Positions 1 to 64,000 of a stretch of DNA of 64,000 nt are shown piece by piece. Location of the stretch: the NCBI GenBank assembly GCA_028826165.1, contig JAPDFW010000081.1, positions 744,001 to 808,000 on the forward strand, read 5' to 3'. Source of the DNA: Anaeramoeba ignava BMAN (taxonomy: Eukaryota; Protista; Anaeramoebae). Each line of letters starts with the position of its first letter. Position 1 is the first letter of the stretch. Made by a program: the position numbers and the translations under genes. A model generated the notes under the pieces. That model was not told the origin of the DNA. It was given only the letters and a program-made list of their open reading frames with translations, and did not search any database.

Positions 1-11
1 TTTTAAAAAGA

Positions 12-804
12 ATGGAAAAGAAAGAAAAACTTATTGAATCAATTCAAAGTAAAGATAAAGAAAAGATTGAAGAAGTATTTGATGCTAAAACAGCTAAAAA
101 AATATTTCAAGTAATTGAAAAAGGAAAAACTATTGAAATTTTAGCAGCTTTAAAATCAGGTGAAAAAGAAGATCTAGAAAATTTTTTCAAAGAATTAGAA
201 CTTATAGAAGAAGTAAAATTATAAAAATTAGAAAGAAGAAGATTATTTGCAAATTCAAAATAAATTCAATTCAAAAATAAATTCAATTCAAAATAAATTC
301 AATTAAAAATAAATTCAATTCAAAATAAATTCAAAATAAAAATAGAGAAAAAAAGCAGAATTATTAATTGCTCAAATAATTATTAAAATTTGTGAAGAAA
401 TAAATGAAGAAACAGTTAATAAAATACATCAAAATGAAGAACCAAACAAAACCCTTTTCACATTTGGAGCAGGAGCAATAGGATTATTACTTGGAGGATA
501 TCGTGGTGCTTTATTATGTTCACTTTGCACTTATTTAAGCTTAAATTATACTACAAAAAATCAATATGAAAATACTAATCTTAGATTGTCTCGATTTATG
601 TTAAAGCATTTTAGAAATTCTCTTCTTAAAATTGAATCTCCAAGTGATAAAGAAGGAATTACCAAGTTTATTAGTAAAAATAGAAATCAATTTATTGAAA
701 AACTTAAAGAATGGGCTTCAATCGAAAATCCTGAACATTTTGATGATAATGAAGAAGAAGAAGAAGAAAAAGAAGAAAATGATTCAAAAACAGAAAGAAA
801 TTAA
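12..804 (+). CDS. Hypothetical protein with a central glycine-rich hydrophobic segment; 2 exons (12-212, 346-804)
   Basis: Phase-0 GT..AG intron 213-345 joins the 12..224 ORF in frame to the 586..804 ORF; segment FTFGAGAIGLLLGGYRGALLCSL; acidic tail. The start may lie upstream of the window. Confidence 0.6.
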
Positions 805-1277
805 AATTCAAAAATCAAAATCAAAATCAAAATCAAAATCAAAATTCAAATTCAAAAATCAAAAATTTAAATTAAAAATCAAAAATCAAAATAAAAAATC
901 AAAATTCAAAATTCAAAAATCAAATTTAAATTAAAAAAAAATCAAATTCAAAATCAAATTCAAAATCAAATTCAAAAATCTAATTCAAATTTAAATTCAA
1001 ATTCAAAATTCCAAAATTCAAAAAATTCAAAATCAAAAATTAAATTCAAATTAAATTTAAATTCAAAATTAAATTTAAATTCAAAATCAAATTCAAAATT
1101 AAATTAAATTAAAAATCAAATCAAAATCAAATTCAAATTCAAATTCAAATTCAAATTCAAATTCAAAATTCAAAATTAAATCAAAATTCAAAATTCAAAA
1201 TTCAAATTCAAAATTAAATTCAAGTTTCCTTCTTTTCTTGTTTCGTTTCGTTTTGTTTTGTTTTGTTTTGTTTTGTT
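805..1277. repeat. Intergenic (AAAATC/AAATTC/AAAATT)n satellite followed by (GTTTT)n between convergent genes
   Basis: Directly visible degenerate hexamer array. Confidence 0.85.
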
Positions 1278-2365
1278 TTAAATATCTCTTAAAATTGTTT
1301 CTTGTGAAAATTTAAGTAAATCTTGATTTATATCAGGTAAAGATTGAAAAACATAAATTGAATTGATATATTTTCGATTTATGGTTTGTTTTGAACCAGA
1401 AAATAAAACAATATAATGAGTTTCCAATGAAGAACAAACAACATGTCCACCACTTGGAGGAGGCCATTTATATTCTCGATTTTTAACAAAATTTTGATAT
1501 TCACTTTTTTTAAGATCATTTCTAGATAATTCCTTGATTTGATTATTTGGAGTAAGATCATCCCAAATAAGAAAATCCAAATCAAACGAATGCAAATCAC
1601 AAAAATGTTTATCATCAACCATTCCTCCAAAAACCATCATTTTATTTTGAGAATAATCAATCCAACAAGAACAACGATCTCTTGGAGAAGGAGCATTTGG
1701 TTTAATAATTTCAGTCCAAGTTAAAGTTTTTGTCTCGAAAAAATACAAATTATTATAATATCCATTAGCCTGTTCAAATCCTCCAAAAACAACAATCAAA
1801 TCCTTCCAAATAATTGCAGAACAAGAACTTCTAACTGAAGGTATATCTCCATACATTTTATATTTTTCCCATTGGTTTCTCTTAATATTATAACTTATCA
1901 TTTCATTAGTTCTTTTTGCTCCTCCTAAATATCCTCCAAAAAACCAAATTTCTGATGTTTCTTCTTCAAGACAAGCTGTGTGACTATGTCTTCCTTCATA
2001 AGGACAATTTTCCAATTTTTCCATTCAAAATTCTCTAAATCAAGTTCAAATATTTGATTTGAACAATCTCTATTCATTCCTCCAAATAATATCATTTTAT
2101 TTCCATATTGTGTGCATGAATGTCCAAATAAATACTCAGGTTTTTCACCTTTTGCTTCTTTTTTTTCCCATTTTCCTTGTCGAAGATCCATAACCCATAA
2201 ATCTTCATAAATAGATCCAAGACTTAATCCTCCATATATTATTAATTGGTCTTTTTTTGTTAATATTCCTGCTGATTTTATTCTTTCTTCTGGTTCTTCT
2301 AATTCAATTATTGTTTCATTTTCTTCTTGTTTAATTTTTTGCCAACCTTTATTATTAAAAAACAT
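1278..2365 (-). CDS. Kelch-repeat beta-propeller protein, with an apparent 1-bp frameshift at ~2020
   Basis: Repeated kelch motifs (IIYGG, GHSC..ILFGG, RHSH..WFFGG, RSSC..VVFGG, RDRC..MVFGG) across two overlapping ORFs; adding one A to the TGGAAAAATTG run gives FEWKKLENCP. Confidence 0.85.
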
Positions 2366-2540
2366 TTTTTCAATTTTTCAAAAATTAATGAAAAAAATGA
2401 AAAAAATGGAAATAGATTTAATTTAATATTTAATTTAGAAATTAATTTAAAATTATAATTTATTATTTAATTTCATTATTAAAATAATAATTTAATTCAA
2501 AAAAAAGGATAAAATTTTAATTTCAAAAAAATCAATTTTC

Positions 2541-3236
2541 AAAATATTTAAATAATAAAATATTTAAATCTAAAGCAATAAATTATTATTTTAAACATAG
2601 AATTAAATATTAAATTATATTTTTAAATTAATTTCCAAATTAAATATTAAATTAAATCAATTCTTATTTTTATATTTATATGTTAAATATTTAAATAATA
2701 AAATATTTAAATCTAAAACAATAAATTATTATTTTAATAATAAAATTAAATATTAAATTATATTTTTAAATTAATTTATAAATTAAATATTAAATTAAAT
2801 CTATTCTTATTTTTATATTTATATGTTAAATATTTAAATAATAAAATATTTAAATCTAAAACAATAAATTATTATTTTAAACATAGAATTAAATATAAAA
2901 TTATATTTTTAAAATAATTTCCAAATTAAATATTAAATTAAATCTATTCTTATTTTTTATATTTATATGTTAAATATTTAAATAAGAAAATATTTAAATC
3001 TAAAACATTAAATTATTATTTTAATAATAGAATTAAATATTAAATTATATTTTTAAATTAATTTAAAAATTAAATATTAAATTAAATCTATTCTTATTTT
3101 TTATATTTATATGTTAAATATTTAAATAATAAAATATTTAAATATAAAACAACAAATTATTATTTTAATAATAAAATTAAATATTAAATTATATTTATAA
3201 ATTAATTTCCAAATTAAATATTAAATAAATCTATTT
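2541..3236. repeat. Tandem minisatellite, ~143-144 bp unit, ~5 copies
   Basis: TGTTAAATATTTAAATAA recurs at 2681, 2824, 2968 and 3112, with near-identical sequence in between. Confidence 0.9.
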
Positions 3237-3280
3237 TAATTTTTTCATTTTTTTTTTCATTTTTTTCTTTAATTAATTAA

Positions 3281-5998
3281 ATGGAAGAAATAAAAGAACC
3301 ACCATTTTGGGTTATTGTATTATTTTCTTTTAGTCCAAATAGAGCAGACGAAATTGAATTACAAGAAGGAGATTATGTTTGGGTTACAAGTTCTCCAGAA
3401 GAAGAATGGTATTTTGGAGATCTTTATCAAAATAATGAATTTGTATCAAGTGGTTTATTTCCTGCAAATTTTGTTGCTCCATTAAGTCCAGATGATCATG
3501 ATTTGTAGTTTTCTTTTGCAAATTTTATTTTTATTCTGATTCATTCATTTAATTTTCTTTTTCATTTATTTTTTAGATTAACTGCAAAAGAAAAAGAAAA
3601 TGAAAAAGAAAAAGAAAATCAAAATCAAAATCAAAATGAAAATGAAAATCAAAATCAAAATGAAAATCAAAATGAAAATGAAAATGAAAATGAAAATGAA
3701 AATGAAAATCAAAATGAAAATGAAAAAGAAAAAGAAAAAGAAAATCAAAATGAAAATGAAAATCAAAATGAAAATGAAAATCAAAATGAAAATCAAAATC
3801 AAAATGAAAATCAAAATCAAAATCAAAATCAAAATCAAAATCAAAATCAAAATCAAAATCAAAATCAAAATCAAAATGAAAACGAAAATCAAAATCAAAA
3901 TCAAAATCAAAATCAAAATCAAAATGAAAACGAAAATCAAAATCAAAATCAAAATCAAAATGAAAATCAAAATGAAAATCAAAATGAAAAAGAAAAAGAA
4001 AAAGAAAAAGAAAAAGAAAAAGAAAATCAAAATATCCAAAAATTTCCTTCAATTCCAGAATTTTCTTTTCTTCAAGTCCAAGATTTGGAAAAAAATCAAT
4101 TATTAGAATCATTTGTTGGATTTTCTTTTGATTTTTTAGATCATTCAAAAATTTTTCATCAAGGAATTCTTTCTTTAAAAAAAAATGATGAAAAAAATTG
4201 GAATCGATTACATTTTCGATTATATCCTGAATCACTTGAATGTTATTTAACACCAATAGTATCCAATTTTAATCCAAAATTCAAAAAATTTTAAATCCAA
4301 AATTCAAAAAAATTTTAATCCAAAATTCAAAAAATTTTAAATCAAAAAATTTTAAATCAAAAATTCAAAAAATTTTAAATCAAAAAAATTTAAAATTTGA
4401 TTTAGTCACATTATCCTATTGATTTAATTATTTTATCAGAAGCAACAGTCAATCAATATTGTACATCTAAAAATATTTTTAATGTTCAAACTCCAACTAC
4501 AATATGGTATATTTGTTCATCTCTTTTTTCTGAACAATTTGAATGGATAAGCTCAATTTTAAAACAAGTCAGATATTCCAAAAATCGAGTATTGATCTTT
4601 ATTACAGAAAAATTGTTTATTTAATTTTTTTTATTATTCGAAATTCAAATTAATTAATTCAATTATTTTTTCCATTTAGAAAGCAAATAAAATGAAAATA
4701 TTACAAGAAATTCAAGAACAAAAATCAGCAAATCAATCGAATTCTTTAGAAAAAATCCCACAAAAAAAATTACAAAAAGAAAATACAAAAAATGGAGAAT
4801 TAAAAACGAAGTCTAAAACAACTAAATCTTCAAAAAGAAGAAGTAAAGAATTAATCAAATAATATTCAAATAATTTTTAAATCATTTATATATATTTTTC
4901 AACATTCAAAAAAGCAACCAAATTACGAAAATACAAAACAAATCCGGAACAAATTTTAAATACTAAACAATTTGGTGTTTGTTTCAAGGAAATTCTCAAA
5001 AAGGAAAAAAGTAAAATACCCAAAATTGTTACAGAATCTATTGAATTTTTAGAAAAAAAGGGTATTTAAAAAAAAGCTAAAAGCAATCCAAAAATTCAAA
5101 CAATTTATTTTTCTTGTAATTTTAATTTTTATTAAAGGAATGAATGAAGAAGGACTTTTTAGAATTTCAGGAAATCAAACACAAATCAATTTGTATCATG
5201 ATTTACTAAATAGAGGTAAATTAGTAATTAATATTTTTAAATATTTTTAAATATTTTTAAATATTTATTAATATTTTTAAATATTTTTAAATATTTAAGG
5301 AGCACCAATTGATTTTTCACAAGAATTAAATCCACATAATATTTCTTCTTTACTTAAACTTTGGATTCGTGAATTGCCTGAGCCTTTAATTTCTAAAGAA
5401 TTTTATGAAGATTTTTTAGTTGCTCAAGGTAGAAATAATTTTCACAATTAAAATAAACTGAAAATATATTTTCGAATCAAATGATTTAATTTATACACAA
5501 ATTTTTTTGATTTAAATAGATAAACCTCAAAAAGAAAAAGTTGAAAAAACAAAAGAACTTGTTATGAAATTACCAAAACAAAATAAAATTATACTTAATT
5601 ATCTCTTCAAATTTCTTCAGAAAGTTTCCACAACAAAACAAATTAAAATGGATGTTTCAAATCTTGCAATAGTTTTTGGACCAACTGTTTGTACAAGAAA
5701 TGATACAAATCAATTTTTTTTAAAATTTATGAAACATCAATCGAAATTGATTGAAACTTTTATAGAAGAAGCAGATTATATTTTTGGAAGAAGTTCAACA
5801 CCTAAATTTGAACAAAAAGAAAAAGAAAAAGAAAAAGAAAATCAAAAAGAAAATTCAACTCAAAAAAATGAGTCAATCAAAAATCCAAAAGATCAAGATG
5901 ATTTAAGTGATTTTTCAGAACAAGATGAAATTGAAAAAGAATACTTGATTTCTCAAACTCAAGAATCAGAAAAACAAACCCAATCAAAAACAAATTGA
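3281..5998 (+). CDS. SH3 + N/Q/E tract + PH + RhoGAP domain protein (8 exons)
   Basis: SH3 (LFSFSPNRADEIELQEGD..EEWYFG..GLFPANFV); PH (HQGILSLK..WNRLHFRL..EWISSI); RhoGAP (FGV..IPKIV..EEGLFRISG..SSLLKLWIRELPEPL..KMDVSNLAIVFGPT). Introns 3505-3576, 4259-4405, 4589-4679, 4843-4914, 5062-5137, 5216-5299, 5429-5519. Confidence 0.9.
3585..4032 (+). repeat. Coding hexamer repeat (AAAATC/AAAATG/AAAAAG)n encoding a ~150-aa N/Q/E/K tract
   Basis: The frame from 3578 stays open and is in phase with the PH-domain ORF at 4085. Confidence 0.85.
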
Positions 5999-6355
5999 AA
6001 TTATTATTTTTCTTTTTTAATCATTTTTTAAAGAAACGTTAATTTAATCCAAAAAAGAAAAGAATAAAAAAAAAGTTGAATTTTTTGTTGACTTCCTTTT
6101 TTTATTCTTTTTTATTTAATTTAATTTAATTAATTCAAAAAAAAATTAAAACTCAAAAAAGTGAAAAATAAATAAAAAGGAATTTTTGATCGATTACGTT
6201 TACAAATTTAATTAAAAAATTTTTTTCTTTTTTTTTTCTTTAATTTAAAAAAATTTTTTTTTCTTTTGAAAAGATCATTTTTTTCTTTTAAATTTTTGTT
6301 TTTAAAATAAAAATATAAATAAAATAAAACAATTAAAAACAAAAAGAGAATTAAA

Positions 6356-9300
6356 ATGAAACAAAAATCAATCAAATCAACTCCAAATACAGAAATTCAT
6401 GCAAACATTTTTTCTAGATTAACTTTTTCGTGGTTTGGTTTAATCCCTAAAATTGGATATAAAAGACAACTTGTACAAAGTGATTTATTTGAACTTAGAC
6501 CACAAGATAACACTTCAGCAATAACAACAACTCTTGAACCTTATTGGCAAGAAGAAAGAAAGAAACCTTTGTAAGTTTTTAAAAACAACAAAAAAATAAA
6601 AAATTCATCAAATCAAATTTAATTAAAATTTAATTTATATTTAATTTATATTTAATTTATATTTAATTTATATTTAATTTATATTTAATTTAAATTCGTC
6701 ATTCAAATTAAAATTTAATTAAAATCCAATTTATATTTAATTTATATTTAATTTATATTTAATTAATCCAAATTCCATCAAATCAAATTTAATTTATATT
6801 TAATTTATATTTAATTTATATTTAATTTATATTTAATTTATATTCAATTAAAATTTAATTTAAAATTAAAATTAAAATTATTTTTATGTTTTTAATTCTT
6901 TTTAGTCCAAAATTGATGAACTCTTTAAAAAAACAATTCAAAAAAAATCTTCTTCTTGGAGGAATTCCAAAATTCCTTTCAGACACTTGTGCAATTATTA
7001 ATCCACTTCTTCTTCAACAATTAATCAAATATATGAGTGATTCTTCAGCCTCTAAATCAACAGGAATAATTTTGATTATTTTTCTTTTTTTGACAGGAAT
7101 ACTTCGAACATTTTTTGACAATACATTCTTAGATCAAGTTATAAAAGTAGGATATCGAGCACGTTCAGGATTAACATCATTAATTTATAGAAAATCATTG
7201 TTAATAAATAGAAAAATTACTGATCCAAAAGATGCAAAAAAAGCACCTCCAAAACCTGAACCAAAAAAAGAAGAAGAACTGAAAAAAGAAGAAGAACTGA
7301 AAAAAGAAGATGAATTGAAAAAAGAAGATGAACTGAAAAAAGAAGATGAATTGAAAAAAGAAGATGAATTGAAAAAAGAAAATGAGAAAAAAGAAAAAAA
7401 AAAGAAGAAGAAAAAATTAAGTCGAAAAGAAAGAAAAGCTTTAGCAAAAAAACAAAACGAAGAGCAAATCAAATCAAATTTATCAAGTACAGGTCAAATA
7501 GTCAATTTAATGACAGCAGATGTCAGTAAAATTCAAGAAGCTTCAATGTTCTTTCATTTTCTTTGGTGCTCACCAATAGTTGTTATAGTTGCTTTGGCAT
7601 TATTAATCAATTTACTTGGACCAGCTGCTCTTGTTGGATTTGGAGTATTAGTGATATCATTCCCAATCAATGCGACGATTTTTAAAAAATTCACCAAAAA
7701 AAATATTCTTTACATGATGCAATCAGATTCAAGAATCAAGGTTATTAACGAATTACTCCAGGGAATAAGAGTAATCAAGTTTTATGCGTGGGAAAAGATT
7801 TTCAGGAAAAAAGCGTTTGATCTTCGAGAGAAAGAACTTGGAAATTTGAAAACTCTTCTATTTCTCAGAATGTCTTTAATGGTTCTTTTTACTGTTCTTC
7901 CCCTTTTAACCGCCGCTTCAACTTTTGTTGTTTATGGAGCTACTGGGAAGCAAATGACAGCTGAAAAGGTGTTTACTTCTGTTGCTCTTTTTGGATTGAT
8001 TCGAGCACAGCTTCTTTTTCTTCCTTGGGCAATGGTTTCCATTTCAAATTTCAAGGTATCAATGAAAAGAATTGAGATGTTTCTTTTGTCTTCTGAGCTT
8101 CCAGAAGAAAATATGGAGATTCATAGGCAACGAATTGATCCTAATTCAAATGATGTTCAAATAACGATCCAAAATGGGTCTTTTACTTACGATACAGATA
8201 ATAATAACAATAACAATAATAATAATAATAATGATAAAAAAAAAGATGAAATTATTATTGAAAAAGAACTTCCTTTAGAAGAACAAAAATCACAACAACA
8301 AGTTCTACTTAAAAATATCTCAGTTGATATAGAACCAACTAAATTAACAATGGTTATCGGTCCTGTTGGCTCTGGTAAATCTTCTTTACTAGCTGCAATT
8401 TTAGGAGAAATGATCCAACTTCAAGGAAAAACAAGTATAAAAGGTTCAATAGCTTATGCTTCACAGGAAGCTTGGATCCAAAACGGAACTGTTAAAGAAA
8501 ATATCTTGTTTGGAAAGAGTTTCGATAAAAAGAGATATGATCAAGTTCTTGAATCGTGTGCTCTTGTTCCTGATCTTGCAGTTTTGCCAGGAGGTGATTC
8601 AACGGAAATTGGAGAAAAAGGAGTGAATATTTCAGGAGGTCAAAAACAAAGAATATCTCTTGCAAGAGCAATTTATTCCGATGCAGATATTTTTCTTTTT
8701 GATGATCCACTTAGTGCTGTTGATGCACATGTAGGAAGACATATTTTTGATCAGGCTATTCTTGGAAAAGTTCTTCAGAAAAAAACTCGAATTCTTGTTA
8801 CTCATCAATTACAATATCTTCCTCATTCGGATTTTATTATTGTTGTTAAAGATGGAGAAATTTTTGCAAAGGGAGGATTCGAAGAATTAGTTCGTAAAGG
8901 AGTTGATTTCTCAAATTTATTGGGAGATCAGCAACTAGAAGAATCAGAGACATCAGATGATGATATTTTAGATGATAATATTGATAATGTTGATAATAAT
9001 GATAATATTGATAATATTGATTATCTTGATGATGATCATCGCAAAAAACACAAAAAAAAGAAAAAAGAAGCAATCAAATGGATTGATCTTCAACCAGAGA
9101 CAGAATCAGATAGTTTTGCAGATAATTCCGAAAAGGAAATGGATATTGAACTAGCAAATGGAAATAAAGAAAAAGAAAAAGAGACTCGAAGCAAAAAATT
9201 AGACAGTAAAAAAGCGGAACTTATCAAAGAAGAAGAACGAGAATTTGGAGCTGTTTCTTCTTATTATTATAAACGGTACATCAAAATTGCAGGAGGATGT

Positions 9301-11338
9301 TGTCTTGCGTTTTTTGTGATTTTGTCGCTTGTTCTAAGAGAATCTTTCCGAGTTTCAGCAGATTATTGGCTTGCTATCTGGACTGATGGGACGATTTTCC
9401 ACGACAAAACAGATAAATTTTATGTGGGAGTTTATGCGGGGATTTCATGTGGAATGTTCTTGTTTGCATTTCTTCAATCTTCTCTTTATATTCTTGGTGC
9501 AATTCGGGCATCAAGAAGAACACTTCATGATTTGCTATTTGCAATAACAAGAGCACCAACAAGATTTTTTGACACCACACCTATTGGAAGAATTTTGAAC
9601 CGATTTTCCAAAGATATTATGTATATTGATATTTTTGTGCCTGTTTCTTTTGAGAATTTCTTTTCCGTTCTGATGACTATAATTTCTATTTTTCTTGTAA
9701 TCGTCAGTGTTGCTCCTTATTTCCTAATTCCTTTGGTAATTATTCTCTATATTTATTACAAGTTTCTTCAATATTACCGAGCAACATCAAGAGAGCTTCA
9801 AAGATTGGAATCAGTATCAAGATCACCTGTTTATAATAATTTCTCAGAAACTTTAGCAGGCTTATCAACAATTCGCGCCTTTCGAAAACAAAGGGAATTT
9901 ATTGAAATCAATGACACAAGAGTCGATGAAAATACAAAAGCAATTTATTGCAATTTTGCTTCGAATCGATGGCTGGGAATTCGTCTTGAATCAATATCTG
10001 CTTTTATTGTTCTTTTTACTGCCATTCTTATCACAATGCAAAGAGATTCATTGAATCCTTCTTTTGCTGCTCTTGGTTTAACATACAGTTTACAAGTTAC
10101 TTGGATGTTGAATGCGATTGTGCGAAATGGCGCAATGCTTGAGCAACATATGAATTCTGTTGAAAGATGTTTTGAATTTTCTGAAATTGAATCAGAAAAA
10201 CCAGAAATTATTCCTGAACATCGACCACCAAATAATTGGCCAAGTTTAGGGAAAATTAAATTTGATAGAGTTTGTATGAGATATAGAGAAGGACTTCCAT
10301 CAGTTCTTAGGAAAGTATCAGCAACTATTCAACCACAAGAAAAAGTAGGAATTGTTGGAAGAACTGGAAGCGGTAAATTCATTTAAAAATAAAATTAAAA
10401 TTAAAATTATAGTTTTGACTTTAAACCGGGACACCAAACATAATCCGAGACAGGCGGGGGTTTAAAAGAAAAACCTGTTTTTAATCCGAGACACTTTCCG
10501 GGATCGAAGGAAAAATTTCAAAAAAGTTCAAAAAATTTGTCTGTCCAGAATATATCCTAAAAAAATTTTTTTTATTTGCCATCTAAAATGAATAATGTGT
10601 CTCGGATTATGTTTGGTGTCCCGGTTTAAAGTCAAAACTATAAAATTAAAATCAAAAATTCATTTAAAAATTTAAATCAAAATAGGAAAATCAAGTTTAA
10701 TGCTTTCTTTATTTAGAATCGTGGAAATTTATAGAGGTAAAATTGAAATTGATGGAATTGATATATCAACAATCGGACTTAAGGATCTTAGAGATAAACT
10801 TGCAATTATCCCACAAGATGTTGTAATGTTTACAGGAACAGTTAGAGAAAATTTAGATCCAACTAAACAATATAGTGATGAAAAAATTTGGGAAGTTTTG
10901 GAACATGTTCATTTATATGAAAAAATTCAAGGTTTAGAACAACAATTAGAAACAAAAGTAACAGAAGGAGGAGATAATTTTTCAGCAGGAGAAAAACAAT
11001 TGATTTGTTTAGCAAGAGCTTTGTTAAAACATCCTCGAATTCTTGTTTTGGATGAAGCAACATCTTCTATTGATACTCAAACTGATTCATTAATTCAAAA
11101 AACAATAAGAGAACAATTTAAAGATTGTACAGTTTTAACAATTGCTCATCGTTTACATACAATTATGGATTCAGATCGAATTATGTGTTTGGAAAATGGA
11201 AAAATTAGAGAATTTGATAAACCTTCTCTTTTACTTAGAAATCCAAATGGTTTATTATCTCAACTTGTTCATAAAACTGGTCCAACAACTGAAGCTCATT
11301 TAAAAAGGATTGCAAATGGTGAAGAAAGTATTATTTAG
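6356..11338 (+). CDS. ABCC: ABCC/MRP-family ABC transporter (short form without TMD0); exons 6356-6570, 6906-10372, 10686-11338
   Basis: Lasso motif ANIFSRLTFSWF; TMD1; NBD1 (GPVGSGKSS, ISGGQKQR, LFDDPLSAVD); TMD2 (FFDTTPIGRILNRFSKD); NBD2 (GRTGSGKSS split by intron, FSAGEKQ, VLDEAT, IAHRL). Confidence 0.95.
7264..7385 (+). repeat. Coding 18-bp tandem repeat (KKEEEL/KKEDEL x6-7) inserted in TMD1 of ABCC
   Basis: AAAAAAGAAGA(A/T)GAA(C/T)TG units. Confidence 0.85.
10410..10640. mobile_element. MITE (non-autonomous DNA transposon, Tc1/mariner-type TA target), 231 bp, in ABCC intron 2
   Basis: Perfect 43-bp TIRs TAGTTTTGACTTTAAACCGGGACACCAAACATAATCCGAGACA (10410-10452) and its reverse complement (10598-10640); TA on both flanks; excision restores an uninterrupted (AAAATT)n array. 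Confidence 0.92.
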
Positions 11339-11617
11339 ATTCAAATATCAAATATCAAAAATTAAAAAGAAAAGAAGAAAAGAATTGAAGAAAAGAATTG
11401 CTTTTTTTTTTCATCAAATTTTTTAATTTTTGATTTGATTTGATTTAGTTTAAATTGAATGAAATTTTCCACTTCTTTTATTCCACTTTTTTTTTTTTCT
11501 TTTTTTTTTTTTTAAAATCAAAATTAGTAATTATTATGAATTAAATTTTTTTTTTCATTTTTTTTTTTTCATTTTTTTCTTTCTTTCTCTTTTCTTTTTC
11601 TTTGTTTTTTTGTGTTT

Positions 11618-12898
11618 ATGGCAGCTCCTGAATATGATTTTTTAATGAAACTCTTGCTAATTGGAGATAGTGGTGTTGGAAAAACTGCTATTCTTTTAAG
11701 ATTTGCTGTTTGTTATTCTTTTATTTTAAAGAGAAAAAAAAATTAAAAATTAAAAAAAAATAAAAAAAAAACGTTTTTTTCAATTTTAATAGGAAGATAC
11801 TTTTACACCAAGTTTTATTACAACAATTGGGTTTGATTTTCTTTTATTTTTCTTTTATTTTTCTTTTATTTTTCTTTTATTTATTTTTCTTTTTTGTTTT
11901 TTTTTTAGAATTGATTTCAAAATTAAAATTATCGAGTTGGATTCAATGAAAATAAAGCTTCAAGTTTGGGTAAATTTTTTTTTTGTGAATCTTTTATCAA
12001 TGTCATGTTAATGTCAACAAATTGAATATTAAAATAATTTATTATTTTGTTTTTTTATTTTTTCCATTTTTTTTAGGATACTGCTGGACAAGAAAGATTC
12101 AGGACAATAACAAATGGTTTGTTATTTATAATTTTATAAATGAATTTTAATTTTATAAATGAATTTTAATTTTATAAATTGAATTTTAATTTTATAAATG
12201 AATTTTAAATTTAATTTTAATTTATAAATGAATTTTAATTTTAATTTTATAAATGAATTTTAATTTTAATTTTATAAATGAATTTTAATTTTAATTTTAT
12301 AAATGAATTTTAATTATAAATGAATTTTAAATTTAATTTTAATTTTAATTTAAATTTTAATTTTAATTTTATTTTATAAATGAATTTTAAATTTAATTTT
12401 AATTTTATAAATGAAATTTAATTTTATAAATGAAATTTAATTTTATAAATGAATTTTAATTTTATAAATGAATTTTAATTTTATAAATGAATTTTATATT
12501 GAATTTTAAAAGCATATTATCGAGGAGCAATGGGAATTCTTTTAGTTTATGATGTAACAGATGAATCCTCATTTAATAATGTTCGTAATTGGATCAAAAA
12601 CATAGAAAAACATGCAAGTGAAAATGTATCAAAAATTCTAATAGGAAACAAAAGCGATCTAACAGATCAAAAAGTAATAGAAACAGTAAGAGGAAAAGCA
12701 TTAGCAGATGAATTTGGAATGCCGTTTATTGAAACATCAGCAAAAGATAAAACAAATATTGAAACAGCTTTTCGAGCTGTTGCTAAAGATATCAAAAAGA
12801 AATCTTTTCAAGATCAAACAATCCATCAAGAAAATAATCAAATTAACTTTGAATCTGGAGAAAATCCAAAAAATTCTAAGAAAAAAGGTTGCTGTTAA
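11618..12898 (+). CDS. RAB8: Rab8/Sec4-like small GTPase (5 exons)
   Basis: [67 protein letters not shown]-terminal GCC; introns 11708-11792, 11831-11908, 11970-12076, 12117-12512. Confidence 0.92.
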
Positions 12899-13308
12899 TA
12901 ACTTTAATTTCTTTTATAACAACTTGATGGTTTGTTCCATTTATACTTTTTTTTTTTCTTTCTTTAAATTCAAATGATCCTTTTTTTTTTTAAATTCAAA
13001 TGATCCTTTTTTTTTTTTCTTGCAATTTTTTTTTTTAAAAAAGTTTCATTTTATTTCTTTTCTTTTCTTTTCTTTTCAAGTATAAACTCTTACTTCGAAA
13101 AATTAATTTGATTTAATCAAGTTTTTTTTTCGAAGTTTAAAAAAAAAAAATTTCAATCCAAAATTTCAATTAAAAAATTTCAATTCAAAATTTCATTATT
13201 TGAAATGAAAAACAAAATCAAAAGAAAAATCATAAGGAAGTTTGTCACACAAACAAAATTAGAAAAAGTGAAAAAAAAAAAAAAAAAAAAAGGATAAGAA
13301 AAAGAAAT

Positions 13309-13872
13309 TTATAAAATTAAGCATCTCTTTTTTTTTGGAGGTTTTGGACCAAGTTGAGGAGATTCACCAGCCATTGAACGAATTCTTTTTGTGATACTAT
13401 GAAAAATTTCATCAACATTATGACGAAGTTTAGCAGAAGTTTCGATATACAAACAATTCAAAACTTTTGCATAATTTTCAGCTTCTTTGCGAGTAACTTG
13501 ACGCAAAGATTCTTGATCAGATTTATTTCCAACAAGAACTAACGGAAATTCATTAGTTTCTTTTGCTTTTTGTATTTGTTCAATAAAATTAGGGACTTCG
13601 TCAAAAGAATCTTTACTTGAAATGGCAAAAACAACAAGAAAACCGTCTCCTGAACGAAGATGTGTGTCTCGAATAACTGCATATTCTTCTTGTCCGGCTG
13701 TGTCTAAAATGTCAAGATTTACTACTTGTTCATCTACTTGAACTTGTCTTCTATATGAATCTTCAATTGTCGCTTCATATACTTCTATAAATTTACTGTG
13801 AACAAATTGTATTGTTAATGCTGTTTTGCCAACTCCTCCTCCTCCTACTACTACTACTTTATATGATGGCAT
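13309..13872 (-). CDS. Ras-family small GTPase, intronless
   Basis: YKVVVVGGGGVGKT, TIEDSY, DTAGQEEY, NKSD, ETSAK, polybasic tail and CaaX CLIL. Confidence 0.93.
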   Translation of the reverse strand: MPSYKVVVVGGGGVGKTALTIQFVHSKFIEVYEATIEDSYRRQVQVDEQVVNLDILDTAGQEEYAVIRDTHLRSGDGFLVVFAISSKDSFDEVPNFIEQIQKAKETNEFPLVLVGNKSDQESLRQVTRKEAENYAKVLNCLYIETSAKLRHNVDEIFHSITKRIRSMAGESPQLGPKPPKKKRCLIL

Positions 13873-14598
13873 TTTGATTTATTATTATTTTTTTTATTAT
13901 TTAAAATTTCTTTTTATTTTATTTTTTGCTTTTTTTTCTTTTTGAAAAATTTTTTTATTATTTTATTTTTTGTTTTGTTAATTTCCTTTTTTTGTTTTTG
14001 TTTTTTGTTTTTGTTTTTTGGAAAGTTTTTATTTCAAAAAAAATGAATGAAAAAAAAATGAAAAAAAAAAATGAAAAAAAAAATTTAATTTAAAAAATTA
14101 TTTTTTTTTTTGATTTAAATTTAGAGAAATTGGATTATTGAATTTTTAATTAATTTTAAATTAAAATAAAAAAAGCAATTTTTATCTTATTTTATTTTAT
14201 CTTATTTTAACCCTTTTCCACTTTAATTTATTTTAAATCTCTTTTCCCTTTTTTAATTTTTATTTTTTAATTTTTATTTGCTATTTAATTCTTTAATCCA
14301 ATCAATATTAAAAAAAAAATTTAAATTTTGAAATTAAATTAAAATTAAAAAAAAAAAGCAAATTTTCGAAAGGGAATGTTATTTGTTGTTATTTTTATTG
14401 TTTTTATTGTTTTTATTGTTTATGTTGTAATTGTTTTTTTTTGTTTTTTTTTTAAAGATCAAAAAAATAAAAAAACAAAAATAAAAAATCATTTTTTTTC
14501 TTTTTTTTTTGTCATTTTTTATTATAAATTATTTATCAAATTTTTTTTTTTTCCTTTTGTTTGTTTTTAAATAATTAATAATTAATAATTTTTATGAT

Positions 14599-17396
14599 AT
14601 GTTTTTACGTTTTAAAAGAGCATTAATATTTACATTTATTTTGGATATTACATTGACAGTTGCATTTTTCTTTTTATCAGGAATTAAAAATTTAGACAAA
14701 TTTCTTTCGGCAGAATTTGGTGACTATTCAATAAAAGATTCTGTTATTGATTTGGTTGTAATTTTTACTATTTTTTATTTTGTTATTTTTCAATTAAATT
14801 TACAAATTCGAATTCAAATTCAAATTCAAATTAACCCCTTAAATTAATTCTTAATTGAATTTATCAATCCCCATTAATTTAAAAAAAAAATTATAACATG
14901 AATTCAATTTAAAAATATCAAAATATATGCATTAATATTTAAATAATACTCAAAAAAATAAGATGAGAAAAAATTCAAATAAATTAAAAAATCCAAATAA
15001 TCAAAAAAAAAGTGCCAAATCATTAGTTTGGATAATAAAATATAAATCATTTTATTATTCAAAATTTAATATTCAAAATTTAATATACAATATTTAATAT
15101 ACAATATTTAATATACAATATTTAATATTCAAATATCTAATATTCAATATTTAATATTCAATATTCAAAATAATCAAAAAAAAAGTGCCAAATCATTAGT
15201 TTGAATAATAAAATATAAATCATTTTATTATTCAAAATTTAATATAAAATTCTAATATTCAATATTTAATATCCAATATTCAATATTCTAATATCCAATA
15301 TTCTAAATTCTAATATTCAAATATCCAATATTCAATATTCAATATCCAATATTCTAATATTCAATTCTAATATTCAATATTCAATATTTAATATTTTTTA
15401 TATTATAGATTCTTTCAGTCATTCGAAGTATTTTTTTTGTTGTTTTCTATCTTGTTTCATTAAAAAGATCAGTACTTCCAGCATTTATTATGTGCATAAT
15501 TTCTGTAATGGTTGTTTTATGGAAAGCACCATTTTACTTCAAACAATCACCATTAAATTATCTATTTCAAGATACATTAATTGGAGTTACAGTAATAGTA
15601 TCAGTAACAGAAACATTAGTTGTTCATTTTGCAAATAAAAGAATTTTAGAAGAAGAAGATGTGCTAATTCCACTTATTCAAGATCAAAATCAAATTCTTC
15701 TCAGCAAACGTTTTATAATGACTGAAAGAGCCAATTTCCCACAATATGTTTCTTTTTCGCAACACAAAAACTTCTCTTTATTTGAGTCATATACTTTGCG
15801 TGCACGTCATCCTACAAAACCTATTTGTTTTTGGATCAAATATTCGATTACCTCTCCAAAAAATAGGCAGTGTGATGGATATGGTGAAGTTTGGGGAGTG
15901 CTTTTTTCAACGTAAATTCAAATCCAAATTCAAAATTAAATTTAAAATTAAATCCAAATCCAAATTCAAATTAAATTCAAAATTAAATTCAAAATTAAAT
16001 TCAAAATTAAATTCAAAATTAAATTCAAAATTAAATTTAAAAATTAAATTTAAAATTAAATCCAAATTCAAATTAAATTCAAAATCAAAATAAAATATAA
16101 TCCAAAATTAAATTCAAAATTCAAAATTAAAATAAAATATAATCCAAAATTAAATTCAAAATTAATAGAACAAAATCACCACAAATTATTATTCGTCAAG
16201 AAGTTCCTTTGCAAGAAATTAAATTCCCAAAACGTAAATTTAATATTACTTTCGGAACTAATAGAATGTCTTCAGTTGGAGCCTCTGGATTAATCAAAGA
16301 AGGTCAAGGAAATGGATTTTATCATCCAAAAAATCACGACACAGTTTCCACTCCAAAAAAAACAGAAATTGAAATGGATATTATTACAAATTTACAAGAT
16401 ACAAAACCAATTCAAAACGATTTTGAAACACTTTCTTTATCTTCTGATCCAGAAAATCTGAACTTATCAATTAAACAAAATTACGAAACAACAAATCAAA
16501 ATGAAATTTCATTAAATGAGAATGAAAATGATGAAAATAACGAAAATAATCAAAATAATGAAAATAACCCAAAAAATAATCAAAATGAAATTCAAATTCC
16601 AAATGATAATGATAAGAATAAGAATGAGAATAAGAATGATTTCAAAATTTATGAATGTGGAAAAAATATCAATACAATACAAGTCAAAGATATCCTGCAA
16701 CAAAAAAAACCTTCAATATTTTCATGGGATATTTCATACGAGTCACAAGTCGAGCCAGTATTTCTCTACGAAGAAGCCTTTTACAAAAACATAAAAAACT
16801 TCGAAAACGTGATAGTATGCTCTACACCACTTGCACAATTTGGAGGAGTAATCACTTATTGCGATGAGGAATTTTCAATTGATGGATTTGAGGGTTCACA
16901 AAGTCATGGATGGGGGAATTCATATACACCAGGACAAGTTTGGGGACAAGTAATGGGATTTGAGCAAAATTCGCAAACTTTTTTGGAAATCATCTCAACT
17001 TCTGTTACTGTTAGCTGCGTGACAAAAAAAGTGTTTCTTCTTGTAATGGGTCATAATAATAAAGTTATTCGTCTCAATTCGTTGTTTAGAGGAAATCATG
17101 CTGAATCCCATTCGGGATTTGTTGGTGATTCGTTCAAGTGGGAATTTCATACTGAATCAAATAGATCTTCTTTTCGTGGTGTTGTTACTGCTGAGAAAAA
17201 TTCTTTTCTTGCAATTAGTTCTCTTGATCCAAAAGGAGGTTATATTCATCACCTGATTTCTGAAAATGCTTCTTGTGATTTAATAATCACAAATAAGAAA
17301 ACTCAACATAAAGAAAAGCTTACAGTTTCAAAAAGATTTTCTATTGAAATTACAGTTGATGATGTTGTTGATGGAATTCCTATTTTTGTTCTTTGA
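14599..17396 (+). CDS. Fusion of an N-terminal 4-TM MENTAL-like domain and a bacterial-type tocopherol cyclase/AttH-like domain (~629 aa); exons 14599-14757, 15409-15911, 16169-17396
   Basis: GT-AG introns 14758-15408 and 15912-16168 join three ORFs in frame. N-term: KRALIFTFILD..EFGDYSIKDSVIDLVILSVIR..SVMVVLWK..VTET. C-term: FESYTLRARHP..FWIKYSI..GEVWGV, SWDISY, GSQSHGWG..WGQVMGF, LDPKGG. Gene model is solid; domain names are from recall. Confidence 0.75.
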
Positions 17397-17668
17397 AAAG
17401 CAAAAATGATTTTTATTTTTTATTTTTTATTTTTTTATTTTTTATTAAAATAAAGAATAAAAGTTTTTTATTTTTATTTTTGGAGATTTTATTATTATGA
17501 AAAAAAAAATGTAAAAAAAAAAAAGAAAAAAGGAAATCAAATTTTGTATTAATGAGAAAAAATTAGAATGATTTTTTGTTTTTGAATTGAAACGGATTAA
17601 CTTTAAAAAAGAAAAGTAAAATATTATTGAAAAAAAAAAATTATTTTTTTTTGGTTCTTTCTAAATGC

Positions 17669-19476
17669 TTATTTCTTTTTCTTCAAATTAATTTTTTTAA
17701 GATAAAAATCAAGTTCTTGACCCTCTAAAATATAACCATCAGCTCTTCCACATTGACCTGGTCTAGAAGAGATAGCAGCATAAAGTTTTCCGTCATGGAA
17801 TTGTTCAATAAGAGCTTGTTCAAGTTCGTGATTTTGTCTTCTGTGTTTTTTTTTTCTATAAATGGTTTTTGAAAGTGATTTGCCTTTCTTTTTGTGTTTT
17901 TTTGCTTTCTTTTCTTCCTTCTTTTCGTCTTTCTTTTCTTCCTTCTTTTCGTCTTTTTTTTCATCTTCTTTCTTTTCGTCTTTTTTTTCATCTTCTTTCT
18001 TTTCATCTTCTTTCTTTTCATCTTTTTTTTCTTTGTTATCTTTTGAGCTTTTTGGTAATCCTTTAATTAAGTTTTGTCTTTCCAATCTTTTCTTCTTTTT
18101 CAATTTAAGTTTTTTTTGAAGTTTTTTGGTTTTTAAAATTCGCTTTTTCTTAAGAAGTCGTTTAATTTTTTCGATTCTTCTTTGTTTTGCTTCTTTTTTC
18201 TTTTGTTTGAAAAGTTTAGATTTCGATTTCGATTTCTCATCTTTTTTTTCGACTTTTGTTTCTTCTTTCATGTCAACGTCTTTTGTTTCTTCTTTCTTGT
18301 CAGTGTCTTTTTTTTCTTCTTCTTTCTTTTCTTTTTTAGCGTTGAGAAGTTTTTCCTTCAATTTTGTTTTTTTGAGTTCTTTTAATCTTCTCTGTTAATG
18401 ACAAAAAAAAAACAAGAAATATATAAGTCAAATTGTCTTTTTTTTTTGAAAAAACATGAAAAAAAAATTTTTTAAAAAATAATAAAAACCTTTTCATTCA
18501 TATCTTTACGGATTTTTTCACCATAATGTTGTTCATACCATTGTTTAAATGGTGTAGCATCAATTTGAACAATTGCACTTTTAACGAGAGTTTTTGTTCT
18601 GACAAGTTCATTATTAGAAGCATTATAAACAACATCAAGGATGTTAGTTTTACGAGAAATAGCTAAAAAATTTCATTAATTTTTATAAATGAATTTTAAT
18701 TTTAAATTTTTATAAATGAATTTTAATTTTAAATTTTTATAAATGAATTTTAATTTTTATAAATGATTTTAATTTTAATTTTGATATTAATTTTATAATT
18801 TAATTTTAATTTTAATTTTAATTTTATAATTTAATTTTAATTTTATAATTTAATTTTAATTTTAATTTTAATTTTAGTTTTAATTTTAATTTTAATTTTA
18901 ATTCAGATTTTAATTTTCATTTTAATTTTAATTTTAATTTTAATTTTAAATTGAATTTTAATTTTAATTTTAATTTTATAATTTAATTTTAAATTTAATT
19001 TTAAATTTAATTTTATATTTTAATTTTAAATTTAATTTTAAATTTAATTTTATAATTTAATTTTATATTTTAATTTTAATTTTATAAATGATTTTAATTT
19101 TAATTTAATTTTAATTTTATAAATAAATTTTAATTTTAAATTTAATTTTAATTTTATAAATGATTTTAATTTTAATTTTAAATTGAATTTTAATTTTATA
19201 AATGATTTTATAAATGAATTTTAATTTTAGTTTTAATTTATTTTCATTCAATTAAAATAATCTACCTTCAGTTCCCCAAGAGAAATTGCCACTATTAAGA
19301 CGTAAAGCTCTAAATTTTTGATTTCCACCACGAACTCTAACTAAACGAATTCTTTTTTCACCAAGTTTAGTGTTTGCTGCAGGTCTTCCCATTGTGTGTT
19401 TTCTTTTCTTTCTCCATTGTGATTTCTTTGCTCCAGTAAGTCTTTTTTTATGGTCGGAATCTCTACTAATTCCCAT
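17669..19476 (-). CDS. RPS8: 40S ribosomal protein eS8 with a ~160-aa Lys/Glu-rich insertion (~368 aa); exons 19476-19266, 18662-18490, 18391-17669
   Basis: [29 protein letters not shown]; [36 protein letters not shown]; [24 protein letters not shown]. Confidence 0.95.
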
Positions 19477-19685
19477 TCTAACTTTCTAGAAATTTTTTTT
19501 TAAAAAAAAAATGAAAATTATTTAAAAAAAAAATTTTTTTTTCTTTTTTTTTTTTTTATTTTTTTTTATCATAATTAGTCATTTAAAAAATTAAATTACT
19601 CATTTTTACAAAAGAAGAAAAAATTAATTTAAATTTAAATTAAAAATTTTTTCATTTTTCTTTTTTTCTTTTTAAAAATAAAATA

Positions 19686-22230
19686 ATGAATACTTTTCTT
19701 CCTTGTTTTTCTCAAGAAAATGGAAAACAAATTCTTCATCAATTTAATCAAGATATTATTGAAATTTCTTCAGGAAATTTAACTACTTTAATTACAATTA
19801 AAGAAGGAAATGTTTATCAATATTCTGAAAGAAATTCACCATCAATTTTAAAATTAGATATTTCAAATATAAAACAAGCAAAAGTTGGTTTTAGTCATTT
19901 TATTTTATTAACAAATGATGGTATTGTATTTGGAAAAGGTTCAACTAGATCAGCTTATGGAAGATCACAAAATGATAAACTAGATTTAAATTATCCAAGT
20001 ATATTGAATCAAATGTCAAATATCAAATATTAATTTTGAAATGAATTTTATAAATGAATTTTAATTTTAATATTAATTTTATAAATGAATATTAGTTTTG
20101 ATTTTAATATTAATTTTAATTTTAATTTTAATTTTAATTTTAATTTTAATTTTAATTTTAATTTTAATTTTAATTTTAATTTTAATTTTAATTTTAATTT
20201 TAATTTTAATTTTAATTTTAATTTTAATTTTAATTTTAATTTTAATTTTAATTTTTAATTTAATTTTAATTTTAATTTTAATTTTAATTTTAATTTAATT
20301 TTAATTTTTAATTTTATAAATGAATTTTAATTTTAATTTTAATTTTAATTTTAATTTTAATTTTAATTTTAATTTTAATTTTAATTTTGATTTTGATTTT
20401 AATTTTAATTTTAATTTTAATTTTAATTTTAATTTTAATTTTAATTTTAATTTAATTTTAATTTTAATTTATAAATGAATTTTAATTTATAAATGAATTT
20501 TAATTTTAATTTAGATGACCCATTTTATGAAATTGAATTTTTTAAGCAAAATCACATTTTTATCAAAGCAATAAAAGCAGGATGTTGTCAATCGTATTTT
20601 CTCACTAACCAAGACGATCTTTATGCATGCGGAGTAAATTCAAACGGAGATTGTGGAATCAAAGAATTCATCAGCAAAATCACAGAACCTAAGCTAATAT
20701 ACAAAGGAGTTAAAAGAGTATTCAGTGAAGATTATTCATTTTTTATGTTTTTTGAAGATTTAGAAGGAAATTTTTTTGCTTCAGGAAGAAACGAAGCATC
20801 TCAACTTGGAATTGGAACAAACACTCCACCAAAAGGACCCACAAAAGTTCCTCAATTAAGTGGACAAAGAGTTATTGATATTTCATGTGGATATCAACAT
20901 TCAGCTGCAGTTATTGAGGATGAACTTGGTTTCCATCAAATTTGGATTGCTGGTGGTTCTTTTAAACCTGATGATCGTTTATTTAGAAAAGTCCAAAATT
21001 TTGATTCACAAAAAGTTTTGAATATTTCTTCTCATTGTTGGACTGGAGTATTATTAACAGCCAAAGGAGAACTTTTTATTTTTTCCAAATTCAAAGATTT
21101 TCATCCTCAACCTCTTGATTTTCTTTATCCTTATTCAAATTATCTTTCTTTTTATCGCATTGAAATTGGTTCTTCTTCTATTATTTATCCTGCTTTTATT
21201 TACAAAAGTTTTTTAATTCAAGATCTTGAAAATTTGTTACAAAATAGAATTTTGACAGATATTTCAATACAATCAATTGATAATAAGTTTATTTCTGCAC
21301 ATAAAATTATAATTCTAAAAAGGTTATGTGAAAATTATGAAAATCAAAATGAAAATGAAAATGAAAATCAAAAATGAAAAAGAAAATCAAAATGAAAAAG
21401 AAAATCAAAATGAAAATCAAAATCAAAATCAAAATCAAAATGCAAAATCAAAATCAAAATGAAAATGAAAATCAAAATCAAAATCAAAATGAAAAAGAAA
21501 ATCAAAATGAAAAAGAAAATCAAAATCAAAATCAAAATCAAAATCAAAATGAAAAAGAAAATCAAAATCAAAATGAAAATGAAAACGAAAATCAAAATCA
21601 AAATGAAAAAGAAAATCAAAATCAAAATCAATGAAAATGAAAATGAAAATGAAAATGAAAATGAAAATGAAAATGAAAATGAAAATGAAAATGAAAATCA
21701 AAATCAAAATCAAAATCAAAATCAAATCACTTTTGAAAAAATTATTCAATACTTAAATAAAAAAACTGCTCAGGAAATCGAAAACATATTAACTTTTATA
21801 TATACAGGAGAAATTATCAATTTTAATCAAATTCAAACAATGGGAATAGAACTAAGGAATTGATAATTTTATTGAAAAATATGGAGGAAATGACAAAGTG
21901 GAGAAAATTATTCAAAAAATGTTCAATGATGAATCAACAAAAAATTTTACAATTATTGTTCAGGATCAAGAAATTCATGTTCATAAATTTATTTTGTTTG
22001 CTCGAAGTGAATTATTTCAAGGAATGTTTTTGAATGTTGTTAATGATCTTTCAAACAAAGTATCAGATTATACTGGAAGAACTTATTCTCAAATTAATTC
22101 AATCATTAGAATCTTATATTTTGATAAATTTGATTCTGAAACAGATTCAGAAGTTATTGATGATTTTCAAGATATAATTGATTATTATCAATTAAATTCA
22201 AGATTTATTGAATTATTAAATCAAAAATAA
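19686..22230 (+). CDS. RCC1-repeat + tandem BTB/POZ protein; intron 19999-20514; apparent frameshifts near 21370, 21630 and 21855
   Basis: RCC1 motifs (KVGFSHFILLTNDG, ACGVNSNGDCG, SGRNEASQLGIG, DISCGYQHS); BTB motifs (TDISI..SAHKIII; NFTIIV..HVHKFILFARSELFQGMF..FD..DIIDYYQL). Confidence 0.85.
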
Positions 22231-22492
22231 TAGTCTTATTCAAAAATGATTTGTTTGTATTTCTTTGAAAACAAAAATTTGTAGATTTTATAAAATACTT
22301 ATTAATCAAAATGATTGATTTTTTTTTGGATTTATTTTTTATTGAAAAAAAATTTTTTTGTGGAAAGAAAAACAAGATGAAAATCAAAACTTGATTTTCA
22401 AATTAGAATCAATTAAAATTAATTTAATTGAAATTGGATTTGAAATTGAAATTGAAATTGGATTTGAAATTGGAATTGGATTTGAAATGGAT

Positions 22493-24491
22493 TTAAAAAT
22501 CTGAGTCTTCAATATCAACTTCTTCAAATAATTCGTCTACCATTGGTTTAAGTTTTTGAATCAAAACGTTTTGTTTCTTCATTCTTTCGTTCAAAAACTT
22601 ATTTGTTTCAATAATAGTTTTTGTTTGTTCTCTTTCAACATCCAATTCCCTTAATCTTTTTTGCAAATGAGATTCGAGTTCTGAATATTTACTTCTGTTA
22701 GCTTTTCTTTCTTTTTCAATTTTAGAATGAAGTTTTTGAATATGTTCGTTTCTAGTCTTAATAGCAGAATCAAAACAGGTCTCAAGATCATTAAGAAGAG
22801 AAACCATTTTCTTTTCGAGTTCAATATTATCACTTGATCTTGCATATTCTTTTAATCGATCAATAATATCTTGATGATTATCATCTTCTGGAACAACTAA
22901 ATTTTGAAGTTTTGTACTCATTTCATTTGTGGATTGAGAAAATTGAGAACTTTCACTTGAATCATCGAATTTTGGTCGAAGAAGTGCTTCTGATGGTGCT
23001 GAAAAATTCCTTTCTGAATCTGTTTCTCTGGTACTTCTTTCTCTTCTTAGTTGTGTTGGTGTGTCAAGTTTTTCTTTTGTTTTTCTTATTCGAGTTGTCT
23101 TTCTTACTACTGCTTGAATTACTGGTTCTCCATCTAAGCTAATGAAAGAAGCCCATACATGTGCAAAGAAGTGATTTTGTTGCATATCTATATGTTCCCA
23201 ATCGAAATCGTAACAACCTTGTTCAGAACTTTTTAAATTGAAATTTTGATTTGATTATTAAATATTATTATTAAATATTATTATTAAATATTATTATTAA
23301 ATATTATTATTTAATATTATTATTATTAAATATTATTATTAAATATTATTAATTATTGAATATTATTATTAAATATTATTATTAAATATTATTATTATTA
23401 TTAAATATTATCATTTTGAATAACTTCAAATTTGATCAAAATTTCAAATAATCAAAATCAAATTCAAATAAATTTCAAATTTAATCAAAATTTCAAAATA
23501 TTAATCAAAAAAATAATTCAAATAAATTTCCAATCAAATTATTTCAAAAATAAAAATATCAAAATAATCAAATCAAATTAAATCAAATATCAAAATATTA
23601 AATTAAATTAAATCAAATTAAATTAAATTAAAATTAAATCAAATATTAAATTAAATTAAATTAAATTAAATCAAATATTAAATTTAAATTAAATTAAATT
23701 AAATTAAATTATTTCAAATTAAATCAAAATAATCAAATCAAATTAAATCAAATTACCAAAATATTAAATTAAATTAAATCAAATATTAAATTTAAATTAA
23801 ATTAAATTTAAATTAAATTATCAAATTAAATTAAATTAAATTAAATCAAATTACCAAAATATTAAATTATCAAAATAATCAAACAGAAATATAAAATGTG
23901 AAAATAGCAAATCACAAAAATGTCAAATTAAATTAAAATATTTATTCAAAAATTAAATTAAAATTCAAAAATTAAATTTATTCAAAAATTAAATTAAATC
24001 CAAAATAAATTAAATTAAATTAAATCCAAAATAATTCAAATATTTTATTCAACTATTGAATATATGAAAATATTCAAAATATTTAATTCAAATACTCAAA
24101 TATTCAAATAATTTATTTCAAATAAATCAAAGTATTTTATTAAAATAATTAATTCAAATATTCAATTCAAGTGATCAAAAGGAATTATTTTTTTTTTTGA
24201 AATAACTTACGTTATAGTTTTGTGTACACACTCCATTGCAGCTAAAGAAGAATCCTTACCCAAATGAGGTTGAGTTGGAGGAGAAAAAGCACTGATCCCA
24301 AAACCAATGATTTGATCTTTTGAGCGACCCCCCATCATTCTAACAAAAGAATCATTTGCAAAAACACACATTTCTTTCTGATCAACTATAACAATTGATT
24401 CTATTGTGTTTTCTAGTTTTTGAAAGTACTTCTTCTTTTTTCTTTTGGATATTTTTACTTGCGCTTTTGTTGGATCAAATGTATTCCCCAT
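22493..24491 (-). CDS. N-myristoylation-motif PAS-domain protein with C-terminal coiled coil; intron 24210-23229
   Basis: MGNTF plus polybasic stretch; PAS motif (ESIVIVD..VFANDSFVRMMG..DQIIG..FDWEH..VIQAVVR) split by an in-frame GT-AG intron; heptad-rich C-terminus. Confidence 0.8.
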
Positions 24492-24960
24492 TTCTGTTTT
24501 TAATTTTGTTTTAAATTTTTAAGTTTTTTAAAAAAAAAAAAATAACAAACTGTTTGATAAAATTTAAAAAGAAAAATGATTTGGATTAAAAAAAAAATTT
24601 TTTTCTTAATGATTTCTGATTTGGATTTTTTTTTTAAATCAAAAAATAAAAAGGAAAATAAAAAGGAAATTAAAAGGAAATTAAAAAGGAAAATAAAAGG
24701 AAATTAAAAGGAAATTTTTTAATTTAAATTTTGATCTATATAAAAATTTTTAATATATAAAAAAATATTAAAAATAATAAAAGAAATATATAAGAAAAAA
24801 TATGAATGAGTTAATAATTTTTATAAAAAATGAATAATTTTTTTATTTTTTTTATTTTTAATTTTTTTTTCATTTTTTTTCTCTTTTTCCTTTCTTTTAA
24901 TTTCTTTTTATTATTTTTAATTAGTCCGGAATAAAAAATTTATAATAAATATTATAAGGA

Positions 24961-25564
24961 ATGAGTGATTCAAGTGAATCAATTCCAAAATCACGAGTAG
25001 TTAAATATAGAGCAGAAAAAATAATTGGAAAAGGAGCTTTTGGATTAGTTTATAAAGCAACTGTTGTTGAAACTGGAGAAATAGTTGCAATAAAAAAAGT
25101 TCTTCAAGATCAAAGATATAAAGTAACGCTCAACAAAAAGCAAAAATTAAAATTAAAATTCATTTAAAATTAAAATTAAAATTAAAATTAAATCAAAATT
25201 AAAATTAAAATTAAAATTAAAATTAAAATTAAAATTCATTTATAAAATTAAAATTAAAATTAAAATTAAAATTAAAATTAAAATTCATTTATAAAATTAA
25301 AATTAAAATTAAAATTAAATTTAAAATTAAAATTCATTTATAAAATTAAAATTCATTTAAAATTAAAATTTAAATTAAAATTAAAATTAAATTTAAATTA
25401 AAATTAAAATCAAAATTAAAATTAAAATTAAAATTAAAATTAAAATTAAAATTAAAATTAAAATTAAAATTCATTTAAAATTAAAATTAAAATTAAAATT
25501 AAAATTAAAATTCATATTAAAATATAAAATTAAAATTAATATTAAAATTAAAATCAAAATCAAA

Positions 25565-25604
<40 letters not shown>

Positions 25605-28214
25605 TTCTTCACTTAGAATCGTGAATTATCAATTATGAAGCAGCTCGATCATATAAATATTATTAAACTTCAGAATTATTTTTACACACATAATGAAACT
25701 GTGACTTTATCAAATACTTTTTTTTATAAAAAGAAATTATTTGCTTTTTGTTTTTTGTTTTTTGTTTTTTGCTTATTTTATTTTGTTTTTTTCTTTAGGA
25801 AAAAGAAATTTTTTTAAATCTTGTTCTTGATTATATTCCTGATACTGTTTCTCGTTTAAGTAAACGATATAGAAAAAGAAAACAATTAATGCCTTTAATT
25901 TGGATTAAAGGTAATTGAAAAATTTTATTATTAAATTTATTTATTAAATTTATTATTAAATTTATTATTAAATTTATTTATTAAATTTATTTATTAAATT
26001 TATTTATTAATTTATTAATTTATTAATTTATTTATTAATTTATTATTATTAAATTTATTATTAAATTTATTTATTAATTTATTATTAAATTTATTTATTA
26101 ATTTATTTATTAATTTATTATTAAATTTATTATTAAATTTATTTATTAATTTATTTATTAATTTATTTATTAATTTATTATTAATTTTTATTTATTAATT
26201 TATTTATTTAATTTATTTATTATTTATTAATTTATTATTAAATTTATTTATTAATTTATTATTAAATTTATTTATTAATTTATTATTAAATTTATTTATT
26301 AATTTATTATTAAATTTATTTATTAATTTATTTTAAATTTATTTATTAATTTATTTATTAAATTTATTATTAAATTTATTTATTAAATTTATTATTAAAT
26401 TTATTTTTTATTTATTTTTAATTTATTTTAATTTATTTATTTATTTTTTAATTTATTATTAAATTTATTTATAAATTTATTATTAAATTTATTTATAAAT
26501 TTATTATTAAATTTATTATTAAATTTATTATTAATTTATTATTTAATTTATTATTTAATTTATTTATTAATTTATTTATTTATTTATTAATTTATTATTA
26601 AATTTATTTATTAATTTATTATTAAATTTATTTATTAATTTATTAATTTATTATTAAATTTATTTATTAATTTATTAATTTATTATTAAATTTATTTATT
26701 AATTTATTTAAAAGCTTTTTATATATCAATTATGCAGAGCAGAATCATATCTTCACAAACTGGGAATTTGCCATCGAGACATTAAACCACAAAACCTTTT
26801 GATCGATCTCGACACAGGATATTTGAAATTATGCGACTTTGGAAGGTAAAAAACAAACCAAGAGCGAAAGAACAAAATTAATAGGGATTGTTTAATTGAA
26901 AATAATAGTGCAAAGGCACTTGTTAAAGGGCAGAGTAACATATCTTATATTTGCTCAAGATTTTATCGCGCGCCTGAGCTCATTTTCGGAGCCACTGAAT
27001 ATACAACAAATATCGGTACTAAATCATACATTTTATTGATAAAACAAACACTCATCTTCTTCTTAATAGTTTGATTCAACTTTTATTGATTATTTTTCTG
27101 TTAAATTAATTATTATCAATTTCAATTATCCCCAAAATGTATATTTTTTCGACCATTTTTTTCTCGACCTGCGAAATGAATCAATGAAATGATTTAATGG
27201 GTCACAACACTTCTCCTACCAAACAAAACGTGTATAAAGACATCTGGTCAACAGGCTGTATTTTTGCTGAACTTTTGCTTGGAAGACCAATTTTCCCAGG
27301 TGAAAGTGGAATTGGCCAACTTGTTGAAATTATCAAGGTTTTAGGGACACCTTCAAGACAAGAAATCAAGGAAATGAATCCTGATTATACCAAATACGAT
27401 TTTCCCCAAATCCAACCGAAACCTTTATTTTCCTTTTTCCCACAAAGCACTTCTTCTGAAGCCTTGGATTGTCTTTCAAAGATTCTTGTATATACTCCTA
27501 CTCAACGTTTAAAACCGTTAGAAATTTGTGCTCATCCGTTTTTTGATGAATTAAGATCTCCAAATACTCTTCTTCCAAATGGAAACTCACTTCCTTCTTT
27601 ATTTGATTTCTCAACTCAAGGTTTTAATTTTAATTTTAATTTTTTATCCGATTTTAATTATAATTATAATTTTAATTTTATTTTTGATTTAATTTTAATT
27701 TTAATTTTAAATTTTTTATCCGATTTTAATTTTAATTTTAATTTTAATTTTAATTTTAATTTTAATTTTAATTTTAATTTTAATTTTGATTTAATTTTAA
27801 TTTAAATTTTAATTTTAATTTTAATTTTAATTTTAATTTTAATTTTAATTTTAATTTTAATTTTAATTTTAATTTTAATTTTAATTTTAATTTTAATTTT
27901 AATTTTAATTTTAATTTTAATTTTAATTTTAATTTTAAAATTTTAATTTTTTCAAATTCAAATTTTAATTTTAAAAAATTTTAATTTTAATTTTAAAATT
28001 TTAATTTTTAATTTTTATCCGATTTTAATTTTAATTTTATTTTTAATTTTTAATTTTAATTTTTAATTTTTCTTTTATTTAATAAAAAATTGAAATTGAA
28101 TTGGAAGGCGTTTCTCCTTCTGTTATTGAAAAATTAATTCCAAATAATTTGCCTAAAAATTTATCTTTTTCAAATTCAAATGAACAGGAGAAAAAAATTT
28201 CTAATCAAAAATAG
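24961..28214 (+). CDS. GSK3: Glycogen synthase kinase 3 / shaggy-like kinase (7 exons)
   Basis: [87 protein letters not shown]. Introns 25123-25616, 25701-25798, 25911-26714 (1-nt phase discrepancy), 26846-26908, 27016-27239, 27621-~28107. Confidence 0.95.
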
Positions 28215-28485
28215 AAATCTATTTGTTTTCTATTTTCTATTTTCTATTTCTTTTTTTTTTTTTCTTTTTTTTTGATAATAAAAAAAAAACTTGAAATTGA
28301 TTTGAAATTTTTTTTTATCAATCAAATTGAAAGAAGAAAAAAAAAAAGAAAGAAAATTTTTTTTTTTGCTTCTTTTGGGAATTTTGACTTGAACTTGAAA
28401 TAAGTTTTTTTTTTGTCAAAATTCTTTCAAATAAGAAAGAGAAAAAGAAAAAAGAAAAATGAAAAAGAAAAAGTGAAAAAAAAAC

Positions 28486-31400
28486 TTATTTTTCTTGTGT
28501 TGATTCATCCAAAAGACTTCGATCGAAAAATTGGGTTTTTGTAACTGGAGAAGCTAATCGATTTTCATAAATATCTTTTTGGAATGCATCTTCAACTTCT
28601 TGAGGTACATCTGGAATTATATATCTTAAAGATATTTTGATGAAAACTAAAATATGTTCTGCAGCAACTAAAAACCATAATTCTTGAGCATCACTAATAC
28701 TGCTATCAAAGTAAGGATCTAATTGATCTTTTGAAGCGATTGCAACAAAAGCTAATTTTTAAATTTTAATTTTAATTTTTTATCCGATTTTAAATTTAAT
28801 TTTGATTTTAATTTTTTATCCAATTTTAATATTAATTTTAATTTTAGTTTTAATTTTAATTTTAATTATAATTTTAATTTTATATTTGAATTTTAATTTT
28901 AATTTTATTTATAAATTTAATTTTAATTTTAATTTGAATTTTAATTTTAATTTTAATTTGAATTTTAATTTTAATTTTAATTTGAATTTTAATTTTAATT
29001 ATTATTTGAATTTTAATTTTTTATCCGATTTTAATTTTAATTTAAATTTTAATTTTAATTTTTAATTTTAATTTTAATATTAATTTTGATTTAATTTTAA
29101 TTTAAATTTTAATTTTAATTTTAATTTTATTTTTAATTTTAATTATAATTATAATTTTGATTTTAATTTTAGTTTTAAATTTTAATATTAATTTTGATTT
29201 AATTTTTTAAGCTAAAATTACCAGTGTTAGAAATAATAATTAAAAATGCCATAATTTCAAGAATTGTTAACCAAGTTCCAATTCCATTTGCTGGACGTGG
29301 TTCAGGACGCTAGAAACAAATAAAGACAAATAGAAACAAATAGAAACAAATAGAAATAAATAAATATAAATATTTTAAATATAAATAAATTTAAATAAAT
29401 AAATCTAAAAAAATATTAACCTTCATTGCACGTAATTTGTAAGAATCACTTCGAATCTCAATAACATTATTCAAAAGAGCCAAAATAGCAGAAACAGGAA
29501 AAACGGTTGAAAATAAAGAAACATAACCAAGTTGGATCATCATTTCCGAGTAGTCATCAATAGTATAATCATAACGAGGGAATTTACTTTGAGTTTCAAT
29601 AGGGGAAATTTGGATCATATCAAGACCCATCTCTTGAAGCGCTCGAAGCTTCTTTTTCTGCTTTCTGATCTTGAGTTTTCCGCGGATCCAAGGAATCAAA
29701 ACCTCCTGAACATTTCCGATTGCCTGTCGGAAAATCAGGATGGAAGACAACTGAGCGGAGAGATATGTGGGATCTTTTGCGATAAAAGCTATGCAGAACA
29801 AAGCGGTGAAGGAGTTGATGAACTGAAAAAGGAAGAATTTGACAATCAGCGCGTTCTCATAATCTGTGTCTGTGCGATGGTTTTCCCAATCGTTCAACAA
29901 CGGTGCCACTTTTTGGAATAAGTAATTCAAAACGAAGATGCAAACACCCGTCGCAATACTGTACCCGATCATTTCATTTGTGGGGAGATGACGCTCGTTT
30001 TCCAGGAGACGTTTTCTGTTGATCTCGACCGAAGCAACAATTGCAATTGCAATAAAAACACAAACAACAGAATAAGTGATAATGTACTTAAACTTGCGTT
30101 TCCATCCTGGATAATACGGTTCTTCTTCCCCGGTGATTTCTGATACAACCATTTTTCCACGGAATTCGGGCCGTATCTGCTCCTCCCGCTCGTAGAACAA
30201 TGTGTCCCAATGCAATGCTTTTGTGTATGATTTTCTTTTCCAAAATTCAATAAAAACTGTGATCCATATTGCTAAGATAAACGAATAGAAAAGTGCTGAT
30301 GGCGGCGCGGGTGTATGCTGCTTCAGTTGTATGATCCCAAATGGTATTGATATTATCGATAAAAGTATAAGCCATTTTGTGTAGAATCCTAAATATGTGA
30401 AATAAAATGCGACGTTTTCCCCAAAATAATCTCGCACTTTGTCAAGCGGTTGAGATGGTCGGCAGCTTTTAGACCATCTGTTAATTAGTGGATCAAGTTC
30501 AGAATAATTATGGAGTGCGAAGATATCTGTCACATATTTTCGTTTGATAAGCTTAGTTGGATCTTTAATTATGAATTTTATTTGAATTTTAATTTTAATT
30601 TTAATTTTAATTTTATAAATGAATTTTAATTTTAATTTAAATTTTAATTTTATTTTAATTTTAATTTTATAAATGAATTTAAATTTTATAAATGAATTTA
30701 AATTTTATAAATGAATTTTATAAATGAATTTTATTTTTAATTTTATAAATGAATTTTAATTTGTGATTTGATTATAAAATGTAAGTAATTTACTCAATCC
30801 ACATCCACCATCTTTTTTTCTTGTTTCTATTATTGTTCGTATGATTTTTTGTCTTTTAATAAAATTGAATAATTTTTTTTTATAAATAAAAAATTAAAAA
30901 ATAAAATGTTATTGAATTTGTTTTACCTTTCAGAACTTGTAAACATGCATTCTTCTGTTGCTCTTTTATATAAACCTTTTTTACTAGAAATAAATTCAGC
31001 ATATCCAAGATTATCTTCTTCTGTTGGGCCTAAAATTTGAATTCTTAATTTGGATTTTTCTGCCCATTCTTCAAGAGTTTTATTTGTCGCTCCAATTTCT
31101 AATTTAAATATAAATTTAAATATAAATATAAATATAAATATAAATATAAATATAAATATAAATATAAAAATAATTATAAATTTAAAAATATAAATATAAA
31201 TATAAATATAAATATAAATATAAATATAAATATAAATATAAATATAAATATAAATATAAATATAAATATAAATATAAATATAATTATAAATATAATTATA
31301 AATATAAATATAAATATAAATATAAATATAAATATAAATATAAATATAATTATAAATTCAATTATAAATTCAAATATAAATATAAATATAAATATAAATA

Positions 31401-32544
31401 TAAATATAAATATAATTATAAATATAAATATAAATATAAATATAAATATAAATATAATTATAAATATAAATATAAATATAAATATAAATATAAATATAAA
31501 TATAAATATAATTATAAATATAAATATAATTATAAATTTAATTATAAATTTAATTATAAATATAAATATAAATATAAATATAAATATAAATTTAATTATA
31601 AATATAAATATAAATTTAATTATAAATTTAATTATAAATATAAATATAAATATAATTATAAATTTAATTATAAATATAAATATAAATATAAATATAAATC
31701 TAAATATAAATATAATTATAAATATAAATATAAATATAAATATAATTATAAATATAAATATAAATACAAATATAAATTTAATTATAAATTTAATTATAAA
31801 TATAAATATAAATATAAATTTAATTATAAATTTAATTATAAATTTAATTATAAATTTAATTATAAATTTAATTATAAATATAAATATAAATTTAATTATA
31901 AATTTGATTATAAATTTAATTATAAATATAATTATAAATATAATTATAAATATAAATATAAATTCAATTATAAATTCAATTATAAATTTAATTATAAATT
32001 TAATAAATAAATTCAATTATAAATTTAATAAATAAATTCAATTATAAATATAAATATAAATTCAATAGATAAATTTAATTATAAATTTTGCTTTTAGAAA
32101 TATTCGTAAATTTGCTTTTTTAAAAAAAAATAGAGGAAAAATACCCATATAACTAAAAGTATTTTCAGAAGAACTAGATTCTCTAATACTTAAACCTGCA
32201 TCAGTAATCCAACCTTTAATTTTTCCTTTTTTTTCTTGAACTTTAAAGAGTTTCTCTTCAGAAACTTTTTTCTTGCAAAAACCAGTTTCATTAGAATCTT
32301 GTTCAGCAAAAACAAAAACCCACTCATAAAAAGCCTCACCTTCATCTTGTGCAAATACATTTTCCATTTGTTCATCATCAATTAAGTCATCATCACTCTT
32401 GTCTGATAAATTAAATTGATTGTCTTTCGGAATTTCGTTGTCATTATCAACATATTGTGTTGGTTTTGGTTGATTTTCTGCACTAATTAATGGTTGGGTT
32501 ACTTCAGATTGAATCAGGAAATCATTTTCTGTATCTTTTGACAT
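28486..32544 (-). CDS. TMEM16: Anoctamin/TMEM16 scramblase-channel (6 exons)
   Basis: QPLDKVRDYFGENVAFYF, FIEFWKRK, WENHRTDTDYENALIVKFFLFQFINSF, DDYSEMMIQLGYVSLFS, NNVIEIRSD, RPEPRPANGIGTW, AEHILVFIK..IIPDVP; introns include 32144-31099. Confidence 0.93.
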
Positions 32545-32947
32545 TTAAATGTTTAATTCAAACAAAAAAAAAATGACGCTTCAAAATTTTATCTTTTTTT
32601 TTTTATTTTTTTTTTTTTAATAAAAAGCGAAAAAATTTTTTTCTGTAATTGAACCAAATTCTCAAAATTTAATTATTAAATCAATTCAAAATTAAACACA
32701 TCATCTTTTTTTTTTTTAACTTATTTGATCAAATTCAAAATTCATTTCAAAATTCAATAAAAAATCAAAACCCAAAAAAAAAAAAAAAAAAAAATTCTCT
32801 TCCACTTTTTCTTTTTCTTTTTTTTTTCTTTTTCTTTAAAGAGAAATCAAAAAAAAAAGAATCAAATAAATTTTTGGAAGAAGAAATACAATCAAATTCT
32901 TTTCCTCTTTTCTTTTCTTTTTTTTTCTTTTCTTTTCTTTTCTTTTC

Positions 32948-34605
32948 TTATTTAATTGAACTAATATATTTTTCAGCTCTTCTTTTAATATTAAGTAAAA
33001 ATTGATTTAATTGAGAATATTCGGTTTTCATCTTTGAAATCTCATCTCTTTTTGAAATGTACAAATCTTGAATTTGCTTTTCATATTGACTTTTTTCTTG
33101 TGAATTTACTGTTTTTTCAACAAGAGAAACTAATTGAGTAAATTGTTCTTCATTTTCTTTTAATTTCTGTTGGATATTCAAATATTTTTGGTACTTTTCT
33201 TCATAAATAACACATAAATTCTCATATTCCTCTTGGCTTTGAATAACTTGAGGTGATTTATTTCCAATATCATTTGAGACTTGTGTATTTGAATGATTTT
33301 TGGGTTCGGTTTTTTCAATTTTCATATTTATATTTGATCCATTTTCCAAATCATTTGGAATAAATGGCTTTATTTTATTCACAGTTTTAGTATTTGATAT
33401 AATTTCCTTTGAAATATTTTCTTTGTTTTGTGTAAAATTTGGAGATTTTCTGTGATTTTTTGGTGGATTCCCATTTTTAAGCGAAATTGGATTTGGTTTA
33501 GATTTTTCAATTTGTATTTTTTCGTTTTCTTTTATATTGGGATGTCTTCTTTGATAAGGTGCATCTTTTTGAACATAATTATTTTTCTTTTGGTTGTTTA
33601 GTGGGAATGATAATTCATCTTGATTTTGTTTTTGAGGTTGTAATAAATTTGGTGATCGTTTTTTTTCTGTATTTGCAAATGGATTTTGAGTTTTCATTGT
33701 GTGATTAGTTGATATTTTATTCGAATTTTTTTTCGAGTAATTTTTTTTATGGAAAGGATCAATTTTCCTTTTTTTAAATTTTCAATATAAATTTTAATTT
33801 TATAAATGATTTTAATTTTAATTTTAATTTTAATTTTAATTTTAATATTAATTTTAATTTTAATTTTAATTTTATAAATGAATTTAATTTTGATTTTAAT
33901 TTTAATTTTAATTTTAATTTTAATTTTAATTTTAATTTTGATTTTAATTTTAATTTTAATTTTAATTTTAATTTTAATTTTAATTTTAATTTTAATTTTA
34001 ATTTTAATTTTAAATTTAATTTAATTTTAATTTTAAATTTAATTTAATTTTATATTTGATTTTAATTTTGATTTTAATTTTATAAATGAATTTTAATTTT
34101 AATTTTAATTTGAATTTTAATTTTAATTTTAATTTTAATTTTAATTTTAATTTTATAAATGGATTTTAAAATTGAGTTTTTTGTACTTGAACTTTTCTTT
34201 AGGAATTGTTGAATTGTCTTGATCAATATCAATCTTAGTTGTTTTATGAGACTTTCTCTCTTTTTCTGATTTATTAGTTAAATTTTTAATTCTAGTATTA
34301 TCAACTTTCTGATTTACAACTTGTAATTTATGAGTTGGATTTCCTAAAAAATTTAGATAATTATTTTGTGCATGAAAACAATCACAAAAATAAGGATTAG
34401 TTTCTGCAACAGTTTTGAACTTGTAATCTGAATTGCCAATTATAAATGCACTGTCATCTTCATCATCACAAAAACGTATTGATAATTGTTTTTCTTCTTG
34501 CTTAATTGACTTGAGTTGATTCAATAAATCTAATGTTAATCGAACTGTGAATACTAATTGTTTTCTTTCAGGTTCTTTTTCATCAACTATATAATTTTTA
34601 GACAT
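32948..34605 (-). CDS. ELL: ELL-like RNA polymerase II elongation factor; intron 34186-33768
   Basis: N-terminal ELL-type region (VFTVRLT..SIRF..YKF..DCF..LNFLG..HKLQV) and C-terminal occludin/ELL domain (IQSQEEYE..YEEKYQKY..L..IKRR..Y); frames join. Confidence 0.75.
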
Positions 34606-34853
34606 TTTTTATTATTTTGTTCTTGTTATTTTTTCTTTTGAAGAGAAAAAAATGAAAAAAAAAAATTTAAATTTTGAAAAAAACTCTCAAACAATAAAAT
34701 AATTTCAAAAATCTTTAAAAGTCAAATGTTTTGTTTTGTTTTTTATGTATATCTCTTAAATTTTAGTTTTAAAAAAAATTTAAAAAAAAAACAAAACAAA
34801 ATTTAATTTTTTTTTTGGATTTAATTCATTTTTATTTTTCTTATTTACTTTGA

Positions 34854-37800
34854 ATGTTAAATTCATTTGTGTTTGTTCTTTTGTTTTTTATTTTTGTTAA
34901 ATTTGCGACTTTAACTTGTGTTCGATGTCCAACAGGTTCAGTTGCTCATGATGAATGTAAATTTAGTTTATATTTTTTACATTTTCAATTTTCACTTATC
35001 AAAAATTATTTCGACAAATTTAATAAAATTTCAAAAGCAAATTAAAATTAAAATTAAAATTAAAATTAAAATTTAAAATTAGAATTAAAATTAGAATTAA
35101 AATTAAAATTAGAATTAAAATTAAAATTAAAATTAAAATTAAAATTAAAATAATTAAAATTAAAATTAAAATTAAAATTAAAATTAAAATTAAAATTAAA
35201 ATTAAAATTAAAAATTAAAATTAAAATTAAAATTAAAATTAAAATTAAAATTAAAATTAAAATTAAAATTAAAATTAAAATTAAAATTAAAATTAAAAAA
35301 TTAAAATTAAAAATTATAATTTAAAATTAAAATTAAAATTAAAATTAAAATTAAAATTAAAATTAAAATTAAAATTAAAATTAAAAATATTAAAATTAAT
35401 ATTAAAATTAATATTAAAATTAAAATTAAAATTAAAATTAAAATTAAAATTAAAATTAATATTAAAATTAGAATTAAAATTCATTTATAAAATTAAAATT
35501 AAAATTCATTTATAAAATTAAAATTAAAATTAAAATTCATTTATAAAATTAAAATTAAAATTAAAATTCAAATATAAAATTAAAATTAAAATTAAAATTA
35601 AAATTAAAATTAAAATTAAAATTAAAATTAAAATTAAATTTAAAATTATAATTATAATTTTAAAAGATCAATGTGTTTTAATTTGTGAGGCTTGGTATTG
35701 TGACAGACTTGTTGATTGTCTTGCTTGTGGACCTGGAACAATTGCAGGCACTGATCCACAGAATTGCAAAACATGTGATCCAGGAACCTATTCTAATTCA
35801 AATAATACAGAATGTCTTGCTTGTTCTGCAGGTCAAGAAACTAATATCAATAAAACTGGTTGTTCAGATTGTGAAATTGGATATTATAATCCGTAAAATA
35901 TTTTTGGTTTTAATGATTTGAGTTTATGAACATGATTTACTTTTATTAGAAATTTTAACTCAAAAAAAAAAATACTCAAAATTAAATTTCCTTTAATTTT
36001 TTTTAAAATATAATTTTAATAAAATAGACAACCTTCTCAAATGTGTGAAAAATGTAATATTGGAACTTATGCTCCAAATCCAGGATCTACAAATTGTTTA
36101 AAATGTCCAATGGGTAAATCTCTTCTTTATAAAATTAAAATTAAAAATTAACAATTAAAAATTAAAATTATTGAATTCTTTTTTTTAGGTTCGTTTCAAA
36201 ATATGTCTGGAGAAAGTTTTTGTTATCCTTGTGGAGTAGGAAAATATAATCCTTCATCTAATTCTTGGAATCCAAATGATTGTCTAATTTGCCCAATAAA
36301 ATATTATTGTCCAAATGATATGACAGCACAACCAATTATTTGTCCAAAAAATCATTATTGCGATTCCGATGGTCTTTCTACTCCTAAAAAATGCCCAGTT
36401 TTCCGTGTATCTAATGAAGGAGAGAGTGTATGCATCTATAAAATTGATTTAAAATTGATTTAAAATTGATATAAAATTGATATAAAATTAATTTAAAATT
36501 GATTTAAAATTGATTTAATTTTGATTTAAAATTGATTTAATTTTGATTTAAAATTAATTTAAAATTGATTTAAAATTGATTTAATTTTGATTTAAAATTG
36601 ATATAAAATTATAAAATTGATATAAAATTAATTTAATTTTGATATAAAATTGATATAAAATTGATATAAAATTGATTTAAAATTAATTTAAAATTGATTT
36701 AAAATTGATTTAATTTTGATTTAAAATTGATTTAAAATTGATTTAAAATTGATTTAATTTGATTTAAAATTAATATAAAATTGATTTAAAATTGATTTAA
36801 AATTGATTTAATTTTGATATAAAATTGATTTAAAATTGATTTAAAATTGATTTAATTTTGATATAAAATTGATTTAATTTTGATTTAAAATTAATATAAA
36901 ATTGATTTAATTTTGATATAAAATTAATATAAAATTGATATAAAATTGATATAAAATTGATATAAAATTGATATAAAATTGATATAAAATTGATTTAATT
37001 TTGATTTAATTTTGATTTAAAATTGATTTAAAATTGATTTAAAATTGATTTAAAATTGATTTAAAATTGATTTAAAATTGATTTAAAATTGATTTAAAAT
37101 TGATTTAAAATTGATTTAAAATTGATTTAAAATTGATTTAAAATTGATTTAAAATTGATTTAAAATTGATTTAAAATTGATTTAAAATTGATTTAAAATT
37201 GATATAAAATTGATATAAAATTGATATAAAATTGATATAAAATTGATATAAAATTGATTTAATTTTGATATAAAATTGATTTAAAATTGATATAAAATTA
37301 ATATAAAATTGATTTAAAATTGATTTAATTTTGATTTAATTTTGATTTAATTTTGATTTAATTTTGATTTAATTTTGATTTAATTTTGATTTAATTTTGA
37401 TTTAATTTTGATTTAAAATTGATTTAAAATTAATTTAATTTTGATATAAAATTGATATAAAATTGATATAAAATTGATATAAAATTGATATAAAATTGAT
37501 TTAAAATTGATATAAAATTAATATAAAATTGATTTAAAATTGATTTAAAATTGATTTAAAATTGATTTAAAATTGATTTAATTTTGATATAAAATTGATT
37601 TAATTTTGATTTAAAATTGATATAAAATTGATATAAAATTGATATAATTTTGATTATTTAATTTTGATATAAAATTAATATAAAATTGATATAAAATTGA
37701 TATAAAATTGATATAAAATTGATTTAATTTTGATTTAAAATTGATTTAAAATTGATTTAAAATTGATTTAATTTTGATTTAATTTTGATATAATTTTGAT

Positions 37801-39311
37801 TTAAAATTGATATAAAATTAATATAAAATTGATTTAAAATTGATATAAAATTGATATAAAATTGATATAAAATTGATTTAATTTTGATTTAAAATTGATT
37901 TAATTTTGATTTAAAATTGATTTAAAATTGATTTAAAATTATAATTTTGATTTAATTTTGATATAAAATTGATTTAATTTTGATTTAATTTTGATATAAA
38001 ATTGATATAAAATTGATTTAAAATTGATTTAAAATTGATTTAAAATTGTTTTAAAATTGATTTAAAATTGATTTAAAATTGATATAAAATTGATATAAAA
38101 TTGATATAAAATTGATATAAAATTGATATAAAATTGATTTAAATTTTGATTTAATTTTTGATTTAAAAATTGATATAAAATTGATATAAAAATTGATATA
38201 AAATTGATTTAAAATTAATATAAAATTGATTTAAAATTGATTTAAAATTGATTTAAAATTGATTTAAAATTGATTTAAAATTGATTTAAAATTGATATAA
38301 AATTGATATTAAAATTGATATAAAATTGATTTAAAATTGATTTAAAATTGATATAAATTGATTTAAAATTGATTTAATTTTGATTTGATTTAATTTTGAT
38401 TTAATTTTTGATTTAATTTTGATTTAATTTTGATTTAAAATTGATTTAAAATTGATATAATTTTAATTTAAAATTGATATAATTTTGATTTAATTTTGAT
38501 TTAAAATTGATTTAATTTTGATTTAAAATTGATTTAATTTTGATTTAAAATTGATTTAATTTTGATTTAAAATTGATTTAATTTTGATTTAAAATTGATA
38601 TAAAATTGATATAAAATTGATATAAAATTGATTTAAAATTGATATAAAATTAATTTAAAATTGATATAAAATTGATATAAAATTGATTTAAAATTGATTT
38701 AAAATTGATTTAAAATTGATTTAATTTTGATTTAATTTTGATTTAATTTTGATTTAATTTTGATTTAATTTTGATTTAATTTTGATTTAAAATTGATTTA
38801 AAATTAATTTAAAATTAATTTAAAATTAATTTAAAATTGATTTAAAATTGATTTAAAATTGATTTAAAATTGATATAAAATTGATTTAAAATTGATTTAA
38901 AATTGATATAAAATTGATTTAATTTTGATTTAATTTTGATTTAATTTTGATTTAAAATTGATTTAAAATTAATTTAAAATTGATTTAAAATTGATTTAAA
39001 ATTGATTTAAAATTGATTTAATTTTGATTTAATTTTGATTTAATTTTGATTTAATTTTGATTTAAAATTAAAATTTTTATTTTTAGAAATGTCAATTTTC
39101 TATTGCTTTTATTGCAATTACAGCTTCATTTTGTGTAATTGTTATTGGAATTATTATTTTGGTTGTTCGATTAAAAATTCAAAATAAGAAAGAAAAACAA
39201 AAACTTTTAAGACCAGAAAAACTTCCTGAAAACGAAACACTTGATTTTTCCGAATTAAGAAAGGTTGTTCCAATGACTCAACCAAATCAAATTGTTTATT
39301 CTGGATTGTGA
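34854..39311 (+). CDS. Type I membrane protein with Cys-rich (GCC2/GCC3, ephrin-receptor-like CxxCxxGxY) repeats (5 exons)
   Basis: Signal peptide; CxxCPxG repeats; TM segment IAFIAITASFCVIVIGIIILVV; tail ends YSGL*; introns 34957-35666, 35893-36027, 36114-36188, 36428-39086 keep frame. Confidence 0.85.
36440..39070. repeat. 2.6-kb intronic 11-bp satellite (AAAATTGATTT / AAAATTGATAT / AATTTTGATTT)
   Basis: Directly visible; over 200 copies. Confidence 0.95.
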
Positions 39312-39765
39312 AATTTTTTTTTCTTTTTTTTTGGAAAATTGAATTTTTGGAAAAACAAAAAACAAACAAAACAAACAAAACAAACAAAATCTCTCAAAAC
39401 AAATTGGTTAATAAGAAAAAAATTTATATAATTGAATTGATTTTCAAACTGAAGTTGAAACTTTCATTCTTATTGATCACAAAAAAGAAAAAAAGAAAAA
39501 AAGGAAATTTTGTTTTATTTGATTTTTCTGAAAGTTTTTTTTTTTTGAAAGTTTTTAAAATTCAAACAATTTTCTTATCTGTTAAATTTTTCCACAAAAA
39601 CCAAATTAAAATTACTTTTTTGTTTGTTTTTGTTTGATTGAATTTATTTAAAAAATACAAAAATAATTTTTCATTTTTTTTTTTTCTTCATTTTTTTCTT
39701 CATTTTTTTCTTCATTTCTTTCTTGATTATTTGTTTTATTTTTTGTTATGTTTTTCGCAAGCTCA

Positions 39766-42700
39766 ATGAAAATTTCTTTAATTTTCATACTTTTTATAAT
39801 TTTTCTGGCAAAATGCAAAACAGAGTAAAAATAAAAATAAGAAAGAGAAAAAAAGCATAAACTCACATAAATTAAATATAATTTTTTTTTAAACGAATTT
39901 AATTTAAATTTAATTTATAAATTAATTTATTTTCTAAATTGATTTAGAACCCATTTAATTGTTGGCGATCTTGAAAATTCTTATTCAGTTTTTTTCGAAA
40001 AAGATTCAATTCGCTTTCAATTTTCAACAGAAGAAGAAATTAAAATGAAACTTAAAAACGGGGATTTAACAGAATTTTCACAAAATAAAGAAGGAACTGA
40101 ATTCAAATACACGAACGTTTATCCAGGAATTGATCTACATTTTGTACTTACAGAAGAAAAAGGATTAAAAAACGAATTTATAGTTTGGAAAGCGAAACAA
40201 TATAAAGATATTGAGTGGATAGTTGAGTTACCAGAAGAATGGGAAATTAGGGCGAAAAATTCGGAATTATTTTTCGAATCGGAAAAAAAAGGATTTCAAG
40301 AATCGGGACTAATTTCATATCAAGAAGAAGTGGCGATATCAACGGAATATTTAGTTGAAGAAATCCAAAAGCATCCGTTTCGAGCGTATTCTATTAGGTA
40401 CAGCGTCGACGAAACGCAACTCCAAGAAAATAAGGCGTTGGTGATTGATCCGCGATTTGCTTATTATTTGAACGTTGATTTTGGACAGTATTTTTATTCC
40501 AACGCGTACAATATCACGTTTCTCAAAATTCTTGAGCCTTTCCAAGAAAACCACAACAAAGTATATTTTGCAGGACATTTCAAATTAAGCGTTCAAAATT
40601 CAAGTTGGAATCTGACATATTTCCCCAATGCAAATCATCTTTTTGTGGGGATTTATGATCAAGAAACCGATGAAATTTCAGGGAGTATGATCGGCACGTC
40701 AAGCTCCATCTCAGAATTGACATCATTTAATGTGGACTCGCGGGGAAATATGATTATCACGGCATATTTTGTTTACGATACTGTGCTTCCGGTGATCAAT
40801 ACCAGCATGTCAGATACATATGCATCGGGTGATATTTGCGGATTTGTTATAAAATTAACGCCTGATTTTGTTCCTGTTTTTTCGTGGTTTTTGTGCTCAG
40901 GCGCGATCTCAACGCTCGGCTCTTCAACAACATTTACTGATCTGATTATTGACCCCGATGACGAAGATAACTTGTTCGTTGTCGGATATACGCAAGGGGA
41001 TAATTTGCTCATGGTCGGATCAACTATTTATGCACAAGGTTTGCTGATCCAATTTAACGGTTCTGAGGGTTCAATTAGCAACCGAATAACGCAAAACTCG
41101 TTTTTTGAAATAATGGACTCTTCTTATAATTTTACAAAAGATAAAGAGCTTCTTCCGTTGAAACTGCGAATGGATCCAAACACGCGAACATTGTTTGTTT
41201 TTTCGCGAATTCTTGGCGAATTGAAAACAACAACGAATATCCTCAACACTTGGCCCGATTATCAAAACGTATCGACTCGGATCTGTTTTATGTGGAAATT
41301 TCAGGACGATTTCACGTATATTGAAGGCAAATATATATACGGATCACCTATTGATTCATATGTCAATCTGGATGTCACACCCACTTTGCTTGAGATCCAC
41401 GACTCTGCAATTTGGATCGGAGGATACTCTTCCACAACCAATCCCAACGTGACTACAAATGCGCTTTACGGAGCTTCTTATTACGGGAACGGATCTGTTT
41501 CGCGGGCATTTCTAACCGCAATGAATTTTGATTTGGATACGCTTGTGTATTCCACAGTGCTGCCTGATTTAGTGCCTTGTGCCTTGGGTTGGTCAAACTC
41601 AGTGAACATATCAATAGCCGGGATCGGTAATATTACTGATCCTGAGGGATTCACAGGGCTCAGTCCGAGCTACACGCTCTTGGATAACTCTACAGGAGAT
41701 TCAACTTCGACAGAATTGGGTTTTCTTCTTGTATTGAATTATAACTCAACAGATTCGCAAATTGTCGGTGTTGTTGAATCTGGCCCGATTCTTTCAATGT
41801 ATTTGTCCGTTGGCGACTCGTATTATTTCTCCGGTTATACTTACGGCCAGCAGCTCAAGGATCTTTCGAATATTTCTTCCATTCCCTCGGATTTCACTAT
41901 TGTCAATCGAGGTTATCTTGATTTCGAAGGCTATTGCATTCCCGGTTATGAAGGGTTCCAGTTTTGGGAATGTAACGAATGTCTGTGCGGAACTTACAAG
42001 CCTGAAGAGGCGTTTAGTTTATGTAATATTTGCGATTCGAAATCGAACTACTCAGCAGATAATTTCACAAAATGCTTGGCGTGTCCCGACGGTGAATATC
42101 CGAATACTGCTGATTTATGCGGCTGTTTGGCTTGTCCTGCAGGGACGTATTGGAACATTTCATCGGGAGACGGGGCGTATGTGTGCAAGAACTGTCCTAA
42201 TAATACATATAATCCGTATGAAGGAGAAACAGATTTAGATGCATGCATTGTTTGTCCTTCTGGTTCGTCCAGTGTTGAGGGTTCTGCTGAGTGCAAGCTC
42301 TGCGATCCAGGATACAACTCAAGTAATATCAATACCACTTGCGGTCCTTGTCCTTTGGGTCAATATACTAATAATACTGGCTCCTTTGTGTGTGATGATT
42401 GTCCTGTTGGTTCCGTTGCAAATCATACTGGTTCTATTGAGTGCTATGTTTGTCCTCCTGGCACTTTTTCTGTGGGTGGTATTATGTGTCAGCCTTGTTT
42501 TGTTGGTTTTTATAATCCTTTTGAGAATCAAGCGCAGTGTTTGCCTTGTCCTAAGGGATATATCACTACGTCTGAAAGTACGAGATTTTTTATCTACAAC
42601 CAAATTGATTTATTAAATTGATTAAATTTATTTAAATTGATTTAAATTTTATTTGATTTATTTAAATTTATTTAAATTGTTTTAAATTTATTTAAATTTA

Positions 42701-45700
42701 TTTAAATTGATTAAATTGATTTAAATTGATTAAATTTATTAAATTGATTAAATTGATTTAAATTGATTAAATTGATTAAATTGATTAAATTTATTAAATT
42801 TATTAAATTTATTAAATTGATTAAAATTGATTAAATTTATTAAATTGATTTAAAATTATTAAAATTTATTTAATTTATTAAATTTATTAAATTGATTTAA
42901 TTTTATTAAATTGATTTAAATTGATTTAAATTGATTAAAATTGATTTAAATTTATTAAATTTATTAAATTGATTAAATTTATTTAATTGATTTAAATTGA
43001 TTAAATTTATTAAATTTATTAAATTTATTAAATTTATTAAATTGATTAAAATTGATTAAATTTATTAAATTGATTTAAATTTATTAAAATTGATTAAATT
43101 GATTAAAATTTATTAAATTGATTTAAATTTGTTTAAATTTATTTTAAATTGATTTAAATTGATTAAATTGATTTAAATTGATTAAAATTTATTAAATTGA
43201 TTTAAATTGATTAAATTTTATTAAAATTGATTAAATTGATTTAAATTTATTAAATTGATTAAATTTGATTAAATTGATTTAAATTGATTAAATTTGATTT
43301 AAATTGATTAAATTTGATTAAATTTATTTAAATTGATTAAATTGATTTAAATTGATTAAATTATTTGATTTAAATTTATTTAAATTTATTAAATTTATTA
43401 AATTTATTAAATTTATTAAATTGATTTAAATTTTGATTAAATTTATTAAATTGATTTAAATTGATTTAAATTTATTAAAATTTAAATTTTGATTTAAAAA
43501 ATTAAATTGATTTAAATTTATTAAATTGATTAAATTGATTAAATTGATTTAAATTGATTAAATTGATTTAAATTGATTAAATTGATTTAAATTGATTAAA
43601 TTGATTTAAATTGATTAAATTTATTAAATTGATTAAATTTATTAAATTGATTTATTAAATTTATTTAAATTGATTTAAATTGATTTAAATTTATTTAAAT
43701 TGATTAAAAATTATTAAAATTTTAATTTATTTAAAATTTATTTAAATTGATTAAATTTATTAAATTTTATTAAAATTGATTTAAATTGATTTTAAATTTG
43801 ATTAAATTTTATTAAATTGATTTAAATTGATTAAATTTATTAAATTGATTTAATTTATTTATTTTAATTTATTAAATTTTATTAAAATTGATTAAAATTG
43901 ATTAAAATTGATTAAATTTATTAAATTTATTAAATTGATTAAATTTATTAAATTTTATTAAATTGATTAAATTTTATTAAATTGATTAAATTGATTAAAT
44001 TGATTTAATTGATTAAATTGATTTAAATTGATTAAATTTATTTAAATTTATTAAATTTATTAAATTTATTTAAATTGATTAAAATTGAATTGATTTAAAT
44101 TCAAACAAAAAAAAAAGAATGCGAACAATGCGAACAATGCGTAATCCCAGGAACCTGCCTCGGAGGATCAACATGTAAATCGGGATACAACCTCACAACA
44201 GCATGCTACGACTGCAACGAAGATTATTTCCTTGTAAACTCCACATGCACAAAATGCCCATCAGTATCAAGTCTTATATTTGTAATAGTGCTAATCTTTG
44301 TAGGATTTATCTTCACATCACTCTTTCTGCTATATAAGAACGGAACAGCACTTCCAGGGTTCCTAATAATCTCAGGGATTCTCCAGCTCTTCGCATCAGT
44401 GTTTGAATTCGACCTCTCATGGCCCGATTTCATAAAGGACGCATTTCGGTTCATTTTCGGGATTTTCATTTTCGATCTCCGACTTCTTCCAAGCTCTAGA
44501 TGCTCGTGGGATCTCGGATTCTATGCCGAATACGTGATGATGTTCTGTGTGCCCTTCGTCGTTTTCATTGCATTCGCAATCGCGTTTCTTGTGTCTTATT
44601 TACAGCACAGAAAATCCCAACGGAAAATCGAAAAATTGCAATACATCCGCAACAGATTGGTTCATGTCAGCACACTGTCCCTCTATCTGATGCTGATACC
44701 CCTCGTGCTCGTCGCGTTCCGTCCTTTCCAACATATGGAAGACAACTACGGCAACGAAGTCCTTGTTGCCGATCCTCATGTCGCATATAAAGATGACAAA
44801 TGGAACTCATATTTACCCCTTTTTGTGATCGCAATCATCCTCTTTGTTCTTGTTCTCCCGCTCCTACTTGTTATTCTCACCGCGCGCTCGTACTCCCCAG
44901 AATATCGCGAGCGCAAAGCAAAGTCTATCGGGTGGATTTTCCTCAGGTTCAAAGAGAAGCGTTATTGGTGGGAAATTCTTGATGTTTTGTGGAAGGTTAT
45001 TTTCCTCGCAATTATTTCTTTTATAACGTCAAACACAAACGCAAATTCTTGGGTCGCTATTGTTTGGGTTCTTGCCTTCATCGTCACTGTTTTCATCCTC
45101 CGTCCCCATAAATCCCGCAAGAACATGAGTCCCTACGATAAGCTCTTGATTGGTCTTCTGTGCTTGCTCATCTCCTACATCTTCCTCAGTATCGAAAACA
45201 GTGGATTCGTTCTTTTTTTCCTCTTTCACACTGCCGGATCCGCTTTTTCTGCCTTCGGTGTTTATTACATTTGGAGAAGAAGAGCAAAATCAAAGAAGGA
45301 TAAAGCCAATGGAAAAGATGTTACAACATCCTCATCAAGCACCGTTTCATTGTCTTCAGAAAACGAAGACCAAGAGAACCCACATCATCAAAATATTGAC
45401 AGCAATAATAACAATAACAACAATAACAATAATAACAATAACAACAATAATAACAATAATAATAACAATGATAATGATAACACTGATTCTGATGATACTG
45501 AAAAAATTATTGCTCCTGTTAATAAAGATGAAAACAATCTCGTTAATCGCGCTCCTCAACTTAATGATAATGATGATACTGGAAACGATCTTTCTTCGGA
45601 TTCCTCTGAAAATGATTCCCCAAAAGTTAATTATCCTCAGATTACTCCTCCTGTCAAAAATCCTCTCGTTTCCTTGAACCAATTCGAATTGCAAAAACAA

Positions 45701-45757
45701 TCTTCTGCAAATCTTTATGATTCAACAGATAATTTACTCACTACTAAAAAAAAATAA
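39766..45757 (+). CDS. Large multi-pass surface protein: prokaryotic SBBP-associated N-terminal domain + beta-propeller-like region + Cys-rich repeats + multi-TM C-terminus; introns 39825-39947, 42578-44117
   Basis: Signal peptide MKISLIFILFIIFLA; YTNVYPGIDL..LKNEFIV..SYQ..ALVIDP; DLIIDPDD..NLFVVGYT; CxxCPxGxY repeats; about 9 hydrophobic segments including RYWWEILD..K; frames join. Confidence 0.85.
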
Positions 45758-46032
45758 TTCCTTTTTTTCTTTCTTTTTCTTTTTCTTTTCTTTTCTTCTT
45801 CTTTCAAAAAGATTTTGTAAGACAAATTCAAAAAAGAATCCAAAAAAAAACAAAAATAAAAGCAAAAACAGATTTAAATTTTTTTTAACTAATTTAAAAA
45901 GATCTATGAAGAAAAAAAAATTCCCAAAAAAGAAAAAAGACAAACATTAAATAACTTCCTATTTCTATTCTTTTTCATATTCGTCAAAAATGAATTAAAT
46001 TTAAAATGAATTAAATTTAAATTGAAAATTAA

Positions 46033-47875
46033 TCAAACAAAAGAAAGAACTTTTTCTTTTTCTTTTTCTTTTTCTTTTTCTTTTTCATCTTCATCTTGAG
46101 ATAATAATTTAGTGATTTCTTCAAAATTTTCAATATTTTCATTTTGAAGAGAAATATTTTCTAATTCAAGAGAATGAGTAAATTTATTCCAATTATATTT
46201 AATTTGGGAATTTTTTGGTTTTTCATATTCTTCTTCTAAAATTTCAATAACATTTTTTTGATAAACTTGACGCCAATCCAAACCATTGAAAAAAGGATGT
46301 CTTTGAATTTGAAGAAATCCATAACGACCTGCTCCTAATCTTAATTTAGGATCTTTTTCAAGAAGCTAAATAAATTAATTTTAATTTTAATTTTTAATTT
46401 TTAATTTTTAATTTATTTTTATTTATTATTTACTTGTTGAATAAATGATTGGCATTCAACATTAATTGAAGGATCAAATTCAGGATCTGAAAAGCAAATT
46501 TTATTCACCATTTCTTTTGGTTCAATAGAATAAAATGGAGTCTTTTTGATTTTAATTTTGATTTTAATTTTAATTTTAATTTTAATTTTTAATTTTAATT
46601 TTAATTTTAATTTTAATTTTAATTTTAATTTTAATTTTAATTTTAATTTTAATTTTGATTTTGATTTAGATTTAGATTTTAATTTTAATTTTGATTTTAA
46701 TTTTAATTTTAATTTTAATATTAATTTAGATTTTAATTTTAATTTTAATTTTGATTTTAATTTTAATTTTAATTTTACTGTTAAATGAAGTAATTCAAAA
46801 AGAAGAATTCCAAGACACCAGAAATCAAATTCTTTTCCGTAACTATTTATAGATAAAACTTCTGGAGCTACAATAAAAAAAATCAATAAAAAAATTTAAT
46901 AAAAAAATTAATAAAAAATTTAATAAAAAATTTTTTTTTTGATCCAAATTGATCCAAAATAAAAATTATTTGTTATTATTTTTTCAATTATTTTTACAAA
47001 GATATTCTTGACAAATTTGTGGTCTTTGTTTAGTTTTAGTTTTTTGGTGAATTAATGGAAGTGGCATTAATTTAATATGAGCTAAAAAAAATATAATTAA
47101 AAATTAATTAAAAATTAATTATCCAAAAAATATTAAAATTATTATTAAAATATTATTTATCCAAATTATTATTATTTAAAATATTATTATTAAAAAATTA
47201 TTATTAAAATTATTATTTAAAATTATCCAAATTATTAATTATCCAAAATATTAAAATTATTATTTAAAATTTAATTATTAATTATCCAAAAAATATTATT
47301 TAAAATTTAATTGATAATCGCATTTCAAAAAGAAAAGAAAAATACCTTTTGAATCTAAAATGATATTTTCTGGACTTAGTCGTCTTTAAAAAAGAAAATT
47401 AAAGAAAATTAAAGAAAAAAAAATTTTTTTTAAAATTAAATAAATAAAAATAATTAATTAAATAATTAATTAATTACCCATAAATTAAATGTTTTGTGTG
47501 AATGTGATTTAAAGCTAATACAATTTCAGCTGCAAATAATTGTATTTTTGATTCAGAAAAAATTTGTTTTCGAGAATTTAAATGGTTTAATAAAGATCCT
47601 TTTAAAAAATATTCTTTCACATCAAAAACTTCTTCATTTACAATAAATTCTCCAAAATTCTCAGAAATAAATGGATGTTTTGTCATTTTTGTTGGCTTTT
47701 CTTTTGAAGGCTCAACTAATAATAATTGATTTAATGATAAAAAATAAACAAATAATTGTTTTTTTGGTTTTGATCTTCCTATTAATGCCTTTTGTAAATT
47801 TTTTATTAATTCCTTTGACTTTTTGTTTTGTTTTCCGGTTATTTGAACCATTTTTTTAAGATCGATTGATTTCAT
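46033..47875 (-). CDS. AGC-family pseudokinase (6 exons)
   Basis: FSESKIQLFAAEIVLALNHIH; YGRLSPENIILD (no catalytic Asp); HIKLMPLP (no DFG); [35 protein letters not shown]. Introns 47477-47384, 47345-47082, 46997-46868, 46778-46542, 46433-46366. Confidence 0.85.
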
Positions 47876-48373
47876 GCTTTTAATTTTAAAAAAAAAAGAT
47901 CAAAAAAAGGAAAAAAAGAGTAAAAAGTGTAAAAAGAGATTTTAAATTTAAATAAAAGAAAAAAAATGAAAAAAAAAAAAAAATTTTTTAATTTAAAATT
48001 TGATCTTCTTCTTTATATTTTTTTTAATTAAAATTTAAATAAAAAAACTCTTTTTGTAATTTGATCTTTTTGAATAAAAAATATTCTTACAACTCATTCT
48101 TAGTCATAAATTATATTTTTATTAAATAAAAAAATTAAATAAAAAAATTAAATAAAAGATCGATCAGTTTTGTGTCTTTTTTTTCGAATTTTATTTTAAT
48201 TTAATTTATTTTTAAATTTAATTTATTGAGATCGTAATTTTTAAACTAAAATTTGTTATTTTCCTTCTTATTTAAATGATTTAAATTCACTTATCAAAAA
48301 AAAAAAAAAAAAAATTTTCAATTAAAAAAATTTGTTAAAAAAAAATAAAGGAAAAAAAATAAAGGAAAATAAT

Positions 48374-51300
48374 TCAAAATAAACAAACCCATTTAAAAAA
48401 AGAGAGATTTGTTTTTTCAACGCTTTGATTTTTAAGAAAGGAATTAAAATCCAAAATTAATTTAAAAATTTGAGAAATTGAATTAAGATTATTTTTTTGG
48501 ATAAAAAGAAGAAAGTCTTTAAAATCCAAAGAAAATTGTTTATCGTTAAAAGTATAATAAGAGATATTTTTTATATCACTTTGAGAAGCAGAAATTAACT
48601 GAATTGTTGCTTTAATTTGTTTGTCTCCACCAAATGCTCCACATCCCCAATGGCCTGTTCCAATTGATTCAAATTCTTTTTCTAATTTCCGAAATCCACT
48701 GTAACTTTTGTTTAATTCTCTTGTTAATTTTTCTCTGCTTGTTTGATCTTCTAATTCGGAATTTTCTTCAAAATCTTCAAGCGCATCCTTTTTAAAATTT
48801 GTTGTTTTTATTAAGTTTTTATTAAGTTTTTAAATTTTTTCTTTTATTTTTATTCCCTTTTTTATTCCCTTTTTTAATTAAAATTTCTATTTATTTTCTG
48901 TTTATTTTCTGTTTAAAATTTTCTATTTAAATTAAAACCCCCATTTTTAATTTGTTTAGAAATTATATTTTAAGTTAAATTTTTAATTTATTTTCTATTT
49001 ATTTTCTATTTATTTTCCATTTATTTTTAATTTATTTTCCATTTAAAATTTTCTATTTAAATTAAAACCCCCATTTTTAATTTGTTTAGAAATTATATTT
49101 TAAGTTAAATTTTAAACTTAACATTTATTGGATTTTGGATTTTGGATTGAATATTGAATATCGAAATTGAATTGAATTGAATATTGAATTGAATTGAATT
49201 GAATTGAATATTGAATTGAATATTGAATATTGAATATTGATTATTGAATATTAAATATTGAATATTGAATTGAATATTAAATATTGAATATTAAATTGAA
49301 TTGAATTGAATATTGAATTGAATATTGAATTGAATTGAATATTAAATATTGAATATTGAATTGAATATTGAATTGAATTGAATATTGAAATATTGAATAT
49401 TGATTGAATATTGATTATGAATATTGAATATTGAATATTTGAAATTGAATATTAAAATTGAATATTGAAAATATTGAATTGAATATTGAATATTGAATTG
49501 AATATTAAAAATTGAATATTGAATATTGAATATTGAATTGAATTGGAATGAAATTGAATGAATGAAATTTGAATATTGAATTGAATAAAAATTGAATTGA
49601 ATTGAATTGAATTGAATGGAATGGAATATTAAATACCCGAATAAATATTGAATTGAATTGAATCGAATATTGAATATTGAATATTGAAATATGGAATATT
49701 GAAATGAATTGAATGGAATTGAATATTGGAATCGATTGAATATTGAATTGAATATTGAATATTAAATGAATTGAATATTGGAATGAATTGAATATTAAAT
49801 TAAATAAAATTGAATATTGAATTGAATTGAATATTGAAATTGAATGGAAATTCAAATATGAAATTGAATATTGAATATTGAATATTGAATATTGAATGTG
49901 AAATTGAAATGAATGAATATTGAAATTGGAATATTGAATATTGAATATTGAATGAATTGAATCGAATTGAATATTGAAATATGGAATATTGAATATTGAA
50001 ATATTGAATACGAATACGAATATTGAATAATTGAATATTGAATACGAATATTGAATATTGAATATGAATTGAATTGAATATTGAATGAAATGAATATTGA
50101 ATACGAATATTGGAAAATATTGGGTGAATTGGAATTGAATGAATTGAATCGAATTGAATTGAATGTTGAATTGAATTGAATATTGAATGAATATTGAACA
50201 AATATTATTGAATATTGAATATTGAAATGGAATATTGAATATTTGAATTGGAATGGAATTGAATATTTGAATATTGAATATTGAATATTGAATAATGAAT
50301 TGAATATTGAATATTGAATATTGAAATTGAAATTGAATTGAATATTGAATATGAATTGAAATGATTGAAATGAATGAATATTGAATGAATAAATCGAAAT
50401 TGAATTGAATCAAAATTGAATTGAATTGAATATTTGAATGAATATTGAATATTGAATATTGAAATTGAATATTGAATATTAAATATTAAATATTGAATAA
50501 ATATTAAATATAAAATTAAATATTAAATATTGAATTAAATATTAAATATTAAATATTAAATAAATTAATTAAAAATTGAATTGAATATTAAATTAAAATA
50601 TTAAATATTGAATATTGAATATTGAATATTGAATTGAATTGAATATTAAATATTGAATATTGAATTGAATTGAATTAAATTGAATATTGAATTTATTGAA
50701 TTAAAAAAAAATATTTACAATAGACAAAATGTAGCGATTACTCCAATCTCTAACTCCATCAAAACCACCAACAAATTTAACATTAAAACCATAACCTTGA
50801 TGAATGCCAAAACGAATAATTCCCTGCGACAAAATAGATTCATAATCATTTAGAGTATCAGCCAAAATCATAAGAACACACAATTCAGGATTCATCCCAA
50901 AAACAATCTCTTCCATTGTTCCAGTTTTTCCAAAACCAACATCTTTATTTGCAAATTCAATCTCAAGTTGTTCTTGATGATCACCAATTAAACCTTGATC
51001 AAAAAGAAGAACATTTTCAAGAATTTTTTTATCACCATTTTCCCAATTGGGAATTTCTGATTTTGAAAGAAACCGTCGATAGAAAATAACGGTTTCTTTT
51101 GGATTGACTTGACCCAAATGGAACTTTTCGAAATAATATAAAAGACATTTCAAATAGGCAACAACAGGGTCTTCACATCCACTCGTAAACCATGGTTCAA
51201 ATGTGCACCACCACTTCATTTCGGGTCTTTTGATCTTCAGAGTGCAGAAAAACATGTGCGAAAGTAGGCAATTTATTTGGTCGCGAGTGAAAATGATCCT

Positions 51301-51591
51301 TTTGCTCTTTGTTTTCTTGCAATCTCACAATTTTCCTTCTGGAAATAATTCTTCTGTTCTTTTGATTTGCGAAATTATAAAGGGAATAATTTTCTGGAAT
51401 ATTTTGTTGTGAGTTTCTTGATCAATATGATTTGCAAAAAATTTTTTCAATCCACTCAGTTTTTTTTTTGTTTCCATTATTGCTTCTATTGATTCCCTAA
51501 GTTCTTTACTATTTGTAATTGGATTTGATAAGATTTCATTGATTTTTTCCCAATGAAATGTTTCTTGATTTGGAAGAAGATAATATTGCAT
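48374..51591 (-). CDS. PARG: Poly(ADP-ribose) glycohydrolase-like protein; intron 50718-48788; in-frame TGA at 51327-51325
   Basis: TRDQINCLLSHMFFCT, LKCLLYYF, EFANKDVGFG..TMEEIVF..PEL, IDAL, RELNKSYSGF, TGHWGCGAFGGDKQIK..Q..AS. Confidence 0.88.
49140..50700. repeat. Intronic (GAATATT/GAATT)n satellite, degenerate in its centre
   Basis: Directly visible. Confidence 0.9.
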
Positions 51592-51763
51592 TTTTAAAAA
51601 GAATTTATTATTTTTTCTGATTGAAAAAAAAAATGAAATAAAAAAAAAAAAAATGGAATATAAAAAAATTGTGTTATTCTTTGGCGTTTATTTTACGTTT
51701 TTTTTGCCCAATTTCTATGGGATTCAAGAACCAAAAGAAGAAATAATTGATTTATACAAAAAC

Positions 51764-54744
51764 TCAATAGTAATCATAAGAGTTGTCGTAACAGAAAAGT
51801 TGGAACAAAGCAACTAAGCAACTTGGGAAAGTGAAAAAGACGATGAATCCGTTGAGAATATAAAGGGGGATCAGGACATAACTCATCAAAGATATCGAGG
51901 AAGATCCTTGAAGATAAATTGACAGCAAAATTTGGAAAACACCAATAGGAATAATAAAGATGAAAAGAACAACCGAAAATATTTGATAGACCCATCCTTC
52001 TTCCATTTGAATTGTGGCACAGCACGTGCAGCAAGGAAGAAGGTATATGACGAACAGAGGCGAAAACACTGAGGCCCAGTTCATTGATGTGTTTCCGTTG
52101 AGTTTCAACGAAAGAAAAATAACAAAGAGATCAAACATAAACCCTGCAAGATAGAAGATGTAAAGAAGACCAATAGACTCTAGATTGGCAACGCAATATC
52201 CGCACATCAATATTGTTCCGACACCGATTATAATATAGAGGGGTATCATTGCTGTCGGCCAATTCACAGTAATCGTGTTATCCGTTTTTAGCGCAAAAAG
52301 CAAAAATTGGATATTAAAAAGCTCTGTCAGTAACGATGCTGCGAGGAAGCTTCTTTTCTCATAGCCGTGTTCAACAAGTCGCGAGAGGAAGAATAGTAGA
52401 ATCCCTGCAACTGCAAGCATGATGAAAACGGGGATGTAGGCAATGGAGTATTTTAATGAGATGACGTTATCACAACGAAGATTTAAAAGAATCAAAAAAA
52501 CAATTAACGAAAAGTGGAACAAGGAAACCACGAGACTGAAGCTGATGAAGTAGTCGTCCTTCTTCTTCTGGTTGCGGATCCGTTCCATGCGTTCTTTTCT
52601 GTATCGTTCCACAAACTCATCCACCTCTTTCTTCTGTTTTATCAGCGCCTGGAACTTCTCAATAAGCGATTCTCGTGGATTTTCTAATAAGTTGATGTAC
52701 TCAATACGCTTCCTCGGAGTCGAAAGTGCCAACGGAACCGTCTCGTTATTCTCGTTGATGCGTGTTGTTTGCGAGTCCGATTCGCCTTTTCTTCTTCGGG
52801 GTCGCACTCTGTTGAAGATGTTTCTTTTGTCACTTGGTTGCTCGATATTTTGAAGTAAATTCGGGGTTGATTGATACATTTCCTGAATACGCGACTCAGA
52901 GATTGTACGCTTCTCCAGGCGGATTGTCCGTGTGCTTCTTAATAAGCTTAAATTTTCTTCTTCTTTTTTTGCCTTTTTAATTTCTTCTGCTTGTTTTTCT
53001 TCAAGTTCTTCAATTTTTTCATCAATGTTGAATTGATATCCAATTACAAATGGATCTTGTACGTCTTCTTTGATTCCAAGTTTGTTCCATGAGAATAGTT
53101 TCTCGTGTCTTACTGCAAGTCGTCGCCATAATTCTCGATCAAATGTGAGATCGTTGAAATCTTTGCATACCATCCCAATTGATAATACATTCCGAACTGA
53201 GAGATATTCAAATATTATTAACCAGACTTTTTTAATCCAATTTTTAAATTATAAATAAAATTATAAATAAAATTATAAATAAAATTATAAATAAAATTAT
53301 AAATTAAATTATAAATAAAATTATAAATTAAATTATAAATTAAATAAATAAATAAAAAATAAAATTATAAATAAAATTATAAATAAAATAAAAAAAAATT
53401 ATAAATAAAATTAAAATAAAATTATAAATAAAATTAAAAATAAAAAAATATATAAATAAAAATATAAAAAATTATAAAAATTATAAATAAAATTATAAAT
53501 AAAATTATAAAAATAAAATTATAAATAAAATTAAATAAATTAAATAAATTATAAATAAAAATTAAATAAAATTAAATTATAAATAAAATATAAATAAATT
53601 ATAAATAAATTATAAATAAAAAAATTATAAATAAATTATAAATATAAATATAAATTATAAATAAAATTATAAATTAAAATTATAAATAAAATTATAAATT
53701 AAATATAAATAAAATTATAAAATAAATTATAAATTAAAATTATAAATAAAAATAAATAAAATTTATAAATTATAAATAAAATTATAAATAAAAAATTATA
53801 AATAAAATTATAAATAAAATTATAAATAAAATATAAATAAAATTATAAATTAAATATAAATTAAATTATAAATTAAATTATAAAATAAAAATTATAAATA
53901 AATTATATAAATAAAAAAAATATAAATAAAAAATAAATAAAAATAAAATTATAAATAAAATATAAATCAAATATAAATAAAATTATAAATATAAATTATA
54001 AAATTATTAAATTTAAAATTATAAATTAAATTATAAATAAAATTAAATAAATTAAAATTATAAATAAAATTATAAAATAAATTATAAATAAAATAAATTA
54101 TAAAATATAAATAAATAAAATTATAAATAAAATATAAATAAAATATAAATAAAAATTATAAATAAAATATAAATAAAATTATAAATAAAATTATAAATAA
54201 AATTATAAATAAAATTATAAATTAAATTATAAATAAAATTATAAATAAAATTATAAATAAAATTATAAATAAAATTATAAATAAAATTATAAATAAAATT
54301 ATAAATAAAAAATAAAAAATAAAATAAAATTATAAATAAAATTATAAATAAAATTATAAATTTATAAATAAAATAAAAATTATAAATTAAATTATAAATA
54401 ATTTTTCAAAAAAAAAGAGTTAAAAACCCACCTTCTTCAGGAAGAACAGTAACAACTAAACTAGACTCATCAAAAGTAATACTAGTTAAATGACCAGAAC
54501 CCTGTCTTGGGTCATAAAAAAGTTTTTCAAAAAAATCATCAGTAATTTGAATGACACCTTTTCCTCTATAAATAATATAATTTTCTAAAGATTCATTATC
54601 AAGAAATTCTGGTTGTTGTTTTTGTTGTTGTTCTTCATCTTTTTTTTGTGAATATTCTACAATGTTTGTTTCATTTGCTGGAACTACATCTGAATCTTCA
54701 CTTATAAAATTCCCAAAATCATCTCCACTTTGTGAAAAAGCCAT
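51764..54744 (-). CDS. F-box + TMEM185/TMEM60-type (Tmemb_185A) multi-pass membrane protein; intron 54431-53227
   Basis: Spliced F-box LPEEVWLIIFEYLSVRNVLSIGMVCKDFNDLTFDRELWRRL; repeated L(R/K)xD/N..W..F/M.P(L/V)(F/Y) hairpin motifs (LRCDNVISLKYSIAYIPVF, LKTDNTITVNWPTAMIPLY, LKLNGNTSMNWASVFSPLF). Confidence 0.85.
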
Positions 54745-55199
54745 ATTAAATTAAGAAAAAAGGAAAAAAAAATTAAAAATGAAAAAATGAATTTTCCTTT
54801 TTCAATTTATTTTGCTTTTTTTTTTGCTTTTTTAAAAAATTTCAAAATAATCAAAATCCACAAAAAAATAATTAAAATTAAAATTAAATCTAAATCTAAT
54901 TTCAATTTTAATTCTAAATTTAAATCTAATTTCAATTTTAATTCTAAATTTAAATCTAATTTCAATTTTAATTCTAAATTTAAATTAATTATAAATTTTT
55001 AATTCAATTATTCAATTCAATTCAATCTTCATTTAATATTCAAATATTTGCTGAAATCAAAATTTAAATAAAATTCAAAAATTTCAATTTTTAAATTAGA
55101 AAAAGGAATTATTAAAAATGAAAAAAATTTTTCAATTCAATATTTTCACTTTTTAAAAATTTCAAAATTCAAAATTCAATATTAAAATTAAAAATTCAA

Positions 55200-57116
55200 T
55201 ATAAATCAAATTCAATTTCAATTTCAAAAATATTCAATTAATTTAATTTAAATTATTCCATATTTCATTTTAAATTCAATAATTCAATATTCATTCAATT
55301 AAAAATATTAAATCATTCAATTCCAATATTTCAAATTCATTCAATATTCAAATTCAAAATTCAATTCAATTTCAAATTAATATTCAATTCAATTCAATAT
55401 TCAAATTAAAATTCAATTCAAAATTATTCAAATTCAATTCATTCAAAATTAAATTCAATTCCAATATTAAAATTATTTCAATAAATTCAATTTCAATATT
55501 TAATATTTCAATATTCAATATTCATTTCATTTAATTTAATATTCAATTCAATATTTAAATTCCAATATTTAATTCGTATTATAAATTCAATATTCAATTT
55601 CATATCCAATATTTCAATATTCAAATTTCCATTCAATTCACCAATCATTCAATATTCATTTCAATATTCAATTCAATTAAATTATAAATTCCAATATTTA
55701 ATTCACCATTATTCATTCAATTTTAATATTCAATTTCAATTTTCCAATTTCACCCATTCAATTTCAAGAACCTATTCATTATTCAATATTCAATTCCAAT
55801 ATTCAATTTCATTATTTATTCATTCCAATATTCGATTTATTCAATTATTTAATTTCCAATATTCAAATTCAAATTTTCAATTCAATCAATTTCCATTTCT
55901 AATTCAATATAATTTATTCAATATTCAATATTCAATATTTATTCAATTCAATACCAATATTCAATATTCAATATTCAATATTCAATTCAAATTCAATATT
56001 CAATATTCAATATTCAATTATTTCAATATTCAATTCAATATTCAAATCAATATCAATATTTTATTCAATTCATTCAATATTTATTCTATTATGATTCATT
56101 AATATTTAATATTCAAATTTCAATATTCAATCAATATTCAATAATTCAATATTCAATATTCAATATTCAAATATTCAATATTCAATATATTCAATTATTC
56201 AATATTCAATAATTCAATATTCAATATTCAATATTCAATATTATTCATTATTCATTATTCAATATTCAATATTCAATATTTCAATAAATTCAATATTGTA
56301 TTTATTCAAATTCATTCATTATTCAATATTCAATATTCAATATTCAATATTCAATATTTAATATTCAATATATTTCAATATTCAATTCAATTCAATATTC
56401 AATATTCAATATTCAATATTCAATTCAATATTCAATTCATATTCATATTCAATTTATTCAATATTCAATATTCAATATTCAATTTCAATTCAATTCAATA
56501 TTCCAATATTCAATTCATTTATTCAATATTCAATATTTATTCAATATTCAATATTCATATTCAATATATTCAATTCAATTCAATATTCCAATATTCAATT
56601 CATTTATTCAATATTCAATATTTATTCAATATTCAATATTCATATTCAATATATTCATATTCAATATTCAATATTATTCCAATATTCAATTCAATATTTC
56701 AATATTCAATTTCAATATTCAATATTCAAATTTCCAATATTCAACCAATATTCAATATTCAATTCAATTATTATTCATTCAATTCAATTCAATATTCAAA
56801 TTTCAATATTCAATATTCAATTCAATATTCAATATTCAATATTTCATATTCAATTCAATATTCAATTCAATATTCAATTCAATTAATATTCAATTCAATA
56901 TTCAATTCAATATTTCAATTCAATTCAAATTCATTCAATATTCAATTATTTATTCAATATTTCAATATCCAATATTTCAATTAATATTCAATATTCAATA
57001 TTCAATTCAATTCAATATTCAATATTTAATTTAATATTCAATTCAATATTTAATATTCAATATTCAATATTCAATTCAATATTCAATTCAATATTCAATA
57101 TTTAATATTCAATTCA
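55200..57116. repeat. Intergenic (AATATTC/AATTC)n satellite, reverse-complement family of the 49.1-50.7 kb array
   Basis: Directly visible. Confidence 0.9.
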
Positions 57117-58015
57117 TTATTAATTAACTTGGGTTTTGCATTGAAAAATATAGCAAAAACAAAAACTAACCTTTATTTTTGATTTTATTTCTTTTTAAAA
57201 AAAAATTAAAAGTGATCAACAAATCAAATCTAAAATAAAATAAAATTTTTCAATTACAATAATAATTTTTAATTTTTAATTTTTAATTTAGTAACAATTT
57301 AAAAAAAAATATAACAAAAAAAATTGATCTTATTCTTTTATTTTTGTTGTTTTTGAATTGAGAAAAAAAAAGAAGAAGAAAAGAAGTGATCTTTTAAATA
57401 AAAAAAAATTAATTATTTAAATTTAAAATCTGAGTAAAAGAAAGATAATAAAAACAATCTTTAAACAAAAATAATTGAATTGAATTATTGAAAATTTATT
57501 AAATTAAAAAGAAAAGCAAATGGATCAATTAATAAAAAAAATTTTTTTTCTGATCCAATTCAATCCAAAATAACTAAATTAGATACTTTAAGTAAATAAA
57601 TTGTTTTCAAATTTATTTAAAAATAATTATTCTGAATTCAAGTTATAAATGAATAAGTGGAAAAACAAAAGAAAAATTAGAAGAAGAAAAAACAAAAAGA
57701 AAGAAAATTTTTTTTTCAAATTTATTTTAAATTAAATTAATAAAAAAAAAAAGAAACAAAAAGAATTAAAGAAGAGAAATAAAGTAATAAAAAGATTTCT
57801 GAAGAAAAAATATCGTTAATTATTAATTAATTTTCTTTTTCAATTATTTAATTTTTTTAAAAGAAAATTTTTTTTTTTTTTTTGAAATAAAAAAGATCGG
57901 ATTTTGAAAATATCATTTCCAGATTTCATTTTTGAATAATATAATTTTTTTCCTATAACTCACTTTCTTAAATCAAAAAAAACAAAAAAAAATTATAATT
58001 AAAAATTCAAATAAA

Positions 58016-61000
58016 ATGGGTTTATGTTGTTCAACAAAAAAGCAAAAAAAAGAACTGACGATCGAAGATTTCGAAATTCTTAAAGTTATCGGACAAGGAC
58101 AAAGCTCGAAAGTATATCTAGTTCAAAATAAAGAGGACGAAGAATATTTTGCGATGAAATCAATTCCGAAAACTTTTATAAAAGATCAAAACCAATTCGA
58201 ACGACTCCAAACAGAAAGAGATGCATTGATAAATCTGAATAGTCCGTTTATAGTTAATTTATGGCATGCATTCCAAACAAATGAATATTTGTGTTTTATT
58301 CTTGATTTTGTAAATGGAGGTGAAATGTATACTTATTTGAATAGTCGTTCGCAGTTTTCCGAGAATAGAATCAAATTATACGCAGCTGAGATTATTTTGG
58401 CTTTGAAAAATATTCATGAGTTAGGTTTAGTTTATCGGTAAGTTTCGTTTTGTTTTTTTCTAATTCGATTTTGAGTGTGATCAAGTCTATATCTAAAAAA
58501 ACCCCTAAATACTTTTTTTCGCTTTTTCAAATTATTTTTTAATTTATTTTTAATTTTAAATTTAAATTAATAATCCTATTTATTCTTTATAAAATAAGTA
58601 TATTTTAACACATATTTATATTTAAAAAAGCTTTTATTTCTATTATATTCTGTTTAAAAAATGATCAAAAAAAAATTTTTTTTTTGGATCCTTTAAAAAG
58701 CAATTTTGAATAACCATTTTAAATTAAATCTAACTTAAAATCCATTACAAAATCAATTATAAAATCAAATATAAAATCCATTATAAAATCAAATATTAAA
58801 TCAAATATAAAATCAAATATAAAATTAAATATAAAATCAAATATTAAATCAAATATAAAATATAATATAAAATCAAATATCAAATCAAATATAAAATCAA
58901 ATATTAAATCAAATATAAAATTAAATAACCATTTAAATATAAAATTAAATATAAAATCAAATATAAAATCAAATATAAAATCAAATATAAAATCAAATAT
59001 TAAATCAAATATTAAATTAAATATTAAATCAAATATTAAATTAAATATAAAATTAATTATAAAATAAAATATAAAATAAAAATATAAAATAAAATATAAA
59101 ATAAAAATATAAAATTAAATATAAAATCAAATATAAAATTAAATATTAAATTAAATATTAAATTAAATATAAAATCAAAATATAAAATCAAATATTAAAT
59201 CAAATATTAAATTAAATATAAAATCAAATATAAAATCAAATATCAAATCAATTATAAAAATCAATTATAAAATTAAATATAAAATTAATTATAAAATCAA
59301 ATATCAAATTAAATATAAAATTAAATATAAAATTAAATAACCATTTTAAATGAAATCAAATATTAAATCAAATATAAAAATCAATTATAAAATTAAATAT
59401 TAAATCAAATATTAAATCAAATATAAAATCAAATATAAAATATAATATAAAATCAATTATTAAATCAAATATAAAATCAAATATTAAATCAAATATAAAA
59501 TCAAATATAAAATTAAATATCAAATCAAATATAAAAATCAAATATAAAATCAAATATTAAATCAAATATTAAATCAAATATAAAATTAAATATAAAAATC
59601 AATTATAAAATTAAATATCAAATTAAATATCAAATCAAATATTAAATTAAATATTAAATCAAATAACCATTTTAAATGAAATCAAATATTAAATATCAAA
59701 TATTAAATCAAATATAAAAATCAAATATAAAATTAAATATAAAATCAATTATAAAATTAAATATCAAATCAATTATAAAATCAATTATTAAATTAAATAT
59801 AAAATTAAATATAAAATCAAATATGAAATCAAATATCAAATCAAAATACAAAATCAATTATAAAATCAATTATAAAATCAAATATGAAATCAAATATAAA
59901 ATTAAATATAAAATCAAATATAAAATCAAATATAAAATCAAATATAAAATTAAATATAAAATCAATTATAAAATCAATTATAAAATCAATTATGAAATCA
60001 AATATTAAATCAAATATAAAATCAAATATCAAATTAAATATCAAATTAAATATAAAATCAAATATAAAAATTAAATATAAAATTAAATATAAAATTAAAT
60101 ATAAAATTAAATATAAAATCAATATAAAATTAAAATATTAAATCAAATATTAAACTCAATTATAAAATCAATTATAAAATCAAATATAATATTATTTATT
60201 AAATTAAATATCAAATCAAATATAAAATCCATTATAAAATCAAATATAAAATCAAATATAAAATTAAATATAAAAATCAAATATAAAATCAAATATAAAA
60301 TTAAATATCAAATCAAATATAAAATTAAATATTAAAAATCAAATATTAAAATTAAATATAAAATTAAATATAAAATCAAATATAAAATCAAATATAAAAT
60401 CAAATATAAAATCAAATATAATATTAAATATAAAATTAAATATTAAATTAAATATAAAATCAAATATAAAATTAAATAACCATTTTAAATGAAATCAAAT
60501 ATTAAATTAAATATTAAATCAAATATAAAATCAAATATAAAATCAAATATAAAATTAAATATTAAATCAATATAAAATTAAATATATTAAATCAAATATT
60601 AAATCAAATATTAAATCAAATATTAAATCAAATATAAAATCAAATATAAAATCAATTATAAAATCAAATATTAAATCAAATATCAAATCAAATATAAAAT
60701 TAAATAACCATTTTATATGAAATCAAATATTAAATTAAATATCAAATCAAATACAAAATCAATTATAAAATCAAATATTAAATCAAATATAAAATCAAAT
60801 ATTAAATCAAATATTAAATCAAATATTAAATCAAATATTAAATTAAATATAAAATTAAATATAAAATTAAATATCAAATTCAAATTATAAAATTAAATAT
60901 AAAATTAAATATAAAATTAAATATAAAATTAAATATAAAATCAATTATAAAATTAAATATTAAATATAAAATTAAATATAAAATATTTTAATAGAGATTT

Positions 61001-61869
61001 AAAACCTGAAAACTTATTAATTGACAAAAATGGTCATATAAGATTAACAGATTTTGGTATTTCTAAATTTATTGCAACTCAAAAAGCAAACTCTTTTTGT
61101 GGTTCTTTAGAATATATAGGTAATAATCTTTTTCTGGAATATCTTTTTTTAAATAAAATTTGATTTTAATTTTTCCTTTTATTTAGCTCCTGAAGTTTGG
61201 CAACACGATTCATACGGAATAGAAGTTGATTTTTGGTGTTTAGGAACTGTTATTTATGAAATGAAATATAAAATGGTAAAAATAAGATTATTTATTTTGT
61301 TCCACTTTTTTTCTTTTCTAAACTTTTTAATTTTTCTTTTTAGCCACCTTTTTATTCAACAAATTTACGAGAAATGCAAAACAAAATACTAAATGGAAAC
61401 CCTAAATTTGATGAAAACTGTTCTGTGGAATTACATGACTTAATTCAAAAAGTATTGATTTTTATTTATATATTTATATATTTATTTTATTTTATTTTAT
61501 TTTATTATTTTATAGCTTCTTACAAAAGATCCCAAACAAAGATTAGGAACTAAATCAATTAGAGAAATTATGGAACATACCTTTTTCTCGGATCTTGATT
61601 GGGAAAAAGTGGAAAAACAAGAAATAATACCTGAATTTATTCCACAAGTTAAAGTAATATATTTTATAAAGAAACTTAACAACAAATTTATTATTGATCC
61701 TTTTGCATTTTAATTTGATTTGTTTTATTATTATTAGGATTCTTCTGATACTTCTTGCATTGATTCCCAATTTTTAAATCAACCAATTTTTGAATTTCAT
61801 ATTCTTCCAGATATTGTAAAAATGGATCAAAATATGTTCGGTGGATTCAGCTTTTCTAAATTTAAATAA
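58016..61869 (+). CDS. AGC-family Ser/Thr kinase (PKB/SGK/S6K-like) with N-terminal acylation motif (6 exons)
   Basis: MGLCCS; [45 protein letters not shown], hydrophobic motif FGGFSF; introns 58438-60994, 61120-61186, 61276-61343, 61452-61515, 61654-61737. Confidence 0.93.
58735..60985. repeat. 2.2-kb intronic 12-bp satellite (AAATATAAAATC and variants) with a recurring TAACCATTT spacer
   Basis: Directly visible; spacer at ~58710, 58927, 59338, 59665, 60477, 60705. Confidence 0.92.
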
Positions 61870-62180
61870 TTTTAATTGAAACAAATTGTTTTGTTTTTTT
61901 TTTTGGATTTTTATGTGAATTTTTTGAAATCAAAAAGAATTGGTTTTGCTTTTCTTTTTTTTTTGATTTTTTTATTGGGAATTTGAAAAGAAAAAAAAAA
62001 TGAAAAGAAAAAAAAAATATCAAAAAAAATTTGAAAAAATTTGCAAATTTTAAATGAAGGATAAAAAAAGTTTTAAAATGCAAAATCAAAAGAAGAACAA
62101 GAACAAGAACAAGAACAAATAATAATAATTATAATTATAAATGTATTTTGATTTTGTATTTTGATTTTTCTTCTTTTTGG

Positions 62181-63454
62181 TTAAATAACTGAAACAGATA
62201 AAATAGAATTTGTAGATTTTAATATTGTAAGATCTTGATCAGAATTAATTTGGATTTTTGGAAGAGAAGATCCTGGAAAATAAATTTCCATTGAGAAATT
62301 TTGTTGAGTTCGAAATCCAAATTTTTGTTGAAATTTCGCATGAAGAAGTTTAAGATTCTATTATTAATTTTTATTTTTAAATAAAATTTCAATTAAAAAA
62401 ATGGTTTTTTTTTTTGGATTCTTACATTAATTTCAGATTCATGAAGAAAAAAAACTTGGGATTGATTCAGAATCTCAAAGTAACAAGGAATAAATTTATC
62501 AATATGATTTGATGTCATATTTAGATGATTTACACTTGAGTTGACTGGGTAATTCATAAATGCATTTGTGTTTAGATTTGTGGGTGTTGCAAAGGATGAA
62601 GTATTTGAATGATAAATTTCATTTGAAATTGAATTTGGAAGTTGTTTTTGTTGAACATTCTGTTGTTGTGAGTTATCAAATGCTGAAAAAGGAAGTTTAG
62701 GAGTTTTATTTGGTTTTAAACATGAATTATTTATCTTCGAATAATTTGAAAGGATTGAAAGAATTGGATCATTTTTTGCTGTTGGATCATTTTTAATTTT
62801 TTGGATTTTTTGATTTTGTTCTTCTTTTTGGATTTTTTGATTTTTTTCTTCTTTTTGGATTTTTTGAATTTGTTCTTCTTTTTGGATTTTTTGAATTTGT
62901 TCTTCTTGTTGGATTTTTTGATCTTGTTCTTCTTTTTGGATTTTTTGATCTTGTTTTAATTTTGCAGATCTTGTAACTCTTGAATATTTTGAGATTCTTA
63001 AATCATTCAAATTTTCAGATTTCAATTCCAAATCTAATTCAGATTTTTTTGTTGTTGATTTTTTTGTTTTATGCTTTTTGTTTGTTGATTTTGTTTTAGG
63101 GATCTTGTTTGTATCTAAAGGATCATCAATTTGGATTTCTTTCCGTTTTTTTTTTTGCTCTTTGATTTTGGAAGGGGTACTTCTAGTTGTTCTTTTATTG
63201 ATTTTTTTTTTAACTTTTTTTTTTGATCTTGATTGACTCAAAAGAAGTTTTTTTTTTTGCTTTTCGATTGTTTTTTTATAGAAGCCTCTTGGTTTTGAAT
63301 TACCACGGATTGTTTGGGGTCTGTGTTTATCATGAGAATAGTAATAACAACCGCAAGCATTGCACAAATCTAAGTAATCTGGAGGTGGACCTCTTCTCCA
63401 CATTGGAGTATTTTGTGTAAAACAATTTGAACAAGTTCGAACTTCGTTATTCAT
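62181..63454 (-). CDS. GATA zinc-finger transcription factor with a 27-bp coding repeat and a possible C-terminal PB1-like domain; intron 62425-62358
   Basis: CSNC-x19-CNAC containing TPMWRRGP; (D/I/N)QKIQKEEQ repeats; a GTAAG..TAG intron extends the frame by 58 aa to TAA at 62181. Confidence 0.85.
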
Positions 63455-64000
63455 TTGATTAGAGAAATTAATTTGAAAAATTTTTTTTCTTTATTTTAAA
63501 AAAAAAATAAAGTAAAGATAGGAAAAAAAACAAGTAATAAAAAAAAATAAAGAAAAAGAGAAAGATAAAGATAATAAAGAAAATAAAAGAGAAAAAAAAG
63601 ATAAAAAGTGTTGAATAATATAATAAAAATAAAAAAAAGTGTATTGGTAACAAAAGTAAAAAAAAAAGGTTGTGAAAAAAAAAACGTGAGAAAAAATTGA
63701 TGGAAAAAATAAATTTTAAAAAAAAAAAAAAAGAAAATTTTTTTGTTCTGTTTTTTTTTTTAATTTAAAAAAAATTTTTTTAAACAACCCATAATAAAAA
63801 AATAATAATAAAAATAAAAGAGATAAAATCATTTAAAATTGATCATCTACAAAACAAATAATTTTATTTTATTTAAAACTTATATTTGAGTAATAAAAAT
63901 AAAAATAAAAACAAAAACAAATAAATAAAAATTTTTAATTTAAAATTTTTAATAAAAGTTTTAATTAAATTTTTTTTTTTTTGGATTTAAAAAATAATTG

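Follow-up and report, generated by a model that had tools for sequence, protein, structure and literature searches.

The window, a stretch of 64,000 nt from the Anaeramoeba ignava genome, carries on its plus strand a gene with three exons: 14599-14757 (159 nt), 15409-15911 (503 nt), and 16169-17396 (1228 nt). Together these comprise 1890 nt, encoding 629 aa and a stop, and the reading frame is kept across both junctions. Both introns have 11-14% GC and contain stops in every frame. A preliminary description had proposed an in-frame three-exon protein of about 629 aa, and that model is exact: the splices are GT-AG, and the deposited A. ignava hypothetical protein M0811_01510 (P0001, 629 aa) contains the exon translations at residues 1, 54, and 222. 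The gene has the following features.

14599-14757, plus strand: exon 1, aa 1-53, with MENTAL helix 1, a predicted luminal loop, and the start of helix 2 (55% identity to the paralog described below; 37% to A. flamelloides P0003, E 5e-6)
14758-15408, plus strand: intron 1, 651 nt, GT..AG, phase 0, with AT-rich repeats; missing from A. flamelloides P0003
15409-15911, plus strand: exon 2, aa 54-221, with MENTAL helices 2-4 and the first barrel strands, from profile matches of both domains
15409-15640, plus strand: MENTAL helices 2-4, aa ~54-130, from the N-domain profile and Pfam MENTAL on orthologs
15652-15669, plus strand: acidic dileucine-type motif EEDVLI, aa 135-140, right behind helix 4, a candidate endolysosomal sorting signal
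15748-15906, plus strand: aa 167-219, the AttH-like domain's N-terminal strands, with family-invariant Glu179 (15784-15786), from the family profile
15912-16168, plus strand: intron 2, 257 nt, GT..AG, phase 2, with a 12-nt satellite; position and phase the same in A. flamelloides
16169-17396, plus strand: exon 3, aa 221-629 including the stop, the remainder of the AttH-like double barrel, from a profile match
16305-16712, plus strand: Asn/Glu/Lys-rich low-complexity insert of ~135 aa inside the barrel domain, with 31 Asn
16713-17387, plus strand: C-terminal part of the AttH-like domain, with GSQSHGWG (His467, 16905-16907) and family-invariant Glu614 (17346-17348), from the profile

The window gene was searched exon by exon, and whole-domain tests used database proteins of A. 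flamelloides. Exon 2 matches both an A. flamelloides N-domain profile (73.9 bits, exon residues 1-95) and the profile of a bacterial family (43.3 bits, E 1e-9, exon residues 114-166). Because it holds MENTAL helices 2-4 together with the first barrel strands, the fusion is independent of splicing. Intron 1 contains a 90-nt direct duplication (14983-15072 and 15156-15245 of the window, 94% identical) amid 14-nt AT-rich repeats.

Neighboring genes in the window are, by our reading, those for an ABCC transporter, a Rab, a Ras-like GTPase, and ribosomal protein S8; given these ordinary eukaryotic neighbors, the gene lies on nuclear DNA and is no contaminant. The ribosomal protein S8-like gene (17669-19476, minus strand) has a long Lys/Glu-rich low-complexity expansion.

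One architecture in four Anaeramoeba genes

A paralog lies about 116 kb away on the same contig (G000:C71, ~641.0-643.9 kb; L003:4000-6861, minus strand). Its exon boundaries correspond to those of the window gene, identity is 46-55%, and it was deposited as a 586-aa protein named 'StAR-like'. The EukProt transcript ORF of this paralog consists of exon 3 alone, possibly an intron-retaining or partial isoform. A profile search with the C-terminal part of exon 3 gave 251 matches, topped by P0003 (513 aa) and P0004 (621 aa), both from A. flamelloides. Residues 1-217 of P0003 are encoded in a single exon, with no intron 1, and the next intron is A. ignava intron 2 in aligned position and phase. 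P0004 (L099:5001-6866) has no intron across MENTAL helices 2-4 and the entire barrel. MENTAL helix 1 is absent from P0004/P0152; no exon was seen within 5 kb upstream of P0004, which may be a retrocopy.

These genes bear on whether the model fuses two separate genes. The transcript ORF of the paralog begins at the exon-3 Met (P0002), as such an artifact would predict. Against it, exon 2 encodes both domains without an intron, P0004 spans both as well, and the position of intron 2 is common to both species. We regard the artifact as largely refuted, with a residual chance that is negligible, and the fusion claimed earlier is borne out.

The same architecture thus occurs in four genes: the window gene, its paralog, and two genes of A. 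flamelloides. MENTAL was absent from the other long top matches scanned, whose extensions are an alpha/beta hydrolase, a small unknown domain, or single hydrophobic segments. Among the best 150 of the 251 matches of this one profile search, the MENTAL-barrel combination was found in Anaeramoeba alone, and none was found in the literature searched, in keeping with the initial statement that no such protein had been described. The architecture is apparently lineage-restricted and undescribed, built from two known kinds of domain. Neither the gene identifiers nor PTHR46121 were found in the part of the supplements of PMC11550330 that was searched. Depositors named both P0003 and the A. ignava paralog 'steroidogenic acute regulatory protein-like', a name that masks the absence of a START domain from these orthologs.

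An N-terminal MENTAL domain and a candidate sorting signal

The four hydrophobic segments reported for the N-terminus are present in the hydropathy profile. We assign the domain as MENTAL by sequence homology through the A. flamelloides orthologs. The Pfam MENTAL model (PF10457; gathering cut-off 22 bits) matches P0003 with 35 bits (E 1.6e-8), covering profile positions 4-126 of 176 and leaving the C-terminal ~50 positions unmatched; P0152 scores 22.2 bits and P0004 18.9 bits. The matches to P0003 and P0152 uphold the MENTAL identification originally made. No match was obtained for the window exons scanned singly, a blank that is expected because P0003, when cut at that boundary, likewise drops under the cut-off. 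In the A. ignava genome, a MENTAL-like query matched two loci only, the window gene and its paralog. A PF10457 search of that genome was blank, yet it missed even these two known loci and is therefore uninformative.

Could the N-domain instead be a different four-helix lysosomal anchor, for example one like TMD0, so that the analogy with STARD3 fails? Consistent with this are the lack of any MENTAL score for the window exons and a word search with the N-domain alignment that found no relatives. The predicted structure of the N-domain has helices at residues 2-24, 48-66, 74-95, and 103-139 with a pLDDT of 66 (low confidence), and fold searches with it returned generic helical bundles only, which neither favor nor rule out TMD0 structurally. 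A review of 2021 states that no MENTAL structure had been solved. Against a different anchor, no Pfam family fits the two A. flamelloides proteins better than MENTAL, whose scores for them reach or exceed the curated cut-off; profile positions 4-126 are covered collinearly, and two copies are annotated 'steroidogenic acute regulatory protein-like'. We consider a non-MENTAL anchor quite improbable.

STARD3 of animals is held at late endosomes by MENTAL, which leaves START in the cytosol and binds cholesterol (PMC8472075, PMC13044316). A [DE]xxxL[LI] motif is present in the loose cytosolic stretch of all four Anaeramoeba proteins (joint shuffle chance ~0.002, for a motif picked post hoc). Unlike in STARD3, no FFAT-like or (phospho-)FFAT motif was found in the linker by two patterns, a test that degenerate motifs could escape; there is thus no evident ER tether.

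An AttH-type double barrel of probable bacterial ancestry

The C-terminal domain belongs to a family of ~330-aa, mostly bacterial proteins, whose profile matches exon 3 with 151 bits (E 1e-42). Its consensus includes GHYESYFxRANHP, GSQNHNWG, and NPPG, and the bacterial motifs given in the preliminary description are the genuine family consensus. Neither Pfam nor NCBIfam has a model dedicated to this family; scans of single exons against both collections gave no matches, sequence searches of the PDB gave nothing useful, and word searches yielded self matches at most. The Anaeramoeba domain is collinear with the bacterial proteins throughout, with 33-35% identity in its C-terminal part, and keeps the invariant Glu/His/Glu. 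It differs in its fusion to MENTAL, its low-complexity insert, the loss of about 40% of conserved columns, and a long branch. The Asn-rich insert was claimed correctly; other Anaeramoeba copies have inserts of about 25-120 aa at the same barrel site, and residues 267-280 of P0003 have low pLDDT.

Profile, language-model, and structure searches all support the tocopherol-cyclase/AttH fold that had been suggested, and the structural part of this assignment rests on a predicted model: the domain is an AttH/tocopherol-cyclase-clan double lipocalin-like barrel. ESM Atlas neighbors are tocopherol-cyclase-domain clusters (0.96; TM 0.87). The P0003 barrel model has a mean pLDDT of 83 and a pTM of 0.75, and it matches 2ich with a Foldseek E of 2e-10 and a VIA Z of 23.5 (next unrelated row 8.4). 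The same barrel is found in NE1406/AttH, kievitone hydratase, the CghA/Fsa2/Phm7 pericyclases (Z 23-24 for these matches to the P0003 model), the steroid-bound 25-phosphosteroid lyase (Z 18), CrtC, and hydroxy-GDGT synthase. Structural matches to the ortholog model span Z 18-24, with an rmsd of 3.5-4.2 over 260-295 residues and 7-13% identity. To our knowledge, none of these proteins carries a MENTAL anchor. NE1406 has been described as a template for PF08622, which we take to be the Svf1 family.

Two specific identities were rejected. The Pfam family closest to the bacterial kin, and to the ESM Atlas clusters, is tocopherol cyclase (VTE1, PF14249), but the bacterial kin score 15.7-22.7 bits against a cut-off of 26.6, and the window exons have no match. 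The carotenoid 1,2-hydratase CrtC has catalytic residues Tyr266 and Asp268 (PMC4717167). At the Asp position the close bacterial clade has Asn and the window protein Ser or Gly, depending on the register, so an equivalent of Asp268 is missing in this comparison, a motif alignment to the primer context in PMC4717167 made without structural superposition.

At least 594 GTDB stretches encode relatives, and the best 80 (L015-L094) are mostly from Chloroflexota, Myxococcota, Thermodesulfobacteriota, and Binatota; the loci were picked by two motifs, whose columns are therefore conserved by construction. A GMC oxidoreductase adjoins the family gene in seven of the 80 loci and in all three of the more distant contigs (L101-L103). 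Other recurrent neighbors encode acyl-CoA dehydrogenase, enoyl-CoA hydratase, thiolase, CoA ligase, and HGD/Bcr-type subunits. This gene neighborhood points to catabolism of hydrophobic compounds. Cholesterol oxidase is the best NCBIfam match of the GMC enzymes, but their score of ~90 bits is far short of the cut-off of 850, and their PDB matches include no cholesterol oxidase, so this identity was not assigned. A ~150-aa gene of unknown kind sometimes lies beside the GMC/family pair and is fused in P0023. In the Desulfobacterales-type protein P0007 (L100:3157-5148), an alpha/beta hydrolase (Hydrolase_4) is fused to the same barrel, a further hint of lipid substrates.

Quick trees of the exon-3 region group the four Anaeramoeba sequences as a single clade (support 98-99), which sits among bacterial rows on a long stem with 2.4-3.2 changes per site; one quick tree places this clade inside a mostly bacterial group with a support of 96. 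Within the clade the sequences pair by species, with moderate support. The barrel was probably transferred from bacteria before the two Anaeramoeba species split. AU tests did not reject grouping with eukaryote-like homologs (p-AU 0.14, 0.46) or with a Desulfobacterales sequence (0.48), and an origin from a Desulfobacterales symbiont is not favored. Anaeramoeba is rich in bacterial gene transfers (PMC11550330). The earlier proposal that a laterally acquired barrel replaced START is likely in its first part, given the nesting among bacterial sequences, and outruns the evidence in its second, as no MENTAL-START gene or ancestor could be demonstrated; a barrel joined to a free-standing MENTAL protein would explain the gene equally well. 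A few eukaryote-like homologs of the barrel (P0006, P0016, and P0115) have a single N-terminal hydrophobic segment, lack MENTAL, and keep the bacterial motifs; their scatter in the trees suggests separate transfers.

The family has 37 columns with at least 80% conservation; 22 of them are retained in the window protein, whereas the family median is 92%. Together with the long stem branch, this suggests a changed role. Glu22, His174, Trp-Gly, and Glu317 (profile numbering) are kept across all Anaeramoeba copies. Anaeramoeba has lost the near-invariant Asn175 and His180, as well as the YxNPPG loop and CxN, with losses that vary among copies.

Lipid carrier, enzyme, or scaffold

From this architecture, homology, and fold we infer a location, ligand, and activity. 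We tentatively favor, at a little short of even odds, an Anaeramoeba-specific analog of STARD3: an endolysosomal carrier, anchored by MENTAL, for a sterol or isoprenoid lipid. This reading is favored over a membrane-anchored enzyme, a scaffold or sensor, a non-MENTAL anchor, and an artifact. MENTAL and the acidic dileucine motifs would place the protein in the membrane of the late endosome or phagolysosome, with the barrel facing the cytosol by analogy with START in STARD3. A sterol or isoprenoid lipid may be held within the cleft that separates the two barrels, as ceramide is in yeast Svf1, whose two lipocalin barrels carry the lipid between them (PMC10038888). The barrel would then lift lipid off the vacuole membrane and hand it on elsewhere, acting as a carrier more than an enzyme. 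In this way prey-derived lipid could be salvaged by an anaerobe in which no triterpene cyclase was detected. The fold matches, among them one to a steroid-bound lyase, the many conserved residues lost, the missing CrtC Asp, and the lipid-catabolic genes around the bacterial kin count in favor of this reading.

Genes elsewhere in the A. ignava genome are consistent with lipid salvage: three NPC1 N-domain loci and three MSP (VAP/MSP) loci were identified, and no match was found for squalene(-hopene) cyclase. SHC has been reported for A. flamelloides only. The A. ignava genome also has four START loci, which lie on other contigs with no MENTAL-like match within 1.5 kb.

The main rival, which we consider unlikely, is a membrane-anchored lipid-modifying enzyme (a hydratase, lyase, isomerase, or cyclase) that remodels or detoxifies prey isoprenoids, hopanoids, or steroids at the digestive vacuole. 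Enzymes with isoprenoid or polyketide substrates make up most of the solved members of the fold, the AttH hydratases include CrtC and hydroxy-GDGT synthase, and GMC oxidoreductases accompany some of the bacterial kin. The retained Glu/His/Glu, common to all Anaeramoeba copies along with Trp-Gly, is equally compatible with catalysis and is a point against the carrier. Opposing the enzyme are the variable losses of near-invariant residues, the non-acidic residue at the position of CrtC Asp268 in either register, and the lack of a linked partner enzyme in the eukaryote.

Less probable still is that the protein senses lipid or serves as a scaffold at the membranes of endolysosomes or symbiosomes, its barrel binding proteins or reporting lipid but neither moving nor altering it, much as if STARD3NL, which has no START, had gained an interaction domain. 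Such a role would fit with the rapid divergence, with low-complexity inserts that vary, and with an A. flamelloides copy that has lost helix 1; conservation of the core barrel residues and fold in all four genes speaks against it.

Relative to known systems, the protein is a new variation on the STARD3 design and belongs to none of STARD3, tocopherol cyclase, and CrtC. Like STARD3 (MLN64) and STARD3NL it begins with a four-helix MENTAL domain (PF10457 on orthologs), and like STARD3 it continues through a loose linker to a C-terminal domain of lipid-handling fold; unlike in STARD3, that domain is an AttH-type double barrel and there is no START. Svf1 is likewise a eukaryotic protein of two lipocalin barrels targeted to membranes at its N-terminus, but an amphipathic helix directs it to the cis-Golgi and its ligand is ceramide (PMC10038888); the likeness we draw to the Anaeramoeba barrel is one of fold.

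More tentatively than the carrier role itself, the protein may be an independently evolved equivalent of STARD3, in which an old eukaryotic MENTAL domain and a bacterially acquired AttH barrel became a non-vesicular carrier exporting prey sterols or hopanoids from the phagolysosome, or across symbiosome membranes. If so, MENTAL would be a modular endolysosomal anchor far older and more widespread than animals, and the AttH double barrel would serve as a membrane-anchored lipid-transfer domain. MENTAL's presence in a metamonad, joined to a domain that is not START, bears on whether it is an ancient modular lysosomal anchor. The work also draws attention to a widespread, unstudied bacterial family of the AttH clan linked to GMC oxidoreductases. 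Recovery of lipids from prey by sterol-auxotrophic anaerobic protists is poorly known, and this gene is a concrete, testable candidate for such a process.
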